Shown: positions 1-64,000 of the stretch, piece by piece
Position numbering within the stretch: position 1 is the first letter of the stretch
Layout of the letters: every line of letters begins with the position of its first letter
DNA from: an uncultured Candidatus Woesearchaeota archaeon
Lineage (GTDB): Archaea > Nanobdellota > Nanobdellia > UBA10117
Reading direction: 5' to 3'
Assembly: GCA_903864915.1 (NCBI GenBank)
Contig: CAIPHS010000004.1
Location: 3,705-67,704 of the forward strand
Length of the DNA: 64,000 bases
Notes under the pieces: generated by a model
Told to the model about the DNA's origin: nothing
Seen by the model: the letters and a program-made list of their open reading frames with translations, nothing else
The model's database searches: none
Program-made: the position numbers and the translations under genes

Positions 1-129
1 AAAGGAAGTTACATAGGAAGGAAGCGGGTGAGAGAAAGTTTTACCTACATTTCATATGAATTTTCTAAAGTAAATAAAAACTTATAAACAGGTGTGGCTT
101 TTGGAGCCTATGCAGTTAGTGGAGGTTAA

Positions 130-1329
130 ATGTCTGGTCAACTTGGCTTGGGAGATTTCTTTCAGAAGTATTTACAAAAAGAACCGCTAATAATAAACAA
201 AAAAGTTCTACAAGAGCATTATATTCCAGATGTGTTGTTACACAGGCAACAACAGATTGAGTTAATAGCGTCCATGCTGGTGCCTGCATTGCGAAACGAA
301 AAGCCATCTAACGTTTTTGTGTATGGTAAGCCAGGTGTAGGAAAGACCGCCTGCATACAGTACATAATTGGTCACTTAGAGGCTACCGCAAAGACAAACG
401 GGGCCAATCTCAAAACAATTTACCTGAATTGCAAGCTAAGAACCGTTGCAAACACCGAATATCGGGTGATGGCTGAGCTTGCCAGGGGAATGGGTGTCGA
501 AGTGCCCGCAACAGGCCTGCCGACAGACGAAGTTTACAACAAATTCATAACAGTTGTTGATCAAAAGCCACAGGTTGTGATTTTAGTCCTGGACGAAATT
601 GACCGGCTGATTGCAAAGGCTGGAGACGAGATACTGTATAATTTGACAAGAATAAACTCCTCATTAAAAAACGCGCAAGTCTCTTTGATTGGAATTTCTA
701 ACGACGTCCGTTTTATGGAGAACATAGACCCAAGAGTCAAGAGCTCATTAGGGGAAGAGGAAGTTATCTTCCCACCGTATAACGCTATAGAATTGAAAGA
801 AATCTTAGAGAGGAGAGCTGCGGTTGCTTTCAGGCCAAATGCGCTAGCAGAAGGTGTTCTGGAAAAAGCAGCAGCTGTTGCCGCAAGGGAACATGGCGAC
901 GCAAGGCGTGCATTGGCTTTGTTGAAAGTGGCGGGCGAAGTTGCAGAGCGTGATAATTCGGAAAAAGTAAAAGCGGAGCACATCGACAAGGCGGAAGAAA
1001 GCATAGAGAAAGACAGGGTTATGGATATCATAAGTTCACAACCCAAACAGTCACAACTCGTACTGCACGCAATTTTGCTTACAACAACTGGGCGAAAAAT
1101 GGAAACTGGTGAAGTTTTTGAGAAATACAAAGACCTTTGCATACACGCAGGCCAGTCTCCGTTGACTCAAAGAAGAATTTCCGATCTGATTGGTGAGTTG
1201 GATATGCTTGGTATAATTAACGCAAAGGTGATTTCAAAAGGCAGATACGGCCGGACAAGGGAAATTTATGTTTCAATATCAGACGAGCTCTTAAGCAAAA
1301 TAAAAGTGAAACTGCAAGAAGAACTCTAA
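130..1329 (+). CDS. cdc6: Orc1/Cdc6 replication initiation protein
   Basis: Walker A GKPGVGKT, Walker B VLDEID, C-terminal winged helix (TQRRISDLIGELDMLGII...GRYGRTR); GGAGG SD upstream. Confidence 0.95.
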   Translation: MSGQLGLGDFFQKYLQKEPLIINKKVLQEHYIPDVLLHRQQQIELIASMLVPALRNEKPSNVFVYGKPGVGKTACIQYIIGHLEATAKTNGANLKTIYLNCKLRTVANTEYRVMAELARGMGVEVPATGLPTDEVYNKFITVVDQKPQVVILVLDEIDRLIAKAGDEILYNLTRINSSLKNAQVSLIGISNDVRFMENIDPRVKSSLGEEEVIFPPYNAIELKEILERRAAVAFRPNALAEGVLEKAAAVAAREHGDARRALALLKVAGEVAERDNSEKVKAEHIDKAEESIEKDRVMDIISSQPKQSQLVLHAILLTTTGRKMETGEVFEKYKDLCIHAGQSPLTQRRISDLIGELDMLGIINAKVISKGRYGRTREIYVSISDELLSKIKVKLQEEL

Positions 1330-2711
1330 TGGAAAGCGAAATCATTCAAAGGCTTATCGAGTCCGGAGAACTGCCAACTCCAGATAGGATTAAGGCACTT
1401 TTACAGGTACAGCAGCAGGATGCAGTTTCTATTCCTATAAAGAAGACAAAAATAGTGGATAAAGACAGCTCTGTTGAAGTCTTAACCAAAGATACATATA
1501 TTGGGAAAAAATACGTAGTGAAAGATTTTGTAGATTATTTCAGAAATAGGTACACTTTTTATAAAAATCTGATTTCCAATCGGCCAGAGTTCTCAACAGC
1601 CACGTCGATAGGAAGACTGCAGCAAGGAGATAAGGCAACAATAATAGCGGCTGTTTTCGATATTAAAAGACTGCCAACGGGAACCATAAAACTAGTGCTG
1701 GAAGACCTAACTGGCCAGATAACCGCAATAATTTCTTCTAAAAAAGATCAGGAAGTCTTGGATAAGGTGAAACAGTTGGTGCCTGACGAAGTCATGGCAT
1801 TCAAAGGTGCGGTCGGGAAAGGCGTTTTTTTCGTTGATGACTTGTTTTGGCCAGACATTCCAGTAAAACAAAGGAATCTGACAAAAGACGAAGTGTATGT
1901 TGCCTTCAGTGGTGATATTCACATAGGCAGCAAGTCGTTTTTGCCAAAAGACCTGGACAAGTTTGTATCTTGGCTGCAAGGCAAGCGAGGCAACCCACGG
2001 CAAAGAAGGATTGCAGCAAAGACAAAATATGTTGCTATTCTTGGCGATGTAGTGGATGGTGTGGGAATTTTTCCTTCACAGGAAAAGGAGTTGGATATAA
2101 ATGATATTTACAAACAGTATGATGTTGCTGCGAAGTGCTTGGCGGAGATACCAAGTGACAAACACATACTTGTGATACCAGGAAATCACGACGCGCTGAG
2201 GATTTGCGAGCCCCAACCCGTATTGTATAAAGACATGGCCGCGCCGTTGTACGATTTACCAAATGTCATAATGTTGCCAAACCCATCAACTGTCAAATTA
2301 CACAAACAAGATGATTTTCCAGGCGTGGACATTTTGATGTATCACGGGTATTCGTTTGATTCTTTCGTTGACTCTGTAGAAGCATTGCGGCTTGCGGGCG
2401 GCTATGACGCAGCAGACAAGCTTTGGGAATTTTTGCTGAAGAGAAGACATCTTGCCCCGACTTATGGCGCCACGCTAGCTTTGCCGATTGAGCAAGATCC
2501 TTTGCTGATTACAAATGTGCCAGACATCGCTGCAAGCGGGCACATACATAAGTCAAAGATAGGTATGTATCGCGGCGTAAGGACAATAAGCGGCAGCTGC
2601 TGGCAGGACAAAACTGCGTTCCAGTTAAGGATGGGCCACAACCCAACACCAGGTCTGGTGCCTATGGTGAATTTGAAAACTGGCCACGCATGGCAGCTGA
2701 AATTCAAGTAA
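1329..2711 (+). CDS. polD1: DNA polymerase D small (proofreading) subunit DP1
   Basis: OB fold followed by calcineurin-like motifs GDIHIG, GDVVDG, PGNHD, HG, GHIH; overlaps the cdc6 stop, a conserved archaeal pairing. Confidence 0.93.
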   Translation: MESEIIQRLIESGELPTPDRIKALLQVQQQDAVSIPIKKTKIVDKDSSVEVLTKDTYIGKKYVVKDFVDYFRNRYTFYKNLISNRPEFSTATSIGRLQQGDKATIIAAVFDIKRLPTGTIKLVLEDLTGQITAIISSKKDQEVLDKVKQLVPDEVMAFKGAVGKGVFFVDDLFWPDIPVKQRNLTKDEVYVAFSGDIHIGSKSFLPKDLDKFVSWLQGKRGNPRQRRIAAKTKYVAILGDVVDGVGIFPSQEKELDINDIYKQYDVAAKCLAEIPSDKHILVIPGNHDALRICEPQPVLYKDMAAPLYDLPNVIMLPNPSTVKLHKQDDFPGVDILMYHGYSFDSFVDSVEALRLAGGYDAADKLWEFLLKRRHLAPTYGATLALPIEQDPLLITNVPDIAASGHIHKSKIGMYRGVRTISGSCWQDKTAFQLRMGHNPTPGLVPMVNLKTGHAWQLKFK

Positions 2712-4895
2712 CTAATCTTTCCAAAGTGTATCAAAAATCTGCCTGATTAATTCTGCTTTCTTGTCGCCAATGTTCTCCACCTTTTTTAGCTCATCAATGG
2801 ATGCGTTAGCAACATTTTTTGGGCTTTTCAGTTGTTTTAGCAAAGCTTTTGCAGCTTCAGGCCCTATTTGTGGCAAGCCCTCCACAAAAAATTGCTGCAT
2901 TTCCGGAAGAGTCTGAGGTTTGTGGCTTCCACGCACGGAAATGGTTTTCTTTCTTTCAATCTGTTCACGTTTTGCTATGGTTGTTATAAGAGTAGCGGTT
3001 TCTTCCTTGTCTTTCGTATACAGAATAGGTATGCCCCAGTCCAAAACATATGACGCCAGAGCGCCAAAGAGGGCGGATTGCGAAACATTTCTCATCGTAA
3101 AAAGCGAATTCGGATCACCTTCCAGTATCAAAAGTGGCTTGGTAAAAGTTTCTTTCATTCTTTTTGCCTGTTCGAACAATCTTCCATCCAAAAGAGAGTT
3201 TACAAAATCAGAAACTTCTTTCCTTTCACAACCAACATCTTCGGATAAAATAAAATCGCCGGTTTTTAGAGGGGCGAGAGTTATCTTTATTCCTTTCTTG
3301 TGCAATAATTCTGCCAGGTCAGACTCGCGGCTGTCTGCAAAGACCATTATGTTGGCGTTTTCAAGTTGCTGAACAAGCGTGGCTTGTTTCGGCTTTTCAT
3401 TGCCCGAAAATTGCAACGTGCTGATAACTTGCTGTAGAACTTCTTCTTTTCTCTTTGAGGCCCAGTAGTATGCTTCGTCCCGTGTTCCTTTTGTGACAAG
3501 CATCAAGACTTGCCCGATATCCGTCCTGCCAGTTCTACCTCTTCTTTGTATAGTTCGGATAGTTGAAGGCAGGGGTGAGTAAAATACGACAATGTCAACA
3601 TCTGGAATGTCAATGCCTTCTTCACCTACAGATGTGCAAACTAAAACATTAAGCTCGTTTTGGCGAAATCTTTCAATAACTTCGGACTGCATTTTTTGGT
3701 TCATACCCTTTTCAAATCTGGATGCCTGCCCGATGAACTTGTGCACATTCACGCCAGGTATTTTGCTTAACAAGTCAGTTATTGTTGGGACATTATCTCT
3801 GAATTCTGTGAAAACAAGGATTTTGGAAGTTGGCTTATTCTCGAATTGCCTTTCAACCGCAGCTCTTAGCGCATCAAGCTTCGGGTGCTCCATCCCATTT
3901 TCAAGCGCCTTTATCGTCAAAGAGTATGCCAGCTTCACCCTGAAATCGCTAACTATATCCTTTAGCGCCTTTGTTTTGCTATGTGCGGATGCAAACCATA
4001 TCTGCTCGAAGTATCTGCGGAGAGCCTGTAGGCTTTCAGTTGTCAACAGGGCATGGGCGTGCTGCAATTTTATCACAGATGCACATAGTGAAAGTGCTCT
4101 ACCATAGGTTTTGTCAATCATGAACCGCGCCTGCAAATCCACCTTCAGGGCGAGGATGGTTTTCCTGCTAAGCTTGCTCGCATCAAGATTTATGCCGCTG
4201 TATTTCGCGAGCTCCGCAACTCGCGAAGCCAGAGCCACGTCAAGGTTTTTCTTTATGTCCAACAAAGGTGTGGTCAAATCAATCATTACGAATTTAGTGT
4301 GGATTTTTTTCACATACTGTATGACTTCAGGATGTTCCCTGTCGCGCGCTTCAATTTTTTCCACAAAAAGATTTTTACATATGTCGTCAACATTAACTTC
4401 GCTCCCTGGAGAAGCGGTCAAAGCTAATATTTTGCCAGGATTGGGCGTTTGCATGAATGCCTGCGCAATGAAGACGTATGCATAATCTCCTGTCGCGCGA
4501 TGTGCTTCATCAAACACTATTAGTGATAAATCAGATAGGGAAATCCTGCCAGCAATGACATCAAATCTTATTGTTTGGGGTGTGGCAAAAATCAATTTAG
4601 CCTTTTTCCATAGTTCAATGCGCTCTTCTGATTTTATTTTGCCACTCAGGACAGCGAGCTCCTCAGGAGGAGAGAAGAATTCTGAAAATGTTTTGTAGTG
4701 CTGGTTTACTAGAGGCAATGTTGGTGCCATCATAAGCACTTTGCCTTTTTCGTGTAAAAGGCTGGCAAGCGCTATTGCAATGTGTGTTTTGCCCAAACCA
4801 GTTGGCAGAATTACTAGTGTATTTTGCTTTGCTGCAGAATTAAGAATGGTTTGCTGGTACAATCTGAGAGTGAGCTTTTCCTTGCTAAATTCCAT
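2712..4895 (-). CDS. hef: Hef helicase/ERCC4 nuclease
   Basis: SF2 motifs PTGLGKT, DEAH, TAS, QRRGRTGR; ERCC4 nuclease GDF...ERKxxxD; C-terminal HhH. Confidence 0.93.
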   Translation of the reverse strand: MEFSKEKLTLRLYQQTILNSAAKQNTLVILPTGLGKTHIAIALASLLHEKGKVLMMAPTLPLVNQHYKTFSEFFSPPEELAVLSGKIKSEERIELWKKAKLIFATPQTIRFDVIAGRISLSDLSLIVFDEAHRATGDYAYVFIAQAFMQTPNPGKILALTASPGSEVNVDDICKNLFVEKIEARDREHPEVIQYVKKIHTKFVMIDLTTPLLDIKKNLDVALASRVAELAKYSGINLDASKLSRKTILALKVDLQARFMIDKTYGRALSLCASVIKLQHAHALLTTESLQALRRYFEQIWFASAHSKTKALKDIVSDFRVKLAYSLTIKALENGMEHPKLDALRAAVERQFENKPTSKILVFTEFRDNVPTITDLLSKIPGVNVHKFIGQASRFEKGMNQKMQSEVIERFRQNELNVLVCTSVGEEGIDIPDVDIVVFYSPLPSTIRTIQRRGRTGRTDIGQVLMLVTKGTRDEAYYWASKRKEEVLQQVISTLQFSGNEKPKQATLVQQLENANIMVFADSRESDLAELLHKKGIKITLAPLKTGDFILSEDVGCERKEVSDFVNSLLDGRLFEQAKRMKETFTKPLLILEGDPNSLFTMRNVSQSALFGALASYVLDWGIPILYTKDKEETATLITTIAKREQIERKKTISVRGSHKPQTLPEMQQFFVEGLPQIGPEAAKALLKQLKSPKNVANASIDELKKVENIGDKKAELIRQIFDTLWKD

Positions 4896-4956
4896 GCTTA
4901 CTAGAAGAACCGATAGTTTTTAGATATTTGTGAATTACAGAATAATGTAGTACCTA

Positions 4957-5415
4957 TCATAAATTTAATTCATACCATAACATTTCAAGATTTGGTGCTA
5001 ATTTCTCTTTCCGCACAAATACAAAATTATGAGATTTAAAGAATTCATTATTATCCATAAATTCAAAAGCATCAGCGCGTATCTTATTTATATCTTTAAA
5101 TTTACACTCTTCAATGAACCTATTCAATAGTTTTTCTTCCATGTCATGTTTTTTAGCATTTACATAATGAATCATTGCCGTACTATGATTTTCTTCATAA
5201 CCAACAATAAATCCCACCACATTATTTTTACTAATGGCTACAAAAGCAATCAGTTTGGGGTTTTCAAATTCTTTTAATATGCCATGCTCTTCTGCATGAG
5301 TTCTAAACTTATCAATCATGTCTTTTGGAAATCTGGGATTCGGATATTCTAAATCCGCTAACATTAATACTGATATCTCCTTTGCATGGTTTCTATTTGC
5401 ATTTATTATCTTCAT
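4957..5415 (-). CDS. GNAT-fold protein, degenerate; last gene of putative RiPP operon
   Basis: GNAT-like pattern (FVAISKNNVVGFIVG, FFKSHNF) but no RxxGxG/A motif A loop; overlaps the upstream radical SAM stop. Confidence 0.6.
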   Translation of the reverse strand: MKIINANRNHAKEISVLMLADLEYPNPRFPKDMIDKFRTHAEEHGILKEFENPKLIAFVAISKNNVVGFIVGYEENHSTAMIHYVNAKKHDMEEKLLNRFIEECKFKDINKIRADAFEFMDNNEFFKSHNFVFVRKEKLAPNLEMLWYELNL

Positions 5416-6331
5416 AACTATACCTCAATTGCGAAGCAGTTACCTTGCTTAACTCGCTAGATCCAAACATCTTCGTATATTCCTTCCAAGCAGATTCCCA
5501 AGCCCAAGAACAGTTTTCACTAACCATACACTCGGAACAATAATCTGGTTGAGCCACATCTAAATTTCCGAACTTAATGGTTTCTGGAGATACATAAATC
5601 ATTTCATGAGTCATATGCTTCCAATTTTTGCCTAAATATGGCCAATAAACTGGATCTATCGTACACGAAGGAATTATAAAAATGCCTAAATTTTTATCTC
5701 GTTTAATTGCTTCATCTAACGCATCTTCGATATGCATCTTCATATCTTTGTATCGTACAACAATTTCCTCGCGGTTGTCGCTCGCATCACCGCGCATTAT
5801 TAGGCCGTGAATTGAAACCCAAGCAGACGGAAAGGTATCATATGCGAAACGAACAAAGTCTGATAATTGCTGGTAGTTTTGTTTTAATACAATCGTCTTA
5901 ACTGATATGGGCATGCCTATTTCCTCTAGATTCTTCAGACCAGAAACCGTTTCTAAAAAACTACCTTTTCGTTTAGTAATGGAATCATGTATTTCTTCAT
6001 GATGACTATAAAACGCAGTCATGACCCTATCGACTCCCACTTCCTTTATTTTTTTGGCGAAAGATTTATCGTTGAATTTCCGGCCGTTTGAAAGCATAAT
6101 AAGAGATGTGTTAAAATTAGCCTTTATGTATGTGCAGATGTCGAATAAATCTTCCCGCAGTGTCGGCTCACCACCACTAAGCTCAATATAATCTTCTTCG
6201 GATGGGTGTATTAACTCAAGTTTTTCAATAATTTGATCAATGGATAAACTTCCTTTCTCGTCGGATTTCCTCGCGCAAGAAATGCATTCATTATTGCAAA
6301 CATAATCCGCAACAATAACTATTTTCCTCAT
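5393..6331 (-). CDS. Radical SAM enzyme, HxsC-like peptide maturase
   Basis: CxxxCxxC (CNNECISC), SGGEPT, LSNG, C-terminal IPSC...CSECMVSENC; start placed at ATG 6331 (ATGA overlap with the upstream stop, GGGAG SD). Confidence 0.85.
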   Translation of the reverse strand: MRKIVIVADYVCNNECISCARKSDEKGSLSIDQIIEKLELIHPSEEDYIELSGGEPTLREDLFDICTYIKANFNTSLIMLSNGRKFNDKSFAKKIKEVGVDRVMTAFYSHHEEIHDSITKRKGSFLETVSGLKNLEEIGMPISVKTIVLKQNYQQLSDFVRFAYDTFPSAWVSIHGLIMRGDASDNREEIVVRYKDMKMHIEDALDEAIKRDKNLGIFIIPSCTIDPVYWPYLGKNWKHMTHEMIYVSPETIKFGNLDVAQPDYCSECMVSENCSWAWESAWKEYTKMFGSSELSKVTASQLRYSYEDNKCK

Positions 6332-7236
6332 TTCAAACTCCCAAAACGGGGCGAAAAGTATAAGCAAATAGATTTTTTTGTTATATGCTCAGAAAAAGTT
6401 AAGCCAATATTGCTATAGTCTATCTCTCCACAAGCATCTAAAGTTTTTACAGTTTCATCAAAATCATCAAATCTTTCAGGCACACAAGTCCGTACTAACT
6501 GCTTAACTTCCTCACAAGAAACTTTTCGGCAGGCATCAGCACTAGCATCAAAAAATACCGAAAAACCAGACGTAGGACTTAAATTTCTAGAGTATTTTTT
6601 AGAAAAAGTCACATCTCTTATTTCACCATCAGAAAATAGTTTCTGGAAATGTTCCAAATGTTGCGAAGCAACACCATTTCTTTTCAAATAATCACCTATT
6701 CTTGAAAAATTAACCGTTGTATCTTTGGTGTATACTTTTAGATTTTGTGCCTTGTCTTTATAAAAATCCACAGCCATTAGATAACAGCTTTCAATTTCTT
6801 TTCCATCGAGGCTTGTCAAATCGATATCGACGAGCTCAGATAAATGCTTTACACTTTCAACGGGATTTTCTTTGAATTTGGGGTTGTCAGGCAACCGTAA
6901 AAAATAAACTTTAATTCTTGGATTATTATTGTTAAAATCAAAGCCCAATGCGAATTCAGGAACACTGTCTTTCGCTAAAGATAAGATTCTTTTTAAATTA
7001 GAACACTCACAGTCCATTTTCTCAAGTACGGATAAGATTCTTTGGGTATCGTACAATTTAAATAAACCAAATCTTAAGTCAAATTTAGCGTCAGGGTTAA
7101 CTAAAAGCGAAAATTCTATTTTGCTTTGTAAATTTTCATAGTCAGTATATAGTGAATCATAAATATCCAAAAAATTAGCAAAATCAAATTGATGGAATCG
7201 CCCAAAGTACTCTTCCAAGCACTTAAGCGAATCCAT
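6328..7236 (-). CDS. Putative LynF/TruF/PatF-like (ABBA-fold) peptide prenyltransferase
   Basis: 302 aa; repeated beta-hairpin motifs IEFS...DLRF, LGFDF...RIKVYF, MAVDFY...LKVY and terminal ICLYF match the order of the E, R, K and Y active-site residues of F-family prenyltransferases (recognised by eye). Confidence 0.65.
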   Translation of the reverse strand: MDSLKCLEEYFGRFHQFDFANFLDIYDSLYTDYENLQSKIEFSLLVNPDAKFDLRFGLFKLYDTQRILSVLEKMDCECSNLKRILSLAKDSVPEFALGFDFNNNNPRIKVYFLRLPDNPKFKENPVESVKHLSELVDIDLTSLDGKEIESCYLMAVDFYKDKAQNLKVYTKDTTVNFSRIGDYLKRNGVASQHLEHFQKLFSDGEIRDVTFSKKYSRNLSPTSGFSVFFDASADACRKVSCEEVKQLVRTCVPERFDDFDETVKTLDACGEIDYSNIGLTFSEHITKKSICLYFSPRFGSLK

Positions 7237-7243
7237 TTTTAAA

Positions 7244-7420
7244 TTAATACCAGCTTCCAGGGTCCATGCCTATGTTGTATTTTTGCATAGTTCCTTTCGG
7301 ATTGTCCGAATTTAAAGGCACATATTTGTTTAGTTTTGGAGAATATATTTGTGGTGTGGTGCCATTCCCCCCAGTTATCGGACCACTGCTTTCTTTTTCA
7401 ACAACCGTTTCTAAGCTCAT
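7244..7420 (-). CDS. 58-aa putative RiPP precursor peptide (MSLET...GMDPGSWY)
   Basis: ATG at 7420 with GGAGGT SD 7 nt upstream; first gene of the operon; rich in G, S, T, P and N with C-terminal W-Y. Confidence 0.65.
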   Translation of the reverse strand: MSLETVVEKESSGPITGGNGTTPQIYSPKLNKYVPLNSDNPKGTMQKYNIGMDPGSWY

Positions 7421-7569
7421 TTTTTTACCTCCCGAGGTTTGCAGTATCTTAACCGCAAATATTAAGTATGTGATAGGCATAAATAATTTTTGGTAGTTAT
7501 TTAGCTGAGGATTTTCAAAAGTTAGGCCTTTTTTCTCATTTTTGTTGTATTATGCGACGCAATAAAACC

Positions 7570-8448
7570 TTACTTGTATTTTCTGTAAGTTCTAAAAGTT
7601 GGACCGGTACCTTTCACCCCACCAGTAGCGGGCCCCATGGGTTTGAAAAATGGTTCTGTTGCAGGTTCCAGAAACCAATGCCAGACAATAAACATCGCTA
7701 CAGCAGCAATCAACGCAAAAATTATGCTAGTAAATAATCCGAGGTAAAACATCGCCACGCTTACAACCAAGGTGAATATGAAAACGAAAACCCACAGCGC
7801 CCTGTTGCCAAAGAGCACATAGTCGCCTTCCATGTGCGGAGTTTCAAATGGCTCTCCCGGCTTTATCCTTTCGTGACCTTTTTGCAAGGCCAATATCGGG
7901 AGCAGCGTCAGCAGAGGGAGGAGATTGAAAAGTGCCATGTATATGTTGATTATCATCAGTTTTGCACCTATTGGCCCGATGAGTTTTGCAAAAAGTGCGA
8001 GGCCCAGGTTTGCCATCGGTCCGGCCAGACCTATCATTGCCTGCTCTCTTGGCCCAAGGTGCGGGAAAGGCTTGCCAGGCTTGAACAAGCGCCACGGTCT
8101 GATAAGAACTGCCCAAAGCGCAGCAAAGATAATCCATCCGTTTGAAAGGAACATTAAAACTAGCATGGCGATGATGCCGCTGAGCCAGAGTTTTGATTTT
8201 ACCACACCTAAAAATTTTGAAGCAACAACTTTGTGCGCGGCTTCATGTACCAAAACAGATATTGCAACCAGAATCAAAACCAGGAAAAAATTTCCAAACC
8301 AGCTGCCCAAGCTTACAGTCTTTATAAGCTGGCAGCTTTTTGCGAGCCCAAGGCAGGTCTGGTACGAAAACCCGAAAGCGAGTATTAAAATTACGGGAAT
8401 CAAGTCTTTTAGCTCGTTAAGCTCAAAGATATTCTTCCACGCGGCCAT
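7570..8448 (-). CDS. Site-2 protease family (M50) intramembrane metalloprotease
   Basis: HEAAH in a hydrophobic helix, GPMANL, FNLLP, several TM segments. Confidence 0.8.
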   Translation of the reverse strand: MAAWKNIFELNELKDLIPVILILAFGFSYQTCLGLAKSCQLIKTVSLGSWFGNFFLVLILVAISVLVHEAAHKVVASKFLGVVKSKLWLSGIIAMLVLMFLSNGWIIFAALWAVLIRPWRLFKPGKPFPHLGPREQAMIGLAGPMANLGLALFAKLIGPIGAKLMIINIYMALFNLLPLLTLLPILALQKGHERIKPGEPFETPHMEGDYVLFGNRALWVFVFIFTLVVSVAMFYLGLFTSIIFALIAAVAMFIVWHWFLEPATEPFFKPMGPATGGVKGTGPTFRTYRKYK

Positions 8449-8552
8449 TATGGTAAATAATAAATGGTGCCTTAAATCTCTTTCCTAACCTGTTTGCTTT
8501 TGTAACGCAAGTTTTATATCTTTTACATTCGCCGTTATTGGAAGGTGAGCAC

Positions 8553-8834
8553 ATGCTAAAGATGAGAAAAATTTCGGAAGTAACTTCTCTAAAAGTGTAC
8601 ACAGACGACGGCCTGTATTTTGGCGAAATCGAAGAGGCGCTGCTAAGAAACAACAAAATTGAAAGCTGGAAAATACGCGCTTCACGCGAATCCTTTTTGT
8701 CCAAGGCACTAGCCGGAGCAAAAGGTGTAGTCGTGCCTCATGTACTAGTCAAGGCAATTGGCGATGTCATGTTGGTATCAAGAAACGCCGCACCAGCGTA
8801 CTCTGAAGAAGACCCCCAACAACCGAAAGCTTAA
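8553..8834 (+). CDS. PRC-barrel domain protein
   Basis: KVYTDDGLYFGEIEE...VVVPHVLVKAIGDVMLV pattern; GGTGA SD before ATG 8553. Confidence 0.8.
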   Translation: MLKMRKISEVTSLKVYTDDGLYFGEIEEALLRNNKIESWKIRASRESFLSKALAGAKGVVVPHVLVKAIGDVMLVSRNAAPAYSEEDPQQPKA

Positions 8835-8843
8835 TCGCGATTT

Positions 8844-10691
8844 ATGGAGTTTGGATTCAAAACTACTAAAGAGATAGAGGTACCTAAGTCTATTGTCGAA
8901 CAGATTATCGGGCAGGATCATGCAGTAGACATAGTCCGAAAAGCTGCGAGGCAAAGGAGGCACGTTGCGCTAATCGGCGTGCCAGGGACTGGAAAATCCA
9001 TGCTTGGCCAGGCCCTTGCAGAGCTTTTGCCGAAATCAAAGCTTGGCGATATTCTCGCTTTTCCAAATAATTTGGATGAGAATCAGCCGGTAATCCGTAT
9101 GCTGCCTGCCGGAGATGGCAAAAAACTCATAGAAAGGGCAAAAGTTGCATCATCTTCTTCATCAAGAAACCAACAGATTCTTTTCTTAGGTTTAGCTTTA
9201 GTTTCCCTAACAATACCATGGTACATCCGTTCGGTATACGGGGATGTGATGGCTGCTGCATCTTTAATTGCAGGTATGCTTTTTGTCGGTGCACTTTCTG
9301 TCTCCATAGGATTAAACGTGCGGAAAAATACAAAGCTGCCTGAGCCGAAAGTAATTGTTGACAATTCTGCAATGCAGCGCGCACCCTTTGTAGACGCGAC
9401 AGGTGCGCATGCAGGCGCTTTGCTAGGTGATGTTTTACATGATCCTCTGCAATCTGGTGGCCTTGGCACTCCAGCACACCTGAGAGTCCAGGCAGGTGCT
9501 ATACACCGGGCACACAATGGGGTTTTGTTCATTGATGAAGTTTCCACGCTTGATCCTCACTCGCAGCAGGAATTATTGTCTGCGATGCAAGAGAAGAAAT
9601 ATCCGATAACCGGCCAATCTGAAAAATCTTCAGGTGCGATGGTACGCACAACGCCTGCTCCATGTGATTTCGTACTGGTTGCAGCAGGCAACACAGAGAC
9701 TGTGCAGAGAATGCACCCCGCTCTCCGTTCAAGAATCAGAGGATATGGTTACGAAGTCTACATGAATGATACTATACCAGACACAAAAGAAAACAGGCAG
9801 AAGCTTGCAAGATTTGTTGCGCAAGAAGTTACGAAGGATGGAAAAATCCCACATTTTTCAGCCTCAGCTGTTGAAGAGATAATAATGGAAGCCAGAAAAA
9901 GGGCAGGCAGCAAAGGCAAACTAACTCTAGTTCTACGAGACCTTGGTGGATTAATACGGGCGGCAGGCGATATTGCGCTGGAAGAGTTAGCGCCGCTAGT
10001 TGAAGCAAGCCATGTCAACCGCGCCAAAACATTGGCAAGGTCGTTGGAGCAACAAATTGCAGACAAATACATCGAGAAGAGGAAAGACTACGAAGTCATA
10101 AGGACTGAAGGTTCTGCAATCGGAAGAGTGAATGGCCTTGCAGTGATAGGAACATCAACTGCAAGTTCTGGAATAGTCATGCCCCTCGTGGCGGAAGTGA
10201 CGCCAGCAGGCGCAGACAAGAAAAAAATACACGCAACCGGTCAGTTAGGTAAGATTGCACAGGAAGCCATTACGAACGTGTCCGCAATAATCCGCAAGAT
10301 GTTCAATGATGACTTGAAACTGTACGATGTTTATGTTCAATTTTTGCAGACATATGAAGGTGTAGAAGGTGACTCAGCATCAATTGCTGTCGCGTCGGCA
10401 ATAATCTCCGCACTAAAGCAAGTTCCGGTTCGGCAAGATGTCGCGATGACTGGTTCTTTGTCTGTAAGGGGAGAAGTTCTTCCAGTCGGCGGTGTTACGC
10501 AGAAGGTTGAGGCTGCAATAGGTGCAGGCCTTAAATCTGTAATAGTGCCTGCGGCAAACATAGGGGATATTGTGCTGCCGAGAGGAAAGAAAATAGAGAT
10601 AATCCCTGTCAAGACGATGGCAGAAGTTCTGAAACATTGCATGATATGGAATGGCAAGAAGCCGCTATTGAATGTAATGCCTACTTTCTGA
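8844..10691 (+). CDS. lonB: Archaeal membrane-bound Lon protease (LonB)
   Basis: Walker A GVPGTGKS, two TM helices inside the AAA domain, Walker B FIDE, Ser-Lys dyad (GDSAS; GGVTQK). Confidence 0.95.
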
Positions 10692-10829
10692 GAAAAAACT
10701 CCACAACTTTTAAAAACCAATATGTTGTGCCTCTTATCGAGATGATTGTCTGCCAATCACGTCAAGGACTGGCGTTCTAGTATTGTCCTTAGATAGATTT
10801 TTTAAGCATCAAACTCTTGAGGTGAACAT

Positions 10830-12092
10830 ATGCTAGATATTGAATTGTTTAGGGAAAATTCTGAAGTAGTAATGGACTCGCAGAAGAAGCGCGGCATGCC
10901 GACCGAGCACGTTGAAGAAGTAATCCGGCTGGATGAAGAATGGCGCGAGCATCTGCAGAAAGCTGAGAAACTAAAGCATGAGCGAAACATAGTTACTGAG
11001 AAAATTAACCAGTTGAAAAAGGATGGCAAGAGTGTTGCCGCAGAAATCAAGAAAACAAAAGAGCTTGTTGATGAATTAAAGAAGGCTGATGGTTCCGCAG
11101 ATATTGCAAAAGTAATGCGTGATAAAGTTTTAATGGAAATACCAAACATTGTAGACAAATCCGTACCTGTTGGCGATGCCACGAAGAACAAGACAGTAAA
11201 AGTTTGGGGGAAGATTCCGCAGTTCAATTTCCCAGTTAAGAGCCATGCTGAAATCGGAGAGAAATTAGACATAATAGACACCGCGCGGGCCGCGAAAGTT
11301 GCGGGCGCAAGATTCTATTATTTGAAAGGCGACTTAGTAAGATTAAATTTTGCCATTATTAGTTTTGCATTGGATTATTTGAAGAAAAAAGGCTTTACGT
11401 TAGTACAACCACCATTCATGCTACGCCGTGATGCTCTGGAAGGCGCAATCCCGCTGGCTGCCTTCGAAGAAATGATCTACAAAATTCAGGATGAAGATTT
11501 GTACTTAATAGGCACTGCAGAGCACGCCATTAACGCGTACTACAAGGATGAAGTCATAACTGATAAGCTGCCCTTAAGGTTTGCAGGCATAAGTTCGTGC
11601 TTTAGGAAAGAAGCAGGGAATAATAAAGACACCAAGGGAATTATTAGAGTTCATCAATTTGAAAAAATAGAGCAGTTTATCTTTTGCACAGAAGACCAGG
11701 AATGGGGTGAGTTTGATCTTTTGTTAAATAATTTGGAAAGTCTTTTCCAAGCCCTCGAAATACCGTACAGGCTTGTGTTATTGTCAAGCGAAGATATGGG
11801 CCGCGTACCAGTTAAAACTATTGACTTGGAAGGCTGGTTCCCATCACAAGACACATACAGGGAACTTGGGTCGTGTTCGAATGTCAAAAGTTATCAAGCG
11901 AGACGCTCAAACATAAAGTATGTGGCCGGCAAGGACACAAAGTTTGTCTCGACCCTAAATAATACGGCAATCGCCACGCAACGGGCGATGGCGTGCATAA
12001 TTGAAAACTTCCAGCAAAAAGATGGCTCAATAAAGATACCTAAAGTGCTTTGGGATTACACTGGGTTTAAAGAAATTAAGCCCAGGAAATAG
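10830..12092 (+). CDS. serS: Seryl-tRNA synthetase
   Basis: N-terminal coiled coil, GTAE, FRKEAG...RVHQFEK, ELGSCSN, TLNNTAIA. Confidence 0.96.
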   Translation: MLDIELFRENSEVVMDSQKKRGMPTEHVEEVIRLDEEWREHLQKAEKLKHERNIVTEKINQLKKDGKSVAAEIKKTKELVDELKKADGSADIAKVMRDKVLMEIPNIVDKSVPVGDATKNKTVKVWGKIPQFNFPVKSHAEIGEKLDIIDTARAAKVAGARFYYLKGDLVRLNFAIISFALDYLKKKGFTLVQPPFMLRRDALEGAIPLAAFEEMIYKIQDEDLYLIGTAEHAINAYYKDEVITDKLPLRFAGISSCFRKEAGNNKDTKGIIRVHQFEKIEQFIFCTEDQEWGEFDLLLNNLESLFQALEIPYRLVLLSSEDMGRVPVKTIDLEGWFPSQDTYRELGSCSNVKSYQARRSNIKYVAGKDTKFVSTLNNTAIATQRAMACIIENFQQKDGSIKIPKVLWDYTGFKEIKPRK

Positions 12093-12123
12093 CTTTATAA
12101 ACTGTTTACTAGAGTGAACGAAT

Positions 12124-12723
12124 ATGAAGATACTTACGATAGGCGATTTGCATGATGATTTGAATCAGGCAAAGAAACTTGCTGAAAAGGCTGAGAAAGA
12201 GAAAGTCGACCTGGTAGTCTTTAACGGAGATTTTACTTTGGGTGGGGTTCATACTCCTGGCTTGTTGCAGGTTTTCAAGGAAAAAGGTCTGAAGATGGCC
12301 TTGTTGCCTGGCAATCATGAATCGCTTGATATTATAGATTTCTTGAAATACAAATACGGCGCGATAAACCTGCACGGTTATGGCTTGGAATTCGGTGAAG
12401 TGGGAGTTTTCGGCTGCGGCGCAGCAAACATTGGCATATTCCAATTGCCTGAAGATGAGATTTACAAGTCTTTGAAAGAAGGTTTCGACAGAATAAAAGA
12501 TGCAAAGAGGAAGATAATGATAACGCACATGCATCCAGATGAGACTTTGATATCCAGAGTCAGCGGTTTTCCGGGCAGCAAGGGCGTAAAATGGGCTTTG
12601 GACAGCCTCCAACCAGACTTTTTGCTATCTAGTCATATGCATGAGACTGAGGGCCTAGAAGAAAATGTTGGCCCAACAAAAGTTATTTCTGTTGGCAAGC
12701 ACGGCAAGATAATTGAGATCTAA
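12124..12723 (+). CDS. Metallophosphoesterase (calcineurin-like)
   Basis: GDLH, GDFT, PGNHE, THMHP, SHMHE motifs. Confidence 0.85.
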   Translation: MKILTIGDLHDDLNQAKKLAEKAEKEKVDLVVFNGDFTLGGVHTPGLLQVFKEKGLKMALLPGNHESLDIIDFLKYKYGAINLHGYGLEFGEVGVFGCGAANIGIFQLPEDEIYKSLKEGFDRIKDAKRKIMITHMHPDETLISRVSGFPGSKGVKWALDSLQPDFLLSSHMHETEGLEENVGPTKVISVGKHGKIIEI

Positions 12724-13019
12724 AACCACAATATTCTTTTATTGTAGTTCTCAACAAATTTGTACAGCGCATCATTTACAACTTTATATTTTTCACCAAC
12801 AGTTTTGATATTTGTTGTAACTTCGCGTCCTCTGTTTGTTGCAATGTAAACTTCCAAGCCATCGGAAACTCTTTTGACGCTAGCTTGTGTAATCTCGCCA
12901 GTTTTGGCTTTGTTGAGAAGGGCTGTTAGCTCTTGCGCAGCTCCTTGCGCATCGCCGTCGCTAGCTACCGCGTTTACAAATTTCTTTAGTATTGGGCTGA
13001 GTTCTATTCTTTGGGCCAT
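12720..13019 (-). CDS. Hypothetical protein
   Basis: Non-shadow ORF with GGAG SD before ATG 13019; no recognisable motif. Confidence 0.55.
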   Translation of the reverse strand: MAQRIELSPILKKFVNAVASDGDAQGAAQELTALLNKAKTGEITQASVKRVSDGLEVYIATNRGREVTTNIKTVGEKYKVVNDALYKFVENYNKRILWF

Positions 13020-13092
13020 TTTTTCTCCATTCAAATTTCGGAAGTTTATTTAGGGCAACGGGTTTTTAAACTTGTTCTTTTTACCATAAGCT

Positions 13093-15138
13093 ATGCCTTA
13101 CACCCTGATAATTGCAGAAAAGCCTGCGGCTGCAGAGAAGATAGCGTACGCGCTCGGCAAGACCGTAGCAAAGAAAGTCGGAAAAATTAGTTATTACCAG
13201 ACACAATCAAACGGGGATACTTTAGTCGTTGTTTCTGCAGTGGGCCATCTTTTTGGATTAGCTGCAGTAAAAAAAGGCAAATACCCTATTTTTGATTTGG
13301 AGTGGAAACCTTTATGGAAAACTTCCAAAACGTCAGCTTTCTCAAAACAATATGCCGATGTCATAGAAAAACTAGCAGTAGATGCAGACCGGTTTATAGT
13401 AGCGACAGACTACGACATAGAGGGAGAAGTAATTGGGCTTAACGCCATCCGGTTTTTATGCGGGCAGAAAGATGCCAAGCGAATGAAGTTCTCCACGCTG
13501 ACAGTTTCCGATTTGCGCGAAGCTTATGATGAATTATTACCCTCGCTTGACTGGGGCCAGGCAAATGCGGGAGAGGCTAGGCATTATTTAGATTGGATTT
13601 GGGGCATAAACCTCAGCCAGGCAATCATGTCCGCCCTCGCAGAAGTAAGTTACAGGAAAACACTTTCCATAGGAAGAGTGCAGGGCCCAGCACTCGCATT
13701 CCTGGAAAAAAGGGAAGATGAGATTGCAAAATTCATATCAAAACCATACTGGCAGATTGCAATTCTTACAAAAACCAATCCGCAAGTTGAAGCTTTGCAC
13801 CAAAAAGGAGACTTTTGGGACCAGAGGGAAGCACAAAAAATATTTGACAAGGTCAAGGACAAGCCTGCAAAAGTCTTAGAAATAAAGACAACTGAAGAAA
13901 AAGTCCTACCGCCAGTACCTTTTGATTTGACAACTTTGCAGATGGAAGCATGGCGATGCTTGCACCTGTCGCCAAAAATTACGCAGCAGATTGCGCAGGA
14001 TTTGTATACCAAAGCTCTAATATCCTATCCAAGAACATCCTCGCAGAAATTGCCACCAGCAATAAACTATAAAAAAATCCTTCAAAATATCGGGAAACAG
14101 GCAAATTACAAAACTTTTGTTGATAAACTAATTTCCAGTACAAAACTTAAACCAAGGGAAGGACTGAAGACAGACCCAGCACACCCATCAATATACCCGA
14201 CAGGAGAAGAACCAAAAGTATTGGACCAAGGCCAAAAGGAAGTGTACGATCTTATTGTAAGGCGATTTTTGTCTGTATTTGCAGATTCCGCAACGAAGGA
14301 GACTACAAAAGTTATTTTCGATGTAGTGGATGAGAAATTCCTTTACACTGGAAGTAAAATCACTGAAGAAGGCTGGCGTGCATTCTACAAGCCATACGCG
14401 CCAAAAGTCGAGTCGGAGCTGCCCGCTTTACTTACTGGGGAAGTTGTGCAGCAAAAAACGCAATTCGAAAACAAAAATACCAAGCCGCCTGGCAGGTATA
14501 CTTCTGCATCAATAATCAAAGAGCTGGAAAAAAGAAGGCTAGGGACAAAATCCACAAGAGCACAAGTCATAGACACGTTGCAGCAAAGGGGCTACATCAA
14601 AGGTACGAGCATAGAAGTAACTACGCTTGGCATGGAAGTCATAAAGGCGCTCGAAAAGTACGCACCCGAGATTTTAGCAGAATCATTAACGAGACATTTT
14701 GAGGATGACATGGAGCTCATCCGGGAAAGACAAAAGACTAAGGAAGAAGTTTATGCTGAGGCGAAAAATGTCCTAATTAACTTATTAAACCAATTCAATC
14801 TGCACAAGGCAGATATTGGTAAGGAGCTTGCTGTGGCAGTCAAGCAGGCTTTCAGGGCGGAAACAGTGCTCATGCCTTGCCCAAAGTGCGGCAAGGGCGA
14901 TTTCAAAGTAATTATATCGAAGAAATCCGGCAAAAGATTCCTGGCCTGTAACCAATATCCAGAATGCAAGACGACATGGTCATTGCCGCAGCAAGGCCTG
15001 CTGAAAATTTTGCAGGAAAAGCACACGTGCGGCACGCCATTTATCCAGATAATCAAGAAAGGGCGAAAGCCGTGGAAGCTATGTCCAAATCCAAACTGCC
15101 CAGACAAGGAACAACAAATACCAGCTAAAACAGACTGA
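13093..15138 (+). CDS. topA: DNA topoisomerase IA
   Basis: TOPRIM IAEKP and ATDYDIEGE, GRVQ, catalytic ISYPRT, C-terminal Zn ribbons. Confidence 0.96.
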   Translation: MPYTLIIAEKPAAAEKIAYALGKTVAKKVGKISYYQTQSNGDTLVVVSAVGHLFGLAAVKKGKYPIFDLEWKPLWKTSKTSAFSKQYADVIEKLAVDADRFIVATDYDIEGEVIGLNAIRFLCGQKDAKRMKFSTLTVSDLREAYDELLPSLDWGQANAGEARHYLDWIWGINLSQAIMSALAEVSYRKTLSIGRVQGPALAFLEKREDEIAKFISKPYWQIAILTKTNPQVEALHQKGDFWDQREAQKIFDKVKDKPAKVLEIKTTEEKVLPPVPFDLTTLQMEAWRCLHLSPKITQQIAQDLYTKALISYPRTSSQKLPPAINYKKILQNIGKQANYKTFVDKLISSTKLKPREGLKTDPAHPSIYPTGEEPKVLDQGQKEVYDLIVRRFLSVFADSATKETTKVIFDVVDEKFLYTGSKITEEGWRAFYKPYAPKVESELPALLTGEVVQQKTQFENKNTKPPGRYTSASIIKELEKRRLGTKSTRAQVIDTLQQRGYIKGTSIEVTTLGMEVIKALEKYAPEILAESLTRHFEDDMELIRERQKTKEEVYAEAKNVLINLLNQFNLHKADIGKELAVAVKQAFRAETVLMPCPKCGKGDFKVIISKKSGKRFLACNQYPECKTTWSLPQQGLLKILQEKHTCGTPFIQIIKKGRKPWKLCPNPNCPDKEQQIPAKTD

Positions 15139-15829
15139 ATTTTTTCTTCGGCTTTGGCACTTCATTCAATCCCGAATCATGAATATCGAAATAAGTTTCC
15201 TTTCCCGTCGGCATCGAGCGATGTTTCCAGATGCTCGCTTTCCTTACGCCATCCAAGATATCTAATCTGATGATGCATTTGCTCCAGTATTTCAACAGAT
15301 CCCCGCCAACCATCTTCACATCTTTCGTATCGAAATCAGAATAGACTTGGTTTGTAACCAGAATGGGGATGTTTCTTTTCCTGGCAAGTTCGGATAAGAT
15401 TGCCAATTGGTGAGCCATCTCCTGGTTTGTGGTGTGTATTTCTGCTTCAGACCCCAATTGAAGCCGGTATAGCATTGCAATCGAGTCTACAATAATCATT
15501 TCCGGTTTTTCCACAGCCATTATCTGGCGGAGCTGCCCGAAAAATTCCTTCTGCTCTTCGAAATTAGTTGGCTCCAGAACTATCATATCTTTTATGATTG
15601 ATTTGTAGCCTTGCGGTCTTAGTTGTTTTATTCTTTCTGCAGACAAAGAGTTTTCAGTATCTATAAAAACAACTTTCTTTCCCCTGTCCGCAACCGATAA
15701 TGCTGCCAGCATTGCAATGTTTGATTTTCCCGAGCCAGCAGGGCCAAAAAGTGTTGTTATTATTCCGCGTTCTAGGCCACCATCCAGCAAAACATCAAGA
15801 ACTTTAGCACCGCTGCTGATTTTGTCCAT
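15125..15829 (-). CDS. radB: DNA repair protein RadB
   Basis: GPAGSGKS, IDTE, IIVDS, LVTNQVY, GGDLLKYWSK, KHR motif. Confidence 0.92.
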   Translation of the reverse strand: MDKISSGAKVLDVLLDGGLERGIITTLFGPAGSGKSNIAMLAALSVADRGKKVVFIDTENSLSAERIKQLRPQGYKSIIKDMIVLEPTNFEEQKEFFGQLRQIMAVEKPEMIIVDSIAMLYRLQLGSEAEIHTTNQEMAHQLAILSELARKRNIPILVTNQVYSDFDTKDVKMVGGDLLKYWSKCIIRLDILDGVRKASIWKHRSMPTGKETYFDIHDSGLNEVPKPKKKFSLF

Positions 15830-15864
15830 TAGGCTTAAAAAGAGTATGTCAGTTATTTAATTCT

Positions 15865-16110
15865 ATGGTTGGCGCACCCGAGCAAAAAAAAGCGTATATG
15901 CATCGCTATAATAGGAAGCCCGAAGTAAGGGCGCTAAAGGCCGATTATATGCGCAGGAAAAGAGTCGAATCTGACACAGAAGCGGCTCGAAGATTAGTTA
16001 CGGAACTTCTAAGCATGGGGTACGAGACTTTGGCATTTGAATATGCGCAGGAAAGGGCTCCAGAGATGATAGCTACAGTGAAAGCAGCACCAAAACACAC
16101 CAAAAAGTAG
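15865..16110 (+). CDS. Small basic hypothetical protein
   Basis: 81-aa ORF filling the gap between the radB promoter region and cdc48; TTTAA box about 20 nt upstream. Confidence 0.55.
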   Translation: MVGAPEQKKAYMHRYNRKPEVRALKADYMRRKRVESDTEAARRLVTELLSMGYETLAFEYAQERAPEMIATVKAAPKHTKK

Positions 16111-16158
16111 CTTCCACTCGGCAGGTTATTAAAATCTTTGTCTGATTTTTAATCAGAG

Positions 16159-18513
16159 ATGGCAATCATTAATTCTAGGCAGAAAAGGGAAGTCAAGCTG
16201 AAAGTTGCTGAAGCACAGCAAGATGATATCAACAAAGGCATCGTTAGAATTGATTCTCAAATAATGAGGGACATTGGCATACAGCAAGGTTCAATTGTTG
16301 AAATTGAAGCCACCAAAAAGACCGTTGCAATAGCGGGCAGGGCTTTCCCAGCAGACATAGGGTCTGCAATAATCCGAATAGATCCTTTAACGAGGAAAAA
16401 TTCCGGCGCTTCTATCGGCGAATATATTGCAGTAAGGTCCATTGAAATAAAGCCCGCGGAAAAAGTAACAATTGCACCTGCCCAGAAAAATACATTCGTC
16501 CAGGCGCATCCAGATATTTTCAAGCGCGCATTAACTGGAAGAGCTGTGGTCAAAGGCGATATGATATCTTTGGGCGGAACAAGGCGAAGAAGAATAACTA
16601 TGACTGGAAGTCCATTTTTCGATGAGGTTTTTAAGATGGTGGCTGACATGGATGATTTCAATGTTGGTTTTGGTTTTGGCGGCGACATAAAATATCTAGT
16701 TGTGAGCACCAGTCCTAAGGAACCAGTAATAATTACTGATGATACTGAAGTCGAAGTCCTGCCAGAAGCTGTGGAGCTGAAAGAAGAGAAAGTCGTCGAT
16801 ATAGCGTATGAAGACATAGGTGGATTGCAGGAAGAGCTCAAAAAAGTCAGGGAAATGATAGAGCTTCCGTTGAAACATCCCGAGCTTTTTGAAACGCTGG
16901 GTGTGCAGCCTCCAAAAGGTGTTCTACTTTATGGTCCTCCAGGTACGGGCAAGACTTTGATTGCAAGGGCAGTCGCAAACGAAACGAAGGCCTATTTCAT
17001 TTCTGTAGCTGGACCTGAAATAATGAATAAGTTTGTAGGTGAGGCAGAAAAAAGGTTAAGAGATATTTTTGCAGAAGCGGAAAAAAATGCGAAAAATGGT
17101 TCTATAATTTTCATAGATGAAATTGATGCGATAGCTCCGAAGAGAGAAGAATCCTATGGCGAAGTCGAACGAAGAGTTGTGGCCCAGTTGCTGGCTTTGA
17201 TGGATGGCTTGAAAACGAGAGGGCGCGTTATAGTTATAGCTGCAACAAACAGGCCCGACGCTTTGGACCCTGCATTAAGACGTGGCGGCCGTTTCGACAG
17301 AGAAATTGAAATTGGCGTGCCGAACAAGGAAGGACGCCTGGAAATTCTAAGAATCCACACAAGAAACATGCCGATTAGCGATGACAAAAATACAAAATTA
17401 TTAAATGAAAAAGAAAAAGAAGCATTGTTAGATGATCTAGCAACGATAACTCATGGTTTCGTAGGTGCAGATTTAGAAGGCCTTTGCAAAGAAGCAGCAA
17501 TGGTTGTTTTACGAAGGGTTCGAGAGCAGTTCCAGGACAAGCTCGCCAAGCTCGAAGAGAAAGAAAGGATACCGATTGAAATATTGGAGAAATTACAAGT
17601 ATCCAAAACTGATTTCAAAGATGCGTTGAAGATGGTCAGGCCTTCCGCAATGCGTGAAGTTTTGATAGAAACGCCAAAAGTCAAGTGGGCGGACATAGGC
17701 GGTCTTGAAATTGTGAAGCAGGAGACAAAAGAAGCCGTAGAGTGGCCGCTAAAATCTCCAGAAGTTTTCAAGCGAATGGGAATCAGGCCGCCAAAAGGCA
17801 TTTTGTTCTACGGCCCTCCAGGCTGCGGTAAGACGCTTGTTGCAAAAGCAGTTGCAGCAGAGTGCCAGGCAAACTTTATTTGCATTAAGGGACCAGAGGT
17901 AATCTCCAAGTGGGTTGGAGAATCAGAAAAAGCGATACGAGATGTCTTCAAAAAAGCCAGACAAGTTGCACCATGTATAGTATTCTTTGATGAGATAGAT
18001 TCGATAGCATCAAAAAGAGGCGGTTCGGCAGACAATAAGGTAACGGAAAGAGTTGTAGACCAATTGCTGACTGAGATGGATGGTCTTGAAGAGATGTCTG
18101 ATGTTCTTATTTTAGCTGCAACAAACAGGCCCGAACTGCTTGACGCAGCGTTACTAAGACCCGGAAGATTTGACAGGTTCCTGCTGATACCTCCACCTGA
18201 TGAAAAAACAAGACTTGAAATTCTAAAAATCCACACAAGGAACATGCCAATAGACAAAACCCTAAACTTGGCAGAACTAGCCAAAAAAACCGAAGGTTAT
18301 TCTGGTGCAGACATAGAGGCTATTTGCAGAGAATCGGCAATGCTGGCTTTAAGAGATGACATGAAGGCCAAAATTGTCAATAAAGAATATTTCGATAAGG
18401 CGCTCGAGAAAACCAGACCATCTTTAACTAAGAGGGATATTGAGAAGTATGTAAGCAACATGGATGCTGCGAAAAGAGGGGAAACAGCATACGTGCCAGC
18501 CTATATGGGCTAA
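16159..18513 (+). CDS. cdc48: CDC48/VAT AAA+ ATPase
   Basis: N domain and two AAA modules (GPPGTGKT/FIDEID; GPPGCGKT/FFDEID), second-region-of-homology motifs. Confidence 0.96.
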   Translation: MAIINSRQKREVKLKVAEAQQDDINKGIVRIDSQIMRDIGIQQGSIVEIEATKKTVAIAGRAFPADIGSAIIRIDPLTRKNSGASIGEYIAVRSIEIKPAEKVTIAPAQKNTFVQAHPDIFKRALTGRAVVKGDMISLGGTRRRRITMTGSPFFDEVFKMVADMDDFNVGFGFGGDIKYLVVSTSPKEPVIITDDTEVEVLPEAVELKEEKVVDIAYEDIGGLQEELKKVREMIELPLKHPELFETLGVQPPKGVLLYGPPGTGKTLIARAVANETKAYFISVAGPEIMNKFVGEAEKRLRDIFAEAEKNAKNGSIIFIDEIDAIAPKREESYGEVERRVVAQLLALMDGLKTRGRVIVIAATNRPDALDPALRRGGRFDREIEIGVPNKEGRLEILRIHTRNMPISDDKNTKLLNEKEKEALLDDLATITHGFVGADLEGLCKEAAMVVLRRVREQFQDKLAKLEEKERIPIEILEKLQVSKTDFKDALKMVRPSAMREVLIETPKVKWADIGGLEIVKQETKEAVEWPLKSPEVFKRMGIRPPKGILFYGPPGCGKTLVAKAVAAECQANFICIKGPEVISKWVGESEKAIRDVFKKARQVAPCIVFFDEIDSIASKRGGSADNKVTERVVDQLLTEMDGLEEMSDVLILAATNRPELLDAALLRPGRFDRFLLIPPPDEKTRLEILKIHTRNMPIDKTLNLAELAKKTEGYSGADIEAICRESAMLALRDDMKAKIVNKEYFDKALEKTRPSLTKRDIEKYVSNMDAAKRGETAYVPAYMG

Positions 18514-18556
18514 GACAATAAACTTTAAATACGGTTAGTATTGATGGAGGGCTACA

Positions 18557-18685
18557 ATGGACACAAAATTCGACGAGGATTCTGAAGAGGATACGTCTGA
18601 AGAGGACGAGGAAGACTCAGGCGAAGAAGAGGGTGAAGAGGAAAGCTCTGAAGAAGAGGAAGTCGTAGAAGAAGAGGACTTCTGA
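18557..18685 (+). CDS. 42-aa hyper-acidic mini-protein (not in ORF track)
   Basis: ATG 18557 with GGAGG SD; MDTKFDEDSEEDTSEEDEEDSGEEEGEEESSEEEEVVEEEDF, 27/42 D or E; own TTTAAATA box upstream. Confidence 0.7.
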   Translation: MDTKFDEDSEEDTSEEDEEDSGEEEGEEESSEEEEVVEEEDF

Positions 18686-18707
18686 GCCCCTGCATAAATC
18701 CGCCTTA

Positions 18708-19601
18708 TTAATCCTTTTGCGCGGTTAATATTTTTACAGTCTTAGCGACCAAAATCGTGTGTTCAGTCTGTGCTATTTTTGCTCCCGAAACTTCTTTCAG
18801 GACATGGTAAGGGTGTAAGATGTTTCTTGAAACGGCTTCTTTCAAGAATAGGCTGACTTTCATTAGCCCAAACTTTTCCACTAGCCAGCGCTTTGCAAAT
18901 GGCAACGTGCTATATTCTCTTCTTATGAAATCTAAAATCTCCTTGTCTCGCATGGGTGCAGCATTCCTCAGCATGTAAATTTCACATTGCTCACCCTCTG
19001 TTACAAACCCCTTTCCGCTAGTTATGAACGGCTCTATGGCTATCAATGTGTCTTCTTCTAATTCTGTGGAATCATTGTTGTCAAAGTTAGGTATGCTGGG
19101 CTCTGTGTGCAAATCATAGCGCTCTACGCCATGCCCGCTCAAGTTCTTTATTACTTGCAGGTTTGATTGTTTTGCAGCAGCCTCGATTTTTCTACCAATA
19201 TCTGAAACTTTTACACCCGGCTTCACAGCAGAAATTGCAGCATCCAATGCGGCACGTGACGCCATGATTAGTTTTTCATTTTCTTCATTCTTTCCGACAG
19301 ATGCCGAGAATGCCGTGTCCGCGGGATAGCCATCAATGTGAACGCCAAAATCAATCTTCACCAAATCACCCTTTTTTAGCACAGCTGTATCGTTATATTT
19401 TGGGGAATAATGTGCTGCTATTTCGTTGATTGAGATGTTAACAGGAAAAGCTGGCTTAGCTCCAAGTTCACTTATTTTCTTCTCAATAGATTTTGCTATT
19501 TCAAGCAAAGAAGCATTTTCTTTTACCAAACCTTCAGCATATTGCCTTACTTTGGCGGCAATCTTGCCAACCTTTTCGTACTTTTCAAGTTCAGTTTCCA
19601 T
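18708..19601 (-). CDS. map: Methionine aminopeptidase type II
   Basis: AAHYSP, KIDFGVHIDGYPAD, GHG...H, IEPF, EHT metal ligands. Confidence 0.95.
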   Translation of the reverse strand: METELEKYEKVGKIAAKVRQYAEGLVKENASLLEIAKSIEKKISELGAKPAFPVNISINEIAAHYSPKYNDTAVLKKGDLVKIDFGVHIDGYPADTAFSASVGKNEENEKLIMASRAALDAAISAVKPGVKVSDIGRKIEAAAKQSNLQVIKNLSGHGVERYDLHTEPSIPNFDNNDSTELEEDTLIAIEPFITSGKGFVTEGEQCEIYMLRNAAPMRDKEILDFIRREYSTLPFAKRWLVEKFGLMKVSLFLKEAVSRNILHPYHVLKEVSGAKIAQTEHTILVAKTVKILTAQKD

Positions 19602-21957
19602 ATCCTTCAAGAGTTGTTTGCCCAGCTTTTAACTTTTCTAGGCTATAGCCAAATAGCTCGAATATTTTATAAGTTGCTCGCAAAAGCTGCTGGTTTACGT
19701 AATATTCTGGATCATAATCTTCAATTGAGGCGTCTTCAGCCAGCTTCACGCGCGAAGAGACCTTGTCGCCCCCAGCCACAACAATATAACGAACTGCGAA
19801 GCCTCTGCCAACTGCTTGACCTTTGTCCCGCGCAATTTTAGCAGCAACCACATGCGGGCCTTGTGCCTGATAGGTTTCCAAAGGTCTCGTCAGCTTTACG
19901 TTTATCACAAGGTCTTCGATTTTCACGTCCCTTTTTTCGATTTTACTTATCAAAGAATGTAAATGCTTCTCAGCCTTTTCTATGTCATTTTCTTCAAGCA
20001 AGATTTGCAAAATCTCCGTCTGGCCTTTCTTGGCAAGGTTTGACCAGTCGCCCCTTATGGCTTCCAAACCTCTTAGAATCAGGCTGCCACCTTCAGTCAA
20101 CAAAGCGTAACGCTTTTTCGCTCCACCGGAACCAGTTTTCCGCTCCAAAAACAATCCAGATTTATATTTTGCCCTGAACTCCAGCTCCATTGGTGGTGGA
20201 AGAATCGAGTTTATTATTGCCAGGAATTTCTCAGCATCAGCACCTTGCGTTTCTGCAAAAAGACTATCTGTATCACCATAAAGGACTTTGAAACCGAATT
20301 TTTCAGCTTCCCTTATCACCAAACCTATATACTTCCTGCCAAGTTCGGTTACGCCACTGGCGCATTCATAACTGTAAAATCGCGAGCCAGGGTAGCCCAT
20401 ATAACCATAGAAAGCTGCAGCAATGTATTTCAGAGCGTGCTGTCTTGCCATGAGTTCTGCAAAGGAAGCATCATTTGACGGGGTTTGCTTCAGAATCTCA
20501 TTTATTCTTTTTCTCCTCTCAACAAGGTCTTTGACAAGTGCGGGCATTAAGCCTGGCTTTTTGGAGCAAAACCATACTTTGGAATTTTCAGCCCTGTAGC
20601 CGCCTCGGAATTGGCAACACAGGCAGTTGATGGTTTCAGGGCTGATGTTGTGTGATGCGATTATGCTGGGGTACAGGCTTCTGAAATCGAAGCAGCATAT
20701 GTCATTGTAAAGGCCCGGTCTGGGCTCGACGACCAAACCACCAACATAACTTTTCTTTCTCCTAGCATAAATTTCTGCAGGAGAAGGTTTTTGCGGTATT
20801 AGAATTGTTGCATTCTTAATTATGAACCATTCAACTAATGCGCCGTACGTTATGTAATTTATATCCCTTAGCGCAAGGCCAGTCAGCTTGCTTAGCTCCA
20901 ACTGCACTGGCAATATTTTGTTTGCGACTTCAAAAGTGAGCTGCGCGTCAGTGAGATTATAATCGGACAGAAATTTCAGCTCTTCATCCAAGCCGACAGA
21001 CCATATTTCATTTATTTTTGCTGCACCAAGCTTTCCTAACTTGCCTTTCCCCAGCAATTTCTTAGCAACAAGGTCTAGTCCGTAGTTGTTTGTGTCCAAG
21101 TCAAGTATCCTCCTTGCGAAATAAGAGATGTCTATGCTCGGCAAGCCCGTAATTTTGGCGGGCTTTCTAGCATCTATTTCTATTTCAGAGTCATCCCACC
21201 CGGAATTCAACTTTATGTTATATTTTTTTGCCCTGGTAGCGAGGTAGGGCAAGTCGAAATTATCAGAACCATAGCCAACCAGCAATTCAGGCCTATTGTC
21301 TTTGATAGTCTGCACAAATTCTTCTATAAGCGCAGCTTCACTGTCTACAAACTTGACATTTTCAGGATTTGCGGAAGGAAAACGCTTCCAAGTTATTACG
21401 CGCTTTGTGTTTTCAGAATAGAAAGCAATCATTATTATAGGATCTTTTTTGGCATCAGGGTATGCCTGTTCGCTGGCTGTTTCTATATCAAACGCAAGAA
21501 TGCTTGGTTGGTATGCCACGTTAGCTGATTCTATGTGTTCTGCATTTACTGCAACATCTGCCCGGTATTTCATCTGAGAGTAGACTTCGCCCCTGACTTT
21601 GCAGAGTGTCGATGGGTTTACTTTCTTGTCAACCCAGTAACGCTTTTTCAGCGGTATGTCGCTGTTGTATAGTTTGCTAGAAATTTTCTTTGCAGTTCTC
21701 GCAACTTCTACGAAATCTTTCGGTTTTACGAAAACCCGAGTTAGCTCACCTTCGTATTGCGTATGTGCTATTTGCAGATTATTTTCCCTACAAGCATCCC
21801 TTAGTTTGAGCAAATTTTCGCGTGGCAAAAGGAAGTAAGGCACGTATAATCTGTCTAAAATTAAGATGCGTTTCTTGTCTTGTGTAATACCAAATATAAT
21901 CGCGCCCTCTTCAGCGAAGGCGATGTCTTGGGGGTAAAAACTTACTTCAATGGACAT
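19591..21957 (-). CDS. polB: Family B DNA polymerase
   Basis: Exonuclease FDIET and NFDLPYL; polymerase DFRSLYPSII, KxxxxxxYG, YGDTDS. Confidence 0.96.
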   Translation of the reverse strand: MSIEVSFYPQDIAFAEEGAIIFGITQDKKRILILDRLYVPYFLLPRENLLKLRDACRENNLQIAHTQYEGELTRVFVKPKDFVEVARTAKKISSKLYNSDIPLKKRYWVDKKVNPSTLCKVRGEVYSQMKYRADVAVNAEHIESANVAYQPSILAFDIETASEQAYPDAKKDPIIMIAFYSENTKRVITWKRFPSANPENVKFVDSEAALIEEFVQTIKDNRPELLVGYGSDNFDLPYLATRAKKYNIKLNSGWDDSEIEIDARKPAKITGLPSIDISYFARRILDLDTNNYGLDLVAKKLLGKGKLGKLGAAKINEIWSVGLDEELKFLSDYNLTDAQLTFEVANKILPVQLELSKLTGLALRDINYITYGALVEWFIIKNATILIPQKPSPAEIYARRKKSYVGGLVVEPRPGLYNDICCFDFRSLYPSIIASHNISPETINCLCCQFRGGYRAENSKVWFCSKKPGLMPALVKDLVERRKRINEILKQTPSNDASFAELMARQHALKYIAAAFYGYMGYPGSRFYSYECASGVTELGRKYIGLVIREAEKFGFKVLYGDTDSLFAETQGADAEKFLAIINSILPPPMELEFRAKYKSGLFLERKTGSGGAKKRYALLTEGGSLILRGLEAIRGDWSNLAKKGQTEILQILLEENDIEKAEKHLHSLISKIEKRDVKIEDLVINVKLTRPLETYQAQGPHVVAAKIARDKGQAVGRGFAVRYIVVAGGDKVSSRVKLAEDASIEDYDPEYYVNQQLLRATYKIFELFGYSLEKLKAGQTTLEGYGN

Positions 21958-22376
21958 TATGGTTGTGGATTTTCTTCCTGTTTTCTACCTCTAAGGACAG
22001 TGAAGAATCTGCTTAACTCCCTAATTATATGGTCAGAATCCTCGCGTAGTTTTTGCACAGTCAGTAAGAGCCTTTGTTCGTCCTTGACAATATCTTCAAT
22101 CATGTCGTAGGCCTTTGTTGCGCGCTGGAAATCTGCAAGTGAAACAGATGCGTATTGTGTGGCGCCCATCTCTTTAGCAACTTTTTTGGTCAGGTCGCCG
22201 AGCCACATATTCATAGCTTCCTTAACTTCAGAACGGATGATTTTATTCTTGATTTCATCTCTCATTAATCTTACAACGCGGGCTCTTGGGAAGGGAGAAG
22301 TTTCATCTTCTTCTACAGCATTTTCAGTTGGAGCTTCGTCTGGAGCGACATCAGCATCGTTTTGTTCATCTGCCAT
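21957..22376 (-). CDS. Histone-fold protein with acidic N-terminal tail and C-terminal coiled coil
   Basis: FPRARVVRLMR...EVKEAMN...VSLADF resembles the NF-YB/HMf histone fold; stop overlaps the polB start (TAATG). Confidence 0.7.
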   Translation of the reverse strand: MADEQNDADVAPDEAPTENAVEEDETSPFPRARVVRLMRDEIKNKIIRSEVKEAMNMWLGDLTKKVAKEMGATQYASVSLADFQRATKAYDMIEDIVKDEQRLLLTVQKLREDSDHIIRELSRFFTVLRGRKQEENPQP

Positions 22377-22469
22377 GATATAGGACACCAAAATAACCTT
22401 TTTAGGCTTTGCTATTAGGCGAAGCAGGTCGGTTTTTAGCCGTTTGCCGCCATCTTAACCTTTATAAAT

Positions 22470-22748
22470 ATGGTCTGTTTTATGGCCTTATGGAACGTGA
22501 GATTCGGTGCTGTAACAACCAGTAATTCCACAAGTAGCCCGGACTTCGAAATGCTTAGATTTTTGCCTGCAGACCAGAAAACTTTACAAATAAAGATGGG
22601 CTTTTCAAATAGAACTGTGCGGTACAAGCTTGCAAAATTGAAGTCTGTAGGTTTGTTGCGGGAAGTAACAGATTTAAAAGATGCGAGGCGTAAATTGTGC
22701 ATACGTGGGGATGGCAGATCCGCTATGCGACCGACTGCAGATCGGTAG
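22470..22748 (+). CDS. Small winged helix-turn-helix regulator
   Basis: SNRTVRYKLAKLKSVGLLREVTDLKDARRKL is a typical archaeal wHTH C-terminus; start uncertain. Confidence 0.6.
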   Translation: MVCFMALWNVRFGAVTTSNSTSSPDFEMLRFLPADQKTLQIKMGFSNRTVRYKLAKLKSVGLLREVTDLKDARRKLCIRGDGRSAMRPTADR

Positions 22749-22754
22749 AGCTGG

Positions 22755-23267
22755 GTGCAACTCCCAGTCCCCACTCTAAAAGAAATGGTAATCGAAAAAC
22801 AAATTGCTAAATATTTGTTCAAAACGCTCAAAGATAGCTGGGCAAATGAAAATGTCAAGATGACAAATCCATTTCCAGAGCTTAAACTAATTAATTCAAA
22901 ATCTGGCGATTGGCGGTATGTTGATCAATACGTAGGTGGAGAACCGTATCAGGGATTTGAAGTTATTTGGTTCAAAAATAAACCTATTTGGTCGATGACC
23001 TATAGAGGACTGTACCACGGTTCCGAGCCATATAAAAAATTCATAACATTTCTCAAAGCAGCTTTAAGCGCTGCACCAAAAGAAATGCCAGTGCGTGGGC
23101 CAAAGAAATTTGCACAAAAACAATTTGCAAACTGGTCATACGAAAATAGCTGGCGCGGTAAAATGAATGAATTCAAAGGAAGAGAAGAAGTCTTCTTTAA
23201 GAAAAAAATAGTATTTTGGACAGATTATCAAGGGGGCACAGTAAACCATGAGTTTGAAAATCTATAA
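22755..23267 (+). CDS. DUF5680-like protein
   Basis: YVDQYVGGEPYQGFEVIW...PIWSMTYRG and Y.NSW.G....F.G.E.V pattern. Confidence 0.7.
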   Translation: MQLPVPTLKEMVIEKQIAKYLFKTLKDSWANENVKMTNPFPELKLINSKSGDWRYVDQYVGGEPYQGFEVIWFKNKPIWSMTYRGLYHGSEPYKKFITFLKAALSAAPKEMPVRGPKKFAQKQFANWSYENSWRGKMNEFKGREEVFFKKKIVFWTDYQGGTVNHEFENL

Positions 23268-24621
23268 TACGTTGGGAAGGAAAAAGCAAGTCTTCAAGCC
23301 AATCAAAGATAAGCAGGTCGGCATGTATACGTGCGGGCCAACAGTTTATGATTACGATCATTTAGGTCATGCTTGGAATTACGTTGCCAGCGATATTCTT
23401 CGAAGAGTCTTGGAGTACAATGGCTATAAAGTTAAGCATGTCATGAATATCACAGACGTTGGTCACTTGACTTCGGATGCAGATACTGGCGAAGAGAAGA
23501 TGGAGCTTGCCGCAAGGCGCGAGCATAAGTCCGCGTGGAAGATTGCCGAATTCTATACAAAGATTTTCATGGAGAATAGGGAAAAATTAAACATACTGAA
23601 GCCGACCGTAGTTTGCAGAGCAACAGACCACATAAAGGAAATGATTGCGCTGATTAAAAAACTCGAGGAAAAAGGTTACACTTACGTAATATCTGATGGA
23701 GTTTATTTTAACATATCTAAATTTCCAAAATACGGACAGTTGTCCGGAAATAAATCTGGCGAACTCAAAGCAGGCGCGAGAGTTGAAGTAAACCCTGAAA
23801 AGAAAAGCCCATATGACTTTGCGCTATGGAAGTTCTCTCCCAAAGACAAAAAGCGCGATATGGAGTGGGATTCGCCATGGGGTAAGGGTTTCCCTGGCTG
23901 GCACATAGAATGTTCAGCTATGTCTATGAAATATCTAGGTGAGCATTTTGATATTCACACTGGCGGAGAAGACAATATTTTCCCACACCACGAATCAGAA
24001 ATAGCACAATCAGAAGCATCAACGGGCAAGAAATTTGTGAATTATTGGTTACATACGAGATTTTTGATGATTGAAAGCCAAAAAATGAGTAAGTCGCTTA
24101 AGAATTATTATCGCATCCAAGATTTGGAAGAAAAAGGCTTCAAGCCCCTCGCTTTGCGTTATTTGTTCTTAACAGCAAAATTCAGATCACCATTTAATTT
24201 TACATTTGAAGGCTTGACTGCAGCATCTACAACCTTAGAACGATTAAAAAATATCGCAGAGATGTTGGAAGATGATGGTAAGACAAACAAAAAGTACTTG
24301 GCACAATTTGAAAAGGCGGTAAATGACGATTTGAATACGCCAGAAGCCTTGGCTGTGCTGTGGAATTTTATCAGGGACCCTAAAGCAACCGGAAAATTGA
24401 ACACACTAGCAAAGATGGATGAAGTTCTTGGCCTCGATTTGCTGAAAAAAGAAAAGTCTGAGATTTCTGAGCATGTGAAAATTCTCATAGAGCAACGGGA
24501 AGAAGCGAGAAAGAAGAAGGATTTCAAGACTGCGGACAGGATAAGAAATGAACTGAAAGAGAAAGGAATTATTCTTGAAGACCAGCCAGATGGCGGCACA
24601 AGATGGAAAGTTATTAAATAG
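23248..24621 (+). CDS. cysS: Cysteinyl-tRNA synthetase
   Basis: YTCGPTVY, HLGH, GWHIECSAM, KMSKS. Confidence 0.97.
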   Translation: MSLKIYNTLGRKKQVFKPIKDKQVGMYTCGPTVYDYDHLGHAWNYVASDILRRVLEYNGYKVKHVMNITDVGHLTSDADTGEEKMELAARREHKSAWKIAEFYTKIFMENREKLNILKPTVVCRATDHIKEMIALIKKLEEKGYTYVISDGVYFNISKFPKYGQLSGNKSGELKAGARVEVNPEKKSPYDFALWKFSPKDKKRDMEWDSPWGKGFPGWHIECSAMSMKYLGEHFDIHTGGEDNIFPHHESEIAQSEASTGKKFVNYWLHTRFLMIESQKMSKSLKNYYRIQDLEEKGFKPLALRYLFLTAKFRSPFNFTFEGLTAASTTLERLKNIAEMLEDDGKTNKKYLAQFEKAVNDDLNTPEALAVLWNFIRDPKATGKLNTLAKMDEVLGLDLLKKEKSEISEHVKILIEQREEARKKKDFKTADRIRNELKEKGIILEDQPDGGTRWKVIK

Positions 24622-24640
24622 GTAAGTTCTTACTATTTTT

Positions 24641-24802
24641 ATGGGTGGGCCACACGCAGGCAGGGCAGGCACATGTGTTTATTGTGGTGGGATAGCTATA
24701 GATAATTGCCAGTTCTGTGGTGCATTGGTGTGCAAGCGACATTTAGATGCAGCTAGCGGAAGCTGTACTGGTTGTCTGGCTGGAAAGAAAGTTGAAGAAT
24801 AA
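24641..24802 (+). CDS. 53-aa small zinc-finger protein (not in ORF track)
   Basis: CVYC...CQFC...CKRH...CTGC gives 8 potential ligands (two Zn sites); fills the cysS-tldE gap exactly. Confidence 0.75.
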   Translation: MGGPHAGRAGTCVYCGGIAIDNCQFCGALVCKRHLDAASGSCTGCLAGKKVEE

Positions 24803-24803
24803 C

Positions 24804-26135
24804 TTACAAACCGCTTACGACTAATTTGTTAAAACGAACTGCTTTTGGCCCGTAATATCCTGCATCTTCTACAGTCTCTTTCGAATAGTTTGCATCCGCT
24901 ATGGCATCGAACACTGAGCCGACTAAAAGGCCACCCTTGAATGGTATCCTCTTGCCATCCTTAATCAAATAGCCAAGACGTATTTCTGAAGCAAAATCAC
25001 CAGCGTATGGGCTTGGATCGAACCAGGAGAAACTTTTTACCTCAATAACTGGTGTCTTGCCTTCGTATAGAGCGTCTGCCGATAGTTTTCCAGGCGAGAT
25101 TTGTATGTTGCCTAGAGGACCGGTAGGTTTAATTTTTAGATAATCCGCAAACTGCTTTCCACTAACAAGATTCTTCAAGATACCATCTTCAACTATCGTT
25201 AAATTTCGCGCAGGCACACAGCTAGCATCGAATGCAGAACTTCGCAGCCCCTGCGGAATTAGCGCATTACTTTTTAGCGTTAGTTTCTCACCTTTGAATT
25301 TTGCAATCGGCTTGCTCAATTCGAATTTAGAAACATTCATGTATTTGGCACGTGCTGATGAATTAGTCACAATCGGATTTTCACCCATAGTAGGTACGAA
25401 AAATTCGTGGATTGCAGGATTAGTTAGTACAACCGGACCCGTAAACGCTTCAGGATGGCCTGCGTTTGATACGTCTATTACCGTTTCCACTGCTTCCTTT
25501 ACAAAGTCACTGATGTTGAATTTTTCAAAAGTAGTCTCTGTCTTGTCAGCGAGAAATTCTACTTCTTCTCCTTTTCCCATCGTAGTAAGGATAAGCTCGA
25601 CATAAACCGCACTTTTTCTTTGTTCGAGCTCATGACCTTTGCTTGTCATAAGCAATGAATTTCTATCAACCGTTAGTATCTCCGCGCTTGTGAATTTTAT
25701 TTTTTTGTTTTTCTGTACCTCCATGCGTATCTTTTCAGAAAAATCCTCCACTATTGTTTGTATATCTCTTTGGCTTTTGTCAAAAATAGTGTCGTGTAGA
25801 TTTAATTTTATTATTTTTTCCTTCTCAGCAAAAGGTTCATAAAACGGATTTCTGGACAAGCTAGCAGCAAACAAAGCTTCATCGACCTTCTTTTTTATCT
25901 CAGATTCACTAAAATCAACTATAGTTATGGTGGCCTCACCCAGTTCCTGCTCATATTTTTTAAAAACAGTAACAATATAATCTTCTCTCATTCCGGTGAG
26001 ATAATTCTCATGTTGGACGTTCTTAGTTAGGTACAAATTGTATTTTTTCTCGATTATTTTAGCTATGACCCAATAATCTATTTCCTTGTTCTGCACTAGA
26101 ACTTTCTTCAGCACCGCTAGTTTATCTTTCTCCAT
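24804..26135 (-). CDS. tldE: TldE/PmbA family protein
   Basis: SSAFDASCVP, GILKNL, GDFASEI, GGLLVGS; no HExxxH; adjacent to tldD. Confidence 0.85.
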   Translation of the reverse strand: MEKDKLAVLKKVLVQNKEIDYWVIAKIIEKKYNLYLTKNVQHENYLTGMREDYIVTVFKKYEQELGEATITIVDFSESEIKKKVDEALFAASLSRNPFYEPFAEKEKIIKLNLHDTIFDKSQRDIQTIVEDFSEKIRMEVQKNKKIKFTSAEILTVDRNSLLMTSKGHELEQRKSAVYVELILTTMGKGEEVEFLADKTETTFEKFNISDFVKEAVETVIDVSNAGHPEAFTGPVVLTNPAIHEFFVPTMGENPIVTNSSARAKYMNVSKFELSKPIAKFKGEKLTLKSNALIPQGLRSSAFDASCVPARNLTIVEDGILKNLVSGKQFADYLKIKPTGPLGNIQISPGKLSADALYEGKTPVIEVKSFSWFDPSPYAGDFASEIRLGYLIKDGKRIPFKGGLLVGSVFDAIADANYSKETVEDAGYYGPKAVRFNKLVVSGL

Positions 26136-26137
26136 AG

Positions 26138-27514
26138 TTATCCGAGATCTAAATTTTCAATCAGCAAATATGGGCCGCCAGATGCGACTTCCACCCATTC
26201 CTTATGCCCTTTACCGCAATGCGAGGCATGTGTTATTTCGAATTCCTTTGAGACTTTCTTTATGTTACCAAGTATTGTTGGCAAATATCCAGTGACAGAA
26301 ACATTCCAATAATACTCATCTACTAATTTCCCATTCTTTATCTTTTGCGCCATACCTCTTTGCAATTGTACGCCCCAGCCCTTCGGGTCTTCCATGCCAC
26401 CAACTGGACCTATGAAGAAAATGCCATCCTTTACGCTGGCAATCATGTCCTTCAAAGAATCCTCGCCTTGTCCGAAGAATGTGGTAGACATTCTAGCATA
26501 ACTTTTATGGTCAAAGGACTGTGCGCGTCCGTTTGCAGACTGCTTTTTCCCCATTCTTTCGATAGAAAATGATTCAGTGATGTAATCAGTTATTACTCCA
26601 TCCTTTACCATGTAAGTTGGCTTAACAAATTCCCCTTCATCATCAAAAAAGTAATGTCCATATGCGCTTTCTATTGAGGGATCGTCGATAATATTTACAA
26701 AATCTGGGGCTATTTTGTCTCCTATGTGTTCGGCCATCTTTGCTCGGCCCTTGTACGCGGTGTCTGATTCAGCTCCATGCCCGAAAGACTCATGTGCCAA
26801 AACACCAGTTGGATCTGGGCAGGTTATTGTGGTGTATTTGCCTGGCTTTATCCTCTTAGCAACCTTTACGTGCTCAATTGTTTCGAGCACCTTTGCAATT
26901 TTCTCATCAATGTCTTTTGTCGCCTCGTAGCCATTTGCCAATGCCTGTTCGAATGCGTAACGAGTTGAGCCATCTTCAGCCTTTATGTAGGGTATTACGA
27001 GCATCAAGACGCGCTGCAGCCTTTGCGTCAAGAATTTATTTCTGGAGCAGAAGGCTTTGTAGGTAATTTCCTCCTCATAATTGCACCTCGCATTTTGCAA
27101 GTTCGAATTCTTCATTTTTTGAACTGCAGATTCGGTCAGCTTGATTTTATCTTCAAATTTTATACTGTCTGGACTAATTTTACCTTTCTCAGAGAAGTCT
27201 TTGTCGAGAAAATCTTTTGTCAGTGGTATTTCCTTATTTTCGGGCAGATTAGCCACAAGTTCTTCAGCAATTTTTACGAGATTTGCTTCATCAAGGTTTG
27301 TTGTATGAGTCTCATAATACTTATTGCCAGTATAAGCCCGTAGTTTTATGCCCCGTTCACTTACATTCTCAACGTCAACAGTGCTAAAATCACGGGAAAT
27401 TGCCAATTCTTTCCTCTCTATAAGCAAAACGTCTGCGCGCCTACAGCGCTGCTCCATAATTTCGACTAATTTAAGAAATATTTTTTTGATTTCAGAACGG
27501 TTTTTTAAGTCCAC
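26138..27514 (-). CDS. tldD: TldD family metalloprotease
   Basis: HESFGH (HExxxH), FFDDEG, NGRAQ...ARMSTT, CGKG...V.SGGP. Confidence 0.92.
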   Translation of the reverse strand: MDLKNRSEIKKIFLKLVEIMEQRCRRADVLLIERKELAISRDFSTVDVENVSERGIKLRAYTGNKYYETHTTNLDEANLVKIAEELVANLPENKEIPLTKDFLDKDFSEKGKISPDSIKFEDKIKLTESAVQKMKNSNLQNARCNYEEEITYKAFCSRNKFLTQRLQRVLMLVIPYIKAEDGSTRYAFEQALANGYEATKDIDEKIAKVLETIEHVKVAKRIKPGKYTTITCPDPTGVLAHESFGHGAESDTAYKGRAKMAEHIGDKIAPDFVNIIDDPSIESAYGHYFFDDEGEFVKPTYMVKDGVITDYITESFSIERMGKKQSANGRAQSFDHKSYARMSTTFFGQGEDSLKDMIASVKDGIFFIGPVGGMEDPKGWGVQLQRGMAQKIKNGKLVDEYYWNVSVTGYLPTILGNIKKVSKEFEITHASHCGKGHKEWVEVASGGPYLLIENLDLG

Positions 27515-27515
27515 G

Positions 27516-28199
27516 CTACTTAGCTAGTTTTACGGTTATTAAATTTTTTGTAAATTTTGATAGCGCAATTGGTTTTTTCCCGACAAGTACTGTATCTTCT
27601 ATCCTTATGCCCAGCTTGCCTTTCAAATAAACGCCTGGCTCTATGGCGATTACCTGGCCAGCCTTAAATATGTCAGCGGAACGCGGGGAAATGCCTGGCT
27701 TGTCGTGGACTTTTTTGCTTAAGCCATGCCCAACGGCATGTTTTAAATAAGGAGCGTATTGCCCGAGCAGTTTTGTGCCTAAATGGTCAATTGAGGAGCC
27801 CAAAGCTCCTGATTTGCTCGCAGATACGCATGCTTTTTGCGCATTGAGAACAAGATTGTAGATTTTTCTCTCCTTTTTTCCAGGCGTACCGATGAAAACT
27901 GTACGTGTAACATCTGTTGTAAAGCCAGAAACCTTGGCACCAAAGTCTATTACCGTAAAACCACGCACCAATCTCTTATTTTTTGGTTTGTGATGCAGCT
28001 CAAAAGCATTTTTGCCATTCGCTACAATAGTTGGAAATGATAAGTCTGCACCTCTTTTCCTCATTTGCCTATTTAGAAAATTTGCAATATCCTTTTCAGT
28101 CTTGAATTTTGGGAAATTTATTAGAGTTTCACTAATTGCCTCGTCATTAATCCTGCACGCTTTCCTTACAGCAGTAATCTGGTTGGCCATAGTCTGCAT
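27516..28199 (-). CDS. M24 Xaa-Pro peptidase, catalytic domain only
   Basis: IDFG, TDVTRT, GHGL, IEPG, GIRIED ligands intact; no N-terminal creatinase domain. Confidence 0.88.
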   Translation of the reverse strand: MQTMANQITAVRKACRINDEAISETLINFPKFKTEKDIANFLNRQMRKRGADLSFPTIVANGKNAFELHHKPKNKRLVRGFTVIDFGAKVSGFTTDVTRTVFIGTPGKKERKIYNLVLNAQKACVSASKSGALGSSIDHLGTKLLGQYAPYLKHAVGHGLSKKVHDKPGISPRSADIFKAGQVIAIEPGVYLKGKLGIRIEDTVLVGKKPIALSKFTKNLITVKLAK

Positions 28200-28269
28200 G
28201 CTTAGTTGTTTCTTATAATGTTTGCTCTGATTAGATAAATTTTAAATATGCCATAATTAATTGTGGTTG

Positions 28270-29220
28270 ATGAAAATTCTCGTGATTGGTGCCGCAGGTC
28301 AAATCGGCTCCGAACTTACAGTCGAACTTAGAAAAAGATATGGCAACAACAACGTCGTGGCGGGAATAAGGAAGACGCCGCCAAGTGAAGAGGTGAAAAA
28401 TTCAGGACCTCTGGAAATTGTTGATGCTATTAACAAAGACGAAGTGGAAAGAGTTGTCAAAAAGTATAGCATAGATACTGTTTTCCATCTGGCATCGCTC
28501 CTGTCTGCAGTTGGCGAAAAGAATCCAGACTTGGCTTGGGATGTCAATATGAACGGCTTGAAGAATGTGCTGGATTTGGCTAAGGTGTATGGTTTCAAGG
28601 TATTTTGGCCAAGCTCCATAGCTGCATTTGGCCCTGACACGCCCAGGGTAAAGACCCCGCAGACGACTGTGATGAACCCCAGCACGATGTATGGTATAAC
28701 TAAAGTTGCTGGCGAGCTGCTTTGTAATTATTATTTCCAGAAGTTTGGTGTTGATGTGCGCAGTTTGCGATATCCGGGCATAATAAGCTACAAAACTCTT
28801 CCAGGCGGGGGAACAACAGATTATGCTATTGAAATATTTTATGAGGCTATTAAGAAAGGAAGCTACAACTGCTTCCTGAAAAGCGATTCCACATTGCCCA
28901 TGATGTATATGCCTGATGCCATGAAGGCGACAATTGATTTGATGGAAGCAAACAAAGACAAAATTAAAGTCAGGACCAGTTACAATCTTGCAGCAATAAG
29001 TTTTTCACCAGAGGAGCTTTACTCCGAAATTAAAAAAAGCATACCTGATTTCAAGATTAAATATGCGCCAGATTTTAGGCAGAAGATTGCAGACTCGTGG
29101 CCGAAGATTATAGATGATTCCAAGGCTAGGCAGGACTGGGGTTGGAAGCACGAGTACGATTTGCCCGAAATGACCAAAGATATGCTGGAGAAATTAAGGG
29201 AGAAGCTCGGCCAAGCCTAA
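28270..29220 (+). CDS. tdh: SDR-type L-threonine 3-dehydrogenase / NAD-dependent epimerase
   Basis: GAAGQIG, HLASLLSAVGE, SSIAAFG, YGITK, GGGTTDYA, PMMYMPDA. Confidence 0.88.
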   Translation: MKILVIGAAGQIGSELTVELRKRYGNNNVVAGIRKTPPSEEVKNSGPLEIVDAINKDEVERVVKKYSIDTVFHLASLLSAVGEKNPDLAWDVNMNGLKNVLDLAKVYGFKVFWPSSIAAFGPDTPRVKTPQTTVMNPSTMYGITKVAGELLCNYYFQKFGVDVRSLRYPGIISYKTLPGGGTTDYAIEIFYEAIKKGSYNCFLKSDSTLPMMYMPDAMKATIDLMEANKDKIKVRTSYNLAAISFSPEELYSEIKKSIPDFKIKYAPDFRQKIADSWPKIIDDSKARQDWGWKHEYDLPEMTKDMLEKLREKLGQA

Positions 29221-29253
29221 AAACATTAAAAGGTTGATTTTGAAGGGTTTGAC

Positions 29254-29781
29254 ATGCCAGAATGCCTGTTTTGCAAAATAGCGAAAGGGGAAATTCCCGC
29301 AGCCATAGTTTACGATAGCAAGGATGTCATGGCTTTTTTAGATATAAAGCCCGCAAATCCAGGCCACGTTCTTGTAATACCAAAAGCACATTACCAAGTT
29401 TTGCCGCAAGTGCCTGACGAATTGAATGCTGTGCTTATGCAAGTAATCAAGATTATTGCTCATGCACAAATCGAAGCGGTTGGCGCACAAGGCGTTTCGG
29501 TAGTTCAGAGAAATGGCACTGTTGCTGGGCAAGTCGTGCCTCACGTTTATTTTCATGTGATTCCGAGGTTCAAAGATGACAAAGTTGTTGACACTTGGGA
29601 AACAGTCGATATGAGCGAAGATCAGCTAAAGGAAATCCAGGCGAGGCTGATAGAACATGCCAAGGCGATTGCTTCCGGTACAGAAGTCAAGCACGTACCA
29701 AAACTACAGGAACCTTCTTCGGCTCCAAAAGAGCCTGTGAAAAAGGAAAAGCCTCTCAAGGTAAAGCCACGGCATGGCTGA
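29254..29781 (+). CDS. HIT family protein (variant triad HVYFH)
   Basis: CLFCKI, FLDIKP...GHVLVIPK, GQVVPHVYFHVIPR. Confidence 0.9.
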   Translation: MPECLFCKIAKGEIPAAIVYDSKDVMAFLDIKPANPGHVLVIPKAHYQVLPQVPDELNAVLMQVIKIIAHAQIEAVGAQGVSVVQRNGTVAGQVVPHVYFHVIPRFKDDKVVDTWETVDMSEDQLKEIQARLIEHAKAIASGTEVKHVPKLQEPSSAPKEPVKKEKPLKVKPRHG

Positions 29782-30634
29782 AGAATAACATCATTGTTTT
29801 GTAGAACAGGTCTCCATAAATTACAGTTGTTATTAGGGCTGCAAGGAATGCAGGCACATACGGTATGCCATCTTTTATTTTGACTTCTTTCAGTTTATCG
29901 GACTTTTCTAATTCAACGAGCTTTGCAATCTCCGCTTTTGTTATGCCTGATTTTTTCGATATAAATGCGAAGTTTTCTATATTGACTTGTTCAGCAATCC
30001 AGTCACCTTCAACCAAAGAGCTTGGCTTTACAGTTTTTATCAAGCAAGAGGACTCAGCTGCCTTGAAAACAAAAAGCAAAAACACCAGCCCAGCCAAAAT
30101 AGCAACCAGGCCAAAGACCGCTTTTATCGGATAAAGTATGCCAGTTATTACCATTGTGCCAACTATTGGATAAATCAGCAAGCCATTTTTCTTGAATTCT
30201 TGTTTTATTGCAGGCAATACACTGGCCCTGTTTTTGACTAGCAATATGAGCATGCCCCCAATCCCGAAAATGGCACCAAAAACAAGTATGTTTAGCCAAA
30301 GGCTTGCTAAAAATGGCCAAGCCGCAACAGGCGCTGCAGGACCGAATAATGCACCGAAAGCTGCCAGCAATTTGGCATCTCCGCCACCCCAAACTCCAGT
30401 GATGTAAAGCAAATAACCTATCCCGAAGAACGCGCCTGCACCGATTAAAGAAAAGATTATTGGCCAGAATGATTTTTCCAGCAATGAAATTATAGTATTT
30501 CCGAAAAGGCCTGCAATGAGCATGAAATAATTGCTCCAGTCAGGGACTAACTTTGTTTTCAGGTCTGTATATGCGCCAATTGCCGTCCCAGCAAGCGCAA
30601 TTGCAAACAAAGTTAGGTTGGTTTGTAACATCAC
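29756..30634 (-). CDS. A24 prepilin/preflagellin peptidase
   Basis: YTDLKT...[23 protein letters not shown]. Confidence 0.88.
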
Positions 30635-31623
30635 TCTTCGTCGCGGATTCCTTCCGCTGTGACTTTAAAAACTGCTTCCCCTTCCGGGAGGTGTGGGCTA
30701 TCTATTAATCTTGCAATTCTCTTTTCACCTTTTGATTTTCGCAAATATAACCTGTAAGTAGAGGCGTGACCGACAATGTGCCCGCCAATGGGTTGGGTAG
30801 GATTGCCGAAAAAGATTGCAGGATTAGCCATAACTTGATTTGTTACAAATATCGCCAAGTTATGCGTGTCCGCAAGCCGTTGCATGGTGTGTAGGTGCTT
30901 GTTTAGTTTTTGCTGCCTGTCCGCCAATGTACCGCGGCCAGCAAACTCTGACCTGAACAACGAGGTAAGAGAGTCAATGATTATTAATTTTACATTAAGA
31001 TTATCTTTTCGGATAGCCTCATCAACTTTGTCAATCATCAGCATTTGGTGGTCTGAACTGAATGCTCTCGCAACTTTTATGTTCCTTAGCACTTCAATAG
31101 GATCCACACCAGCAGCCTTTGCCAGCTGCACAATTCTCTCAGGCCTGAAAGTTCCTTCAGTGTCTATGAAAACAACTTGTCCACCAAGCCCGCCCTTATC
31201 CACAGGTGTCTGAACATTAACCGCTAATTGAAAACCGAGTTGTGATTTTCCAGAACCGAATTCTCCAAAGGCCTCAGTTATTGCTTTAGTTTCGACGCCT
31301 CCACCCAATAATTCATTTAGCGCCTTACTCCCAGTATTTATCTTCAAAGTACTTTCCCTGTCTTTTAAGAAGTCTTCACCTGTTCTGAAGCCGATCTGGA
31401 TTGCCAGCCTCGCAGCATGTATGGCTTTGAGTGCAGTTGGCTTTGTCATATCAGTAAGGTCAATAAGAATATCTGGTGAAGCAACAGCAACTGCCATTAT
31501 GTCCATCATGCCTGCTGCTTTCAATTTGTCTGCTGTTGTCTTGCCTATTCCCGGCAAGTCTGCAATATCTTTAATTGCCTTCACATCTATTGGTTCGTCA
31601 TCCTCTTCTTTTTTCTTAACCAT
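30631..31623 (-). CDS. radA: DNA repair and recombination protein RadA
   Basis: N-terminal Hh[40 protein letters not shown]. Confidence 0.97.
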
Positions 31624-31624
31624 A

Positions 31625-32593
31625 TTACTCTCCTAGCATCCTTGTCGCAATTCCTTTTGCATCCGGACTCGTGTCGATATCTGAAACTATCAATTCGGTG
31701 CGTGCAAATTTCTCATTATTCTTTACTCGCCCTTCAACCCTAACAGTCCTGCCAAGTAACTTGCCTTGCATGAACTCCAAGTCAGTCAGACATGCGTTAA
31801 CATCCATACCTGTTGCCTGGCATAGTTTTTCTGCAAACTTTCCAAATGCAATTGCCCTGATTACGCCAGTGCCATCATCAACGTAAATGCTCATCAATAG
31901 CCTGTTCTCGGGAGTAACTTGCTTGTGTTCGCTGCACAAGAAGCCTTCAGGTGCAGGTATAACTTTTTTTCCGCATTTACTGCATACCGGGAAAAGCTTT
32001 GGTGGGAATATTTTTACAATCTCCCCCATTATTCTATAACTGTCGCCAGCCTTGAGCTCTGAAATCTTGCTTTCTTTTGCAGAAGGTATATTGGCCGGCC
32101 CCTCAGTCACCAGCAGAACACTTTTTCCACCAACATGGAGTTCCTTTCCACCAGTTTTGTTTTCCTTTACCTGCGCTCCTTTGATTCTTACCGAACCTTG
32201 GAGCTTGCCTTCCTTCAGCAATGTTACTTTGTCATCCCATAGGGCTACTCTTATGTCGCCAGTATCATCCCTAAGAACGAAAGAGGCCATTTCTTTTGCC
32301 TGGCCTTTGTAAGTATAGGGTATGACGCGGTAAATCCTGTCCACAAAACCTGAGACATCGACAGAGCGCAGCCCTACAACAAGGTCCTTGATTTTCCATG
32401 ACTTGTTTGGCGCAGGTTCCCTTAGCAATTGAACGCCAAGTTCAGAAGCAACGATAAATGCCGCACCTTCAGCAGAAACCAGACCATCCAAAGATTCGAT
32501 TTTTGCTTTGACCTGCTCCTCGATTTTTTCAGTTGCGAGGCCAGTTTCCTCATGAATACGTTGGATTATGCTTTCTACAGGTATTTTCAGCAT
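31625..32593 (-). CDS. rpa: Replication protein A (OB folds and Zn finger)
   Basis: [18 protein letters not shown]...[16 protein letters not shown]; start placed at ATG 32593. Confidence 0.85.
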
Positions 32594-32682
32594 AGCTTTC
32601 CTTAAGCTAGTAGTAATAAAAGCATTTGTAGAGCAAAACAAACAGTTTTGCGAGACATCCCACCAAAGCCGATTTCAGTAAA

Positions 32683-34020
32683 TTATACAGACAATCCAAA
32701 CGTCCTTAACTCTGCCCTTATAGCCGTAGGGTCTTCACCGCCATGCCAGCTCATCTTCGGTCTGATGCGCATTGGGTATATTTTTTCCAGTTTATCATCA
32801 AGCAAAATCGCAGTTCCCTTGTCTGCAGGCAGTTCATCGATGTATCTTTGTATTGCGTAAGGCAAGTATGTGGCCGCAATCATGTTTAGCGCTTCGACAT
32901 CTATCTTTGAAGTAACCCTGTGCGATATTACAATATCTGCCTGAGTCATAACATCTGTGTGGATCTTGCCCGGCTGCTGTGTTGCCAGAACTAATGAAAT
33001 GCCCGGCTGCCTACCTTCCCTTAGCAATTGTATCAGCGGTCCTGACGCAAGTGTTTTTTCAGGCTCCCTCGGCATGAACTCGTGAGCCTCATCGATGAAA
33101 ATCCAAACAAGCGGCGCCTTTGCTTCAGTCAGCGCAGATTCTGCGCCAAACAGGAAACCTCCCTCAGAGATTAATTTTACTTCCTCAGCTTTCCTTGCAG
33201 TCATCCTCTGTTCGAGGATTTTTTTGCTGATTAATCCAATTACTAGAGCTTTTATCCTGTCCCCACCCTCAACTTGCGCATATGCGGACAAATCCAGAAT
33301 TGAAGTTGTGCCACCTTTGAACAAGTCTGTTATTAGTGTGGCATCTTTTTTGAACAAGCCCCACTCAGTTGCGGCAAAAAATCTGTTTTCAACAACATTT
33401 TTTTCCTCATTTGTCGACTTGCCGTCTTTGTTTGAAATATCAATCAATTGGTTTATGTCAAAATCATCTCCAAATTTTTCACTTGCAGCTTCCAGTGCCC
33501 TCTCTATCAATGTGCCCGGACCTGAAATCAGATCTAATTCAAATATCTCACACCATGATTCTGCAGAAACCTCTGAAGGCCTGATGGCAAATGGGATGTC
33601 AACAGGCACGCCTTTGTCCTGGTAACTATTATACAATCCGTAAGGAACGAAAACTATTGGTGCGTATGCTTTTGGTGTCAAGCCCCATTCTCTCAGAAGC
33701 ATATCATCCCTATAGTTTGGGTATTTCATAGTCCAGAAAATGCCCATGGTGTCAAATATCAGTACGGCTATGTTTCCAGACACCTCTGGAGGCAAGTCGA
33801 CTATGCCTTCAGCAATCGCGCTTAAAGTGTAGGACTTGCCAGAACCTCTTTTTCCTGAAACAAGTATTACGTGCGGTCCAGCCACGTCAAGATAAATGGG
33901 ATTTGACAAGCTGACTGTGGTGTCAAACTTGACATAATTCTTTCCGATAAGTATTGTCCCGGTAAGGCCCAGTTTTTCTTTTTGTGATGCGCTCCTTCCC
34001 GCAACAATTTCGTATACCAT
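32683..34020 (-). CDS. HerA/FtsK-like (DUF87) ATPase
   Basis: SGKRGSGKSY, FIDEAH, REGRQPGISLVLATQQP. Confidence 0.85.
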   Translation of the reverse strand: MVYEIVAGRSASQKEKLGLTGTILIGKNYVKFDTTVSLSNPIYLDVAGPHVILVSGKRGSGKSYTLSAIAEGIVDLPPEVSGNIAVLIFDTMGIFWTMKYPNYRDDMLLREWGLTPKAYAPIVFVPYGLYNSYQDKGVPVDIPFAIRPSEVSAESWCEIFELDLISGPGTLIERALEAASEKFGDDFDINQLIDISNKDGKSTNEEKNVVENRFFAATEWGLFKKDATLITDLFKGGTTSILDLSAYAQVEGGDRIKALVIGLISKKILEQRMTARKAEEVKLISEGGFLFGAESALTEAKAPLVWIFIDEAHEFMPREPEKTLASGPLIQLLREGRQPGISLVLATQQPGKIHTDVMTQADIVISHRVTSKIDVEALNMIAATYLPYAIQRYIDELPADKGTAILLDDKLEKIYPMRIRPKMSWHGGEDPTAIRAELRTFGLSV

Positions 34021-34067
34021 GTGGCCAGCACATACTTTAAAAACGAACAATAAAAGTCTTTAGCCAA

Positions 34068-34197
34068 GCCGAGGTCGCATAATCCGGTAGTGCGCTCGTC
34101 TCGAAATCGCAAAACAGACTTGTTTTGCGGTCCTTGAACTACGTTCAAGAAAACGAGTGGCTGCAAGGCCTTCAGGGTTCAAATCCCTGCCTCGGCG
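34068..34197 (+). tRNA. tRNA-Ser(CGA) with 46-nt intron at 37/38 (34106-34151)
   Basis: Acceptor GCCGAGG/CCTCGGC, G73, stem CTCGT/ACGAG, loop CT-CGA-A|A, long variable arm, TTCAAAT loop. Confidence 0.88.
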
Positions 34198-34202
34198 TTA
34201 AC

Positions 34203-34748
34203 ATGGTGAAACAGTCAATTCCAAAAGGTTGGTATAAGAAATTCAGCAAAACTCAGAAAGTTGAGATAAAAAAGCACGACCCTGAGCTTTTTCAGATAGT
34301 TAGTGATGTCAGAACAAAATTTAGGAAGCTTTTGGGAAAAACTGTTGAAATCGAACATAGAGGCTCTAGCGCCTTGGGAATTTCCGGAGCTGGCGAGGTT
34401 GACCTTTACTTAAGAGTCAAAAACCGCAAGGATTTCCAGGTTGCTTTCGAAAAACTAAAGAAAGAATTCGGCGAGCCAGGAAGCTATTACCCAGACGAGC
34501 CAAGGGCCAGATTTAATAAAATTTACAAAGGTGTGGAGTTTGAGCAGATGCTTGTTTTGGAAAGTGCGCCAGACGAGTACGAAGGCCAGCTGTTTTTTAA
34601 CTACATGAAAAACAAGCCCGAGCTGCTGAAAAAATACGAAGCTATTAAGCGCAAATATGCACAAGTTTCGAAATACAAATACCAGATTGAAAAGAGCAGA
34701 TTTGTGCGCAAGATTTTGAGGCTGGCAAAAGAGGAAAACCAACGTTAG
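34203..34748 (+). CDS. GrpB-like nucleotidyltransferase-fold protein
   Basis: IEHRGSS...EVDL and FFNYMK...YEAIK...Y..EKS.FV pattern; real start placed after the tRNA. Confidence 0.75.
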   Translation: MVKQSIPKGWYKKFSKTQKVEIKKHDPELFQIVSDVRTKFRKLLGKTVEIEHRGSSALGISGAGEVDLYLRVKNRKDFQVAFEKLKKEFGEPGSYYPDEPRARFNKIYKGVEFEQMLVLESAPDEYEGQLFFNYMKNKPELLKKYEAIKRKYAQVSKYKYQIEKSRFVRKILRLAKEENQR

Positions 34749-34779
34749 CCTTTTATGCTCGCCTTTCTAAAATCAATAT

Positions 34780-35292
34780 ATGAAAATTTATATCGCCACA
34801 AAGAACGAAAAGAAAATAACTCTCGCAAAAGAATTAATTAAACAATTTCTTTCCATTAATGTTAAAGTGTCGGGGTGTTTGGCGAAATCCGAGGTGTCTG
34901 ATACTCCTTGGGATGAACAAACATATCACGGAGCCAGAAATAGAGCAATTAATTCTTTAAGAGAAAATTCAGATGCTGATTTAGGTATGGGGATTGAAAC
35001 AGGACTGGTTGAACGTTATGGTCAATTATATGAAGAAACATGGTGTTGGTTAGTTAATAAAATAGGTCAAGAATTTTGGGGATACGCGAGCGGAAATGTT
35101 ATTCCTGAAAGTATTAAAAAAAGAGTCATCGAAAACAAAAAGCTAGGCATAAAAACGCTTGAAGTATTCGATGTGGACAATAAATCTTGGGTTAGCTATT
35201 CAGGAAATTCAAGGATAAGAGAAACTTGCTTGTCAAACGCAATCAAACAAGCGCTTATTCAGTTTACCGAAAAGTCGGCGCTATCCTTTTAA
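34780..35292 (+). CDS. Inosine/xanthosine triphosphatase (YjjX/DUF84-like)
   Basis: SEVSDTP...TYHGARNRA, GMGIETG, C-terminal SRIRET. Confidence 0.8.
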   Translation: MKIYIATKNEKKITLAKELIKQFLSINVKVSGCLAKSEVSDTPWDEQTYHGARNRAINSLRENSDADLGMGIETGLVERYGQLYEETWCWLVNKIGQEFWGYASGNVIPESIKKRVIENKKLGIKTLEVFDVDNKSWVSYSGNSRIRETCLSNAIKQALIQFTEKSALSF

Positions 35293-35314
35293 GACAAAGT
35301 TCATCTTTTCTGAT

Positions 35315-36286
35315 ATGGATATCGCGCCAAAGACTTGGTGGCTCAAGATTCGCATGTGGTTGCTAGTCACCGTTTTGTTTGGAATAATTTATGCGCTGGT
35401 TGCAGCAGTCAGCTACGTACTCGGGATCTCAAGCTTCATATTTTACGGGATAATTGCTTTTGGCTTCATGATTTTACAATACATGATAGGCCCTTACATC
35501 GTGCAGTGGTCTATGAAAGTCAAATACGTCACGGAAAAAGAAGAACCCGAACTGCACGCAATTGTGGAGAAATTAGCAAAGAAAGCAGGCATTCCAAAAC
35601 CCAAAATCGGAATTTCAGATGTGCAAGTTCCAAATGCATTTGCCTTTGGCAGATGGAAATCGGATGGCAGAGTCTGTGTAACAAAAGGAATAATGAATTT
35701 GCTTAGCAAAAAGGAACTGGAAGCTGTTTTAGGTCACGAATTGTCCCATTTGAAACACAGAGATGTAGTATTCATAACTTTGATTTCAGTCATACCTATG
35801 ATTGCGTGGTTTGTTGCCCGCTCAACTTTGTTTATGCAATCTGGCAAGAATAAAGGAAGCGCTGTATTAATTGGAATTTTTGCTTTCATAATTTATTTCC
35901 TTACAAACCTCTTAGTATTGTATGGCTCAAGGATCAGGGAATATTATGCGGATATGGGTTCGGTCTCTTTGGGGAGCGAGCCGCACCAGCTTGCCACAGC
36001 ACTTTACAAGCTAGTTTACGGCGCAGCAAAGGCAAATCCTCAATCCTTGAAACAGGTAGAAGGGATGAAGGCCTTCTTTGCAAATGACATCTCAAACGCA
36101 CAGAATGAAATCAGAGACTTGGCACAGTTGGATTTGGACAAGTCAGGAACAATTGACCCTGACGAGCTGGAAGCGCTTAGAAATAAACAAATCAAGCTCA
36201 AGCCGCTTGACAAGCTGATGGAAGTTATGTCAACACATCCAAACATGCTAAAGAGGATTAAAGCCCTGTCAGTTTTGACTAAATAG
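35315..36286 (+). CDS. htpX: Zinc metalloprotease HtpX (M48)
   Basis: PNAFAFG, HELSH, SRIREYYAD, STHP. Confidence 0.93.
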   Translation: MDIAPKTWWLKIRMWLLVTVLFGIIYALVAAVSYVLGISSFIFYGIIAFGFMILQYMIGPYIVQWSMKVKYVTEKEEPELHAIVEKLAKKAGIPKPKIGISDVQVPNAFAFGRWKSDGRVCVTKGIMNLLSKKELEAVLGHELSHLKHRDVVFITLISVIPMIAWFVARSTLFMQSGKNKGSAVLIGIFAFIIYFLTNLLVLYGSRIREYYADMGSVSLGSEPHQLATALYKLVYGAAKANPQSLKQVEGMKAFFANDISNAQNEIRDLAQLDLDKSGTIDPDELEALRNKQIKLKPLDKLMEVMSTHPNMLKRIKALSVLTK

Positions 36287-36288
36287 AC

Positions 36289-36540
36289 GTGACTAACCTT
36301 TTTAATGCCAAATTTGCAGATTGGCTTATGGCAAAAAGCAGAGTTTCGAAGGTAAAATTTTTCGGGCATGAGATAGTGTTAACCTTTGTCGGTTCGCTGA
36401 TCATTGCATTAGGTGCAATGTTAGCTCAAACAGACTTTGGTAGTCCTTGGTTAACATTATTCCTGGCGGCAGTGACAATTTGGCTAGGAATGCTAGTGTT
36501 CCTGTACCCGATAGTAAGGAAGATTGAAAACCTGATGTAA
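36289..36540 (+). CDS. Small two-TM membrane protein
   Basis: Two hydrophobic stretches; GTG start directly after htpX. Confidence 0.55.
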   Translation: MTNLFNAKFADWLMAKSRVSKVKFFGHEIVLTFVGSLIIALGAMLAQTDFGSPWLTLFLAAVTIWLGMLVFLYPIVRKIENLM

Positions 36541-36906
36541 CTAAATATTTTCAATTAGCTTTATTTTTAGCGCCTTTTCTATTCGCCTTGCTGTCAGCAT
36601 ATCCAGTCTCCTGCCGGATTCTGCTGCCTTAAGCACTGCAGAATTGACGCTTAGTTTAAGGGCAAATTCGTCTTGTGTCAAGCCCACCACAGACCTTGCA
36701 TCCCTGATTTTTTGTGCATAATTTTCCACAAGAATCTCTTCTGTCACTTGTTCCGCAATCTGCGGGGCCCTCCGAACTATTGGGGGTTGTATTTTCGCTA
36801 TCACGCTGCCGGACGCAGCGCAAGAATTGCAAACACTCAGAACTGAGTTTTCTATCCTAGCTTTTACTTCAGCAGGCCTATCACCGCAAACTTCGCAGGA
36901 TACCAT
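36541..36906 (-). CDS. mbf1: Archaeal MBF1 (Zn ribbon and HTH)
   Basis: CEVCG...VCNSC, then IRDAR...LTQDEFA...ESG HTH. Confidence 0.88.
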   Translation of the reverse strand: MVSCEVCGDRPAEVKARIENSVLSVCNSCAASGSVIAKIQPPIVRRAPQIAEQVTEEILVENYAQKIRDARSVVGLTQDEFALKLSVNSAVLKAAESGRRLDMLTARRIEKALKIKLIENI

Positions 36907-36939
36907 AGCTTTTAAATTGATTCAAGGTTTAAAATTCTT

Positions 36940-37623
36940 ATGAGTCTCAAAGCAAAGTTCTGTGCAGTGTGCGGCAGGGAAAACAGCAGGTTCATAGGGA
37001 GCACTTGCGTGGACTGCTATTTCAAGACGCTGCAGATAGATTTGCCGAAATCAATAGTGATTTATGCCTGCCCGGTCTGCGACGCTGTCAAGAGCGAGGG
37101 CCTTTGGCATAACGCACCAGAACCGCATAGTGCTTACTTCATACAGAGCATAGTTAAGAAACTCAAGCTTCCCCCGCATGTTGAGCTGGAGGATATTGAG
37201 ATTTTGCAGCAGGGGAAGGAGAGCGAAGTCGAAATTTCAATATCAATAGAGGGAAAGCGGTTCTCAATAGTCAGGCCGATGGAGCTCTATATAACTGACC
37301 AGATTTGCGAATTAGACTCGAAGAGGAAAAGGGAAGCTTACGAAGGAATACTGCAATTAAGGCCAAAGGGAAATGTTCACGAGTTTCTGGATAAAATAGC
37401 AAATGAATTAAAATTTGTTGCAGATAATATTTTAAAAATGGACGAAAACCGTAATGGGGTTGACATCTATTTCCTAGATGTAACAACTATGCGGCATCTT
37501 GTCAGTCAGCTGAAGAAGAGATTTAAGTTTTACATGAAAATAAGTGCAAAGGAATACAGCTGGGACAAGCCAAAAAACAGGCCAAAGTATAAAATCACGA
37601 TTTTGGCAAGAGAAAAGGAATGA
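36940..37623 (+). CDS. nmd3: NMD3 family ribosome biogenesis protein
   Basis: CAVCG...CVDC...CPVC, YEGILQLR, NGVDIYF. Confidence 0.85.
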   Translation: MSLKAKFCAVCGRENSRFIGSTCVDCYFKTLQIDLPKSIVIYACPVCDAVKSEGLWHNAPEPHSAYFIQSIVKKLKLPPHVELEDIEILQQGKESEVEISISIEGKRFSIVRPMELYITDQICELDSKRKREAYEGILQLRPKGNVHEFLDKIANELKFVADNILKMDENRNGVDIYFLDVTTMRHLVSQLKKRFKFYMKISAKEYSWDKPKNRPKYKITILAREKE

Positions 37624-37669
37624 TGTTAAAACGAAGTTTTAACAGCCTGCCAAACACGAGGTGTTCGGC

Positions 37670-38032
37670 ATGATAAGTTATAATCCTGCCATGGATATTG
37701 AGCAAAGGATTTTCCATCTTGTGGATTCCCTTGCTTTAGGACATATTGACAAGGCCAGATTGAAATGTTTCCGCAGCACGGGCTCAAGTTCAAGAGCCAT
37801 TGCGCGGTGCTATGCTTTGGGGAAGTTATGGCAGAAGGCCCTAAACACACAGGCACACTATGCAATCGAAGTAATTTCTGAGAAATTTGACAACTTATCG
37901 GAAGAAGAAAAGACCAGAGTTTTGATACATGAGCTGCTCCACATACCGCAGACTTTCGGTGGTGGTTTCAGGCAACATGACTTCGCCTGTAGGAAAAATG
38001 TTGATATTTTGTACCGCCGTTTAAGACAATAA
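37670..38032 (+). CDS. Putative small metallopeptidase
   Basis: HELLH in YAIEVISEKFD...VLIHELLHIP; GAGGTG SD. Confidence 0.75.
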   Translation: MISYNPAMDIEQRIFHLVDSLALGHIDKARLKCFRSTGSSSRAIARCYALGKLWQKALNTQAHYAIEVISEKFDNLSEEEKTRVLIHELLHIPQTFGGGFRQHDFACRKNVDILYRRLRQ

Positions 38033-38077
38033 AGTCGCTGCAAGTCGGTTTATTAAAGAAAGCCTTTTAAAGCTCCT

Positions 38078-38437
38078 ATGCAACTTCTTGATGTCAAAAT
38101 GTATCACAAACCAAATCGTCACGGACAACAGCAGCCTCCACAGGAGATTACAAGGGTCCGCCTGCCGAGAGGGAGAGAAGTTTTAGGCGTCGTTGAGACG
38201 AGATTAGGTTTTGGAAAATCAAGGATCATATGCTCCGATAGCAAGACGAGAATATGCAGGGTGCCCGGGCATCTAAAAAGAAACTTATGGGTCAGGCCAG
38301 ATAACATAGTCATAGTTGAGCCTTGGGAATTTGAAGGTGACGATAAAGGAGATATAGTCTTCATATATTCAGAAAACCAGACTGATTGGCTCAAGCGAAA
38401 TAATTATTTGAAGACTTTGATAAAGCAAGAATTTTGA
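38078..38437 (+). CDS. eif1a: Translation initiation factor aIF-1A
   Basis: RVRLP...LGFGKSRIIC.D.KTRICRVPG...WVR. Confidence 0.93.
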   Translation: MQLLDVKMYHKPNRHGQQQPPQEITRVRLPRGREVLGVVETRLGFGKSRIICSDSKTRICRVPGHLKRNLWVRPDNIVIVEPWEFEGDDKGDIVFIYSENQTDWLKRNNYLKTLIKQEF

Positions 38438-38438
38438 A

Positions 38439-38945
38439 ATGGGGTTCGAAGAAGAGATTCTAATTCCGAAGACGCGAGTTGCAGTCCTTATAGGAACGAA
38501 AGGTTCTGTGAGACGTGATTTGGAAAGAAGGACAAATGTCCGATTAAAGATTTCAACAGATGGGATTGTAACGATGAAGGGCAAGGATGCTCTTAAAGTC
38601 ATGAACGCAAAAAGCATAGTTGAGGCGATAGGGCGCGGGTTCAATCCAGTTATCGCAAAAGAGCTGCTGAAAGAAGATTATTCGTTCATCCTGATACACT
38701 TGGAAGATTATGTGGGCAAAGGCGCCGACTTAGACAGGATCCGTGGTGTCTTGATAGGCAGGGCAGGCAAAGCGAGGAGAGTTGTTGAGCAAGAGACGGG
38801 TGCGAGAATCTCAATTTTTGGAAAAACAGTGGCAATAATAGGGCCTGCCGACTGTGCTTTAAAGGCAAAACAATCTGTAGAAATGTTTTTAACAGGGGCA
38901 AGACATGCGACTGTGTATAAATTTTTAGGGAGGAAAGATGACTGA
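38439..38945 (+). CDS. KH-domain pre-rRNA processing protein (Dim2/Pno1-like)
   Basis: Two KH GxxG motifs (IGTKG; IGRAG), AIGRGF, H..VY. Confidence 0.88.
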   Translation: MGFEEEILIPKTRVAVLIGTKGSVRRDLERRTNVRLKISTDGIVTMKGKDALKVMNAKSIVEAIGRGFNPVIAKELLKEDYSFILIHLEDYVGKGADLDRIRGVLIGRAGKARRVVEQETGARISIFGKTVAIIGPADCALKAKQSVEMFLTGARHATVYKFLGRKDD

Positions 38946-40584
38946 CAAAACTGAACCGAAAAAGGAAGAACTGCGGGCAATTTCAGTAGCAGAATTTTTT
39001 GAGAAGAACAGGCATCTGCTTGGTTTTGATAATCCTATTCGTGCTTTGCTTACATCGGTCAAGGAAGCTGTCGATAACAGCCTTGATGCTTGCGAGTCTG
39101 GCAGGATTTTGCCAGAAATTTATGTCCAAATCCAGAAATTCTCAGAAACGCGATTCAAAATTATTGTAGAGGATAACGGGCCAGGCATTCCAAGGGAGCA
39201 CCTGGCAGGCGCTTTTGGTAAATTACTCTATGGTTCTAAGTTCAAGACTTTTGGTGGAAAGCAATCAAGGGGCCAGCAGGGCATCGGCATCTCCGCTGCA
39301 ATCTTGTACGGTCAATTGACAACTGGCAAGCCAGCGAGAGTAATTTCCAAGACTAAAAAAGACAAGCAGGCAAATGTTTTGGAATTAAAGATCGATATCA
39401 AGACAAACAACCCCACTATTTTGTCAGAAACCAAAATTGACTGGAATAGGGAACACGGGACAAGAGTCGAGATTGAAATGGAAGCAAAATACACTGAGAA
39501 GAAAGCTTCCGTAGTTGAATATATCAAAGAAACCGCTATAGTCAACCCACATACAACGTTGACGTTTGTAGACCCTGAAGGCCAAAAAGTAGTTTTCCAA
39601 AGAGTTGTAGATAAATTGCCTGTAGAGCCAGAAGAGATCAAGCCACATCCTCACGGAATTGAACTTGGTTTGCTTGAAAGAATGCTGAAGGAGACGACTG
39701 CACGAGCTCTGAAATCTTTCCTAATAACAGAGTTTGACCGCGTAGGACCTGGAACTGCTGACGAAATTTTAAAAATTGCAGGCCTCGACCCCAAGATAGG
39801 GCCTAAATTCGTGACTCCTGATCAGGCTTACAGCCTCATACAAGCGATGCACGGTGCCAAAGTTATGGCCCCTAGTGCAGTATGCTTGGTTCCCATAGGA
39901 GATGCTTTGCTAAAGAAAAGCCTGGAATCCGAATATAATCTTGAATTTGCATACGCTATAACAAGAACACCGGATGTTTACAGAGGGAACCCTTTCTTGA
40001 TTGAAGTTGCAATTGGTTATGGTGGGGAGTTGCCTGCTGACCAGACTGTGAAGCTTTTCAGGTTTGCAAACAGAGTTCCTTTGCTATACCAGCAAGGAGC
40101 TTGCGCTTTGACAGAAGCAATAACTTCCGTTGACTGGAAGAATTATGGCTTGAACCAGAGCGGCAGGAATGTTCCTAGCGGGCCTGCTGTTATCGTAGTA
40201 CACATGGCCTCAGTCTGGGCACCATTCACTTCAGAATCTAAAGATGCAGTTGCACATTATCCCGAAATAATCAAAGAAGCCAAGCTTGCCCTGCAGGAAT
40301 GCGGAAGGCAGCTGCAATTATTTGTGGGCAAGAAGCACAGAAAACAATTGGCGGAGAAGAAAGCAGACATATTCAAGAACTATTCAGAGGAGCTTGCAGC
40401 TTCACTTGCTGCGTTAACTGGAAAAGACAAAAAGCCACTTGTCGACAAGTTCGTGAAAGTTGCCGAAGAGATGCTTAAACTAGGGACAATAGAAGGCGAA
40501 GAAGAAACTGAAGAGGTGAAAGAGGAAAAGAAGAAGCCAAAAAGAAAGCTTGGCGCTTTCAAGGCAGGGGAGGATGAAGAATGA
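38938..40584 (+). CDS. top6B: DNA topoisomerase VI subunit B
   Basis: EAVDNSLDA, EDNGPG, SRGQQGIG, RFANRVPLLY. Confidence 0.96.
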   Translation: MTDKTEPKKEELRAISVAEFFEKNRHLLGFDNPIRALLTSVKEAVDNSLDACESGRILPEIYVQIQKFSETRFKIIVEDNGPGIPREHLAGAFGKLLYGSKFKTFGGKQSRGQQGIGISAAILYGQLTTGKPARVISKTKKDKQANVLELKIDIKTNNPTILSETKIDWNREHGTRVEIEMEAKYTEKKASVVEYIKETAIVNPHTTLTFVDPEGQKVVFQRVVDKLPVEPEEIKPHPHGIELGLLERMLKETTARALKSFLITEFDRVGPGTADEILKIAGLDPKIGPKFVTPDQAYSLIQAMHGAKVMAPSAVCLVPIGDALLKKSLESEYNLEFAYAITRTPDVYRGNPFLIEVAIGYGGELPADQTVKLFRFANRVPLLYQQGACALTEAITSVDWKNYGLNQSGRNVPSGPAVIVVHMASVWAPFTSESKDAVAHYPEIIKEAKLALQECGRQLQLFVGKKHRKQLAEKKADIFKNYSEELAASLAALTGKDKKPLVDKFVKVAEEMLKLGTIEGEEETEEVKEEKKKPKRKLGAFKAGEDEE

Positions 40585-41693
40585 CCGCAAAAGAAGACAA
40601 GAAAAAGATAGATGATGAAATCTTAAAGAAATTCAAGGATTCTGCAGAGGAGATAATAGAAACCATTGAGAAAAAGCAGAATCCAAAGATAAAGATACCT
40701 CTGCGCGGCTTGACTAATGTTTACTTTGACGAAAAAGACAAGATGATTAAGCTGGGGGACAAGCAGCAAACTCGAACGTTTTTCAACATAGGGCAAGCGC
40801 GAAAGTTCATGCAGACTTTCCTCATAGCCTCCGCTCTGAAAGAATTAATAGAATCTGGCAAGACAACATCCATCAGAGATGTCTATTACCGGACAAAACA
40901 CACTATTGCCAACACTACAGAATCAACGTTTGAGGACCAGATAGAATCGGACCCGATAATCGAAGATATAGAAGTTGGCTTTGATGCTCTGAGAGAAGAG
41001 TTGCATCTTTTCGCATCAACAAGAGGAGCTGTGGTTGGCGAAATTACAATCGTTGATTCCGGCGACACAATTGATTTGAGAAAGATGGGTTCTGGCGGAT
41101 GGGCTGTCCCATCTATTGTTGAACCAGAAGTTGTACAATTCAAGGATTGCACCGCAGAATTTATTTTATTCATAGAGAAGGATGCAGTCTGGCGCCGTTT
41201 CAACGAGGATAAGTTCTGGAGAAAGCACAAATGTATAATCGCACACGGCCAGGGAGTTCCTCCCCGTGGTGTTCGCCGTTTGATAAGAAGGCTGAGCGAT
41301 GAATTGAACCTGCCTGTTTATGTTCTAGTGGATGCAGACCCATATGGATTGTATATTTATTCTGTAATCAAGCAGGGCTCCATCAACCTGGCCTACGAAT
41401 CTATGAGAATGGCAATTCCCAAAGCAAGATTCATCGGCTTAAGCGTGTTCGATTATGCGAAGTACAAATTGCCAAAGGATGTTACAATCAAGCTGGCAGA
41501 AATCGACAAGAAAAGAATCTCTGAAATCCTGAAATATCCTTGGTTCCAGAAAAAGGATTGGCAAGCAGAGCTGAAGGAGATGTTGAGGCTTGGCTTCAAG
41601 CTGGAGCTAGAAGCGCTGTCCGCAAAGAATGTCAGCTTCATAACAGAGAAGTACCTGCCAGACAAGCTAGCAAAGAAGGAATGGCTTGAGTAA
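40581..41693 (+). CDS. top6A: DNA topoisomerase VI subunit A
   Basis: RDVYY catalytic Tyr, IEKDA, DADPYG, LELEAL. Confidence 0.96.
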   Translation: MTAKEDKKKIDDEILKKFKDSAEEIIETIEKKQNPKIKIPLRGLTNVYFDEKDKMIKLGDKQQTRTFFNIGQARKFMQTFLIASALKELIESGKTTSIRDVYYRTKHTIANTTESTFEDQIESDPIIEDIEVGFDALREELHLFASTRGAVVGEITIVDSGDTIDLRKMGSGGWAVPSIVEPEVVQFKDCTAEFILFIEKDAVWRRFNEDKFWRKHKCIIAHGQGVPPRGVRRLIRRLSDELNLPVYVLVDADPYGLYIYSVIKQGSINLAYESMRMAIPKARFIGLSVFDYAKYKLPKDVTIKLAEIDKKRISEILKYPWFQKKDWQAELKEMLRLGFKLELEALSAKNVSFITEKYLPDKLAKKEWLE

Positions 41694-41747
41694 TCACAAA
41701 CTAAAATGCCACAACTCTTCTAAACATTTCTTTGAATTCTTCTTTTG

Positions 41748-42068
41748 TTATTGTTGGGTGGGCATATGGCCGTTGCGTGCTATCAAGTCGAGACTTGCAT
41801 ATGAAGTATCCAATTCCTTATTTTTGTAATTAGTGCGTTTTTCGGCATCTTCAATAGTTTCAGCTAAATATTCCATAAACGGAATGCCAACATACTCTGC
41901 CACCATTCTATCAAGTTCTAGCTCTTCTTTGTCATGTGGCGGCAGGGCATTGTGTAAAATTTTTGTTAAATAGTCTTTAAGTGGAATGCCTAAGATATTT
42001 GCAATTTCTTCTGCCTGTTTTAATTCATCTCCCGATAGATGAGGCTCGAAATTATCTGGAGCAGACAT
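41748..42068 (-). CDS. Hypothetical protein with internal duplication
   Basis: Two similar segments EIANILGIPLKDYL / MVAEYVGIPFMEYL. Confidence 0.55.
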   Translation of the reverse strand: MSAPDNFEPHLSGDELKQAEEIANILGIPLKDYLTKILHNALPPHDKEELELDRMVAEYVGIPFMEYLAETIEDAEKRTNYKNKELDTSYASLDLIARNGHMPTQQ

Positions 42069-42124
42069 AAGTTAGTATATCGTTTTATGTTAATAAGATT
42101 TTTGTCGCGTATAATTAGTATGAA

Positions 42125-42199
42125 TGCTCCCGCCGAGATTTGAACTCGGGTCCGCGGCTCGAAAGGCCACTATCCTTGACCGGGCTAGACTACGGGAGC
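42125..42199 (-). tRNA. tRNA-Glu(TTC)
   Basis: Acceptor GCTCCCG/CGGGAGC, stem GTGGC/GCCGC, loop CT-TTC-GA, TTCAAAT. Confidence 0.93.
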
Positions 42200-42242
42200 G
42201 CAATTAAAGTCCTAAACTTTGATTTAAAAAGGTTAGTAATAA

Positions 42243-42350
42243 TGGGCCGGAGCGGATTTGAACCGCTGGCCTGCCGCTGGCTTCGCACTCTTGCCCCTTG
42301 AGGCAAGTGTCATATAAGACGGCCGCTCCACCAGGCTAAGCTACCGGCCC
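42243..42350 (-). tRNA. tRNA-Ile(TAT) with 34-nt intron at 37/38 (42279-42312)
   Basis: Acceptor GGGCCGG/CCGGCCC, A73, stem GCCGT/GCGGC, loop CT-TAT-A|A; the intron folds into a hairpin. Confidence 0.88.
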
Positions 42351-42401
42351 ATGCTATAGCCTTTACAAAATAGTTTTTAAGTCTTCTTTTTACTTAAAAG
42401 C

Positions 42402-43466
42402 ATGCTAGAAAAGGCTGCAGACTTCATTAAGCACTCTGATCCCAAAGAAACCACTGTTGTCTATCATGGGGGCTGCGGGGATGGCATTGCTGCAGCTTCG
42501 ATTATGTTGAAGACGTTCCAGAAGCTTTTTGGCGAAATGCCAAAGGTGAAATTTGCCTCTCCAGGCGTTGTGGCTAAATTAAACCTACATTCAAAGACGA
42601 TAATTTTTGTTGATTTGGCTGTTGACCAGGAAAAAGACTTTTTGCTGAATCTGGCCAAGAATTCAAGAATCCTTATCTTAGATCATCATCAGATGCAAAA
42701 TAACATGAATGATTTAGGAATTTTGCATATTAATCCAGATATGTTTTCCAAGATACCAGGTGTAAGGTACCCGGGTGCCAAATTAACATATGATACTTGC
42801 TCCTTGATTGCAGACACGTCTGATATGGATTGGATAGCTGCAATTGGCCTAGTGCATGATGTAGGTGCTGAGTATTGGAAGCCTTTCTTAGACAGCGTGT
42901 TTGCTAAGTACAAGGAACTTGGAAAAGTTACCTATGAATATAAAGGCAAGATTGGCAAGTTAGTTTCAATCATAACAGCTGGCCAGGAGCTGAAGCACGG
43001 GAATGAAATTGCTTTGAAAGTTCTGCTTGAAGCCGAGAGGCCGTCTGATATTCTGGATGAAAAAGTCCCTGAAGTTTCAGAATTGGTAGATCTTGACAAG
43101 GCGAGAGAAGAGGAAATTACTTATTATGTTGATAGTTGGGAAAAACTCGCCGATATTGACAGGAAGCTCAAGCTGGCAATATATGATGTTGAATTGAAGC
43201 ATAAGATTTCTTCAGCATTGTCAACAGTTCTGAGCAAGGCACACCCCGAATACTTGTTTGTAATCATGAACCAGGAAAGCCCAGCAGTATTGAAATTGAA
43301 TTTCAGGCAGACGTTGTCAAAAGTTGACTGTGCTTGGCTGGCCAAAGAGTCCACAAAGCCATTTGGAGGCTCAGGCGGCGGGCACAAGCCCGCTGCAGGC
43401 GGAAGAATTCATCCGAAGTATAAGGAAAAGTTCAAAGAAAAGCTCAAAGAGCTGCTCAAAAAATGA
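42402..43466 (+). CDS. DHH/DHHA1 family phosphoesterase (RecJ-like)
   Basis: CGDG, FVDL, ILDHH, GLVHD, GGGHKPAAG. Confidence 0.88.
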   Translation: MLEKAADFIKHSDPKETTVVYHGGCGDGIAAASIMLKTFQKLFGEMPKVKFASPGVVAKLNLHSKTIIFVDLAVDQEKDFLLNLAKNSRILILDHHQMQNNMNDLGILHINPDMFSKIPGVRYPGAKLTYDTCSLIADTSDMDWIAAIGLVHDVGAEYWKPFLDSVFAKYKELGKVTYEYKGKIGKLVSIITAGQELKHGNEIALKVLLEAERPSDILDEKVPEVSELVDLDKAREEEITYYVDSWEKLADIDRKLKLAIYDVELKHKISSALSTVLSKAHPEYLFVIMNQESPAVLKLNFRQTLSKVDCAWLAKESTKPFGGSGGGHKPAAGGRIHPKYKEKFKEKLKELLKK

Positions 43467-44194
43467 AAATACCCAATATACCGAAAATTGCAAAAAAGGC
43501 TGAGGGTAGGAAAGTAGAAAATTACAAATTCCAACATAATGCAACAATACCATCTGATAAAGACCTGCTTGGAAAACTCGGCATAAAGAGAGGTGATAAA
43601 GTTCTTTCAATTGCAACTTACTATGGCGATTGGGCAAAAGCTATTGCCAAAGCTGGTGCAATTGTTGATTACAGCGATGTTTCCAAATCAATGGTTAGCT
43701 GGGCTAAAAGAAACCTGAAAGGGTTCGGAAAATATATTTGTTCCGATTATATTTATCTGCCAAAAAAAGAACAGGAATATGACTGGACATTTACTTTTGA
43801 GGCTCTTGGTGTTTGGCAAGGCTTGCCTTTGGCATATTTACGCTCTTTACTAAATAAAAAGGGAGGCATACTTGTTAGTTTCCCAAGATTAGATGAGCAC
43901 GGAAAACCCGTAGGCGGAAAAGAAAAAGTGTACCCACAACTAATCAAAATTCTCGGAAAAATATACGGTGCCAAATACAAAATAAAGCATCTTTATTTCT
44001 TTGCATCACGGCATGGGGATTTGGTGTCTGCGAAACATGTTATCTATGCAATTTTAACAAACTCAAAAGCCAGGAAACTGGCTAGAAAAGATATTGAAGC
44101 ACTATTCTTGGGAAAAATTCAGGCTGATTCCAGAAAAAGGCTGAATAAAATTGCTACACTATTAATAAGGCCTGAATTTGTGAAGGAAATATGA
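43463..44194 (+). CDS. Class I SAM-dependent methyltransferase-like protein
   Basis: GDKVLSIATYYG (degenerate motif I), DVSKSMV, YDWTF. Confidence 0.55.
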   Translation: MKIPNIPKIAKKAEGRKVENYKFQHNATIPSDKDLLGKLGIKRGDKVLSIATYYGDWAKAIAKAGAIVDYSDVSKSMVSWAKRNLKGFGKYICSDYIYLPKKEQEYDWTFTFEALGVWQGLPLAYLRSLLNKKGGILVSFPRLDEHGKPVGGKEKVYPQLIKILGKIYGAKYKIKHLYFFASRHGDLVSAKHVIYAILTNSKARKLARKDIEALFLGKIQADSRKRLNKIATLLIRPEFVKEI

Positions 44195-44778
44195 AATATC
44201 GAATCTTGCCACAGGAATTCTATGCGAGAGCGCCTGATGTAGTAGCCAAAGATTTGCTAGGAAGGATATTTTGCAGAAAAATAGGCGATAGAATATTGGC
44301 AGCTAAAATTGTTGAGACTGAGGCTTATGTTGGGAAAGATGATCCTGCAGCAGTCGGCTATAGGAAAGTGAAGAATGTGCCTTTTCCATTGACGAACCCG
44401 CCCGGTTTTGTGTTCGTTTATATGGTTCACAATAATTGGATGTTCAACATAATAGCGAAGACTGATGATTTAGGTGCAGTCTTAATACGGGCTGCAGAGC
44501 CCTGGCGCGAAATTGATGAGATGTTCCGCAACAGAAAGAAAAATAACAAAAAAATAAGTAAGGTGGAAGAGCTGTGCAGCGGCCCCGGCAGATTTTCACA
44601 ATGCTTCCTGATTGACAAAAAACTTCAGGGTGCAGACATTACAAAACTTGGGGATGTTTTCGTTCTTGATAATGTGGAGACTTTCAAGATAGAGAGTTCT
44701 GGTAGGATAGGAGTTACGAGAGGAATACGGAAGAAACTAAGGTTTTATATTAAGGGAAACCGGTTTGTGTCAAAGTAA
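44191..44778 (+). CDS. mpg: 3-methyladenine DNA glycosylase (AAG/MPG family)
   Basis: IVETEAY, YVYMVH-like FVYMVH, AVLIRA, LCSGPG, RIGV, LRF. Confidence 0.9.
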   Translation: MKYRILPQEFYARAPDVVAKDLLGRIFCRKIGDRILAAKIVETEAYVGKDDPAAVGYRKVKNVPFPLTNPPGFVFVYMVHNNWMFNIIAKTDDLGAVLIRAAEPWREIDEMFRNRKKNNKKISKVEELCSGPGRFSQCFLIDKKLQGADITKLGDVFVLDNVETFKIESSGRIGVTRGIRKKLRFYIKGNRFVSK

Positions 44779-45938
44779 TGGCCAAGAAGGTATTGGGCAT
44801 AAACAAAAACGTAATTATTTTAGGCTTAGTCAGCTTATTTACCGATGTAAGTTCTGAAATGATATTCTCGGTTTTCTCAATATTTTTTACAATAATACTG
44901 GGTGCATCAGTTATTTTGTTGGGTATTGTAGAAGGACTGGCGGACTTCGCTTCATCATCGCTTGATTATGTGGCAGGATTCATCTCCGACAGAACTGGCA
45001 AAAGAAAAAAGTATGCAATTGCAGGGTATAGTGCTTCCACATTAGCGAAAAGCATACTCCTGCTGCCAAGCTCTGTTTTGCTTGCATCTATGTTTAGGGT
45101 CGTTGAAAGGCTTGGCAAGTCATTCAGGGGTCCGCCGCGAGATGCGTGGATATCATCCATGTCCAACAAGTCAAATCGGGGACTTTCTTTCGGAGTGCAC
45201 AAAGCACTTGACAAGGCAGGAGCTGTGATTGGTCCTATTATTGCATATTTGATGCTACTTTATCTTGGCCAAACTGCAGGCACGTTTAAATTGTTGTTTG
45301 TTATCGCAATAATTTTTGCAGTAATATCTGTAATTTTCCTTTCAACGATAAAAGAGAAAGCAGCCAAGCCGGTCAAAAAAGAAAATATTTTCAAGTCCTA
45401 CAAAACGCTTGGTAAAGGCTTCAAGCATTATCTTTATTCGGCAGGAATATTTTCGCTTGCATATTTCAGCTTCGGTTTTCTGCTTCTGAAAGCTTATTTG
45501 GTTGGATTCCAAATCAAGGATATTGTTCTGCTTTACGCACTCTTTAACGTCGCATTTGTCATCGCTTCTGCTCCAATAGGCAAGCTCGGGGACTTGATAG
45601 GTAGAAAGACAATAATTATTTTGGAATATGTTATTTACTTGTCAATGTGTTTTGGATTTATATTGGCTACATCGAAATATGAAATAATTTTACTTTTCAT
45701 TCTCTTCGGAATATTTTTCGCAATAGATGAGGGTCAGAGCAAGGCGTACATCTCAGACCTTGAAAAAAAGAAACGAGGGACTGCAATAGGAGTATACAAC
45801 TTTGCGACGGGCCTTATTTATTTGCCAGCTTCAGTCATTGCAGGACTTCTTTGGCTCGCAAATCCAAATTATGCGTTTATTTTCGCAGGAATGGTATCGA
45901 TTATGGCACTTGTATTCTTCTCACTAAGAAAAACCTAA
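44778..45938 (+). CDS. MFS transporter
   Basis: About 12 TM segments, ISDRTGKRK and LGDLIGRK motif A, DVSSEM...RGPPRDA. Confidence 0.9.
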   Translation: MAKKVLGINKNVIILGLVSLFTDVSSEMIFSVFSIFFTIILGASVILLGIVEGLADFASSSLDYVAGFISDRTGKRKKYAIAGYSASTLAKSILLLPSSVLLASMFRVVERLGKSFRGPPRDAWISSMSNKSNRGLSFGVHKALDKAGAVIGPIIAYLMLLYLGQTAGTFKLLFVIAIIFAVISVIFLSTIKEKAAKPVKKENIFKSYKTLGKGFKHYLYSAGIFSLAYFSFGFLLLKAYLVGFQIKDIVLLYALFNVAFVIASAPIGKLGDLIGRKTIIILEYVIYLSMCFGFILATSKYEIILLFILFGIFFAIDEGQSKAYISDLEKKKRGTAIGVYNFATGLIYLPASVIAGLLWLANPNYAFIFAGMVSIMALVFFSLRKT

Positions 45939-45968
45939 ATTTATATTGGCACAAAATACTTCCTAGTT

Positions 45969-46817
45969 ATGGGCGTCGATTTAGCTCCTCTTGTTGTAAA
46001 GAAGGAAATTTCATTGTCTGACTTGAAAGGGAAAAAGCTAGCTATTGACACACATCTTGTCTTGCATCAGTTTTTGACAACCATGCCTTTCCTTTCTGAT
46101 TCGAAAGGAAGATTGACAACACATCTGCAAGGCTTGTTTTACAGAGTTACGCATTTGCTGGCTGAAGGCATTAAGCCTGCGTTCGTATTTGATGGTTTGG
46201 GAGAAGGTGTACCAAGAACCTCTATGAAGATAACGCCGCAAATAATCGAAGAATCTAAATTATTACTAGAGTATCTGGGCTGTCCTGTCGTGCAGGCACC
46301 TTCGGAAGGAGAGGCGCAATGCGCGTTCATGGCGAAGCAAGGAAAAGTTTGGGCTGCAGCATCGCAAGATTATGATTCGTTGATGTTTGGAGCACCGAAA
46401 CTGGTTAGAAATTTGACAATTTCCAAATATAGGAAGCTTCCAAAAGGCGGGAAAGCGAAAGTCAAACCAGAATTGTTGCTGTTAAAAGATTTTTTTCACA
46501 AATACAACATAAACCAGAAGCAATTGATTGCACTCTGTATGCTGATTGGCACAGATTTCAATCCAAAAGTGCCAAAAATAGGACCCATGAGTGCTGTAAA
46601 ACTAGTCAAAGGAAAGAGTTTGGAAAATATTTTCAAGAATTTCAAACTAGAATATGATTGGAAGGAAGTTTTTAATTTCCTGGCAAACATACCCGTTACA
46701 AAGCATTACAAATTGAAATGGGAAAAGCCAAATGCGAATAAACTAAGGAAATTTCTTTGTGAGGAAAGGGATTTTAAAGTTGAAAGAGTAATGGCTGCAT
46801 TAGAAAAAATAAAATGA
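45969..46817 (+). CDS. fen: Flap endonuclease-1-like nuclease, shortened
   Basis: MGV start, AID, FVFDG, EGEAQ, SQDYDS, GTDFN; helical arch and C-terminal PIP box absent. Confidence 0.85.
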   Translation: MGVDLAPLVVKKEISLSDLKGKKLAIDTHLVLHQFLTTMPFLSDSKGRLTTHLQGLFYRVTHLLAEGIKPAFVFDGLGEGVPRTSMKITPQIIEESKLLLEYLGCPVVQAPSEGEAQCAFMAKQGKVWAAASQDYDSLMFGAPKLVRNLTISKYRKLPKGGKAKVKPELLLLKDFFHKYNINQKQLIALCMLIGTDFNPKVPKIGPMSAVKLVKGKSLENIFKNFKLEYDWKEVFNFLANIPVTKHYKLKWEKPNANKLRKFLCEERDFKVERVMAALEKIK

Positions 46818-47881
46818 CTGATGTTAAAAAAGAGGTAACAGCGCTGGCGAAACAGCTGATAGAATTTAAGTCTACAAAGGAAAATCCAACAGAATTGAAG
46901 AAATGTCTGAATTTCTGCGCAGATTATTTGAAAAGATATGGCAAGGTGAAGAAATTTGAGTTCAAAGGCAAGCCATCACTGGTCGCAACTTACGGAAAAA
47001 CAAGTCCCGACATTTTCCTAGTAGGACATTTGGATGTTGTAGAAGCTCCGGACAAGCAGTTCGAGCCGAAAGTCAAAGGGAAAAAGTTGTTTGGCCGTGG
47101 CGCGATTGACATGAAAGGTGGAGATGCAATAATGATGGTTCTGTTTAAAGAATTGGCAAAGCTAAAACCTTCTCTTGGCATAATGCTGACAACTGATGAA
47201 GAAATTGGCGGCTTTAATGGTGTTGGCGAGCTTGTAAAGAAATATGAAAGCAAGTTTGCAATAGCAGTTGAGCCCAGCCTAACAAAGGATTTAGATATTG
47301 TTGTGAAGCACAAAGGGACACTTTGGTTGAAGCTAAAAGCGAAGGGAAAGGCAGCGCATGGCTCGATGCCCTGGCTTGGCATAAATGCAATTGACAAGTT
47401 GATTATTGCTTATGAACAGATTAGAGATAAGTTCCATGAACTTGTGCCTAATACCTGGGCCCCAACTATTAATTTGGGTCAGATATCTGGCGGAGAAGCT
47501 CCGAACAAAGTTCCTGATTATGCAGAAGCGATTGTTGACATAAGATGGAATGAGAAATTTGACAAAGAAAGATTCCTGAACGAGATAAAAAATGTTGATG
47601 TAGTGATAGAAGTTGTTGAATACAGCCCGATGTTAAGCAATGATGATGATAATCAGTACATAAAATTGTTGCAAACATGTGTCGAAAAGCAGATGAGAAA
47701 AAAGTGCGAGCTAATCAAGGAATATGGGGCTACAGATATGCGGTTTTATTCTGAAAAAGGCATCCCAGCAGTATCGTTTGGGCCTTATGGGGAGCACTAT
47801 CATGCACTTGGCGAGTATTTAGATTTAAATAGCATTAAAAATACGTATAACTCACTGAAGGAGTTCGTGCTATCATGCTAG
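46814..47881 (+). CDS. M20 family (ArgE/DapE-like) metallopeptidase
   Basis: GHLDVV, GRGAIDMKG, DEE, GKAAHGS, FGP...HA..E. Confidence 0.88.
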   Translation: MTDVKKEVTALAKQLIEFKSTKENPTELKKCLNFCADYLKRYGKVKKFEFKGKPSLVATYGKTSPDIFLVGHLDVVEAPDKQFEPKVKGKKLFGRGAIDMKGGDAIMMVLFKELAKLKPSLGIMLTTDEEIGGFNGVGELVKKYESKFAIAVEPSLTKDLDIVVKHKGTLWLKLKAKGKAAHGSMPWLGINAIDKLIIAYEQIRDKFHELVPNTWAPTINLGQISGGEAPNKVPDYAEAIVDIRWNEKFDKERFLNEIKNVDVVIEVVEYSPMLSNDDDNQYIKLLQTCVEKQMRKKCELIKEYGATDMRFYSEKGIPAVSFGPYGEHYHALGEYLDLNSIKNTYNSLKEFVLSC

Positions 47882-49578
47882 ACAAGGCAAAAAAGGAGAT
47901 TGAGGATGCTGTTGCAAAAGCTGCAAAGCTGACTGACCACGATGTTGCGCAGCTTTTGGAAGTTCCAAGGGTTGAAGGGCAAGGGGATTTTGCTTTGCCT
48001 TGTTTTAAGCTTGCAGCAAAACTGAAAAAAGACCCAAAACTGATTGCAAAGGATATTTTTGCCCATCTGCCGAAATTCAAGCTCATAAAAAAGGCAGAAA
48101 TTGTGGGGCCTTACCTGAATTTCTTTGTCGATACTGAAAATCTTACAAAAACAGTCTTGGAAGAAGCGGTCAAAAAGGATTACGGATTTTCAAAAGCCAA
48201 GAAAGGCAAAGTTATTGTCGAATTTCTTTCGCCAAATACAAACAAACCATTGTCGTTGGGGCATTTGAGAAATGCTGCTCTTGGAGACTCTGTCAGCAGG
48301 ATCTTGGAAGCAAATGGCTTCAAAGTTATTCGTGCCTGCCTGTTTAACGACAGGGGTGTGCACATCAACAAGTCTATTTTGGCTTATCAGAGATGGGGCA
48401 AGAACAGAACGCCAAAATCTGAAGGTGTGAAAGGAGACCATTTCGTCGGCGATTATTATGTTATGTTTAGCAAGAAAGCCGAAGAAGACCCGAAACTGAA
48501 CGATGAAGTCCAGGAGATGCTGCAGAAATGGGAAGCTGGCGACAGGGCAACGTTATCGATATGGGGTACGCTGAACGGCTGGGTGCTTGACGGCTTCAAG
48601 CAGACGTTGAAGGATTTCGGGATAGAATTTGACAAGGAATATTTCGAATCTGCACATTACAAGAAAGCAAAGCAGCTTTTGATGGATTATTTCAAGAAAG
48701 GCCTATTCAAACGAGACGATAAGGGCAACATAGTCGCTGCTTTGGATAGTCACGGACTTCCTGACAAGGTTGTTTTGAGAGCGGATGGCACATCAGTTTA
48801 CATGACTCAAGATATTACTCTTGCAAAGATGAAGTATGATGAGTTCAAGCCGGAAATCTCAATTTATGTTGTTGGCGACGAGCAAAATCTGCACTTCCAG
48901 CAGCTTTTTGCAATCCTTAAGATGCTTGGAATAAAAGCCGGACAATACCATCATCTTAGTTATGGAATGGTCAACCTGCCAGAAGGCAGGATGAAATCCA
49001 GGGAAGGGACTGTTGTAGATGCAGATGATTTGATAGAAGAACTTGCAGATACAGTTAAAGTTGAGATAGAAACAAGGCACAATCATGAGTTTAATGAAAA
49101 GAAAACTGAGGAATTGGCGCATAAGATAGGAGTTGGCGCCCTGAAATATTATTTGCTGAAATTTGAGCCGAAGACGACCATGGTTTTTGATCCGAAGAGA
49201 TCAGTTTCTCTGGAAGGGGATACTGGCCCTTATGTGCAGTATGCCTTTGTAAGAGCCAGCAAGATCCTGGAAAAGGAAACTGCCAAGGGAAAAATCAAGG
49301 CAGAGATGCTGAACCTGCCAGAAGAGATTGCTTTGATTAAGCAGCTGGCCAGATTTCCGGAAGTTATTGCAAAGGCCGGTAAGGATTACCAGCCCCACCT
49401 GATTGCGATTTATGCAAGGGAACTGGCAGATTTGTTCAATGGCTTTTATGAAAAAGCTCCAGTCTTGAAAGCGAACAAGGAAGTCAAGAATGCAAGGCTT
49501 TATTTGGTGGATGCTGTCAGGCACACATTGCAGAAATCCCTGAACTTGCTGGGAATAGATGAAGTCGAAGTGATGTGA
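47875..49578 (+). CDS. argS: Arginyl-tRNA synthetase
   Basis: GDFA, GPYLNF, SPNTNKPL(S)LGH, MKSREG, GDTGPYVQYA. Confidence 0.95.
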   Translation: MLDKAKKEIEDAVAKAAKLTDHDVAQLLEVPRVEGQGDFALPCFKLAAKLKKDPKLIAKDIFAHLPKFKLIKKAEIVGPYLNFFVDTENLTKTVLEEAVKKDYGFSKAKKGKVIVEFLSPNTNKPLSLGHLRNAALGDSVSRILEANGFKVIRACLFNDRGVHINKSILAYQRWGKNRTPKSEGVKGDHFVGDYYVMFSKKAEEDPKLNDEVQEMLQKWEAGDRATLSIWGTLNGWVLDGFKQTLKDFGIEFDKEYFESAHYKKAKQLLMDYFKKGLFKRDDKGNIVAALDSHGLPDKVVLRADGTSVYMTQDITLAKMKYDEFKPEISIYVVGDEQNLHFQQLFAILKMLGIKAGQYHHLSYGMVNLPEGRMKSREGTVVDADDLIEELADTVKVEIETRHNHEFNEKKTEELAHKIGVGALKYYLLKFEPKTTMVFDPKRSVSLEGDTGPYVQYAFVRASKILEKETAKGKIKAEMLNLPEEIALIKQLARFPEVIAKAGKDYQPHLIAIYARELADLFNGFYEKAPVLKANKEVKNARLYLVDAVRHTLQKSLNLLGIDEVEVM

Positions 49579-49613
49579 TAAGGCTTTTAAACTAATATTC
49601 TAGCTCTAAAAAC

Positions 49614-49751
49614 ATGAAGCGCTCTTCACGAAAGTGGAAGAAGAAAAACAAGAGCGGTTACCGAGGCCGATGGAAGTGGTACCGCAAGAAGCTCAAAGAG
49701 CGAAAGCGCCTTAGAAAGATGAAGCGCCTAGGAATGATAGGGCAGTCCTAA
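49614..49751 (+). CDS. rpl41e: Ribosomal protein L41e, long archaeal form (not in ORF track)
   Basis: MKRSSRKWKKK...RWKWYRKKLKERKRLRKMKR, highly basic with the RWKW motif; TTTTAAA box about 25 nt upstream. Confidence 0.8.
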   Translation: MKRSSRKWKKKNKSGYRGRWKWYRKKLKERKRLRKMKRLGMIGQS

Positions 49752-49790
49752 ACGAAAGCCTTTTTAATCGTTTACTGGAGTGTACAGGTC

Positions 49791-50288
49791 ATGGATATAC
49801 CGAAATTGGCAGCCAGGAAGCTGATAACTGCACCAAAGCAGATTACCAAGGGATATATTTTAGGTTCTTGGGCGGATCTTGGCAAAGCAGAGCTATGGAT
49901 GGCCAAGACTGCAGGAGAATGGGGCAGCGTAGTTTCAAAAAGCGGTCCGCTATCTATTGGTTTTACATTTAATTATGGTACGCCTACACTTGATTTATTC
50001 GTGCTGAAAACGCCATACGAATTGTCTGAAGGCGTAGCTTGGTCTGAAGTTGCACCATTTAGAATCAGGCAGGGATCGTTACTTTCAGAGCTAGATAATT
50101 TTGAAGATTTTTGCGAGACAGAACAGCGAATTTTGGAAGCTGAAAGGGTTTACAGGGAGCTTTGCTTGAAAACTCCTGGCCAGGGAGACAAAGTCTACAA
50201 TACCACATATCCTCTTTTGGATGACAAATTGATAGATCCTCGCTGTCAATGTGTTTTGGATACCGAGTATAAGCCTTTCAACAAGTGA
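49791..50288 (+). CDS. Hypothetical protein
   Basis: Non-shadow ORF with own TTTTAAT box; no motif recognised. Confidence 0.55.
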   Translation: MDIPKLAARKLITAPKQITKGYILGSWADLGKAELWMAKTAGEWGSVVSKSGPLSIGFTFNYGTPTLDLFVLKTPYELSEGVAWSEVAPFRIRQGSLLSELDNFEDFCETEQRILEAERVYRELCLKTPGQGDKVYNTTYPLLDDKLIDPRCQCVLDTEYKPFNK

Positions 50289-50328
50289 GCCTAAACATTT
50301 TAAAACGGATTCTTTATTATGTTGCTAC

Positions 50329-50412
50329 GCGGAGATACCCAAGCGGTCAAAGGGGATGGTCTCAAGAACCATTGGCTCAGTGCCTTCGGAGGTTCGAATC
50401 CTCTTCTCCGCA
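50329..50412 (+). tRNA. tRNA-Leu(CAA)
   Basis: Acceptor GCGGAGA/TCTCCGC, stem ATGGT/ACCAT, loop CT-CAA-GA, long variable arm. Confidence 0.93.
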
Positions 50413-50969
50413 TAAGATAATAATGTACTAAAAACATCTAACGCATTGGAATAATACGTGTGTGGATTTTAGTATAATTTATTAAGTTAAAATCACTTAT
50501 TTCAGCATGGCTACAAAGCTAGTTGTTTTATTATCTACCTTGCTATTAGTGTGTGTGGTTTTTGTTAGTGGTTGCACACAATCAGAAACTAAGTATGTTT
50601 GCCCAGATAGTACGACAATTGTTTCTAATGTTTCATTATGCCCAAAAACAGTACCAACATCCGAAACATTAATTTTAACTGCTGGCGAGATTACGAAAGA
50701 CTCTTTTGGTAACGATTATACTGTGGTTGATTTTAGTGGCACCGCTGTTGATTTACGGATTAATTCTAGACTTGCTTATGTTTACCTAAATAATGATGGT
50801 GCGGTTCAATTCTATAATACCACCTCACCGGGCTTGGAGAGTCCTACTTATGTAGATGGTGTGAGGATATATTTGGAAGCTTTTGATAAAATAAACAGAA
50901 AAGCAACAATTGAGGTAATTAAAGTAGGAGATTAGGTGCATCACACTATACCTATACCTCTTCTCCGCA
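50400..50969 (+). mobile_element. One-gene islet bounded by a 13-bp direct repeat of the tRNA-Leu 3' end
   Basis: CCTCTTCTCCGCA at 50400-50412 and again at 50957-50969; AT-rich interior; no integrase. Confidence 0.6.
50507..50935 (+). CDS. Secreted lipoprotein-like protein
   Basis: Hydrophobic signal ending VSGC, then YVCPD...LCP Cys pair. Confidence 0.7.
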   Translation: MATKLVVLLSTLLLVCVVFVSGCTQSETKYVCPDSTTIVSNVSLCPKTVPTSETLILTAGEITKDSFGNDYTVVDFSGTAVDLRINSRLAYVYLNNDGAVQFYNTTSPGLESPTYVDGVRIYLEAFDKINRKATIEVIKVGD

Positions 50970-50976
50970 TTCAAAA

Positions 50977-51405
50977 ATGGCAAAGACGATCAGTCCAAGG
51001 GCATTCGCTGAAAGAAAGGTAGAGCGGCTGAAGAAAGACATGTATGCAATCATCTGGATAGCGTTTATCGCTTCTATGATAATTATGACGCTGTTCTTCA
51101 AATCTTATCTCAAGGATATGATTGTCATCAGCATCCTGACGTTGATATTCTGGTATCTTGAGCCATTGCTGTTTGGCGCAACAGGCAAGACAATTACTAC
51201 ATTTTTATCCCGAGGCAAGTATGTCCCAAGATGGAAAAGGTTCCCGCTTTTCTTCCTGATTATAATTTTCATGGATATTTTGTGGAATGGAATACAATTT
51301 TCTATCGAGCGAATCTTCCCGACACAGTCAATAAACTTGGTTTTTGTGGCCCTGTGGGTTGGTTTCCTTTTCCTGCTCTGGGTGTACAAGTTTTCGAAAG
51401 AATAG
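50977..51405 (+). CDS. Four-TM membrane protein
   Basis: Four hydrophobic segments. Confidence 0.65.
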   Translation: MAKTISPRAFAERKVERLKKDMYAIIWIAFIASMIIMTLFFKSYLKDMIVISILTLIFWYLEPLLFGATGKTITTFLSRGKYVPRWKRFPLFFLIIIFMDILWNGIQFSIERIFPTQSINLVFVALWVGFLFLLWVYKFSKE

Positions 51406-51442
51406 TTAGTGTTTTATAACTTTGTCTTTTTATTTGGCAGAA

Positions 51443-52849
51443 ATGGATTATCAGAGTCTGTTGAATGAGATTAAGAATCCTGAAAAAGAGACTGTTGAAT
51501 TAAAACAATCTTTCAATGACATGGAGGCTATAGCTAGAACGATAGCAGCTTTTTCCACCAAACGAGGCGGCAAGGTATATGTTGGGGTTGATAAGAATGG
51601 AGTGCCATGTGGCACTCTATGTAGTCATGAAATATCGGGGAAGTTGCAAAGTATTGCAAATAATGAGATTAAGCCTCCAGCAGTGATAATGGTTGAAAAG
51701 GTCGTGCATGATTCCAAAAAGGACTTACATATTGTTTGCATTGATGTTCAAAAAGGTAAAGGCGTATACACTTTCAAAAATGTACCTTATGAGAGGCGTG
51801 GGGATATAAATCATCCACTTTCTCCAGACGAAGTTTTCGAATTGCAAAAAGATATAAAGAGAATATATTTCGATGAGTTGCCGGCCAACAATGGAGAAAG
51901 GCCTGCCTTGCTAAGCGATGTAAGTGAAGAAGAGGTTCAAAAGTTTTTATTGAGAACTAAAGGGATAGAAGAGCTACAAGACTTGAAGAGATTTTTAATT
52001 AATCATAAGCTTACGGTAAATGGGAGTTTGCAAGTTAAGAATGCTGCAGTTTTGCTTTTCGGAAAAGATACTTTGAATTTTATTCCACAAGCCAAATTGT
52101 CCTTTTGTGCCTTTCCATCCAACACTGTGACAGATACCTTTGTCAAAAAAGAATTTACAGGCAATCTTTTTGATGTATTTGAAAAGGCCTACTTTGAGAT
52201 TACTGAGCGTATGAATATTCAGTCTTTTATTGAGGGATACAAGCGCATAGAGGTTCCTGATTACCCATCGGAAGTCATTAGGGAAATTTTAGTTAACGCA
52301 ATCGTGCACAGAGATTACTTCGAAAGAAATACTGAAATTTTTGTTAAGATGTTTTCTGACCGAATAGAAATTTTGAATCCAGCCAGTTTTCCTTTTGAAA
52401 ATATTACTTTTGAAGAAATTAAAAAGCAAGGACTGTCAAAACGCCGTAATCCCTTAGTCGCTGATGCTTTTGAGGCAGTTAAGCTCATGGATAAAGAAGG
52501 CAGAGGACTGGCAAGGATCGAATCCGCAATGGCAAAGCATGGCGCGCCCGTACCTGTTTTTGAAGTAGGAAGTAAGACCTTTAGAGTTATTTTGCATAAA
52601 GTAAAAGATCCACAAATTCTTAAAAACTCACAATTTTCAAAGACTGTTGATTTTGCCGCATTGAACGAAAGACAAAAAGCGCTTATCGGTCACATGGTTG
52701 CTAAAAAAGAGCCAATTAGTAGGAGTGATTATGTTGCACTGTTAGGAGTGAATGCAAAAACAGCAACCAGAGATTTGAACGACTTGGTAAAGCGAGGCGT
52801 TTTGATTCGATTGGGCGCCAAGAAGGGCGCGAAATATAAACTACGCTAA
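51443..52849 (+). CDS. Schlafen/AlbA_2 domain, HATPase-like domain and wHTH protein
   Basis: EKETVELK (ExxxxExK), AFST.RGG.VYVGV, REILVNAIVHRDY, RRNPLV, EGRGL, TATRDLNDLV. Confidence 0.85.
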   Translation: MDYQSLLNEIKNPEKETVELKQSFNDMEAIARTIAAFSTKRGGKVYVGVDKNGVPCGTLCSHEISGKLQSIANNEIKPPAVIMVEKVVHDSKKDLHIVCIDVQKGKGVYTFKNVPYERRGDINHPLSPDEVFELQKDIKRIYFDELPANNGERPALLSDVSEEEVQKFLLRTKGIEELQDLKRFLINHKLTVNGSLQVKNAAVLLFGKDTLNFIPQAKLSFCAFPSNTVTDTFVKKEFTGNLFDVFEKAYFEITERMNIQSFIEGYKRIEVPDYPSEVIREILVNAIVHRDYFERNTEIFVKMFSDRIEILNPASFPFENITFEEIKKQGLSKRRNPLVADAFEAVKLMDKEGRGLARIESAMAKHGAPVPVFEVGSKTFRVILHKVKDPQILKNSQFSKTVDFAALNERQKALIGHMVAKKEPISRSDYVALLGVNAKTATRDLNDLVKRGVLIRLGAKKGAKYKLR

Positions 52850-52880
52850 ATGTCCCATACATGTCCCATAAATGTCCTAC
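52848..52880 (+). repeat. 3 x 11-bp tandem repeat (AAATGTCCCAT)
   Basis: AAATGTCCCAT ACATGTCCCAT AAATGTCCTAC immediately after the Schlafen gene stop. Confidence 0.7.
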
Positions 52881-53160
52881 AATAGCGAAATCCTTATAAA
52901 GCAAATTTTTAGTTGAAATAAGCATGAGCAAGTAGCGCAATTGGGCGACTTCTGAATGAGCCCATGACTACGGTGATGGGCATTTGATAGGAAAAAAATG
53001 CTCTGAGGGTTTGCTCTCGCACACGTGTTTACTAGAGTAAACAATGGGGTGCGTAGCGCTTGATGAGTCCGAATTCACACTCGAATTGGGATGATGGAGA
53101 TGAGCAGCATAATTTAATAAATAGTGCAAATTCCTGTAAAGAATTTTGCGGACCAATATA

Positions 53161-54631
<1,471 letters not shown>

Positions 54632-54729
54632 AAAACAATTAATGACGAGGCGCAATTTAGAATTGCAAATCTGATAATTGTTAGCTGCTCATCTCTTGAC
54701 CATTCGTTAATGTTCAAAAAAATTGTAAG

Positions 54730-54801
54730 TGGACTGGTGGGGATTTGAACCCCAAGCCTTCCGCTTGCAAAGCGGACGATCTGCCGTTGATCTACCAGCC
54801 C
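54730..54801 (-). tRNA. tRNA-Ala(TGC), antisense within the 16S-23S spacer
   Basis: Acceptor GGGCTGG/CCAGTCC (G3:U70), stem TCCGC/GCGGA, loop TT-TGC-AA. Confidence 0.93.
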
Positions 54802-54824
54802 AGAATTGGGTGTTAGATTACTGG

Positions 54825-54832
54825 TTTAAAAG
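54825..54832. promoter_or_regulatory. Bidirectional TATA box (TTTAAAAG) between tRNA-Ala and the 23S leader
   Basis: 24 nt from the tRNA-Ala 5' end on the minus strand and 25 nt from ATG 54850 on the plus strand. Confidence 0.5.
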
Positions 54833-54849
54833 TTGTTCGCGTTTAACGA

Positions 54850-55002
54850 ATGAAACTCATGACAGATGAAATCGAAAGATGGACTCTGTCTTTGAATTGC
54901 ATTGACGTTCCTAATCGTATGATGGGGACTGAGCAGTTCTCGTGTTACCAACCTGAAGAAATTTGGGAAGGTTTGTCAAAACAAAAATTTGTTTTGGCTT
55001 GA
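54850..55002 (+). CDS. Possible 50-aa leaderless ORF in the spacer
   Basis: MKLMTDEIERWTLSLNCIDVPNRMMGTEQFSCYQPEEIWEGLSKQKFVLA; spacing from the TATA box fits leaderless genes; may be non-coding. Confidence 0.2.
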   Translation: MKLMTDEIERWTLSLNCIDVPNRMMGTEQFSCYQPEEIWEGLSKQKFVLA

Positions 55003-55011
55003 TGTTCATGA

Positions 55012-57960
55012 GAGCTGTGCATAGTGACCTGTTCTTCTAGAGGAAAAAGTAAGCCTCTTGGGGGATGACTTGGCTTGAGAGACCGAGGAAGGTCGTAGCA
55101 AGCTGCGATAAGCTCGGGGTAGCCGCACGCAGGCTTTGAACCCGAGATAACCTAATGGGCCTTCCCATACTCTTCGGAGTATACTCAGCAATGAGTGGGA
55201 ACCCGCTGAATTGAAACATCTTAGTAGGCGGAGGAAAAGAAATCAAGCGAGATGCCGTTAGTATAGGCGATTGAAAGCGGCATAGGGCGAACTGAATCCG
55301 ACCCGGCAACGGGAAGGAGATGTGGGCTATTCAACAGCCAAGCAGGGTTGGCAAAGTTTTCTGGAAAGAAATGCCGTAGAGGGTGATAGCCCCGTAGTTG
55401 ATTCTGTTTGGTTGGGATAGCAAAGAGTAGCACGGGTCGGGACTCCCGTGCGAATATGGGTGTCAGCAACATCCAACCCTAAATATCTCTCAAGACCGAT
55501 AGCGAACTCAGTACAGTGATGGAATGTTGAAAAGCTCCCGCGATAGGGAGTGAAAAGAGCCTGAAACCAAGAGGCTATAGTACGATGCGGCCCTTAGGGG
55601 TTGCATCATCCGTTCTGAAAAACGGGCCGGCGAGTTTCTCTTTGTGGCGAGCATAATCCGAAAAGGAGCATGCGCAGCCAAAGCAAAAGTCCGCAGTGTT
55701 GAACGAGGGACTTCGTGAGTTTGCGAGGAGTCACAAGGAAAAGACCTGAAGCCTGACGAGCTAAGCCAAGCCATGTTGAAGCCGCTGTAAAAGGTGGTGG
55801 AGGACAGAAGAGGTTCTACACATACGTGTTCTTCTGAGCCTGGTTTAGGAGTGATATGCTCATCGAGTCAGGCGCTAGCTGGTTCCCATAGAAACAAGCC
55901 AAAGTTTGGCCTCAGTGGAGCTGTTGCATAGGGTAAAGTACAGATTGGGTAAGCAGGGCCTTCGGGTTCGTTACCCTGTCTAACTCTGAATCTATGCAAA
56001 GCGTAGAAGCTGGGAGTAAGTAGGCGTGGTTAAGCTACGCAGGCAAAAGGGGAATAACCCAGCGAGCGGTTAAGGTCCAAAAGAGCTAGCTAAGTGCAAG
56101 CAAAGTTTCTCTTCTCGTAGACAGCTGGGAGGTAGGCTCAGAAGCAGCCATCCTTTAAGCAACGCGTAACAGCGGACCAGTTGAGAGAGGGGGTACTGCA
56201 GATGGACTGGGCTAAGCTAGCCACCGACACCGCTCCCTTCCTAAAAGGAATGGAGTATGTGGGCGCTATGTTCGGGCAGAAACACGACCGAGAGGTTGTG
56301 CGGACCGAATACAGATGTGAATGCCGGTAGAAGTAGAAGCTAAGTATGGTGAGAAACCATATCGGTGAAAGGGCCAGGTTTTCTCGGCACTGATTGTCAA
56401 CCGAGAGTTAGTCGGTCCTAAGTCTTGCGCCTAAGCGTGTAAGACGAAAGGGAATTCGGTTAATATTCCGAAACCATCAAGTGGCGTGCGGCAACGCAAG
56501 CTGTTTGCTAACGCTTTGGGATAGGCCAACACCTACAGTCGTGGGTGTTAAACATTAAAGTCCAAGGAGTTTCGTAATGAAGAGAATTGGATAGAGATGC
56601 GAATAGTGGCAGAAATGCCATTTGGCTGATTCCTTGAGCCCGTGAAAAAGCAAACAGAGGTTGCTTGATGACCGTACTCAGATCCGACACAGGTGACCCT
56701 GGCAAAGTAAGCCGAACCGTGACGGGTTGACTCGTCCCAAGGGAACTCGGCATATTAGCCGCGTATCTTCGGTATAAGCGGTCCCTGCGAAACTGCTATG
56801 AATAATTGTGGATTTGCAGGGTGCAATAACAAGGGGAATCGGACTGTTTAACAAAAACGTAGGTAAGCGCAAAATCCAAACGGTTTTGTATGCTTGCTGA
56901 TTCCTGCCCAGTACAGACGCCTGAACTTCCGGTTCAACGGAACCAAGGGCCTGTAAACGGCGGAGGTAACTCTGACCTTCTTAAGGTAGCGAAATGCCTT
57001 GTCGTATAATTGACGACGTGCATGAAGGGCTAACTAGATTCCCACTGTCCCTGGGACGAACCCGACGAATATTCTCCTCTGGCGAACAGGCCAGAGACCT
57101 CCAGCGGGAAATGAAGACCCCGTAAACCTTTACTGCAACCTGTTGCTGTTGTCTGAACGCATTTGCATAGAGTAACTGGTACCCGTTACAGAGCCCAAAT
57201 TTTCGGATTTGGGTGAGGGGAAAGTGTAACACCAGTCCTTTGTGTTTAGGCAACTCACCTGTCAGGGGACACCTTCAGGCGGGCAGTTTTGCTGGGGCGG
57301 CAACCTTTCGAAAAGGCATCGAAAGGACCTAATGGTTGGCTCACCGGGCTTGGAAACCCCGGGTAGAGGGCAAGGCTAAAAGCCAGCCTGACGCAGTTTT
57401 CATCAGCGAGAAACTGCGACGCGCAAGCGTGGCCTAGCGAACATAGGTGTCTCTCTTGCCGAGAGCCCTATCTGATAGAAAAGGTACTTCGGGGATAACT
57501 GAGTCGTGCCGAGTTAGAGTACACATCGACCTCGGCGCTTGCTTCTTCGCTGTCGGCTTTGCTTATCCTGGCTGTGCACAAGCAGCCAAGGGTGCAGGTG
57601 TTCACTGATTAAAAAGCATCATGAGCTGGGTTCACAACGTCGTGAGACAGTTGGTGTACAATCTGCTGGAGGTGCTGGGAGTCTGCGGAGAAGGCAGCTT
57701 TAGTACGAAAGGAACGAGCTGCCCGCGCCTCTGGTATACGGGTTGTCCGACAGGGCAGGCCCGGCAGCTACGCGCGAAGGGATAAGCCCTGAAAGCATCT
57801 AAGAGCGAAGCCCACCCCAAAAAGAGACTCCCTGGAACTCTCCTAGATGAGGAGGTTGATAGGATCGGGATGTACGAGATTAGGTAACGAGTCTTTCAGT
57901 CCGCGATTACTAATCGTTCCACCTTCCTTAGAAAAACGGAAAGGTCACTATGCATAGTTC
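55012..57960. other. 23S processing stem (long-range inverted repeat)
   Basis: GAGCTGTGCATAGTGACCT (55012-55030) pairs with AGGTCACTATGCATAGTTC (57942-57960). Confidence 0.8.
55049..57925 (+). rRNA. rrl: 23S rRNA (ends approximate)
   Basis: GCAAGCTGCGATAAGC, GAAACATCTTAGTA, CTTAAGGTAGCGAA, GGGATAAC, AGTACGAAAGGAAC sarcin-ricin loop. Confidence 0.95.
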
Positions 57961-58012
57961 TTTTGAAATTTTTTTTAATCAAGCCTAATAGAAAGCTTTA
58001 TATATAATTACT

Positions 58013-58027
58013 ATATAGTAACTATAT
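58013..58027. promoter_or_regulatory. 15-bp palindromic operator ATATAGTAACTATAT, copy 1
   Basis: Directly downstream of AATAGAAAGCTTTA (BRE/TATA); its exact reverse complement is at 59188-59202. Confidence 0.6.
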
Positions 58028-58679
58028 GGTTAAATATGTTGTTTCTGAACACCAGAAAGCTGCGATAGCAGCAGGCCAAGGTAGCACTATTTTGGATGCT
58101 TTGTCTATCGTGTCTGGATTCAGACGCGTGGGTTTAGTCAGTTTGCATGAATATCTCACAGGCAAGCCTCTTGCAGACTCCGCTGCAGATCTGGAAGATC
58201 TTCTCAAGCAGCACGGAGACTTTGGCATTAAGAAATTAAAGGGTCCACGTTCACGAGTAGGCTTGTATTTGGTTTTTGACAAACATGCAGAAGCTGATGT
58301 TGAAGCCTTTTGCAAGAAATATGATAATCAATTTCCAGATTGCAAGCAGGAAGGCGCTGAAGATATGGGCAAACTATTGGGATATCCCGAATGCTGCATT
58401 AAAAACAGGGGAAAGCCAGGATACCATTTTCCGCTGATTGGCTTGGTTGCATGCTCCGAAGAGTGCGGCGCCAAGTGGTTTAACCATTATGTGCAGCTGG
58501 CAAAAGATTGCGGTGTAAAAGAAATAGTCTACTGTGGTGAGCCGGGCAAAAAACCAGATTTGACGAAATATGGTTTTGTCAGAGATAGCACTGCCAAAGT
58601 AAAAAGGCTTTACAAAATCAATGGTGTTGAAGAAATCCGTGAAGAAGAAGCGCCAAGATACAAGCTTAAGCTAGACTGA
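58026..58679 (+). CDS. DUF483-like Cys-containing hypothetical protein
   Basis: GKLLGYPECCI...LVACSEEC pattern. Confidence 0.55.
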   Translation: MVKYVVSEHQKAAIAAGQGSTILDALSIVSGFRRVGLVSLHEYLTGKPLADSAADLEDLLKQHGDFGIKKLKGPRSRVGLYLVFDKHAEADVEAFCKKYDNQFPDCKQEGAEDMGKLLGYPECCIKNRGKPGYHFPLIGLVACSEECGAKWFNHYVQLAKDCGVKEIVYCGEPGKKPDLTKYGFVRDSTAKVKRLYKINGVEEIREEEAPRYKLKLD

Positions 58680-58726
58680 CTTTTTAATTAAATCTTTTAA
58701 GATTATCATCCAAGCTAGAAAGAGCT

Positions 58727-59164
58727 ATGGTCGATGCAAATGCGCTGAAGTTCAATGTCACACGAGTTCCAGTTACCAAAAACAGCATTGACTATGTGCT
58801 GCATTTCTCAGACGGCAGGCTAGGCAAGGCAGGCATAGTCCTTTTTCCTACGCATTTTTTCGATTACAGCAATATTTACGAGCACTTGCTGGAAAAAGGC
58901 CTGAAGCCTGACAGCACGCTCACGTTCATAAACAGTTTTTACCCTAACGGCGAATTTGCAAAGGAAGAATGTATGCGCAAGGGTGCAGGTTCTGCTTTCC
59001 TAGAATTAATAATTAAGGATTCAGCGGATTGGGGATCTGAAGTGCTGTATTGTTCGACAGCAAGCAAGTCCATGGCCAGCTTCCTGCAGAAGAAAGGGTT
59101 TACCTGGTACGCAGATGAGCGTTATTACAATCTTCTAACAAATTGCATTTGTTTGCTTAAGTAA
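58727..59164 (+). CDS. GNAT family N-acetyltransferase
   Basis: MRKGAGSAFL motif A, ASFLQKKGF motif B. Confidence 0.7.
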   Translation: MVDANALKFNVTRVPVTKNSIDYVLHFSDGRLGKAGIVLFPTHFFDYSNIYEHLLEKGLKPDSTLTFINSFYPNGEFAKEECMRKGAGSAFLELIIKDSADWGSEVLYCSTASKSMASFLQKKGFTWYADERYYNLLTNCICLLK

Positions 59165-59187
59165 ACAAATAGAAAGCTTTAAATATC

Positions 59188-59202
59188 ATATAGTTACTAT
59201 AT
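59188..59202. promoter_or_regulatory. 15-bp palindromic operator ATATAGTTACTATAT, copy 2
   Basis: Follows the identical AATAGAAAGCTTTA at 59168-59181. Confidence 0.6.
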
Positions 59203-59211
59203 TGTTAATAT

Positions 59212-59838
59212 ATGGTTAACGATTCAGAAATCAGTGAGGAAATTGCTACGATTGGGCGCAAAGGCAATGCTGCAATAGAAGCTCAATTTATAGCACAACT
59301 TTCCCCGTACGTGCAAGAGCTAGTCCTCTTTAATCAAGAAGGCCCCTCGGGCGGCGATGGTGCAACATCTTTTGCAAAGGTCAGATATGTAAAAGGTGAG
59401 GATATATTCGACTCTGTTAAATCAGATTTAGGAGACGCTTGTCCGGGTATAAGGGGCGCTTCAGCATTAGGTTATTACAAAAATGACCAAAAGGTTAGGG
59501 CTTGGATATACAAAAATAGAGAAGAGGTTATCAAACATGTAGCTAGGTATCTTGCTGATCAATTAAAATTTGGTATTACGCACGCAGACATAAGGCCAGG
59601 AAATATTATAATTTCTAAAGATGGCAGAGGACCGCCCATTCGAATAATCGATTATGGAGATGATGCAAGTTCTCCGTTTAAGGAAGATTATGTTGAAAGT
59701 TTCATTAAAGAAACTAAAAGTGACTATGTAATGTCTAGGTCCATGATAAAGCGATTTTTTTCTGTCAATGATGACGATAAAAAAGATCTGACAGCGCTTC
59801 TCGAAAAAGAGTTTGAAGATGCAGTAGCTAAAATTTAA
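59212..59838 (+). CDS. Minimal protein-kinase-like (ePK/APH fold) protein
   Basis: Gly-rich GPSGGDG, beta3 Lys (FAKV), HADIRPGN catalytic loop, IIDYG. Confidence 0.7.
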   Translation: MVNDSEISEEIATIGRKGNAAIEAQFIAQLSPYVQELVLFNQEGPSGGDGATSFAKVRYVKGEDIFDSVKSDLGDACPGIRGASALGYYKNDQKVRAWIYKNREEVIKHVARYLADQLKFGITHADIRPGNIIISKDGRGPPIRIIDYGDDASSPFKEDYVESFIKETKSDYVMSRSMIKRFFSVNDDDKKDLTALLEKEFEDAVAKI

Positions 59839-59907
59839 TAAACTGTATTAGTTTACTCAAACATACAAATAACAACTCTTTTAAACTGCCAAATAGGGGT
59901 GTTCTTT

Positions 59908-60186
59908 GGAGACGAGCAAGCAAGCTTAGCCCTTACGGGTTAGGAAAGTCTGCCCATCCACTTCGCAAGAAGTAAAGGCCGAAAATGTCTCGGAAGGGAC
60001 TGGCTAACACAGAAAATAACTGCAAGCATCGCAGGATGACGCAAGGACGTTGGTGCACAGCAGGTGAAAATGTTAGCTAAGGCGGATGCAAGTCGGTCTT
60101 CCGACGCTCAGTAGAATGCTTGCACATCGGTCAATGTCAGAAATGATGTTGCGATGCAACAGAAGGCAGCTTATTGCCTCGTCTCC
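59908..60186 (+). ncRNA. rnpB: RNase P RNA
   Basis: P1 GGAGACGAG/CTCGTCTCC; GGAAAGTCTGCC and AACAGAAGGCAGCTTA forming P4; CACAGAAA, GGTGAAA and GGATGCAAG conserved regions. Confidence 0.9.
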
Positions 60187-60196
60187 ATCCTTATTC

Positions 60197-61405
60197 TTAT
60201 TCATACCTTAAGGCGTCAGCTGGTTTCATTTTTGATGCCTGCCTCGCTGGCAAAAATCCGGCAATGGATCCCATGGTAAACGAGAACAGCAGGCCTGCAG
60301 CAATCAATTCTGGTGTTATGTAAGCTTTAAGCAAAGGATAACCCGCATAGGCAGCGTAAGTTTGTGCGGCCATCGCCATGCCTATTCCAAGCAGGACACC
60401 AATTATTCCTCCGATTAAACCTAGGAAACCAGATTCTACTAAAAATATGAGCATGATATCTGTATTTTTGGCACCGATAGCTTTCATTACACCTATTTCT
60501 CTAGTTCGTTCTAACACCGAAGTGTACATTGTATTCATGATGCCGACACTTCCAACAAGTAATGCAATGCTTGCAATTCCAATCAAGATAGCCCCTATGA
60601 TTCCAAGTATGCTTCCGATGGTTGAGGCAAGCTGCGCAGAAGTCTGGACTGAAAAATCTTCCTCGCCAATCTTCTCATCACGGTCTTTACGAATTGCTTT
60701 CTTGATGTTCTCAGCAACGGTTGTAACGTTGGCACCAGCTTTAGTTTTTACATAAACCATGCCGTAGTTGTCAGACATGTTGAAGATGCTTTGTGCAATG
60801 CTAATTGGTATGTAAATTTGGCGGTCATCTTGCCTGTTTCCTATTGCCTGCAAGACACCAACGACGCGGAAAGTCTGGCCTTCAATTTTAAACTTGTTTC
60901 CAAGCTTCAAGTCTTTCGTGAAAACAACACCATTCGGATAATCAACACCTATGACTGCATCATAACGGTCTGTTGACTGTGGATACCTGCCCTGCACGTT
61001 AAACTTCTTGATGAACCATGAGGATTCCGTATCAGTTGGCATGCCGATGACGCTTACAGTTTTAGTTTGATCATCAAACGATGCTCTCGCAGACGCATAT
61101 ATCATGCCAAATGCTTTGTCAACTCCCTGGACTTTTTTTATCAGGCTGACATCATGATCTGTAAGTTTTGCAGTAGACGCGGCACCTGCTGATGAAAACA
61201 AGTTACCCCCTCCAGGCATTATGATGACATTGTCCGTGCCAAGCACTGAAAGCTGGTCCTCGATTGCATGCTGCATGCCCTGGCTGATTGAAATCAGGGA
61301 AATGACTGCAGCGACACCTATGACTATTCCAAGAATAGTAAGCCAACTCCTTAATCTGCGGTGTTCGACGCTGTTTATAGCGAATTTAAAAAAATCTTTA
61401 ATCAT
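60197..61405 (-). CDS. MacB/FtsX-type ABC transporter permease
   Basis: RSWLTILGIVIGV, GIMNTMYTSVLERTREIGVMKAIGA, PARQAS..KPADALRYE. Confidence 0.93.
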   Translation of the reverse strand: MIKDFFKFAINSVEHRRLRSWLTILGIVIGVAAVISLISISQGMQHAIEDQLSVLGTDNVIIMPGGGNLFSSAGAASTAKLTDHDVSLIKKVQGVDKAFGMIYASARASFDDQTKTVSVIGMPTDTESSWFIKKFNVQGRYPQSTDRYDAVIGVDYPNGVVFTKDLKLGNKFKIEGQTFRVVGVLQAIGNRQDDRQIYIPISIAQSIFNMSDNYGMVYVKTKAGANVTTVAENIKKAIRKDRDEKIGEEDFSVQTSAQLASTIGSILGIIGAILIGIASIALLVGSVGIMNTMYTSVLERTREIGVMKAIGAKNTDIMLIFLVESGFLGLIGGIIGVLLGIGMAMAAQTYAAYAGYPLLKAYITPELIAAGLLFSFTMGSIAGFLPARQASKMKPADALRYE

Positions 61406-62316
61406 TATGAGGAGGACTTTTTCTTTTTCTTATACCATTTGTAGATCATGTAAAGGGCGGCGAGACCGACAATTATGAAAAGAATTTGTCTGTAGACTGC
61501 TGTTTTGTCTTGCACGAGATTTAACTTCATCAGGTCGCTTTTCGAATAAACTGTGAGCGGAACATAATAGACTTGTGAATATTCTTTGTCGTTGGCATCT
61601 GAATATTCAACCAGTAAAGGCAGCTTTACTATTGTGGTATCATTCGCAGCAATTCCCGCCTTGACATAAATCTTATATTCAGCAGTTTGGGAATCATCAG
61701 ATTTTAATTCGCCAATGTAAATCCTTGGCGGGGATATTAAATCGAATTCGTTTCCCTGTTTTAATTCAGTAACCATGAATTTTGTATCCAGCAGGCCCCG
61801 GTTTATGATATGAAAAGTTACAATGCCGGTCATTCCACTGCTGAATGTGTCAGCGCTGTCTATGCCAGCTTCTATGTTGGGCGTGCCACCAGGCTGGACA
61901 GAAATATCGAATGATGTTTTCGCAAAGGACGTGCAGTTAGCGTCAAAACAAAGTTTCAGGTATTGCGTGTAAGTGCCTTCAAATGCATTTTTGTCAACCA
62001 AAAGATTGTATTGCAGCAAAAACTGCTCGCCAGGCCCTAATGTGTTAACATCCCGTGTTGCAGTCTCTCCGGGCTGGAATGAGAATGGGTAGCTCGGCTC
62101 TATCAAAAAGTATGCATCCTTGACTTCATCCCCTCCAGGGTTCTCGGCTTTCAAATATACTGTTACGAACTTTCCGGGTTTTGCCGGTGATGGGTCATAA
62201 TTTGTCATAGCGACCCTGACGCCAACGCCGCCTGACGCCAGCGTGTCTGAATAAGCAATAGGAATTATGGATAAAACAAGGATTGCTGCTATGAGAAAAA
62301 TTAGCTTGTTGGCCAT
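61405..62316 (-). CDS. COG1361-like Ig-fold surface protein
   Basis: Signal peptide, YDPSPAKPG, repeated Ig-like beta strands, C-terminal TM and basic tail. Confidence 0.75.
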   Translation of the reverse strand: MANKLIFLIAAILVLSIIPIAYSDTLASGGVGVRVAMTNYDPSPAKPGKFVTVYLKAENPGGDEVKDAYFLIEPSYPFSFQPGETATRDVNTLGPGEQFLLQYNLLVDKNAFEGTYTQYLKLCFDANCTSFAKTSFDISVQPGGTPNIEAGIDSADTFSSGMTGIVTFHIINRGLLDTKFMVTELKQGNEFDLISPPRIYIGELKSDDSQTAEYKIYVKAGIAANDTTIVKLPLLVEYSDANDKEYSQVYYVPLTVYSKSDLMKLNLVQDKTAVYRQILFIIVGLAALYMIYKWYKKKKKSSS

Positions 62317-62321
62317 CTGAT

Positions 62322-63017
62322 TTATTGGTAATGGTCGTCTTTTATAAGTTTGCCGTCTCTCAGAATGAGTTTTCTTTCCGCATAGTCTGCGACTTCGGTT
62401 TCATGCGTGATTATGATTATAGTTTTCTTTTCTTTTTTATGCAAATCCGATAGTAATTGCATAACCATCTCTCCATTTTTTGAGTCAAGATTGCCTGTAG
62501 GTTCATCACCAAGGATGATTTCAGGGTTATTGGCCAAAGCTCTTGCTATAGCAACCCTTTGCTGCTCTCCCCCAGATAATTCTGAAGGGTGATGATTCAT
62601 CCTTTCTGTAAGGCCGACACGCTTCAACAAGGCTATGGATCTAGATTTTTTCTTTTCGTCAGGCACGTTTTGGAAAATCATAGGTAGCATGACATTTTCC
62701 AATGCCGTTAACGTAGGGATGAGGTTGAAATGCTGGAAAACAAAGCCGATTTTCTTACCTCTTATCGTGGCAAGTTCGCTCTCAGTCATCTTTGCTATGT
62801 TCTTGCCGTCCAGATAGACTTCGCCTTTTGTAGGAATGTCGAGGCAGCCGATGATGTGCATTGCTGTTGACTTGCCCGAGCCGGATGGGCCCATGATTGC
62901 TAAAAATTCCTTTTCCTTTACCTGCAAGTTCAAACCTCGCAATGCAGGAACCCTGACTTTGCCCATCTGGTAAATCTTCCAGACGTTGTCAACTTTGATA
63001 ACAATGCGGGCAGCCAT
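62322..63017 (-). CDS. ABC transporter ATP-binding protein (LolD/MacB type)
   Basis: GPSGSGKS, LSGGEQQRVAIARAL, GDEPTGNLD, ITH. Confidence 0.95.
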   Translation of the reverse strand: MAARIVIKVDNVWKIYQMGKVRVPALRGLNLQVKEKEFLAIMGPSGSGKSTAMHIIGCLDIPTKGEVYLDGKNIAKMTESELATIRGKKIGFVFQHFNLIPTLTALENVMLPMIFQNVPDEKKKSRSIALLKRVGLTERMNHHPSELSGGEQQRVAIARALANNPEIILGDEPTGNLDSKNGEMVMQLLSDLHKKEKKTIIIITHETEVADYAERKLILRDGKLIKDDHYQ

Positions 63018-63099
63018 TATGCACACACAGATGTTTGCGTATTAAACATTAACGCCTCAGAATGCTTTTTAAACCTGAATTTAACCTTCAATTCTGAAA

Positions 63100-63258
63100 A
63101 TGGCACAAGACAAGATAAGAATGCCGATGACTGAAGCAGGCCTTGTCAGATACAGCGATGAGGCTGCAAGCAAGATCCAGCTGAAGCCGGAGTATGTGAT
63201 AGCTTTGGCGGTCGCTGTTGCTGCCATCGCGATAATACTGAAAGTGATGTATCAATGA
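63100..63258 (+). CDS. secG: Preprotein translocase subunit Sec61beta (not in ORF track)
   Basis: MPMTEAGLVRY.DE..SKIQLKPEYV followed by one TM helix; ATGA overlap with eif2b. Confidence 0.88.
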   Translation: MAQDKIRMPMTEAGLVRYSDEAASKIQLKPEYVIALAVAVAAIAIILKVMYQ

Positions 63259-63668
63259 CGTCTTATGAGGATATGTTGGACAAGGCATATGCAAAGCTGC
63301 CTACAGCCAGCAAGGCCGATGCGGTGCGATTAGACATACCTCAAATCAAGGGTGCTTTATCTGGAAACAAGACAATAATCTCAAACCTGGATGTTATTGC
63401 GAAGGCGGTTAGGCGCGATTTGCCGCACGTGTTCAAATTTTTCTTGAGAGAACTTGCAACAACAGGCGACTTGAAAGGGACAGAGGCAATCTTTGTGGGC
63501 AAGTTCAGGCCTGACATGCTGAACAACAAAGTTGAAAAATACATAAAGGAATTTGTGCTTTGCCCGCAATGCGGCAAGCCAGACACTCATCTGGAAAAGG
63601 CAGATGCCGCAACCCTGCTAATATGCGAAGCCTGCGGTGCAAAAGAATCCGTAAGGTCGCTGAAGTAA
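63255..63668 (+). CDS. eif2b: Translation initiation factor aIF-2 beta
   Basis: YEDMLDKAY, GNKTII, ELATTG, CPQCGKPDT...CEACGA. Confidence 0.95.
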   Translation: MTSYEDMLDKAYAKLPTASKADAVRLDIPQIKGALSGNKTIISNLDVIAKAVRRDLPHVFKFFLRELATTGDLKGTEAIFVGKFRPDMLNNKVEKYIKEFVLCPQCGKPDTHLEKADAATLLICEACGAKESVRSLK

Positions 63669-63669
63669 A

Positions 63670-63969
63670 ATGTACTTTAAAATGCATAAGACGAAGGATG
63701 GAAAGACACTTGCTGTTGCAGATGAAGACATGATGGGCAAGCATCTCAAGCACGGCGATATTGATTTTTTTGTAAATCCAAGGTTTTATGGTGAGGAGAA
63801 GGCTGCAAAGGAATGGTTAATACCCCAGATGAGGTCAAACGAAGTTATTTCTGTCAATCTTTTAGGCAAGGAAGCAGTAGCAGTAGGAATTGAGGCAGGC
63901 GTTATAGACAAGAACAATGTGCACAAGATTGGCAAGATACCGCATGCCCTGGGATTTTTAATATTTTGA
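63670..63969 (+). CDS. DUF424 family protein
   Basis: LAVADED..GK, FYG, VNLLGKEAV..GIEAGVI...V..I..IPHA. Confidence 0.85.
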   Translation: MYFKMHKTKDGKTLAVADEDMMGKHLKHGDIDFFVNPRFYGEEKAAKEWLIPQMRSNEVISVNLLGKEAVAVGIEAGVIDKNNVHKIGKIPHALGFLIF

Positions 63970-64000
63970 TGAAATCAAATTAGCCAAACTTGTTCGGCTT

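Follow-up and report, generated by a model that had tools for sequence, protein, structure and literature searches.

A likely horizontally acquired RiPP-type peptide-modification operon in Woesearchaeota/Nanoarchaeota-type DPANN archaea

A four-gene cassette is likely a horizontally acquired RiPP-type peptide-modification operon that is specific to DPANN archaea of the Woesearchaeota/Nanoarchaeota type. Comparative genomics shows that a precursor with a conserved C-terminal region of about 35 residues always adjoins genes for an HxsC-like radical SAM enzyme and a GNAT-fold protein. The modification chemistry and the role of the operon are inferred, and no modified product has been observed. 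We found no published description of this cassette in the literature searched (motif, enzyme combination, HxsC, and DPANN RiPPs). A preliminary description, made without database searches, did not recognize the enzyme combination from any described class. The same description held that peptide natural products are not expected in DPANN archaea. This was overstated, as genome mining counts 221 biosynthetic gene clusters in Nanoarchaeota (PMC12144867).

RESULTS

Gene organization and composition of the locus

The window, by which we mean the whole 64-kb stretch of DNA that was analyzed, carries four co-oriented minus-strand genes. Their arrangement is exactly that of the preliminary description, which had reported a 7-nt gap or overlapping stop and start codons between neighbors, and the ORF coordinates bear this out. 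The features of the locus are listed below.

7421..7569, minus strand: intergenic region from the M50-like gene to the peptide gene; it contains A/T-rich, TATA-like stretches and borders the inserted block on its upstream side (sequence only)
7427..7433, minus strand: SD-like GGGAGGT, 6 nt before the ATG at 7420 (read from the sequence, function inferred)
7244..7420, minus strand: precursor peptide gene, 58 aa counted from the second ATG
6328..7236, minus strand: gene for a 302-aa ABBA-barrel, DMATS-like prenyltransferase (PT), starting 7 nt past the peptide stop
5393..6331, minus strand: HxsC-like radical SAM gene, 312 aa, with its true start at ATG 6331 (MRKIVIV...)
4957..5415, minus strand: GNAT-fold gene, 152 aa, overlapping the radical SAM gene by 23 nt

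The start codon of the radical SAM gene overlaps the stop codon of the preceding PT gene as ATGA. Three further claims of the preliminary description held as well: that a strong GGAGGT SD precedes the 58-aa ORF (found as GGGAGGT at 7433-7427), that the block lies between hef and an M50 peptidase gene, and that it is more AT rich than its neighbors. One flank is hef, with ERCC4 and helicase domains (E 7e-31 and 3e-26), and the other encodes an M50-like membrane protein whose match to PF02163 is weak (E 0.013) but which contains the HEAAH motif. The GC content of the cassette is 34.4%, compared to 42.8% in the remainder of the window, and no other 2.5-kb stretch in the 64 kb is lower (about 3 standard deviations under the mean). 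Direct or inverted repeats at the cassette borders do not exceed the chance level, and no tRNA gene is located within 14 kb of the cassette. Promoter and terminator matches at the locus were uninformative; the patterns searched represent bacterial consensus sequences. The source assembly spans 651 kb, and those relatives with the cassette that bear a name are MAGs of Woesearchaeota, Nanoarchaeota, and Nanobdellota; both observations support the DPANN assignment of the window.

Conservation and probable acquisition of the cassette

The order peptide-PT-radical SAM-GNAT is kept in every locus of one compared set that extends far enough, in unrelated neighborhoods. Two variants (L030 and L040) have no PT and retain the peptide, radical SAM, and GNAT genes, so the minimal core consists of these three genes and the PT is optional. 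The four-gene set including a prenyltransferase, as originally claimed, thus holds for the window, with the PT dispensable across the family. In most cassettes, including this one, the PT gene is found between the peptide and radical SAM genes. Given the PT-less variants, we regard prenylation as an optional tailoring step, its chemistry being inferred. The family is very small, with 36 cluster representatives among 1.84 billion.

A genome of the same family (G312) presents an empty site, in which the M50 gene is located 63 bp from hef and the cassette is absent. In each of the 11 homologous loci that were measured, cassette GC content lies 3–11 points under that of the flanks, and the window shows the same pattern. 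The cassette is present in only 2 of the 401 sampled genomes of the phylum, and an integrase gene adjoins it in one locus (L041). The empty site, the low GC content, the 2/401 distribution, and this integrase indicate that the cassette was likely acquired horizontally. Several cassettes are also found among toxin-antitoxin, nucleotidyltransferase, or integrase genes.

The neighboring M50-like gene was considered as a cassette protease and ruled out: no M50 gene accompanies the cassette in other loci, and the gene sits beside hef in the cassette-less relative. No conserved protease, exporter, or immunity gene was found in the loci read, and a C39 peptidase domain was not found in the genome.

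The precursor peptide

The 58-aa peptide is composed of a leader motif (MSLETVVEKE), a variable middle, and a conserved tail, IYSPKLNKYVPLNSDNPKGTMQKYNIGMDPGSWY-stop. The short ORF is conserved across 16 distinct homologous loci, all of which share a tail of about 35 residues, YSxKLxKYVPL…GEIQKYNVGxxPG[S/N]W[Y/W]-stop. The S, Q, N, P, G, and W residues are invariant, and the final residue is Y or W in every locus. The tail has a dN/dS of 0.23 at a dS of about 1.5, indicating purifying selection. Homologous peptides begin with MSLTQIVEKE and the residues further upstream are unconserved, which supports the 58-aa start at the second ATG. A minimal precursor of 40 aa exists among the relatives. 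The peptide has no match in Pfam or NCBIfam, and it contains no His-Xaa-Ser repeats. A word-indexed search with the 58-aa peptide recovered only itself, and the homologous peptides were thus pulled from their loci by script.

It had been stated beforehand that the absence of a conserved short ORF from homologous loci would refute a RiPP reading. Such an ORF is present at every homologous locus with upstream DNA, and the reading is not refuted. With 16 precursors that always adjoin the radical SAM/GNAT pair, the RiPP criterion of an encoded precursor conserved beside its modifying enzymes is met. The PT-less variants retain the invariant Trp, so its invariance cannot be attributed to prenylation alone. 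A hint from L030 that terminal Tyr versus Trp tracks the presence of the PT was ruled out, as the PT-less L040 peptide ends in ...GPGSWY.

The radical SAM enzyme

The 312-aa protein belongs to the radical SAM superfamily (PF04055, E 4e-19, 69.7 bits against a cut-off of 29.5) and contains an invariant C12-x3-C16-x2-C19 (CX3CX2C) motif and GGEPT. Four further Cys residues are invariant, namely, C223 and C265-x2-C268-x5-C274. These would be enough for one probable auxiliary Fe-S cluster and resemble part of the SPASM motif, as inferred from sequence alone, without a structure. The SPASM domain PF13186 produced no match, and no RRE (RiPP-recognition) domain is recognizable in the enzyme. The radical SAM gene is the most conserved of the cassette (62-75% identity across loci), and conservation is extreme both in the enzyme and in the C-terminal peptide residues (mean column identity, 80%). 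P0100, the next relative of the enzyme (30% identity), is not a cassette member and belongs to a different multi-radical-SAM locus.

The enzyme had been called HxsC-like, which holds as a likeness: among curated families, TIGR03977 (HxsC) matches best (E 4e-45), but its score of 154 bits falls below the cut-off of 267.9. This family match raises the alternative that the cassette is an HXS-like defense or conflict module, in which the radical SAM enzyme matures a small effector against viruses or competitors, as HxsB and HxsC mature HxsA in bacteria. HXS is an experimentally shown anti-phage system with radical SAM-dependent maturation (PMC13128918), and the proximity of several cassettes to toxin-antitoxin, nucleotidyltransferase, and integrase genes and their patchy, apparently horizontally transferred distribution also favor this alternative. 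However, the HxsC score lies far under the cut-off, HxsA, HxsB, and HxsD are absent, the peptide lacks the repeats, and PADLOC models returned only generic viperin-type radical SAM similarity. The HxsABCD criteria are not met, given the low score, a lone radical SAM gene per cassette, and no HxS repeats, and we consider an HXS-like module very unlikely.

The GNAT-fold partner

The 152-aa protein had been described as GNAT-like, and this holds for the fold. Its AF2 model (pLDDT 94) meets the GNAT fold with many GNAT matches by Foldseek, the best of which is PaiA 1tiq (E 1.6e-11, TMq 0.82), and 8 of the 11 members of its family match PF13673. The canonical acetyl-CoA motif is missing: GNAT motif A (Q/R-x-x-G-x-G/A, the acetyl-CoA pyrophosphate loop) is missing, the family has no conserved Gly in the corresponding loop, and the loop before the invariant LL reads K-K-H-D-M-E in the protein from the window. 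This degeneracy of motif A makes the use of acetyl-CoA doubtful, as inferred from the sequence; another binding mode is not excluded.

Natural fusions also link the protein to the radical SAM enzyme. A GNAT-fold domain is fused to the radical SAM C terminus in three protein clusters (P0091, P0092, and P0095), and these fusions sit within otherwise normal cassettes. Given the fusions and the loss of motif A, it is possible that the GNAT-fold protein is a partner or adaptor of the radical SAM enzyme instead of an acetyltransferase.

The prenyltransferase-like protein

The AF2 model of the 302-aa protein (pLDDT 88.5, pTM 0.89) contains ten strands and five alpha-beta-beta-alpha units. It meets the ABBA fold criterion, with ten antiparallel strands in the expected order forming a central barrel. 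A failure of this protein to model as an ABBA barrel had also been set beforehand as a refutation, and the reading passes this check. Foldseek against the PDB returned 120 matches at E<=1e-3, and all 50 of the 50 listed are ABBA prenyltransferases. The best matches are IptA, 5-/6-DMATS, PriB, and CymD (E 1e-10 to 1e-7; best E 9e-11), and the TMq to bacterial DMATS-type indole prenyltransferases is 0.62-0.72, compared to 0.49 for PagF (E 6.5e-8). The claim of an F-family ABBA prenyltransferase thus held only in part: the protein is an ABBA barrel whose structure lies closer to the bacterial DMATS-type indole prenyltransferases than to the cyanobactin F-family.

Membership of the DMATS family is not supported by sequence score, as the weak matches to PF11991 (E 3e-4, 20.7 bits) and TIGR03429 (E 1.4e-4, 21.2 bits) are below their cut-offs of 25 and 163.85 bits, respectively. 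Comparison to PDB sequences was insignificant both as a single sequence and as a profile (profile E 0.69). The catalytic assignment therefore rests on fold and residue pattern. The invariant E41, R55, K109/Y111/R114, K167/Y169, K214, and Y293, along with the near-invariant Y215, are located on successive strands, and the basic and Tyr residues are mostly retained in distant homologs. These basic/Tyr pairs resemble those of diphosphate-binding ABBA enzymes, and their mapping to DMATS residues is inferred, without superposition on a ligand complex. One distant ABBA homolog is encoded directly beside a homolog of the cassette radical SAM enzyme, in a cluster whose peptide ends in Trp. Judging from this neighborhood, the ABBA/radical SAM pairing may be an older association.

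The genome encodes a polyprenyl diphosphate synthase, which makes some prenyl-diphosphate pool plausible. The source of DMAPP is uncertain, since neither HMG-CoA reductase nor type-2 IPP isomerase was found in the genome, which is 83% complete.

The structural relatives of the 302-aa protein suggest another alternative, in which the short ORF encodes an accessory or regulatory protein and not a substrate, and the enzymes, like ordinary DMATS enzymes, make a non-peptide metabolite such as prenylated tryptophan or a derivative of that kind. The closest of these relatives take tryptophan in free form or small indoles as substrates, and an RRE domain is not recognizable in the radical SAM enzyme, both in keeping with this possibility. 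In contrast, the short ORF accompanies the radical SAM/GNAT pair even in PT-less loci, and its conservation is centered on an unstructured-looking Gly/Pro-rich tail with an invariant aromatic end, which is typical of substrates. The ABBA protein is also about as long as the peptide-prenylating PagF (302 aa versus 296-297 aa) and shorter than its DMATS matches (342-425 aa). We regard a non-substrate role for the short ORF as very improbable.

DISCUSSION

Proposed pathway

The preliminary description had inferred a prenylated, radical-SAM-modified peptide as the product. Comparative and structural evidence supports this reading, and the chemistry remains inferred. We propose that the radical SAM enzyme, which lacks an RRE of its own, would act in complex with its GNAT-fold partner, which may present the peptide or provide an acyl group. 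The complex would make a radical modification (a cross-link, a decarboxylation, or a C-alkylation/acylation) on or close to the invariant Trp in the penultimate position and the aromatic residue that ends the peptide. In a later step, the ABBA enzyme would prenylate an aromatic side chain, most likely that of the invariant Trp, with DMAPP, GPP, or a longer diphosphate as the donor, yielding a lipidated, radical-SAM-modified peptide. The product could be a signal, could mediate adhesion or membrane insertion, or could act antagonistically at the symbiont-host interface; none of these roles has been shown.

The peptide could alternatively be consumed to build a small molecule, like the sacrificial precursors of PQQ and mycofactocin. 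Its Trp-Tyr end would be cross-linked or decarboxylated, prenylated, and cut out by an unlinked protease to give a prenylated indole or phenol cofactor or signal. The extreme conservation of the C-terminal peptide residues and the radical SAM enzyme, the absence of an exporter or immunity gene from the cassette, and the existence of the 40-aa minimal precursor all favor this model. MftA also has a C-terminal aromatic residue (...GVY). However, the cassette has no conserved peptidase, RRE protein, or downstream tailoring oxidoreductase, and conservation spans the whole 35-residue region, not the last residues alone. The patchy, accessory distribution (2/401 genomes) is also unlike that of a cofactor for housekeeping enzymes. 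We consider a sacrificial precursor unlikely.

Within the preferred reading of a RiPP-type operon, a bolder version is conceivable but also unlikely. The radical SAM and GNAT-fold proteins would form an Elp3-like two-domain machine acting on a peptide, in which a carbon radical, formed on the peptide itself or on a donor held by the GNAT fold, would create a novel C-C-linked modification at the invariant Trp of the C terminus. Optional DMATS-like lipidation would then produce a ComX-like prenylated-Trp pheromone or membrane anchor for signaling or attachment to the DPANN host. If true, the system would provide the first example of a prenylated RiPP in archaea as well as the first DMATS-type enzyme that acts on a peptide.

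Two groups of peptide prenyltransferases are known, the cyanobactin F-family and the ComQ/PalQ type (2026 review, PMC13290415), and a DMATS-like barrel devoted to a ribosomal peptide would, if confirmed, represent a third. Likewise, a radical SAM enzyme with an obligatory GNAT-fold partner in place of an RRE would either handle its substrate in a new manner or catalyze a new type of reaction. The genomes of DPANN archaea measure about 0.65-1.3 Mb, and these archaea are host dependent. A mobile cassette for a putatively lipidated peptide is a testable candidate for symbiont-host signaling, attachment, or antagonism. The cassette is only 2.5 kb in size, and direct synthesis and testing are feasible.

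Comparison to known systems

HxsC of the HXS system likewise matures a ribosomal product (PMC13128918) and is the closest curated family to the cassette radical SAM enzyme, albeit under the equivalog cut-off. HxsA, HxsB, HxsD, and the HxS repeats are missing from the cassette, where the partner is instead a GNAT-fold protein. That pair of folds recalls Elp3, in which radical SAM and GNAT/KAT domains are joined, as they are in the three natural fusion variants of the cassette. The Elp3 radical takes hydrogen from acetyl-CoA bound by the GNAT domain. The cassette protein lacks the motif A glycines, the cassette substrate would be a peptide and not tRNA, and the Elp3 family is absent from the 25 NCBIfam matches shown (44 in all). 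The likeness to Elp3 is drawn by analogy and is one of architecture only.

The 302-aa protein shares the ten-strand alpha-beta-beta-alpha barrel, the weak PF11991/TIGR03429 signal, and the LK(I/V)Y strand motif with the DMATS-type enzymes (IptA, SCO7467 5-DMATS, 6-DMATS, PriB, and CymD). It differs from them in sequence (12-16% identity, with scores under every curated cut-off) and in length, being about 300 aa and thus 40-120 residues shorter than the matched chains. The DMATS-type enzymes also act on free Trp in alkaloid pathways, whereas the archaeal protein is encoded in a peptide/radical SAM operon and presumably acts on a ribosomal peptide. The cyanobactin F-family (PagF, KgpF, and AcyF) also consists of small ABBA barrels of about 300 aa that modify aromatic residues of ribosomal peptides, as we propose for the 302-aa protein, but PagF is a weaker structural match than the DMATS enzymes. 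No PatA/PatG-type protease or PatE-type cyanobactin precursor occurs in any locus read, and the setting is archaeal and radical SAM linked.

The ComQ/PalQ enzymes are bacterial, have a trans-isoprenyl diphosphate synthase fold and not an ABBA barrel, and work without a radical SAM partner. The likeness in this case is to the proposed product, as the ComX pheromone and PalX are ribosomal peptides that carry a lipid on a Trp located at the C terminus or close to it (PMC10853753, PMC13290415).

Architecture of the cassette and conservation of its precursor gene

Four tightly packed genes lie on the minus strand between hef, which encodes ERCC4 nuclease and helicase domains, and the gene for an M50-like membrane protein:

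4957-5415, minus strand, 152-aa GNAT-fold protein, with a 23-nt overlap with the radical SAM gene
5393-6331, minus strand, radical SAM enzyme, whose real start, ATG 6331, overlaps the stop codon of the previous gene as ATGA
6328-7236, minus strand, 302-aa prenyltransferase-like protein, beginning 7 nt past the peptide stop
7244-7420, minus strand, precursor peptide, 58 aa counted from the ATG at 7420
6 nt upstream of the ATG at 7420, minus strand, the sequence GGGAGGT
7570-8448, minus strand, 292-aa membrane protein with an HEAAH motif and a weak M50 match (E 0.013)

The cassette has a GC content of 34.4%, versus 42.8% in the rest of the window, and is the lowest-GC 2.5-kb stretch within the 64 kb. 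This compact, AT-rich arrangement had been described from sequence alone, and the description held in every detail.

Homologs of the 302-aa protein comprise 27 protein clusters, whose contigs were recovered through look-ups and collection scans. The claim that a conserved short ORF accompanies these genes held at the homologous loci: wherever upstream DNA is available, one terminates just ahead of the 302-aa gene. A radical SAM search supplied further peptide variants, and the resulting alignment of 16 distinct peptides reveals three regions, namely a leader motif (MSLTQIVEKE), a middle that varies in both length and sequence, and a conserved tail with the consensus [IV]YSxKLxKY[VI]PL…G[ED][IM]QxYN[VIL]GxxPG[SN]W[YW]-stop. 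All 16 peptides retain S, Q, N, P, G, and the penultimate W. The leader motif is dispensable, since one precursor has just 40 aa, and the conserved MSL start shows that the 58-aa reading is correct rather than a 78-aa ORF. Over the last 34 codons of the peptide genes, the median dN/dS is 0.23 with a dS of about 1.5, and stops interrupt the other two frames in most sequences. The short ORF is a genuine gene and is conserved.

A neighborhood search recovered the four-gene set in other genomes, as the preliminary description had envisaged, and the order peptide, prenyltransferase, radical SAM, GNAT is kept in every compared locus that extends far enough. The neighbors of the cassette vary and include ribosomal protein genes, FtsZ, and toxin-antitoxin genes, among others. 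The conserved precursor is genetically locked to the radical SAM/GNAT pair and usually also to the ABBA prenyltransferase-fold protein; that these enzymes act on a non-peptide substrate is a rival explanation that we consider very unlikely. Two loci lack the prenyltransferase. In L040, the peptide (...GPGSWY) is followed by the radical SAM gene and then the GNAT gene, and in L030, the peptide (...SGNWW) is followed by the GNAT gene and then the radical SAM gene. These variants point to a minimal, older core of peptide, radical SAM enzyme, and GNAT partner, from which we infer that the prenyltransferase serves as an add-on for tailoring. The cassette loci share no conserved gene for a protease, an exporter, or immunity, and no C39 peptidase domain was found in the window's genome.

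The modifying enzymes

The 302-aa protein matches PF11991 Trp_DMAT (E 3e-4) and TIGR03429 (E 1.4e-4) only below cut-off and has no significant match among PDB sequences. Its proposed ABBA barrel was confirmed at the level of a confident model: AlphaFold2, run from a 27-sequence alignment (pLDDT 88.5, pTM 0.89), gives exactly five alpha-beta-beta-alpha units with ten strands. All 50 of the PDB matches listed by Foldseek are ABBA prenyltransferases, headed by the bacterial indole prenyltransferases IptA, 5- and 6-DMATS, PriB, and CymD (E 1e-10 to 1e-7, TMq 0.62-0.72), with the cyanobactin enzyme PagF next (E 6.5e-8, TMq 0.49). Invariant basic/Tyr pairs run along successive strands (R55, K109/Y111/R114, K167/Y169, K214, and Y293); E41 is also invariant, and Y215 is kept in at least 90% of the family. 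This pattern is as expected of a diphosphate-binding prenyltransferase barrel, though any correspondence to specific DMATS residues is inference. The family is tiny: of 1.84 billion proteins searched, just 36 cluster representatives match at E<=1e-3.

The radical SAM enzyme is the most conserved cassette protein (62-75% identity across loci). It carries the canonical C12-x3-C16-x2-C19 and GGEPT motifs, and its sequence opens straight into the cluster motif, leaving no room for an RRE (RiPP-recognition) domain at the N terminus. Four more invariant cysteines (C223 and C265-x2-C268-x5-C274) could suffice for one auxiliary cluster, a possibility inferred from sequence. The best curated family is HxsC, but at 154 bits the score falls short of the 267.9 cut-off, which makes the enzyme HxsC-like rather than an HxsC equivalog. 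No other component of the His-Xaa-Ser (HXS) system is present alongside it, and an HXS-like conflict module is a very unlikely reading of the locus. The subfamily comprises about 40 clusters at >=56% identity, with the next relative at just 36%, and its named members are all Woesearchaeota, Nanoarchaeota, or Nanobdellota MAGs. A distant ABBA homolog, P0052 (E 1.8e-7), overlaps by 4 nt a full-length homolog of the cassette radical SAM enzyme (E 8e-30) in a seven-radical-SAM cluster whose peptide is rich in His-Xaa-Ser and ends ...GQW; the pairing of ABBA fold and HxsC-like enzyme thus recurs outside the cassette.

The 152-aa protein is modeled with a GNAT fold (AlphaFold2 pLDDT 94) and matches PaiA (TMq 0.82) and hundreds of other GNAT structures; PF13673 is matched by 8 of 11 family members. 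The loop in which GNAT proteins usually bear Q/R-x-x-G-x-G/A has no conserved glycine across the family and reads K-K-H-D-M-E in the window, making canonical acetyl-CoA binding doubtful. Natural radical SAM-GNAT fusions of 453-457 aa occur in three protein clusters (P0091, P0092, and P0095), in cassettes that are otherwise normal, with peptide and prenyltransferase present. These fusions are strong evidence that the two proteins act together.

We infer that the GNAT-fold protein may stand in for the missing RRE, presenting the peptide to the radical SAM enzyme; by analogy with Elp3, it might instead supply an acyl donor. Radical chemistry would be aimed at two residues, the terminal aromatic one and the invariant Trp, and the ABBA enzyme would prenylate an aromatic residue, most likely this Trp. 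The window's genome (651 kb, 13 contigs, 83% complete) encodes a polyprenyl diphosphate synthase (C6:11022-11783). HMG-CoA reductase and type-2 IPP isomerase were not detected in this incomplete genome, so the prenyl donor may rely on host-derived precursors.

ABBA homologs were also observed outside the cassette. On contig L026 (JGI 3300038466, 27 kb; 1900-4954), a 317-aa distant homolog within a seven-radical-SAM cluster directly follows a homolog of the window's radical SAM enzyme, and the C terminus of a 100-aa peptide encoded nearby is rich in His-Xaa-Ser and ends ...HASHPSHTSHGSHGQW. GC-rich (57-63%) distant homologs (E about 1e-26) at L024:666-1577 and L025:383-1324 are preceded by a larger non-peptide ORF, the former lying upstream of a TatA-like gene, with no radical SAM gene visible on these short contigs; this context differs from the cassette and is likely bacterial. 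In a same-class genome (G186:C1:322054-322479, locus L022), a weak match to the central ABBA profile (E 2.8e-5) lies inside a 584-aa open frame, possibly a larger protein with a prenyltransferase-barrel-like domain.

Origin and distribution

A same-family genome, G312, keeps the synteny LonB, 98-aa ORF, M50, and hef without the cassette, with 63 bp between the end of the M50 gene and hef. The cassette is also absent from a second same-family genome, G301. The M50-like protein was considered as a cassette protease and rejected: its synteny with LonB and hef in the cassette-free relative marks it as a housekeeping neighbor. Of 401 genomes sampled from the phylum, just 2 carry the ABBA gene, and these are from different families. 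In all 11 loci measured, cassette GC is 3-11 points under that of the flanks, across host GC contents of 33% to 63%. The cassette borders in the window lack target-site duplications, flanking repeats, and tRNA genes. Most economically, the cassette can be read as an accessory element moving horizontally among DPANN archaea. It would have been gained at its present site, and loss in the relatives is not strictly excluded.

Individual loci add further observations. In L041 (GCA_043825215.1; 5053-5991), a gene of the phage-integrase family is found some 500 bp downstream of a four-gene cassette, whose ABBA gene is apparently shorter (about 267 aa). On the 197-kb P0013 contig and at L040:2946-3518, cassettes sit amid HicAB, PemK, HEPN, and Pol-beta nucleotidyltransferase genes, surroundings that resemble a variable accessory or defense-island region. 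A complete cassette on a 3.8-kb contig (L007, CAZDQI010000046.1) is binned as "uncultured Candidatus Saccharibacteria bacterium," probably a binning error, since the named carriers are otherwise all DPANN archaea.

Comparison with known systems

Full-text literature searches found no published description of the cassette. The preliminary expectation that peptide pathways would be absent from reduced DPANN genomes failed in part: 221 predicted BGCs are already credited to Nanoarchaeota (PMC12144867), so finding a BGC in such a genome is not unprecedented in itself. The only enzymes that a 2026 review (PMC13290415) names for peptide prenylation are of the F-family and trans-IDS-like types. We conclude that the peptide-modification cassette is genuine and conserved, that it is apparently undescribed, and that it is of RiPP type with an unusual enzyme set. 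That it works like a RiPP pathway is an inference, and neither its chemistry nor its biological role has been shown. A small molecule derived from the peptide is an unlikely alternative product; the cassette is not a member of the mycofactocin/PQQ systems, whose defining features it does not meet. Nor does it belong to the ComQ/PalQ systems by their defining features, and when the defining features of the cyanobactin and HXS systems were tested, the cassette met neither set.

Follow-up and report, generated by a model that had tools for sequence, protein, structure and literature searches.

The 64,000-nt window analyzed here, part of a contig from an uncultured Woesearchaeota archaeon, carries a compact cluster of four genes on its minus strand. 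In the direction of transcription, these encode a 58-aa candidate precursor peptide (7244–7420), a 302-aa ABBA-type (PT-barrel) aromatic prenyltransferase (6328–7236), a 312-aa radical SAM enzyme with an HxsC-like core (5393–6331), and a 152-aa GNAT-fold protein (4957–5415). A GGAGGT Shine-Dalgarno sequence (7432–7427) lies upstream of the peptide gene, and the prenyltransferase start follows the peptide stop by 7 nt. The radical SAM ATG overlaps the prenyltransferase stop codon as ATGA and is preceded by GGGAG 6 nt upstream, while the GNAT gene, with GAGGT 6 nt upstream, shares 23 nt with the radical SAM gene.

The prenyltransferase reading frame is open over its full length and contains the motifs IEFSLLVNPDAKFDLRFGL, ALGFDFNNNNPRIKVYF, LMAVDFYKDKAQNLKVY, and SNIGLTFSEHITKKSICLYF, in that order, just as the initial annotation had reported. 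That annotation also took the four motifs for barrel strands, and an AlphaFold2 model (pLDDT 88.5, pTM 0.89) agrees. The model comprises exactly five α-α-β-β units arranged as a five-fold barrel, with IEFSLLVNPDAKFDLRFGL forming strands β1/β2 (residues 40–46 and 54–61), ALGFDFNNNNPRIKVYF strands β3/β4 (94–101 and 107–113), LMAVDFYKDKAQNLKVY strands β5/β6 (151–159 and 164–172), and SNIGLTFSEHITKKSICLYF strands β9/β10 (272–282 and 288–296). The fifth pair, β7/β8 (VTFSKKY...FSVFFD; 209–216 and 224–230), had not been listed before. Foldseek assigns the model to PT barrels with a probability of 1.00 for about 50 prenyltransferase chains, and both the model and these matches display the ten-stranded antiparallel barrel that defines the ABBA superfamily. 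Sequence searches recovered 27 homologs (E values from 1e-36 to 1e-141). Taken with the pTM and Foldseek values, this places the barrel signal far above chance and establishes the protein as a PT-barrel aromatic prenyltransferase homolog of archaeal (DPANN) origin, as originally proposed.

Glu41, Arg55, Lys109, Tyr111, Arg114, Asp157, Lys167, Tyr169, Lys214, and Tyr293 are invariant in the 27 homologs, a set that includes the candidate catalytic Glu and the diphosphate-binding Arg, Lys, and Tyr residues anticipated from the sequence. In a 36-sequence set extended to distant cousins, Arg55, Lys109, Tyr111, Asp157, Lys167, and Tyr169 still do not vary. The invariant residues occupy alternating (i, i+2) sites along one face of a strand, and their predicted orientation toward the lumen, based on strand periodicity and homology, provides the Arg/Lys/Tyr lining and acceptor-side Glu typical of ABBA enzymes. 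The EFS...LRFG segment aligns with IEFSL...LRIGF of NotF and VEFSI...LRIL of 6-DMATS, NLKVY with RLKIY of DMATS1, and CLYFS with VYLS of 6-DMATS. The family consensus contains no conserved (N/D)DxxD Mg-binding motif, consistent with the ABBA superfamily; a DDFDE stretch in the window protein (256–260) is not conserved among its relatives. F-type barrels that lack activity do exist, PatF among them, and the archaeal protein might likewise be a catalytically inactive barrel that binds the peptide as a chaperone for the radical SAM enzyme, itself devoid of an N-terminal recognition domain. We consider this very improbable, as the Glu, Arg, Lys, and Tyr set is invariant over 31–50% identity, even in distant cousins, and two loci (L026 and L022) keep the radical SAM and GNAT genes although they have no barrel gene.

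The closest structures in Foldseek are the bacterial DMATS-type enzymes IptA (7w8u), 5-DMATS (SCO7467, 6zrz), 6-DMATS (6zrx), PriB (5k9m), and CymD (6os3), with E values near 1e-10 and TM scores of 0.62–0.72. These proteins share the PT-barrel fold and the EFS...LR(F/I) and (R/N)LK(V/I)Y motifs with the archaeal prenyltransferase, which is, however, about 50 aa shorter and only 12–16% identical to them. The window protein matches both DMATS family models below their curated cut-offs: Trp_DMAT (PF11991) at E 3e-4 and 20.7 bits against a cut-off of 25 bits, and TIGR03429 at E 1.4e-4 and 21.2 bits against 163.85. Sub-threshold or marginal matches extend to 21 of the 27 relatives for PF11991 and 18 of the 27 for TIGR03429, and a precomputed PF11991 assignment exists for three of them.

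The initial annotation had instead described a LynF/PagF/PatF-type enzyme. In size this comparison is apt, since the prenyltransferase has the compact ~300-aa barrel of the cyanobactin F enzymes. The family profile does not agree: TIGR04445 (LynF/TruF/PatF), with a cut-off of 140 bits, gives no match to the window protein at E ≤ 1 and finds a single one of the 27 relatives, at E 0.0066, whereas a control fragment of SmiF, a bona fide member, scores 154.8 bits. Structural comparison with PagF (5tu6) yields a significant Foldseek match (E 6.5e-8), but the TM score of 0.49–0.50 falls short of the 0.62–0.72 seen for the indole prenyltransferases. PDB sequence searches with the single prenyltransferase or the 27-member profile returned only marginal DMATS1 matches, and a broadened profile reached SmiF (9vt8) first, at E 5e-4, before any DMATS. 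Because the family HMMs and structures favor DMATS and yet the broadened profile reaches SmiF first, we place the prenyltransferase in a deep, separate ABBA clade rather than in the LynF/PatF family, about equally far from the DMATS and cyanobactin families. The SmiF match, the equal length, and the significant fit to PagF would suit a cyanobactin family member transferred to archaea, but given the silence of TIGR04445, the low TM score to PagF, and a gene context without PatA, PatG, or PatE, such an origin is scarcely credible. The absence of a PatA/PatG-type protease and a PatE-type precursor does accord with the earlier statement that the gene lies outside a cyanobactin cluster.

The earlier reading of the gene as an isolated enzyme did not hold, for it is embedded in a conserved cassette ordered as small peptide, prenyltransferase, radical SAM enzyme, and GNAT-fold protein. 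In all intact loci recovered, the prenyltransferase gene is tightly packed or start/stop-overlapped with its three partners. The genes for the precursor, the prenyltransferase, and the radical SAM enzyme are found together at each of the 12 loci recovered initially (about nine of them distinct), and a precursor-based scan added more. This synteny holds despite prenyltransferase identities of only 31–50% and differing flanking genes. Members of the prenyltransferase family are very rare: they make up 28 clusters among 1.84 billion representatives, occur in 2 of the phylum's 401 genomes, and are confined essentially to Nanoarchaeota, Woesearchaeota, and Pacearchaeota. Most cassettes are surrounded by ribosomal and other housekeeping genes; one adjoins Gabija, and another sits among HicAB, HEPN-MNT, and PemK modules.

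With a short precursor gene that neighbors the modifying enzymes, shares their orientation, and recurs in different lineages, the cassette has the arrangement of a RiPP pathway. It is not accompanied across loci by a conserved RiPP recognition element, leader peptidase, or exporter. The gene for an M50-like membrane protease just upstream (7570–8448) was considered as a leader peptidase and rejected, since it travels with the cassette in no other locus. The candidate precursor has a leader-like N-terminus (MSLETVVEKE), a variable linker, and a conserved 35-aa C-terminal part ending in GMDPGSWY directly before the stop codon. A word-indexed homolog search with the 58-aa peptide returned only the peptide itself, and further loci were obtained by a back-translated metagenome scan. 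Every related locus has a homologous small ORF of 58–74 aa immediately preceding the prenyltransferase or radical SAM gene, with an invariant C-terminal PG(S/T/N)WY. Across nine sequences, Met1, Tyr26, Ser27, Tyr33, Gly43, Gln46, Asn49, Gly51, and the terminal PGSWY are invariant. The gene is present in one copy per genome. For a RiPP core, the conserved 35-aa part is of unusual length and invariance, which counts against a RiPP reading.

The radical SAM enzyme is the most conserved gene product of the cassette (63–75% identity across loci). It matches PF04055 (E 4e-19), and its best family is HxsC (TIGR03977; E 3.8e-45), although its 154 bits remain below the 267.9-bit cut-off. Its CX3CX2C motif (Cys12/Cys16/Cys19) and one set of four auxiliary-cluster cysteines of the twitch or partial SPASM type (Cys223/Cys265/Cys268/Cys274) are invariant in nine sequences. 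The best PDB sequence match is SkfB (E 4e-7), and the models of MftC and PqqE, from the peptide-derived cofactor pathways of mycofactocin and PQQ, score only 43–48 bits. The GNAT fold of the 152-aa protein is evident from its AlphaFold2 model (pLDDT 95.3), a Foldseek match to PaiA (1tiq, TM 0.82), and a profile match to 3d8p in the PDB (E 4.6e-5). GNAT acetyltransferases usually bind the pyrophosphate of acetyl-CoA through a Q/RxxGxG/A loop between β4 and α3. This signature is absent from the GNAT-fold protein, and the 26 sequences compared show no conserved Gly motif at this position, where the consensus reads HYITAxxxExKKxLL.

The relationship to HxsC raises the possibility that the cassette is an antiviral or conflict system akin to HXS, a radical-SAM-matured antiphage system (PMC13128918), in which a small matured effector would be lipidated by the prenyltransferase rather than secreted as a product. 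The two cassettes found next to Gabija and among HicAB, HEPN-MNT, and PemK modules fit this idea, as do the very patchy phyletic pattern and a distant prenyltransferase cousin encoded amid HxsC4- and HxsB-like radical SAM genes and next to an HGS-repeat frame. Where an HXS system combines an above-cut-off HxsC with HxsB, HxsD, and an HxS-repeat protein, the window locus has neither HxsA, HxsB, and HxsD nor a second radical SAM enzyme, and its peptide contains no HxS repeats and no His whatsoever. The archaeal radical SAM enzyme is also much shorter than HxsC, with its SAM-cluster motif starting at residue 12 in comparison to Cys105/Cys108 (PMC13128918), and has no recognition-element partner. 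PADLOC returns no match for the prenyltransferase, GNAT-fold protein, or peptide, and the housekeeping surroundings of most loci also count against such a system. We therefore regard an HXS-like role as quite unlikely, although it would be compatible with the chemistry proposed below.

The prenyltransferase is missing from two cassettes, L026 and L022, that otherwise look intact (the L022 contig is short and ends inside the radical SAM gene), and it thus appears to be an optional tailoring enzyme. At a third locus, L020, the cassette is decaying and the prenyltransferase has shrunk to a remnant of its N- and C-terminal parts; L026 retains a possible prenyltransferase scar. A tree of the radical SAM enzymes, built to tell whether the prenyltransferase-less cassettes arose by loss or are ancestral, leaves eight of ten forks open, and it is only the L020 remnant and the possible L026 scar that suggest loss. 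When peptides from cassettes with and without the prenyltransferase were compared, no residue tracked with its presence. Cassettes without the enzyme keep the same Ser-Trp-Tyr terminus, so it is the radical SAM or GNAT step, and not prenylation, that fixes this motif, which therefore gives no clue to the prenylated residue.

Since the prenyltransferase lies inside a conserved cassette with a peptide ending in Ser-Trp-Tyr, it most likely prenylates this small peptide. An alternative is that the enzyme modifies a free small molecule, such as Trp, Tyr, or an aromatic compound made by the radical SAM enzyme, in the manner of bacterial DMATS enzymes, with the small ORF encoding a regulatory or scaffold protein. 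The main family matches are to DMATS HMMs, and the closest structures all belong to enzymes acting on free Trp or small indoles. The retained Ser-Trp-Tyr terminus and the cassette's want of a recognition element or leader protease also speak for a free substrate. We nevertheless find this rather unlikely. DMATS-type enzymes operate in bacterial or fungal alkaloid and NRPS pathways, whereas in every intact locus the archaeal gene is closely linked with one for a peptide. Its 300-aa length fits the peptide prenyltransferases PagF and SmiF rather than the 345–470-aa DMATS enzymes, and the 650-kb genome offers no obvious downstream route for a prenyl-Trp metabolite.

On balance, the enzyme probably prenylates a Trp or Tyr residue in an archaeal peptide that the radical SAM enzyme modifies. 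It would thus be a soluble PT-barrel tailoring enzyme, free of metal-binding motifs, in a DPANN RiPP pathway. In the mechanism we envisage, the radical SAM enzyme would act together with the GNAT-fold protein to introduce the core modification into the peptide's conserved C-terminal portion. The prenyltransferase would bind an isoprenyl diphosphate in the barrel lumen via Arg55, Arg107/Lys109/Tyr111, Lys167/Tyr169, Lys214, and Tyr293 and ionize it. The resulting prenyl cation may then pass to either the Trp57 indole or the Tyr58 phenol, the acceptor being positioned or deprotonated by Glu41.

Mycofactocin biosynthesis offers a parallel in its conserved target peptide with a C-terminal Tyr; its precursor MftA ends in Val-Tyr. 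The proposed role also resembles that of cyanobactin F-type enzymes, which are optional tailoring enzymes of a ribosomal peptide, although the archaeal cassette has no PatA/PatG proteases, macrocyclization, or cyanobacterial setting and pairs the barrel with radical SAM and GNAT partners. ABBA prenyltransferases that act on non-cyanobactin RiPPs, including leader-dependent ones, have been documented (PMC12715784). Among them, MppC modifies a lanthipeptide still bearing its leader and is a precedent for peptide-specific barrels outside cyanobactin clusters; it is cyanobacterial, is partnered with a lanthionine synthetase, and is likened to the archaeal enzyme here by description rather than by sequence (PMC12715784). 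ComQ and PalQ prenylate a Trp located at the C-terminal end of their small ribosomal peptides, ComX and PalX, or close to it. PalQ is specific for a C-terminal Trp (PMC10853753). Both enzymes are unlike the archaeal prenyltransferase, to which PalQ is unrelated, in having the all-α isoprenyl-synthase fold, serving bacterial quorum sensing, and lacking a radical SAM partner.

The literature we searched contains no paper on a soluble PT-barrel prenyltransferase from archaea, no PT-barrel prenyltransferase paired with a radical SAM peptide maturase, and no description of this modified-peptide pathway. Such soluble enzymes are known from bacteria and fungi. DPANN archaea have genomes of 0.5–1.3 Mb and are thought to depend on their hosts for lipids, so the devotion of 2.5 kb to a prenylated-peptide pathway is unexpected. 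As to the donor, for which the initial annotation suggested that host-derived or long-chain isoprenoid diphosphates could be used, the 83%-complete assembly contains a polyprenyl synthase gene, and the mevalonate-pathway markers HMG-CoA reductase and GHMP kinase are not detectable in it. Tentatively, the cassette could represent an undescribed class of archaeal modified ribosomal peptides, produced by ultra-small DPANN symbionts, with a Trp-Tyr C-terminus that is both radical-SAM-processed and prenylated, and include the first functional archaeal ABBA prenyltransferase, possibly using host-derived isoprenyl diphosphates. Were this the case, its product might serve in interactions with the host, as a lipidated signal or a factor anchored in the membrane; it might also be a cofactor derived from a peptide, as mycofactocin is, or an antiviral effector of the HXS kind. 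The cassette provides a concrete, clonable handle on the chemistry between symbiont and host, and its compact barrel, which lies at roughly the same distance from DMATS as from cyanobactin F enzymes, could add to the tools available for lipidating peptides at a late stage.

The prenyltransferase (PT) gene at 6328-7236 (-) is not isolated, and its cassette context is the main new result of this analysis. Upstream of it lies a 58-residue peptide ORF (ATG at 7420, TAA at 7244; GGAGGT ahead of the ATG) that ends in ...GMDPGSWY. The PT ATG at 7236 follows 7 bases past the peptide stop codon, and at its end the PT stop codon (TGA) shares bases with the start of a radical SAM gene (6331-5393; GGGAG upstream) in the sequence ATGA. 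The radical SAM gene in turn overlaps by 23 nt a fourth gene (5415-4957; GAGGT upstream), which encodes a 152-residue GNAT-fold protein. All four genes are on the minus strand. The same order recurs around PT homologues with unrelated flanks, including ribosomal protein clusters, Spt5/SecE, HhH-GPD, and toxin-antitoxin genes. Using tblastn, we found peptide, PT, and radical SAM at every one of the 12 loci retrieved first; the fourth gene is present at 11 of them. Identity across loci is highest for the radical SAM protein (63-75%) and lowest for the PT (31-50%). In two related genomes (L003:4770-9098 and L008:1814-6145), the cassette sits between the L11 gene and Spt5/SecE, thereby interrupting the normally contiguous SecE-NusG(Spt5)-L11 cluster. 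Directly upstream of the cassette in the window, on the same strand, is a 292-residue polytopic membrane protein (7570-8448) that carries an HEAAH motif and matches Peptidase_M50 weakly; at no other locus does its gene accompany the cassette.

The initial annotation described the PT as a cyanobactin F-type-like enzyme on the strength of four ordered motifs. The reading frame is open over 302 codons and contains the motifs in that order; its length makes a chance ORF unlikely at the window's G+C content of 37%, and 27 homologues were recovered with E values of 1e-36 to 1e-141. An AlphaFold2 model built from the 27-sequence alignment (pLDDT 88.5, pTM 0.89) displays exactly five alpha-alpha-beta-beta repeats, and the 50 matches listed by Foldseek against the PDB are solely aromatic prenyltransferases. 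On this model, the PT very probably adopts the fold of the ABBA superfamily. The closest group, comprising IptA, actinomycete 5-/6-dimethylallyl-Trp synthases, PriB, NotF, and CymD, matches at E ~1e-10 with query-normalised TM scores of 0.62-0.72. The cyanobactin enzyme PagF is also matched significantly (E 6.5e-8), but only at rank 42 and with TM scores of 0.49-0.50, behind the indole enzymes.

Profile searches likewise separate the PT from the family first proposed. As a single sequence it matches Trp_DMAT (PF11991; E 3e-4, 20.7 bits, below the 25-bit cut-off) and the DMATS model TIGR03429 (E 1.4e-4), with no match to the LynF/TruF/PatF model TIGR04445. When the 27 members were scanned individually, Trp_DMAT was found in 21 (best E 7e-8), TIGR03429 in 18, and TIGR04445 (E 0.0066) and DUF5838 in one each. 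The LynF/TruF/PatF assignment is thus not upheld, while the underlying observation and the ABBA relationship stand. By curated cut-offs the PT does not belong to DMATS either. When the profile was broadened to take in more distant relatives and a cousin family (A5), its top PDB sequence match became 9vt8 'SmiF' (E 5e-4), with NotF (0.026) and 6-DMATS (0.12) ranking lower; the aligned SmiF fragment scores 154.8 bits against the LynF/TruF/PatF model, above its 140-bit cut-off, and is a bona fide member. Since the family HMMs and Foldseek favour DMATS-type enzymes but the broadened profile reaches SmiF first, these comparisons place the PT in a deep ABBA clade of its own, about as far from DMATS as from cyanobactin F enzymes and a curated member of neither.

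Seventeen residues are invariant in the PT family (E41, S43, R55, G57, E94, G98, D100, K109, Y111, R114, D157, K167, Y169, T210, S212, K214, and Y293). They are spaced i, i+2 inside predicted strands, as expected if they form one lumen-facing surface. After adding cousins at 17-20% identity, S43, R55, K109, Y111, D157, K167, and Y169 remain invariant, and R107 and Y293 nearly so. HMMER alignments pair EFS...LRFG of the PT with IEFSL...LRIGF of NotF and VEFSI...LRIL of 6-DMATS, NLKVY with RLKIY of DMATS1, and CLYFS with VYLS of 6-DMATS; we take these motifs to correspond, in FgaPT2-type enzymes, to the catalytic Glu and to the diphosphate cage of Arg, Lys, and Tyr. No (N/D)DxxD motif is conserved in the family. 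Homology and strand periodicity together point to a putative diphosphate pocket, and the proposed retention of a candidate catalytic Glu and of basic and Tyr residues is borne out by the invariance of E41, R55, K109, Y111, K167, and Y169.

The candidate precursor peptide is present in one copy in the window's genome and has no match in Pfam or NCBIfam. Nine distinct peptides begin much like MSLTQIVEKE; a variable linker then leads to a conserved tail of 35 residues, IYSPKLGKYVPLNSGNPKGEIQKYNVGMGPGSWY, and the stop codon comes directly after. M1, Y26, S27, Y33, G43, Q46, N49, G51, and PGSWY are invariant in these nine; peptides at additional loci end in PGTWY or PGNWY. The radical SAM protein (312 residues from a conserved MRK start) falls closest to HxsC (TIGR03977; E 3.8e-45, 154 bits, below the 267.9-bit cut-off), followed by peptide maturases, and its closest solved relative is SkfB. 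It lacks an N-terminal recognition domain; its invariant cysteines are a CX3CX2C triad and C223, C265, C268, and C274, the latter four enough for one predicted auxiliary cluster. The fourth protein has a GNAT fold (model pLDDT 95.3, TM 0.82 to PaiA), and no conserved Q/RxxGxG/A loop was found in it.

Scanning metagenomes with the peptide as seed yielded additional full cassettes together with loci that lack the PT. On a 105-kb contig (L026:3938-5634), the cassette keeps intact genes for peptide, radical SAM, and GNAT but has no PT; ahead of the radical SAM start codon the frame reads MIDSLRKCLPLLFTKFRSK, possibly a deletion scar of PT termini. In L022 (2540-3230 of a 3.2-kb contig that ends within the radical SAM gene), radical SAM follows the peptide directly. 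L020 (3938-5609) is a decaying cassette in which the PT is a 61-residue in-frame fusion of its own N- and C-termini and the radical SAM protein has lost ~50 internal residues, including the GGEPT SAM-binding motif, with peptide and GNAT intact; L025 holds an orphan peptide. Peptides of PT-less cassettes retain an unchanged SWY terminus, which is thus not dictated by the PT. Judging from these loci, peptide, radical SAM, and GNAT make up the core of the system. The PT behaves as a dispensable tailoring enzyme. The radical SAM tree does not separate loss of the PT from its ancestral absence.

Searching 1.84 billion representatives exhaustively with a profile returned only 28 PT clusters at E<=1e-10, and 185,579 species genomes contain three loci, in Nanoarchaeota, Woesearchaeota, and a Saccharibacteria bin. 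The last (L013; CAZDQI010000046.1) is a full cassette on a 3.8-kb contig assigned to 'Candidatus Saccharibacteria'; because this cassette is 41-72% identical to DPANN copies, the contig was probably placed in the wrong bin and would not represent a bacterial cassette. Sequences of the fourth gene come from sources named as Nanoarchaeota, Pacearchaeota, and Woesearchaeota. The PT gene occurs in 2 of 401 genomes of the phylum and in none of the same family; on these counts, the cassette is a rare accessory element of DPANN archaea. A divergent high-G+C homologue (P0042, L014:651-1577) matches the family profile at E 9e-28; neither a peptide nor a radical SAM gene is visible on its 2-kb contig, so the PT clade may extend beyond DPANN without the cassette.

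At its weak end, the exhaustive search reached a family of ~315-residue proteins, homologous to the PT family by hhalign (probability 98.7% over 252 columns). One such cousin (~319 residues) lies on Logan SRR22388326 contig L015 (1-8945) between HxsC4-like and HxsB-like radical SAM genes, within a run of seven radical SAM genes (HxsC4-like, HxsB/PapB-like, and HemN-like); the contig opens with a His-Gly-Ser repeat frame ending ...HGSHGQW. By its gene content this locus looks like an HxS-type variant with an ABBA barrel. Given the position of the cousin, this barrel lineage appears to have been paired with HxsC-type radical SAM enzymes before the DPANN cassette arose. Recent work showed that HXS defends against phages, with HxsB and HxsC maturing its effector (PMC13128918). 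The cassette itself does not classify as an HXS system. One cassette (L005:6753-9106) adjoins Gabija (GajA E 1.9e-237 plus a UvrD-type helicase) and a HerA/DUF87 ATPase; it has no fourth-gene homologue, and an unrelated GNAT is encoded on the opposite strand. Another DPANN-type cassette lies among toxin-antitoxin modules, and the majority lie among housekeeping genes.

Most likely, the PT would attach a prenyl group to a Trp or Tyr in the neighbouring peptide, which the radical SAM enzyme would also modify; we favour this activity with moderate confidence. The host assembly (G000; 650 kb, 83% complete) encodes a polyprenyl synthase (C6:11022-11783, 159.6 bits), and neither HMG-CoA reductase nor GHMP kinase was detected in it, although the controls gave matches. 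The mevalonate pathway may be missing, and a host may supply C5 units or prenyl diphosphates; at 83% completeness, these are only hints. Precedents are MppC, an ABBA prenyltransferase acting on a non-cyanobactin RiPP (PMC12715784), and C-terminal Trp prenylation by the unrelated enzyme PalQ (PMC10853753). We found no description of the cassette or of an archaeal ABBA prenyltransferase in the literature, and prenylation goes unmentioned in a survey of archaeal RiPPs. The novelty would lie in a prenyltransferase for RiPP tailoring that belongs to a new clade, has a new set of partners, and comes from a new domain of life.

What the first reader, a model, noticed from the sequence alone, without database searches (positions are those of the whole stretch)
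7244..7420. Candidate precursor peptide ending in GMDPGSWY
Seen: 58 aa with an acidic N-terminus (MSLETVVEKE), a Gly/Thr/Pro-rich middle, four Tyr in total and C-terminal S-W-Y. The ORF-track start at 7480 lacks an SD, whereas 7420 has one. Inference: the terminal Trp and Tyr are natural targets for prenylation or radical-SAM aromatic cross-linking. A C-terminal prenylated Trp is reminiscent of ComX-type pheromones, which raises a role as a signal or a lipid-anchored host-interaction peptide.
Basis: partly seen in the sequence, partly recalled or inferred. Interest (0 to 1): 0.68.

Follow-up and report, generated by a model that had tools for sequence, protein, structure and literature searches.

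The report
Conserved archaeal peptide ending in Trp-Tyr
The 58-residue reading frame is a real, conserved small gene that always sits beside one particular radical-SAM enzyme in tiny-genome (DPANN) archaea. It is most likely the peptide that this enzyme and its helper enzymes chemically modify, in a peptide family I found described nowhere.

Summary
Window 7420..7244 (minus strand) encodes a 58-aa peptide with a GGAGGT Shine-Dalgarno 6 nt upstream.

It is a real gene. I found 32 distinct homologues (39-80 aa), and every one ends exactly at ...P-G-x-W-[Y/W]-stop. dN/dS is 0.09 over the C-terminal 34 codons, 0.19 over the first 11 and 0.69 in the linker.

An HxsC-like radical SAM enzyme with one auxiliary-cluster Cys set is present in every locus with enough DNA to judge. 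A DMATS-like ABBA prenyltransferase and a GNAT-like protein are frequent but optional. At least three loci lack the prenyltransferase and still keep the terminal Trp. One locus lacks the GNAT-like gene. Three protein clusters appear to be radical SAM-GNAT fusions (one verified).

So the peptide is most likely the substrate of a radical-SAM-centred, RiPP-like cassette, with prenylation as an accessory step. The ComX analogy fails on enzyme fold and context. The acidic N-terminus is dispensable in short family members.

The cassette looks mobile: it has a GC dip here, different flanks elsewhere, and sits as one cassette of an integron-like array in a Woesearchaeote. No Pfam or NCBIfam family and no paper matches it.

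The parts
7244..7420 (-). Peptide gene: 58 codons plus the stop at 7246-7244.
   Evidence: Homologues in 32 distinct sequences. dN/dS 0.20.
7427..7432 (-). Shine-Dalgarno GGAGGT, 6 nt before the ATG at 7420.
   Evidence: The equivalent GGAGG/GGGGG is present in most related loci.
7388..7420 (-). Residues 1-11, MSLETVVEKES: an N-terminal box conserved in the close subfamily (MSLTQIVEKE) and absent from 39-47-aa members.
   Evidence: dN/dS 0.19.
7349..7387 (-). Residues 12-24: a linker variable in length and sequence.
   Evidence: dN/dS 0.69. pLDDT is below 50 for residues 7-19.
7313..7348 (-). Residues 25-36, IYSPKLNKYVPL. Family motif [VI]-[YFW]-S-x-K-[LV]-x-x-x-[VI]-x-[LIV]. Predicted beta-hairpin, proposed recognition box.
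   Evidence: S27 is invariant and K29 is at least 90% conserved in 32 sequences. AF2 predicts strands 24-27 and 32-35 at pLDDT 70-75.
7247..7294 (-). Residues 43-58, GTMQKYNIGMDPGSWY. Family motif G-x-x-Q-x-x-N-[VI]-G-x-[GA]-P-G-x-W-[YW]-COOH. Proposed modified core.
   Evidence: P54, G55 and W57 are invariant. Q46, N49, G51 and Y58 are at least 90% conserved. A stop always follows. dN/dS for residues 25-58 is 0.09.
6328..7236 (-). 302-aa DMATS-like ABBA prenyltransferase. Accessory partner, 7 nt after the peptide stop.
   Evidence: Pfam Trp_DMAT E 3e-4, below threshold. AF2 pLDDT 88.5. Foldseek: IptA 7w8u E 9e-11, 5-/6-DMATS and PriB with TMq 0.62-0.72, PagF TMq 0.49.
5393..6331 (-). 312-aa HxsC-like radical SAM enzyme, the constant partner. 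Has CX3CX2C plus four invariant auxiliary Cys.
   Evidence: TIGR03977 scores 154 bits against a cut-off of 268. Homologues are 56-75% identical. Invariant C12/C16/C19 and C223/C265/C268/C274.
4957..5415 (-). 152-aa GNAT-like protein. Frequent partner, fused to the radical SAM enzyme in some relatives.
   Evidence: Pfam Acetyltransf_10 is sub-threshold here and passes in the L011 orthologue. Fusion P0064. Alignment A6.
4900..7560 (.). Low-GC island containing the four genes.
   Evidence: GC 0.31-0.38 against 0.41-0.48 in both flanks.

Best explanation
The ORF encodes the substrate peptide of a small, horizontally mobile, radical-SAM-centred peptide-modification (RiPP-like) cassette of DPANN archaea.

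Shown: it is a protein-coding gene under strong purifying selection, and its family is found only next to one subfamily of HxsC-like radical SAM enzymes. The peptide has two universally conserved parts. One is a short beta-hairpin box, [VI]-[YFW]-S-x-K-[LV] (residues 25-36). The other is a flexible Gly/Pro-rich tail, Q-x-x-N-[VI]-G-x-[GA]-P-G-x-W-[YW], that always ends the protein.

Inferred: the hairpin box is what the enzymes grip, playing the role of a leader. This would explain why the acidic N-terminus can be missing. The radical SAM enzyme, with its [4Fe-4S] site and one auxiliary-cluster Cys set, acts on the tail. Its most likely target is the terminal aromatic pair, either by a C-C, C-O or C-N cross-link or by MftC-like oxidative decarboxylation of the last residue. 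No Cys is conserved, so thioether chemistry is excluded. Where the compact DMATS-like prenyltransferase is present, as in this window, it then adds a prenyl group to the Trp57 indole, or less likely to the Tyr58 phenol. The GNAT-like protein works in complex with the radical SAM enzyme, either presenting the substrate or transferring an acyl group.

The product would be a hydrophobically tagged peptide, or a fragment cut from it, with an accessory role in cell-cell or host interaction or in conflict.
For: Real gene: the ORF is conserved in 13 of 14 loci fetched with the prenyltransferase. Third-position wobble is visible. dN/dS is 0.09 in the C-terminal 34 codons against 0.69 in the linker, and the Shine-Dalgarno motif is conserved.

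Family: a profile search of 1.84 billion representatives gave 24 hits. Twenty-three are 39-80 aa proteins whose match ends at their last residue. Of 32 aligned sequences, S27, P54, G55 and W57 are invariant.

Linkage: the radical SAM homologue is adjacent in every locus with enough DNA to judge. The flanks differ between loci, so the cassette is self-contained. A radical SAM-GNAT fusion exists, P0064. A prenyltransferase-less variant keeps the peptide intact.

Substrate-like nature: AF2 gives pLDDT 57.5, with only a hairpin at 70-75. The peptide has a strong Shine-Dalgarno motif, whereas the downstream enzyme gene follows after 7 nt.

Enzymes: ABBA fold closest to Trp-indole prenyltransferases; seven invariant Cys in the radical SAM enzyme.

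Precedents: HxsC with its small partner HxsD matures a protein substrate (PMC13128918). MftC acts on the C-terminal Val-Tyr of MftA (PMC11350588).
Against: The cassette encodes no protease, transporter or RiPP recognition element (RRE). The whole C-terminal 34 residues are conserved, which also fits a small folded partner protein. The GNAT-like proteins lack a conserved Q/RxxGxG/A acetyl-CoA loop, so that step is uncertain. The genome shows no HMG-CoA reductase (it is 83% complete), so the source of the prenyl donor is unclear, although a polyprenyl synthase is present. Which residue is modified is pure inference. One related locus (L015) has an interrupted peptide frame.
Confidence: 0.68

Rival explanations
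1. The peptide is only a scaffold. The radical SAM enzyme and the prenyltransferase build a small molecule from the terminal Trp-Tyr, which is then cut off, as in mycofactocin or PQQ biosynthesis. The small molecule could be a prenylated indole/tyramine-type compound or a redox cofactor.
For: The aromatic pair is strictly C-terminal in 32/32 sequences. MftC decarboxylates and cross-links the C-terminal Val-Tyr of MftA (PMC11350588). The remainder of the peptide tolerates large length changes.
Against: No peptidase is conserved in the cassette; the M50-like neighbour occurs only in this window. The NCBIfam mycofactocin maturase model scores 47.8 bits against a cut-off of 265. The enzyme has one auxiliary Cys set rather than the two of MftC. 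Two members end in Trp, whereas MftC needs the phenol. The patchy distribution, 3 of 401 phylum genomes, argues against a core cofactor.
Confidence: 0.12
2. The small protein is not the substrate. It is a partner or chaperone subunit of the radical SAM enzyme, like HxsD, PqqD or MftB, and the true substrate is encoded elsewhere.
For: HxsC needs the small protein HxsD as its core partner (PMC13128918). The conserved region is long (34 aa) and contains a predicted hairpin. No leader/core split is obvious in the shortest members.
Against: The peptide is predicted mostly disordered, pLDDT 57.5. The invariant residues are a Gly/Pro-rich tail ending in a free aromatic C-terminus, which is typical of a substrate and not of a wHTH-type chaperone. 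The GNAT-like protein already fills the partner role and is fused to the enzyme in some loci. No other candidate substrate is conserved nearby.
Confidence: 0.1
3. This is the first reader's functional reading: a ComX-like prenylated quorum-sensing pheromone.
For: A Trp lies next to the C-terminus and an adjacent prenyltransferase is present in this window.
Against: The transferase has an ABBA/DMATS fold, not the ComQ/PalQ trans-IDS-like fold (PMC10853753; PMC13290415). No sensor kinase or regulator is conserved next to the cassette. The prenyltransferase is absent from at least three family loci. There is no export or processing gene.
Confidence: 0.05
4. It is a chance ORF or a mis-annotated leader of the prenyltransferase gene.
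For: The ORF is short. The only hit among 5.8 billion called proteins was its own 78-aa call.
Against: dN/dS is 0.09-0.20, the Shine-Dalgarno motif and start are conserved, and there are 32 homologues. The absence of hits reflects uncalled small ORFs.
Confidence: 0.01

Closest known systems
HXS system (HxsA/B/C/D; TIGR03977 HxsC)
   Same: HxsC is by far the best-scoring curated model for the constant partner enzyme: E 3.8e-45, against 5.5e-24 for the next model. In HXS, HxsC works with a small partner protein to mature a ribosomal product (PMC13128918). Here the enzyme is paired with, and in some relatives fused to, a small GNAT-like protein.
   Different: The score is below the equivalog cut-off, 154 against 268 bits. 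There is no second radical SAM enzyme (HxsB) and no HxsD. The peptide contains no His at all and no His-Xaa-Ser repeats. HXS is bacterial and its substrate is a larger protein with a peptidoglycan-binding domain.
Mycofactocin precursor MftA with MftC
   Same: Both involve a short peptide whose invariant business end is the extreme C-terminus finishing in Tyr, modified by a radical SAM enzyme with an auxiliary cluster that needs a small partner protein (PMC11350588).
   Different: The MftC model scores far below its cut-off. There is no MftB RRE, MftD, MftE or MftF. The enzyme has one auxiliary Cys set. A Trp precedes the Tyr, and two members end in Trp-Trp.
Cyanobactin F-family peptide prenyltransferases (PagF and relatives) and their precursors
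   Same: The transferase is a roughly 300-aa ABBA-barrel enzyme encoded next to a ribosomal peptide, about the size of PagF (296 aa).
   Different: Foldseek places it nearer to bacterial DMATS-type indole prenyltransferases (TMq 0.62-0.72) than to PagF (0.49). There are no PatA/PatG proteases, no macrocyclisation signals and no cyanobacterial context.
ComX/ComQ and PalX/PalQ (Trp-prenylated peptides)
   Same: A Trp sits at or next to the C-terminus of a small ribosomal peptide with a prenyltransferase gene beside it. PalQ strictly recognises the peptide terminus (PMC13290415).
   Different: ComQ and PalQ are trans-isoprenyl-diphosphate-synthase-like enzymes, whereas the enzyme here has an ABBA fold. 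Prenylation is optional in this family, and a radical SAM enzyme is the constant partner.
Radical-SAM cross-linked aromatic RiPPs (streptide, darobactin, triceptides/3-CyFE, WgkB tryglysin)
   Same: These are Cys-free peptides with conserved Trp/Tyr and a radical SAM enzyme carrying an auxiliary-cluster domain. The WgkB model is among the hits at 67 bits.
   Different: None of those models comes near its cut-off. The precursor motif and the C-terminal position differ. No cross-link was tested.

Membership tests
RiPP precursor (general definition) | A small ribosomal peptide gene is conserved and co-located with genes for modifying enzymes. | tested here: met
   There are 32 homologues, always beside the HxsC-like radical SAM enzyme and mostly also beside the prenyltransferase and GNAT-like genes.
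RiPP precursor (general definition) | The peptide is post-translationally modified by the neighbouring enzymes. | not testable with these tools
   This needs co-expression and mass spectrometry.
RiPP precursor (general definition) | Leader/core architecture with a recognition element (RRE) or a leader protease. | tested here: not met
   No RRE, protease or transporter lies in the cassette. The N-terminal region is dispensable in 39-47-aa members. A hairpin box may replace a leader; that is inference.
ComX/ComQ pheromone system | A ComQ-type (polyprenyl-synthase-like, PF00348) prenyltransferase lies next to the peptide. | tested here: not met
   The adjacent enzyme has an ABBA/DMATS fold. The only PF00348 gene of the genome is on another contig.
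ComX/ComQ pheromone system | An adjacent ComP/ComA-type two-component sensor. | tested here: not met
   The flanks are hef and an M50-like gene here, and unrelated genes elsewhere.
HXS system | HxsA substrate with His-Xaa-Ser repeats. | tested here: not met
   The peptide has no His.
HXS system | HxsC equivalog score, plus HxsB and HxsD genes. | tested here: not met
   The score is 154 bits against a cut-off of 267.9. There is no second radical SAM enzyme and no TIGR03976 hit in the cassette.
Mycofactocin | MftC equivalog together with MftB, MftD, MftE and MftF. | tested here: not met
   TIGR03962 scores 47.8 bits against a cut-off of 265. None of the other genes is in the cassette.
Cyanobactin | PatA/PatG-type proteases, and an F-family prenyltransferase as the nearest fold. 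| tested here: not met
   No protease is present. DMATS-type enzymes rank above PagF.
Sactipeptide/ranthipeptide | Conserved Cys donor residues in the core. | tested here: not met
   No Cys is conserved in the 32 sequences.
DMATS/ABBA aromatic prenyltransferase (for the neighbour that motivated the reading) | [quoted passage not shown] | tested here: met
   AF2 pLDDT 88.5 with alternating helix pairs and strand pairs. 120 PDB hits at E no higher than 1e-3, led by IptA, 5-/6-DMATS and PriB.
DMATS/ABBA aromatic prenyltransferase (for the neighbour that motivated the reading) | Pfam/NCBIfam family score above the cut-off. | tested here: not met
   PF11991 scores 20.7 against 25 bits. TIGR03429 scores 21 against 164 bits.

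The most novel reading that the evidence does not exclude
A DPANN-specific mobile cassette makes a new class of modified peptide. A radical SAM enzyme related to the anti-phage maturase HxsC rewires a free C-terminal Trp-Tyr. In most members a DMATS-like enzyme then prenylates it, which would be the first archaeal peptide prenyltransferase. The resulting lipid-tagged effector would be used by an ultra-small symbiont against viruses or competitors, or to engage its host's membrane. The prenyl donor may be taken from the host, because no mevalonate-pathway reductase was found.
Probability: 0.22. Interest if true: 0.85.

Novelty: new variant of a known kind. Interest (0 to 1): 0.62.

Why it matters
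DPANN archaea have genomes of about 0.5-1 Mb and are thought to carry little beyond essentials. A dedicated, mobile four-gene peptide-modification cassette in them is therefore unexpected.

The peptide family has a clean, testable signature: [VI][YFW]SxK...NxGx[GA]PGxW[YW]-COOH. It matches no Pfam or NCBIfam model, and I found no description of it in the searchable literature.

It also offers a tractable substrate for the HxsC-like branch of radical SAM enzymes, whose chemistry is still unknown even in the recently described HXS defence system. It would extend peptide prenylation to a third enzyme lineage (DMATS-like) and to archaea. Natural variants with and without the prenyltransferase or the GNAT-like protein give a ready-made order-of-action experiment.

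Tried and rejected
- Word-indexed search of 5.8 billion proteins with the peptide found only itself. This was uninformative, because most small ORFs are not called as genes.
- Pfam, NCBIfam and PADLOC scans of the peptide and of 14 family members gave no family.
- Searching 60 close relatives for the prenyltransferase found none. The cassette is not vertically inherited in this family.
- A PDB sequence profile search with the prenyltransferase gave nothing significant. The fold search was needed.
- The M50-like peptidase upstream was considered as a leader protease. I rejected it because it is not a neighbour in any other locus.
- The short stem-loop upstream of the peptide was considered as a recombination site. 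It occurs once per locus only and has a weak consensus fold of -0.38 kcal/mol, so I rejected it as an integron core.
- The integron-type core of L003 was searched for in this window and gave only chance-level matches.
- Weak peptide-profile hits in G068, G131 and G358 (E 2e-4 to 1e-2 per genome, among 401 genomes) lie inside larger unrelated proteins and were treated as chance.
- L023's '205-aa' prenyltransferase is a gene-calling artefact. The open frame is 275 aa.

Full report
**1. The observation**

On the minus strand, 7420..7244 reads MSLETVVEKESSGPITGGNGTTPQIYSPKLNKYVPLNSDNPKGTMQKYNIGMDPGSWY followed by a stop.
- It is 58 aa with four Tyr and three Glu in the first ten residues.
- Residues 12-24 are rich in Gly, Thr and Pro.
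- It ends in S-W-Y.
- GGAGGT lies at 7432-7427, six bases before the ATG. The in-frame ATG at 7480 has nothing comparable.

**2. Setting**

The genome is 650 kb in 13 contigs, a DPANN-type archaeon. Its neighbours in the window are Orc1/Cdc6, the PolD small subunit, Hef, archaeal Lon and SerRS.

Three genes follow the peptide on the same strand:
- After a 7-nt gap, a 302-aa protein with a sub-threshold DMATS match.
- A radical SAM enzyme whose best curated model by a wide margin is HxsC: 154 bits, below the 268-bit equivalog cut-off.
- A 152-aa GNAT-like protein.

The four genes form a GC trough of 0.31-0.38, against 0.41-0.48 on both sides.

**3. Is the ORF a gene?**

Yes.
- Using the prenyltransferase as a handle (27 homologues; alignment A1), I fetched 14 loci from genome and metagenome collections. 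In 13 of them a 62-66-aa ORF ending in PG[SN]WY stands immediately upstream. The exception, L015, has the same C-terminal 22 codons but an interrupted frame.
- The DNA alignment shows the third-position wobble of a translated frame.
- Nei-Gojobori dN/dS over 11 loci is 0.20 overall. It is 0.19 for the first 11 codons, 0.69 for the linker and 0.09 for the last 34 codons.
- The homologues start at the equivalent MSL and carry GGAGG or GGGGG 6-9 nt upstream. This settles 7420 as the start.

**4. Extent of the family**

- A profile of 14 sequences (A4) searched against 1.84 billion representative proteins returned 24 hits. Twenty-three are 39-80 aa proteins whose match runs to their very last residue.
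- With the loci, this gives 32 distinct sequences (A5).
- Invariant residues are S27, P54, G55 and W57. Residues K29, Q46, N49, G51 and Y58 are at least 90% conserved. The last residue is Tyr in 30 sequences and Trp in 2.
- Position 26 may be Y, F or W. Y33 and Y48 are not conserved in the wider family.
- The shortest members (39-47 aa) begin only a few residues before the [VI][YFW]SxK box. The acidic N-terminus, and the MSLTQIVEKE box of the close subfamily, are therefore dispensable.
- AF2 with this alignment predicts a mostly disordered peptide (pLDDT 57.5). The one moderately confident element is a hairpin at residues 24-27 and 32-35.
- No Pfam, NCBIfam or PADLOC model matches the peptide.

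**5. What travels with it**

- The order peptide, prenyltransferase, radical SAM, GNAT-like recurs in L002, L003, L009, L011, L022, L024 and the 197-kb contig carrying P0046. The flanking genes differ in each. The cassette is therefore self-contained, and the M50-like and hef genes of this window are not part of it.
- The radical SAM enzyme is much better conserved (56-75% identity) than the prenyltransferase (31-50%).
- The variants are informative:
  - L018 has peptide, radical SAM and GNAT-like genes with only 48 nt between peptide and enzyme, and no prenyltransferase.
  - L027 (peptide ending GNWW, then GNAT-like, then radical SAM) and L029 (radical SAM, then peptide ending GDWW, then GNAT-like) also have no prenyltransferase next to these genes.
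  - L030, from a high-GC organism, has the peptide, a divergent prenyltransferase (hhalign probability 97.5%) and the radical SAM enzyme, but no GNAT-like gene.
  - P0064 is a radical SAM-GNAT fusion. P0060 and P0061, at 456-457 aa, have the length expected of the same fusion, but I did not read their sequences.
- The radical SAM enzyme is thus the only constant partner.
- It keeps CX3CX2C plus four further invariant Cys: C223 and CX2CX5C at 265-274. That is enough for one auxiliary cluster, as in peptide-modifying twitch/SPASM enzymes.

**6. The prenyltransferase**

- The AF2 model is confident (pLDDT 88.5, pTM 0.89) and shows the alternating helix-pair and strand-pair pattern of an ABBA barrel.
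- Foldseek against the PDB puts the bacterial Trp-indole prenyltransferases IptA, 5-DMATS, 6-DMATS and PriB first (E 1e-10, TMq 0.62-0.72). PagF scores TMq 0.49.
- At about 300 aa it is 50-60 residues shorter than those DMATS enzymes and about the size of cyanobactin F enzymes, whose open barrel admits peptides (PMC13290415). That it takes a peptide substrate is inference.
- The genome has a polyprenyl synthase but no detectable HMG-CoA reductase (it is 83% complete), so the origin of the prenyl donor is open.

**7. The GNAT-like protein**

The L011 orthologue passes the Pfam GNAT threshold. Across 11 members, however, no Q/RxxGxG/A acetyl-CoA loop is conserved. Together with the fusions, this suggests a role as the radical SAM enzyme's partner. 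In the HXS system HxsD plays that role for HxsC: HxsC-HxsD is the core module and the chemistry, a +8 Da change, is still undefined (PMC13128918). This is inference.

**8. Mobility**

- The peptide profile hits only 3 of 401 genomes sampled across the phylum: G000, G291 and G097. The prenyltransferase is absent from 60 close relatives.
- In L003, a 100-kb Woesearchaeote contig, a roughly 40-nt core (..AACAGGnnnCCGATGTTAnnTGnAATT..) recurs at least nine times in intergenic positions. Copies bracket the cassette at 5581-5620 and 8527-8553. A perfect 17-bp inverted repeat lies at 5646-5662 and 8330-8346.
- No such cores flank the cassette in this window.

**9. Interpretation**

- Best reading (0.68): the ORF encodes the substrate of a radical-SAM-centred, RiPP-like cassette. 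The hairpin box serves as the recognition element, the Gly/Pro-rich tail with its free W-[Y/W] end is the modified core, prenylation of Trp57 (or Tyr58) is an accessory step, and the GNAT-like protein is the enzyme's partner.
- No Cys is conserved, which excludes thioether chemistry.
- An MftC-like reaction on the last residue is attractive because of the strict terminal position (PMC11350588). But the MftC model scores far below its cut-off, only one auxiliary Cys set is present, and two members end in Trp.
- The rivals are a scaffold for an excised small molecule (0.12), a partner subunit rather than a substrate (0.10), a ComX-like pheromone (0.05) and a chance ORF (0.01).

**10. Comparison with known systems and novelty**

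- The family fails the membership tests for ComX/ComQ (wrong transferase fold), cyanobactins (no proteases, and DMATS-like enzymes are nearer), mycofactocin and HXS (scores below cut-off, partner genes missing, no His) and sacti-/ranthipeptides (no Cys).
- It works most like a radical SAM RiPP with a tailoring prenyltransferase.
- Searches of the paper library found no description of it: DPANN/RiPP/prenyltransferase; precursor peptide/radical SAM/ABBA/archaea; Woesearchaeota/radical SAM/precursor peptide. A 2026 review of peptide prenylation lists only CaaX, cyanobactin-F and trans-IDS-like enzymes. A survey of archaeal RiPPs mentions DPANN only in passing.
- I class it as a new variant of a known kind.

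**11. Limits**

Nothing here shows translation, modification or function. Structure prediction of complexes was not available. Most related contigs are short, so counts of 'absent' partner genes rest on a handful of loci.

Noticed in passing
L003:365-12139 (cores at about 365, 427, 1819, 2820, 5581, 8527, 9520, 10894, 11356, 12100); inverted repeat at L003:5646-5662 and 8330-8346: The Woesearchaeote contig carries at least nine copies of a roughly 40-nt intergenic core (AACAGGnnnCCGATGTTAnnTGnAATT). These delimit gene cassettes. The four-gene peptide cassette is one such cassette and is also bracketed by a perfect 17-bp inverted repeat.
   Followed up: partly
L025:2028-3389 (P0064, 453 aa); also P0060 and P0061: P0064 is a natural fusion of the HxsC-like radical SAM enzyme with the GNAT-like protein. 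This argues that the two act as one unit. P0060 and P0061 have the matching length but I did not read their sequences.
   Followed up: partly
L018 (G097:C14:15762-18929), L027, L029: These cassette variants lack the prenyltransferase. The two most divergent peptides, in L027 and L029, end in Trp-Trp instead of Trp-Tyr.
   Followed up: partly
L030:206-2135: A high-GC organism, seen on 13 contigs in several samples, carries a 43-aa family member plus a divergent prenyltransferase and the radical SAM enzyme, with no GNAT-like gene. The family is therefore not confined to AT-rich DPANN genomes.
   Followed up: no
L008:405-418, L012:5177-5190, L004:973-986, L003:5746-5759; weak equivalent at window 7443-7464 (-): A short stem-loop (CAGTTGAAAAACTG, TCAGTCAAATGACTGA or TAGTTGGTAAACTA, with C-G to T-A swaps) lies between a TTTAAATA-like box and the Shine-Dalgarno motif of the peptide gene. 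It occurs once per locus and could be an operator or a 5'-UTR element.
   Followed up: partly
L015:1442-1616: The peptide reading frame is interrupted here; only the last 22 codons are in frame. This is either an assembly error or a decaying copy.
   Followed up: no
L004 (CAZDQI010000046.1, 3.8 kb): A contig with the archaeal-type cassette is binned as 'Candidatus Saccharibacteria'. It is probably mis-binned.
   Followed up: no
G000:C6:11022-11783; whole genome G000: The genome has a polyprenyl synthase (PF00348, 160 bits) but no HMG-CoA reductase hit. This is consistent with a DPANN cell that cannot make its own isoprenoid precursors. The genome is only 83% complete.
   Followed up: partly
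P0094 (541 aa, from the representative library); L019:1327-1752 (G068): Two larger proteins resemble the hairpin box of the peptide. P0094 carries seven repeats of [IV][YF]SERQGKxIxLQTP. The other is a secreted 141-aa protein with an FG-GAP-like segment (VYSKKTGMHVFLKTPNGEYQMFNVG). This is probably a generic beta-hairpin motif.
   Followed up: no
window 7570-8448 (-): A 292-aa polytopic protein with an HEAAH motif and a weak M50 peptidase match lies directly upstream. It is not linked to the cassette in other loci.
   Followed up: partly
L022:4875-5105; P0046 contig (80-aa gene after the GNAT-like gene): Two loci carry an extra 76-80-aa ORF directly after the GNAT-like gene. I did not compare the two ORFs with each other.
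   Followed up: no

Follow-up and report, generated by a model that had tools for sequence, protein, structure and literature searches.

On the minus strand of this DNA, a short gene for a histone-fold protein (P0001) stops where the gene for a family-B DNA polymerase (P0002) starts, and the locus raises the question of what the one protein has to do with the other. A sequence-only reading of the window (the whole stretch of 64,000 nucleotides that was analysed) had offered two answers: an archaeal PolB accessory subunit comparable to Dpb3/Dpb4, or a non-nucleosomal histone-fold factor. The second is favored here, in a more definite form. With a probability of roughly 0.7, the 139-amino acid product, from a Woesearchaeota-like DPANN archaeon, is an archaeal histone of the coiled-coil (CC, HMfC) type, and its gene heads an inherited histone>polB>MetAP block. 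The features of the locus are collected in Table 1.

Table 1. Features of the histone-polB locus (positions in the window).
Feature	Position	Strand	Basis or detail
Coiled-coil-type histone gene (P0001), 139 aa + stop	21957..22376	-	ORF and translation
TAATG stop/start overlap of histone gene and polB	21955..21959	-	one base in common
BRE/TATA-like putative promoter element, AAAGC-CTAAAAA	22399..22410	-	23-34 nt upstream of histone ATG
Acidic disordered N-terminal tail, residues 1-27	22296..22376	-	composition and pLDDT
Histone fold, residues 28-92; alpha1 33-41, alpha2 49-71, alpha3 from 80	22101..22295	-	core model and Foldseek
C-terminal helix extending alpha3, residues 93-128; predicted tetramerisation coiled coil	21993..22100	-	AlphaFold2 and four-copy prediction
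Family-B DNA polymerase (P0002), 788 aa, Thermococcales PolB-like	19591..21957	-	PF00136 E 4.2e-58; PF03104 E 1.6e-30
Methionine aminopeptidase-type M24 peptidase (MetAP), third gene of the block	18708..19610	-	PF00557 E 2.5e-37

Overlap of the histone gene with polB

The histone reading frame runs from an ATG at 22376 to a TAA at 21959-21957, and that of polB from an ATG at 21957-21955 to a stop codon at 19591-19593; the TAATG said to join the two was reproduced at the same coordinates, with an overlap of one base. For the histone, the ATG at 22376 is a likelier start than the upstream TTG at 22391, because all relatives begin with M-x-(D/E)-E and because a conserved BRE/TATA-like box precedes the ATG. 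This box, AAGCYTAAAAA, lies at identical spacing from the histone gene in the relatives L009, L010, and L014. It may be a promoter; from its position 23-34 nt before the ATG, the mRNA of the histone would be leaderless or have a very short leader. The histone/polB junction varies among relatives between -8 and +16 nt, with -1 and -4 the usual values. Since 15 of the 48 same-strand neighbouring pairs of reading frames in the 64-kb window overlap (four by exactly one base), and since the histone gene shares a one-base overlap with an unrelated downstream gene in three relatives, the overlap by itself is nothing special.

P0002 is the sole PolB in the genome. Exo I, motif A, and motif C were found in it, and its domains are exonuclease and polymerase only. 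The best solved relatives are of the Pfu/KOD/Tgo type. A bacterial Pol II-like “B7” group has been reported for Woesearchaeota and Pacearchaeota (PMC7544198), but such an origin was rejected for this polymerase, which scores 433 bits with Thermococcales PolB and 135 bits with E. coli Pol II. The MetAP gene begins at ATG 19601 or TTG 19610, overlapping the polB stop.

Fold, predicted assembly, and family of P0001

The N-terminal tail contains 11 Asp/Glu and no Lys/Arg in residues 1-27 (the tail quoted in the sequence-only reading is residues 2-25), and AlphaFold2 gives residues 1-20 a pLDDT below 50. Across the family the tail is 15-81 aa long and acidic throughout, all of 28 aligned relatives having acidic N-termini. 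Helices are modelled at 33-41, 49-71, and 80-128, the last a single helix with a pLDDT of 89-95 across residues 91-120. Composition and model thus bear out the acidic tail and long C-terminal helix that had been read from the letters. Comparison of the C-terminal helix with coiled-coil chains (VIA-align, Z 5.5-5.7) is informative only as to a long helix.

P0001 has 107 close homologues, and the core is strongly conserved. Recognition of the fold depends on isolating this core. A phmmer search of the PDB with P0001 alone gave no meaningful match, no NCBIfam family matches the protein, and the full-length family profile recovered only weak histone rows from the PDB. PF00808 reaches 18.7 bits, below the Pfam cut-off of 21.4, and covers only profile positions 3-43 (alpha1-alpha2). 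The family core profile (A3), in contrast to the full-length one, spans alpha1-alpha3 in its matches to solved structures of H2B (E 4.3e-7), NF-YB2 (E 8.9e-5), and archaeal histone A (E 2e-3). A broader core alignment compared by hhalign with short canonical histones from the order gave E 2.4e-4 at a probability of 43%, while the full-length family reached no significance against the canonical histones (probability 0.3%). The structural searches followed the same pattern: with the full-length model, Foldseek E values against the PDB were above 1 throughout, though the matches were mostly histones, and a wide VIA-align search was uninformative, being dominated by the long helix (Z 5.7). The core-only model has a pLDDT of 91.5, and among its Foldseek matches listed, 50 of 50 are histone-fold chains (TM by query 0.50-0.78, probability 0.96-1.00, E about 1e-2); for the Asgard histone HHoB, TM is 0.70/0.76 and rmsd 2.0 Å over 66 columns, at E about 1e-2. 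By these models, P0001 is a genuine histone fold.

Four copies of residues 26-139 were predicted as a complex from a supplied alignment, alongside three controls. The homotetramer had an ipSAE of 0.73 against 0.00 for the best control, although part of this score may come from likeness to solved structures, the histone dimer being a textbook fold. The ipSAE mark is passed by 20 of 30 solved same-chain pairs and 1 of 23 solved single chains, a two-copy calibration and so a rough one for four copies built from a supplied alignment. Contacts agreed by at least 93% among three homotetramer runs, and partner pLDDT was at least 75. Within each predicted dimer the contacts are of the handshake type, with alpha2 crossing at 59:59 and 62:62 and residues 78-83 of L2/alpha3 meeting alpha2 48-58 of the partner; between dimers they involve residues 93-128. 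The predicted assembly is therefore a dimer of dimers, two handshake dimers joined via their C-terminal helices.

This anatomy matches that of the CC histones (Schwab et al. 2024, Nat Commun 15:7950, PMC11390915), whose type member is HMfC (Mfer_0945, E3GZL0) of Methanothermus fervidus. They are described as having an N-terminal histone fold, a long C-terminal helix, and a predicted tetramer of opposed dimers; a highly acidic disordered tail is common in them, though not universal, and Nanoarchaeota are among the phyla that have them (PMC11390915). P0001 likewise combines an N-terminal histone fold, a long C-terminal helix, a predicted helix-joined tetramer, and an acidic disordered tail, and shares with the published family its occurrence in DPANN archaea of the Nanoarchaeota type. 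HMfC itself has no tails. In P0001, R33, R36, R48, and K52 are spaced (i/i+3, i/i+4) like R32/K35 and R45/K49 of the published description, if the two numberings correspond as they appear to. A link by sequence is indirect: the family profile scores E 5e-24 against a cluster with the Methanobrevibacter protein WP_295001401.1, and the representative of that cluster matches P0001 in BLASTP at E 3e-14 with 31% identity. The nearest ESM Atlas clusters are archaeal, of 126-141 aa, most often from Methanobacteriota, and some carry PF00808. Membership of P0001 in the CC histones is thus argued from its anatomy, the indirect Methanobrevibacter link, and the published list of phyla (PMC11390915).

Other histones share parts of this plan. 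The alpha1-L1-alpha2-L2-alpha3 fold is common to P0001 and the nucleosomal HMfA/B-type histones (PF00808), but those have about 65-70 aa, and P0001 has twice that, with a PF00808 match below the cut-off, an acidic tail, and a coiled-coil extension. Its alpha2 is about 4 residues shorter, and the RKT of loop 2 aligns to Y-A-S (Y-A/G-S in the family). The protein had been called unlike minimal HMf histones, and these differences agree. Of the 39 genomes of the order, 17 have short canonical histones beside the CC-type family. MJ1647 of Methanococcales and the RdgC histones, like P0001, have a histone fold followed by a C-terminal tetramerisation element, with dimers back to back, but these classes have little sequence similarity to CC histones (PMC11390915). 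The gene of RdgC histones likewise opens a conserved operon of several genes, though with an RdgC-like protein and a membrane protein as partners instead of PolB and MetAP. The earlier suggestion of a non-nucleosomal histone-fold factor therefore gains support from the fold, the long helix, the acidic tail, and the predicted dimer of dimers, and corresponds to the published CC class.

Gene order and the alternatives to a plain histone

Gene order was surveyed in 39 species genomes of the order to which the window belongs. The histone is found in 32 of them, with polB directly downstream in 26, and every orthologous polB found in the order is directly behind the histone gene (26/26), none being found away from it; a functional tie between the two therefore keeps some probability. 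The pair noted earlier is thus conserved, but within one order and within a wider block. MetAP follows polB in all 18 assessable relatives, and the whole of the block CysRS, histone>polB>MetAP, <CDC48 is as well conserved as the histone-polB link. In other orders, histone homologues and PolB are on different contigs. The link between the two genes is real, and only one order of tiny DPANN archaea shows it. Six histone-bearing genomes are without it, three of them having histone>MetAP directly. Five genomes of the order that keep the histone (83-89% complete) have no match to PF00136, and the loss is consistent within genera (PolB in 0/3 genomes of g286 and 0/2 of g283). Of 44 near-invariant positions, the histones of unlinked genomes retain 38-43, and their substitutions are conservative. 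Repeated loss of PolB within the order, with PolD and the histone staying, appears to be new with respect to the papers searched.

A regulatory link without binding is unlikely, though it accounts for several features of the block. A chromatin protein and PolB would share a transcript, so that the supply of histone follows DNA synthesis or repair, with the histone in excess and PolB kept low by reinitiation. The conserved promoter-like box stands only upstream of the histone gene, there is no intergenic room for a separate polB promoter, and gene order holds across about 35-66% PolB identity. However, the same block includes the housekeeping MetAP, which makes it look like a compaction-driven operon of unrelated genes, and where polB has been lost, a glycosyltransferase-like gene, the gene for a small Cys-rich protein, or another reading frame overlaps the histone gene just as well.

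P0001 might instead be a scaffold or a transcription factor-like protein in the style of NF-Y or NC2 that does not organise DNA globally, which is improbable. In both sequence and structure it comes closest to folds of the H2B/NF-YB class, it is acidic as a whole (net charge -7) and lacks the RKT motif in loop 2, and conservation of the core is very strong, surface residues included. Not every prokaryotic histone-fold protein organises genomes, and one CC histone is lowly expressed (PMC11390915). Yet HMfC, the one CC member tested, bridges DNA in vitro (PMC11390915). On the alpha1/L1 face, moreover, K52 is invariant and conservation reaches at least 90% for R33 and R48 in the alignment of relatives, and neither a partner histone-fold gene nor a sequence-specific subunit was found in the genome.

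The remaining alternatives tie the protein to the polymerase. Dpb3-Dpb4 (POLE4-POLE3) is a heterodimer of two different histone-fold proteins on the non-catalytic module of Pol epsilon. Its H2A/H2B-NF-Y-class fold occurs alongside a family-B polymerase, as here, and Dpb4 is among the structural matches of P0001 (6wjv_4, from the yeast Pol epsilon holoenzyme; Foldseek rank 5, TM by query 0.56), although more weakly than NF-YB and archaeal histones. By this analogy P0001 would bind PolB and tether it to duplex DNA, translational coupling ensuring co-assembly, and the adjacency of the genes, usually with a -1 or -4 overlap, together with the confinement of orthologous polB to that position, fits the idea. 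In place of two proteins there is one histone-fold gene (a single PF00808-like gene was found in the source genome, which is 82.65% complete), so that no heterodimer is expected and a homo-oligomer is predicted, and PolB has no extra docking module beside its two domains. Nor does the family depend on the polymerase as Dpb3-Dpb4 does: it persists without PolB, with histone>MetAP in three genomes as though polB had been cleanly excised, and it has homologues apart from PolB in other orders. MetAP, CDC48, and CysRS are linked as tightly as polB, and overlaps are common in the window. Because the histone stays intact in relatives from which polB has gone, P0001 is probably not a polymerase subunit; an accessory subunit like Dpb3/Dpb4 finds no support in comparative genomics, given the order-bound block, the five PolB-less genomes, the single histone-fold gene, and the two-domain PolB, and is very hard to credit. 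Hardly more credible is a looser form, in which the CC histone would be a facultative partner of a PolB3-type polymerase in this one DPANN order, loading or tethering PolB on bridged or compacted DNA. If true, it would explain why orthologous polB is never away from the histone gene, translational coupling would yield the histone in fixed excess, and the pair would be an independently arisen archaeal functional analogue of Dpb3-Dpb4 in Pol epsilon.

Proposed role and meaning for the family

As a CC histone, P0001 would act as follows. Two chains would form a classic histone-fold handshake dimer, and two dimers would stand back to back via their long C-terminal helices in a coiled coil of four helices. 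Each dimer may bind DNA with its basic alpha1/loop-1 face (R33, R36, R48, K52), in which case the tetramer could bridge two duplexes, and the acidic tail probably modulates binding. Binding by P0001 itself is not guaranteed, because of its net charge and the replacement of the loop-2 RKT by Y-A/G-S. The histone would be the promoter-proximal gene of an operon-like block inherited within one order. The one-base overlap would then reflect genome compaction and at most set PolB translation by termination-reinitiation, with no sign of a protein complex.

CC histones are described as single-gene operons (PMC11390915), but P0001 heads histone>polB>MetAP. A search of the literature for histone-polB operons of DPANN archaea returned nothing relevant, and a CC histone at the head of such a conserved block appears to be new relative to the literature searched. 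The protein is otherwise an ordinary further member of a known family, in an operon context previously unremarked. An attractive but weak inference drawn from gene overlap is corrected, although the improbable polymerase link, if true, would parallel Pol epsilon in a notable way. A conserved gene of DPANN archaea, annotated in most cases as “hypothetical protein” or “histone H3/H4,” is now placed in the CC histone class, and its product may be the only histone-fold protein in some tiny genomes, the source genome included.

Family and fold of the small protein

P0001, the 139-residue product of the gene directly upstream of polB, has 107 close homologues that share a core of about 110 residues with 50-98% identity; by sequence conservation the family is real and strongly conserved. 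When 1.84 billion representatives were searched exhaustively with the profile, only 123 clusters were recovered, all of short proteins. PF00808, the Pfam histone model, scores 18.7 bits against P0001 (threshold 21.4) and covers only α1-α2, so the fold needed testing. An alignment restricted to the core and built from 70 diverse members (A3) matched the solved chains of H2B (E 4.3e-7), NF-YB2 (E 8.9e-5) and archaeal histone A (E 2e-3), spanning α1 to α3, and in hhalign matched the order's own canonical histones of 68-80 aa (E 2.4e-4, probability 43%). The predicted core structure has a pLDDT of 91.5, and all 50 Foldseek matches listed for it are histone folds (NF-YB/C, H2B, Asgard HHoB and Dpb4), with E-values of only about 1e-2 and an rmsd of 2.0 Å to HHoB. 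The full-length model adds a disordered N-terminus and a single unbroken helix from residue 80 to 128. Residues 1-27 include 11 acidic and no basic residues, and acidic N-terminal tails of 15-81 residues are present in 28 of 28 aligned relatives.

Structure prediction with four copies of residues 26-139 gives an assembly with an ipSAE of 0.73, against 0.00 for the highest-scoring of three controls; 93% or more of the contacts recur between runs, and the partner's pLDDT is 75 or higher. Among proteins solved as one-chain pairs, 20 of 30 reached this mark, as did 1 of 23 among those solved as single chains; these counts apply only roughly here because our own alignment and four copies were used. 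Predicted contacts within the dimer are those of the handshake, with α2 crossing α2 at residue 59 and L2/α3 (78-83) against 48-58 of the partner, while a second predicted interface consists of residues 93-128 only and connects the other two copies.

Coiled-coil (CC) histones have a long C-terminal helix in addition to the histone fold, are predicted to form a tetramer of two opposed dimers, commonly have highly acidic disordered tails, and are found in Nanoarchaeota, other DPANN phyla and Methanobacteriota; in vitro, DNA is bridged by HMfC, the member from Methanothermus fervidus (Schwab et al. 2024, PMC11390915). P0001 has the same anatomy, and the evidence for its homology with the family is indirect. 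One cluster that includes a Methanobrevibacter protein matches the P0001 family profile at E 5e-24 and its representative matches P0001 itself at E 3e-14; the nearest ESM Atlas clusters are mostly from Methanobacteriota. The proposal of the sequence-only reading that the protein is a non-nucleosomal histone-fold factor is supported, and it corresponds to this published family. The only chromatin-protein candidates seen in the window's genome (651 kb, 13 contigs, 82.65% complete) are this histone and one Alba gene on contig 11; no canonical short histone was found there or in the closest genera, and a 68-80-aa PF00808 histone is present in 17 of the 39 genomes of the order.

Gene order and upstream elements

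The TAATG at 21959-21955, in which the histone stop overlaps the polB start, was confirmed from the ORF coordinates. An overlap is uninformative alone, as 15 of 48 same-strand neighbouring ORF pairs in the window overlap, four by one base. The AAAGC-CTAAAAA box is consistent with an archaeal BRE/TATA element serving a leaderless mRNA, a reading that would support ATG 22376 as the histone start. The second element may be bound by a regulator or act as another TATA-like box. In most genomes of the order CysRS is encoded within a few kb of the histone gene on its upstream side, in either orientation.

Features of the histone-polB locus and of a divergent PolB in a related genome
Feature	Position	Strand	Remarks
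Histone ORF, 139 aa	ATG 22376 to TAA 21959-21957	minus	
polB, 788 aa	ATG 21957-21955, end 19591	minus	
M24 methionine aminopeptidase-type gene (MetAP)	18708-19601/19610		start overlaps polB stop
CDC48	16159-18513		convergent to block
Hyper-acidic 42-aa ORF	18557-18685	plus	just after cdc48, beside histone-polB-MetAP block
tRNA-Cys	22705-22776	plus	divergent from histone gene
DUF5680 gene and CysRS	23248-24621	plus	divergent from histone gene
Box AAAGC-CTAAAAA	22399-22410	minus	23-34 nt before histone ATG; same distance in relatives
Element GCTAAAAACCGAC	22428-22440	minus	52-64 nt before histone ATG; conserved; also in homologous loci L009, L010, L014
Divergent PolB, genome G464 (locus L097)	G464:C32, 2501-4789	minus	762 aa; unrelated neighbours

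Linkage with polB and its loss

Relatives of the window's genome carry the labels Woesearchaeota, Pacearchaeota or Nanoarchaeia MAGs. Among 39 species-representative genomes of the order, the histone was found in 32, and in 26 of these polB is the next gene downstream, at a spacing of -8 to +16 nt that is usually -1 or -4. Of these 26 polB genes, one is known only by a short N-terminal piece where its contig ends, and another is split across contigs. The whole block of CysRS, histone>polB>MetAP and convergent CDC48 is conserved across 29 named loci with 6-kb flanks, and MetAP follows polB in 18 of 18 assessable relatives. Six genomes are unlinked. MetAP comes immediately after the histone in three of them (G484, G464 and G461), an arrangement that resembles a clean deletion of polB; in the other three the next gene is glycosyltransferase-like, codes for a small MGCGQCG protein or is a 142-aa ORF, each with a one-base overlap.

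Neither a protein search nor PF00136 found a PolB in five of the six unlinked genomes, which are 83-89% complete: G484, G452, G442, G461 and G449, at loci L018, L020, L031, L036 and L039. Its absence is uniform within genera (0 of 3 in g286, 0 of 2 in g283). The sixth, G464, has no syntenic polB and encodes elsewhere a divergent PolB of 29% identity, which may represent another PolB lineage or derive from a mobile element. Scores against the family profile are 186-203 bits for histones of unlinked genomes and 188-218 bits for linked ones. The unlinked histones retain 38-43 of 44 near-invariant positions, with conservative changes; taking these positions from the linked histones puts the unlinked genomes at a disadvantage in this comparison. 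We infer that PolB fell out of the block several times and left the histone unaffected.

Of a further 16 homologues (E 1e-29 to 1e-57 against the profile), 15 belong to other orders of the class, and the remaining one is from this order, in an unlinked genome. No gene for PolB, MetAP or CDC48 occurs within 3 kb of any of the 16, and in the five genomes tested for it PolB is on a different contig from the homologue.

PolB and the meaning of the link

PolB scores 433 bits against solved Pfu/KOD-type structures and 135 bits against E. coli Pol II, and by sequence is a Thermococcales-like family-B enzyme with Exo I, motif A and motif C. A domain search of it found nothing beyond the exonuclease and polymerase modules, and thus no counterpart of the Pol epsilon module to which Dpb3-Dpb4 attach. 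The histone had also been proposed as a PolB accessory subunit of that kind. The synteny survey upholds the pairing within the order; in the homologues examined outside it the genes are unlinked, and within it MetAP is equally linked. With PolB absent from five genomes that keep the histone and the link confined to the order, an accessory role is unsupported and unlikely. The link is better read, from gene order, as an inherited, order-specific operon of unrelated housekeeping genes. The histone is probably a newly recognised member of the CC family, and its operon context was not found described in the literature searched.

PolB of the Thermococcales-like type is dispensable in some Euryarchaeota, where PolD is essential, and this would fit the PolB losses in the order. 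PolD DP2 is encoded by all tested genomes, including that of the window and four of the PolB-less genomes (G484, G452, G442 and G461). Motif B of the window's PolB (gene 19591-21957, minus strand) reads KYIAAAFYG versus the canonical KxxxNSxYG; close relatives have KYIAVAFYG or KRIAASFYG, other members of the order have KILANSFYG, and the first Asn of Exo II is replaced (GSDNFD). From its absence in the five genomes, PolB appears dispensable in this DPANN order. The altered motif B and Exo II may reflect relaxed or changed nucleotide selection in a non-essential PolB.
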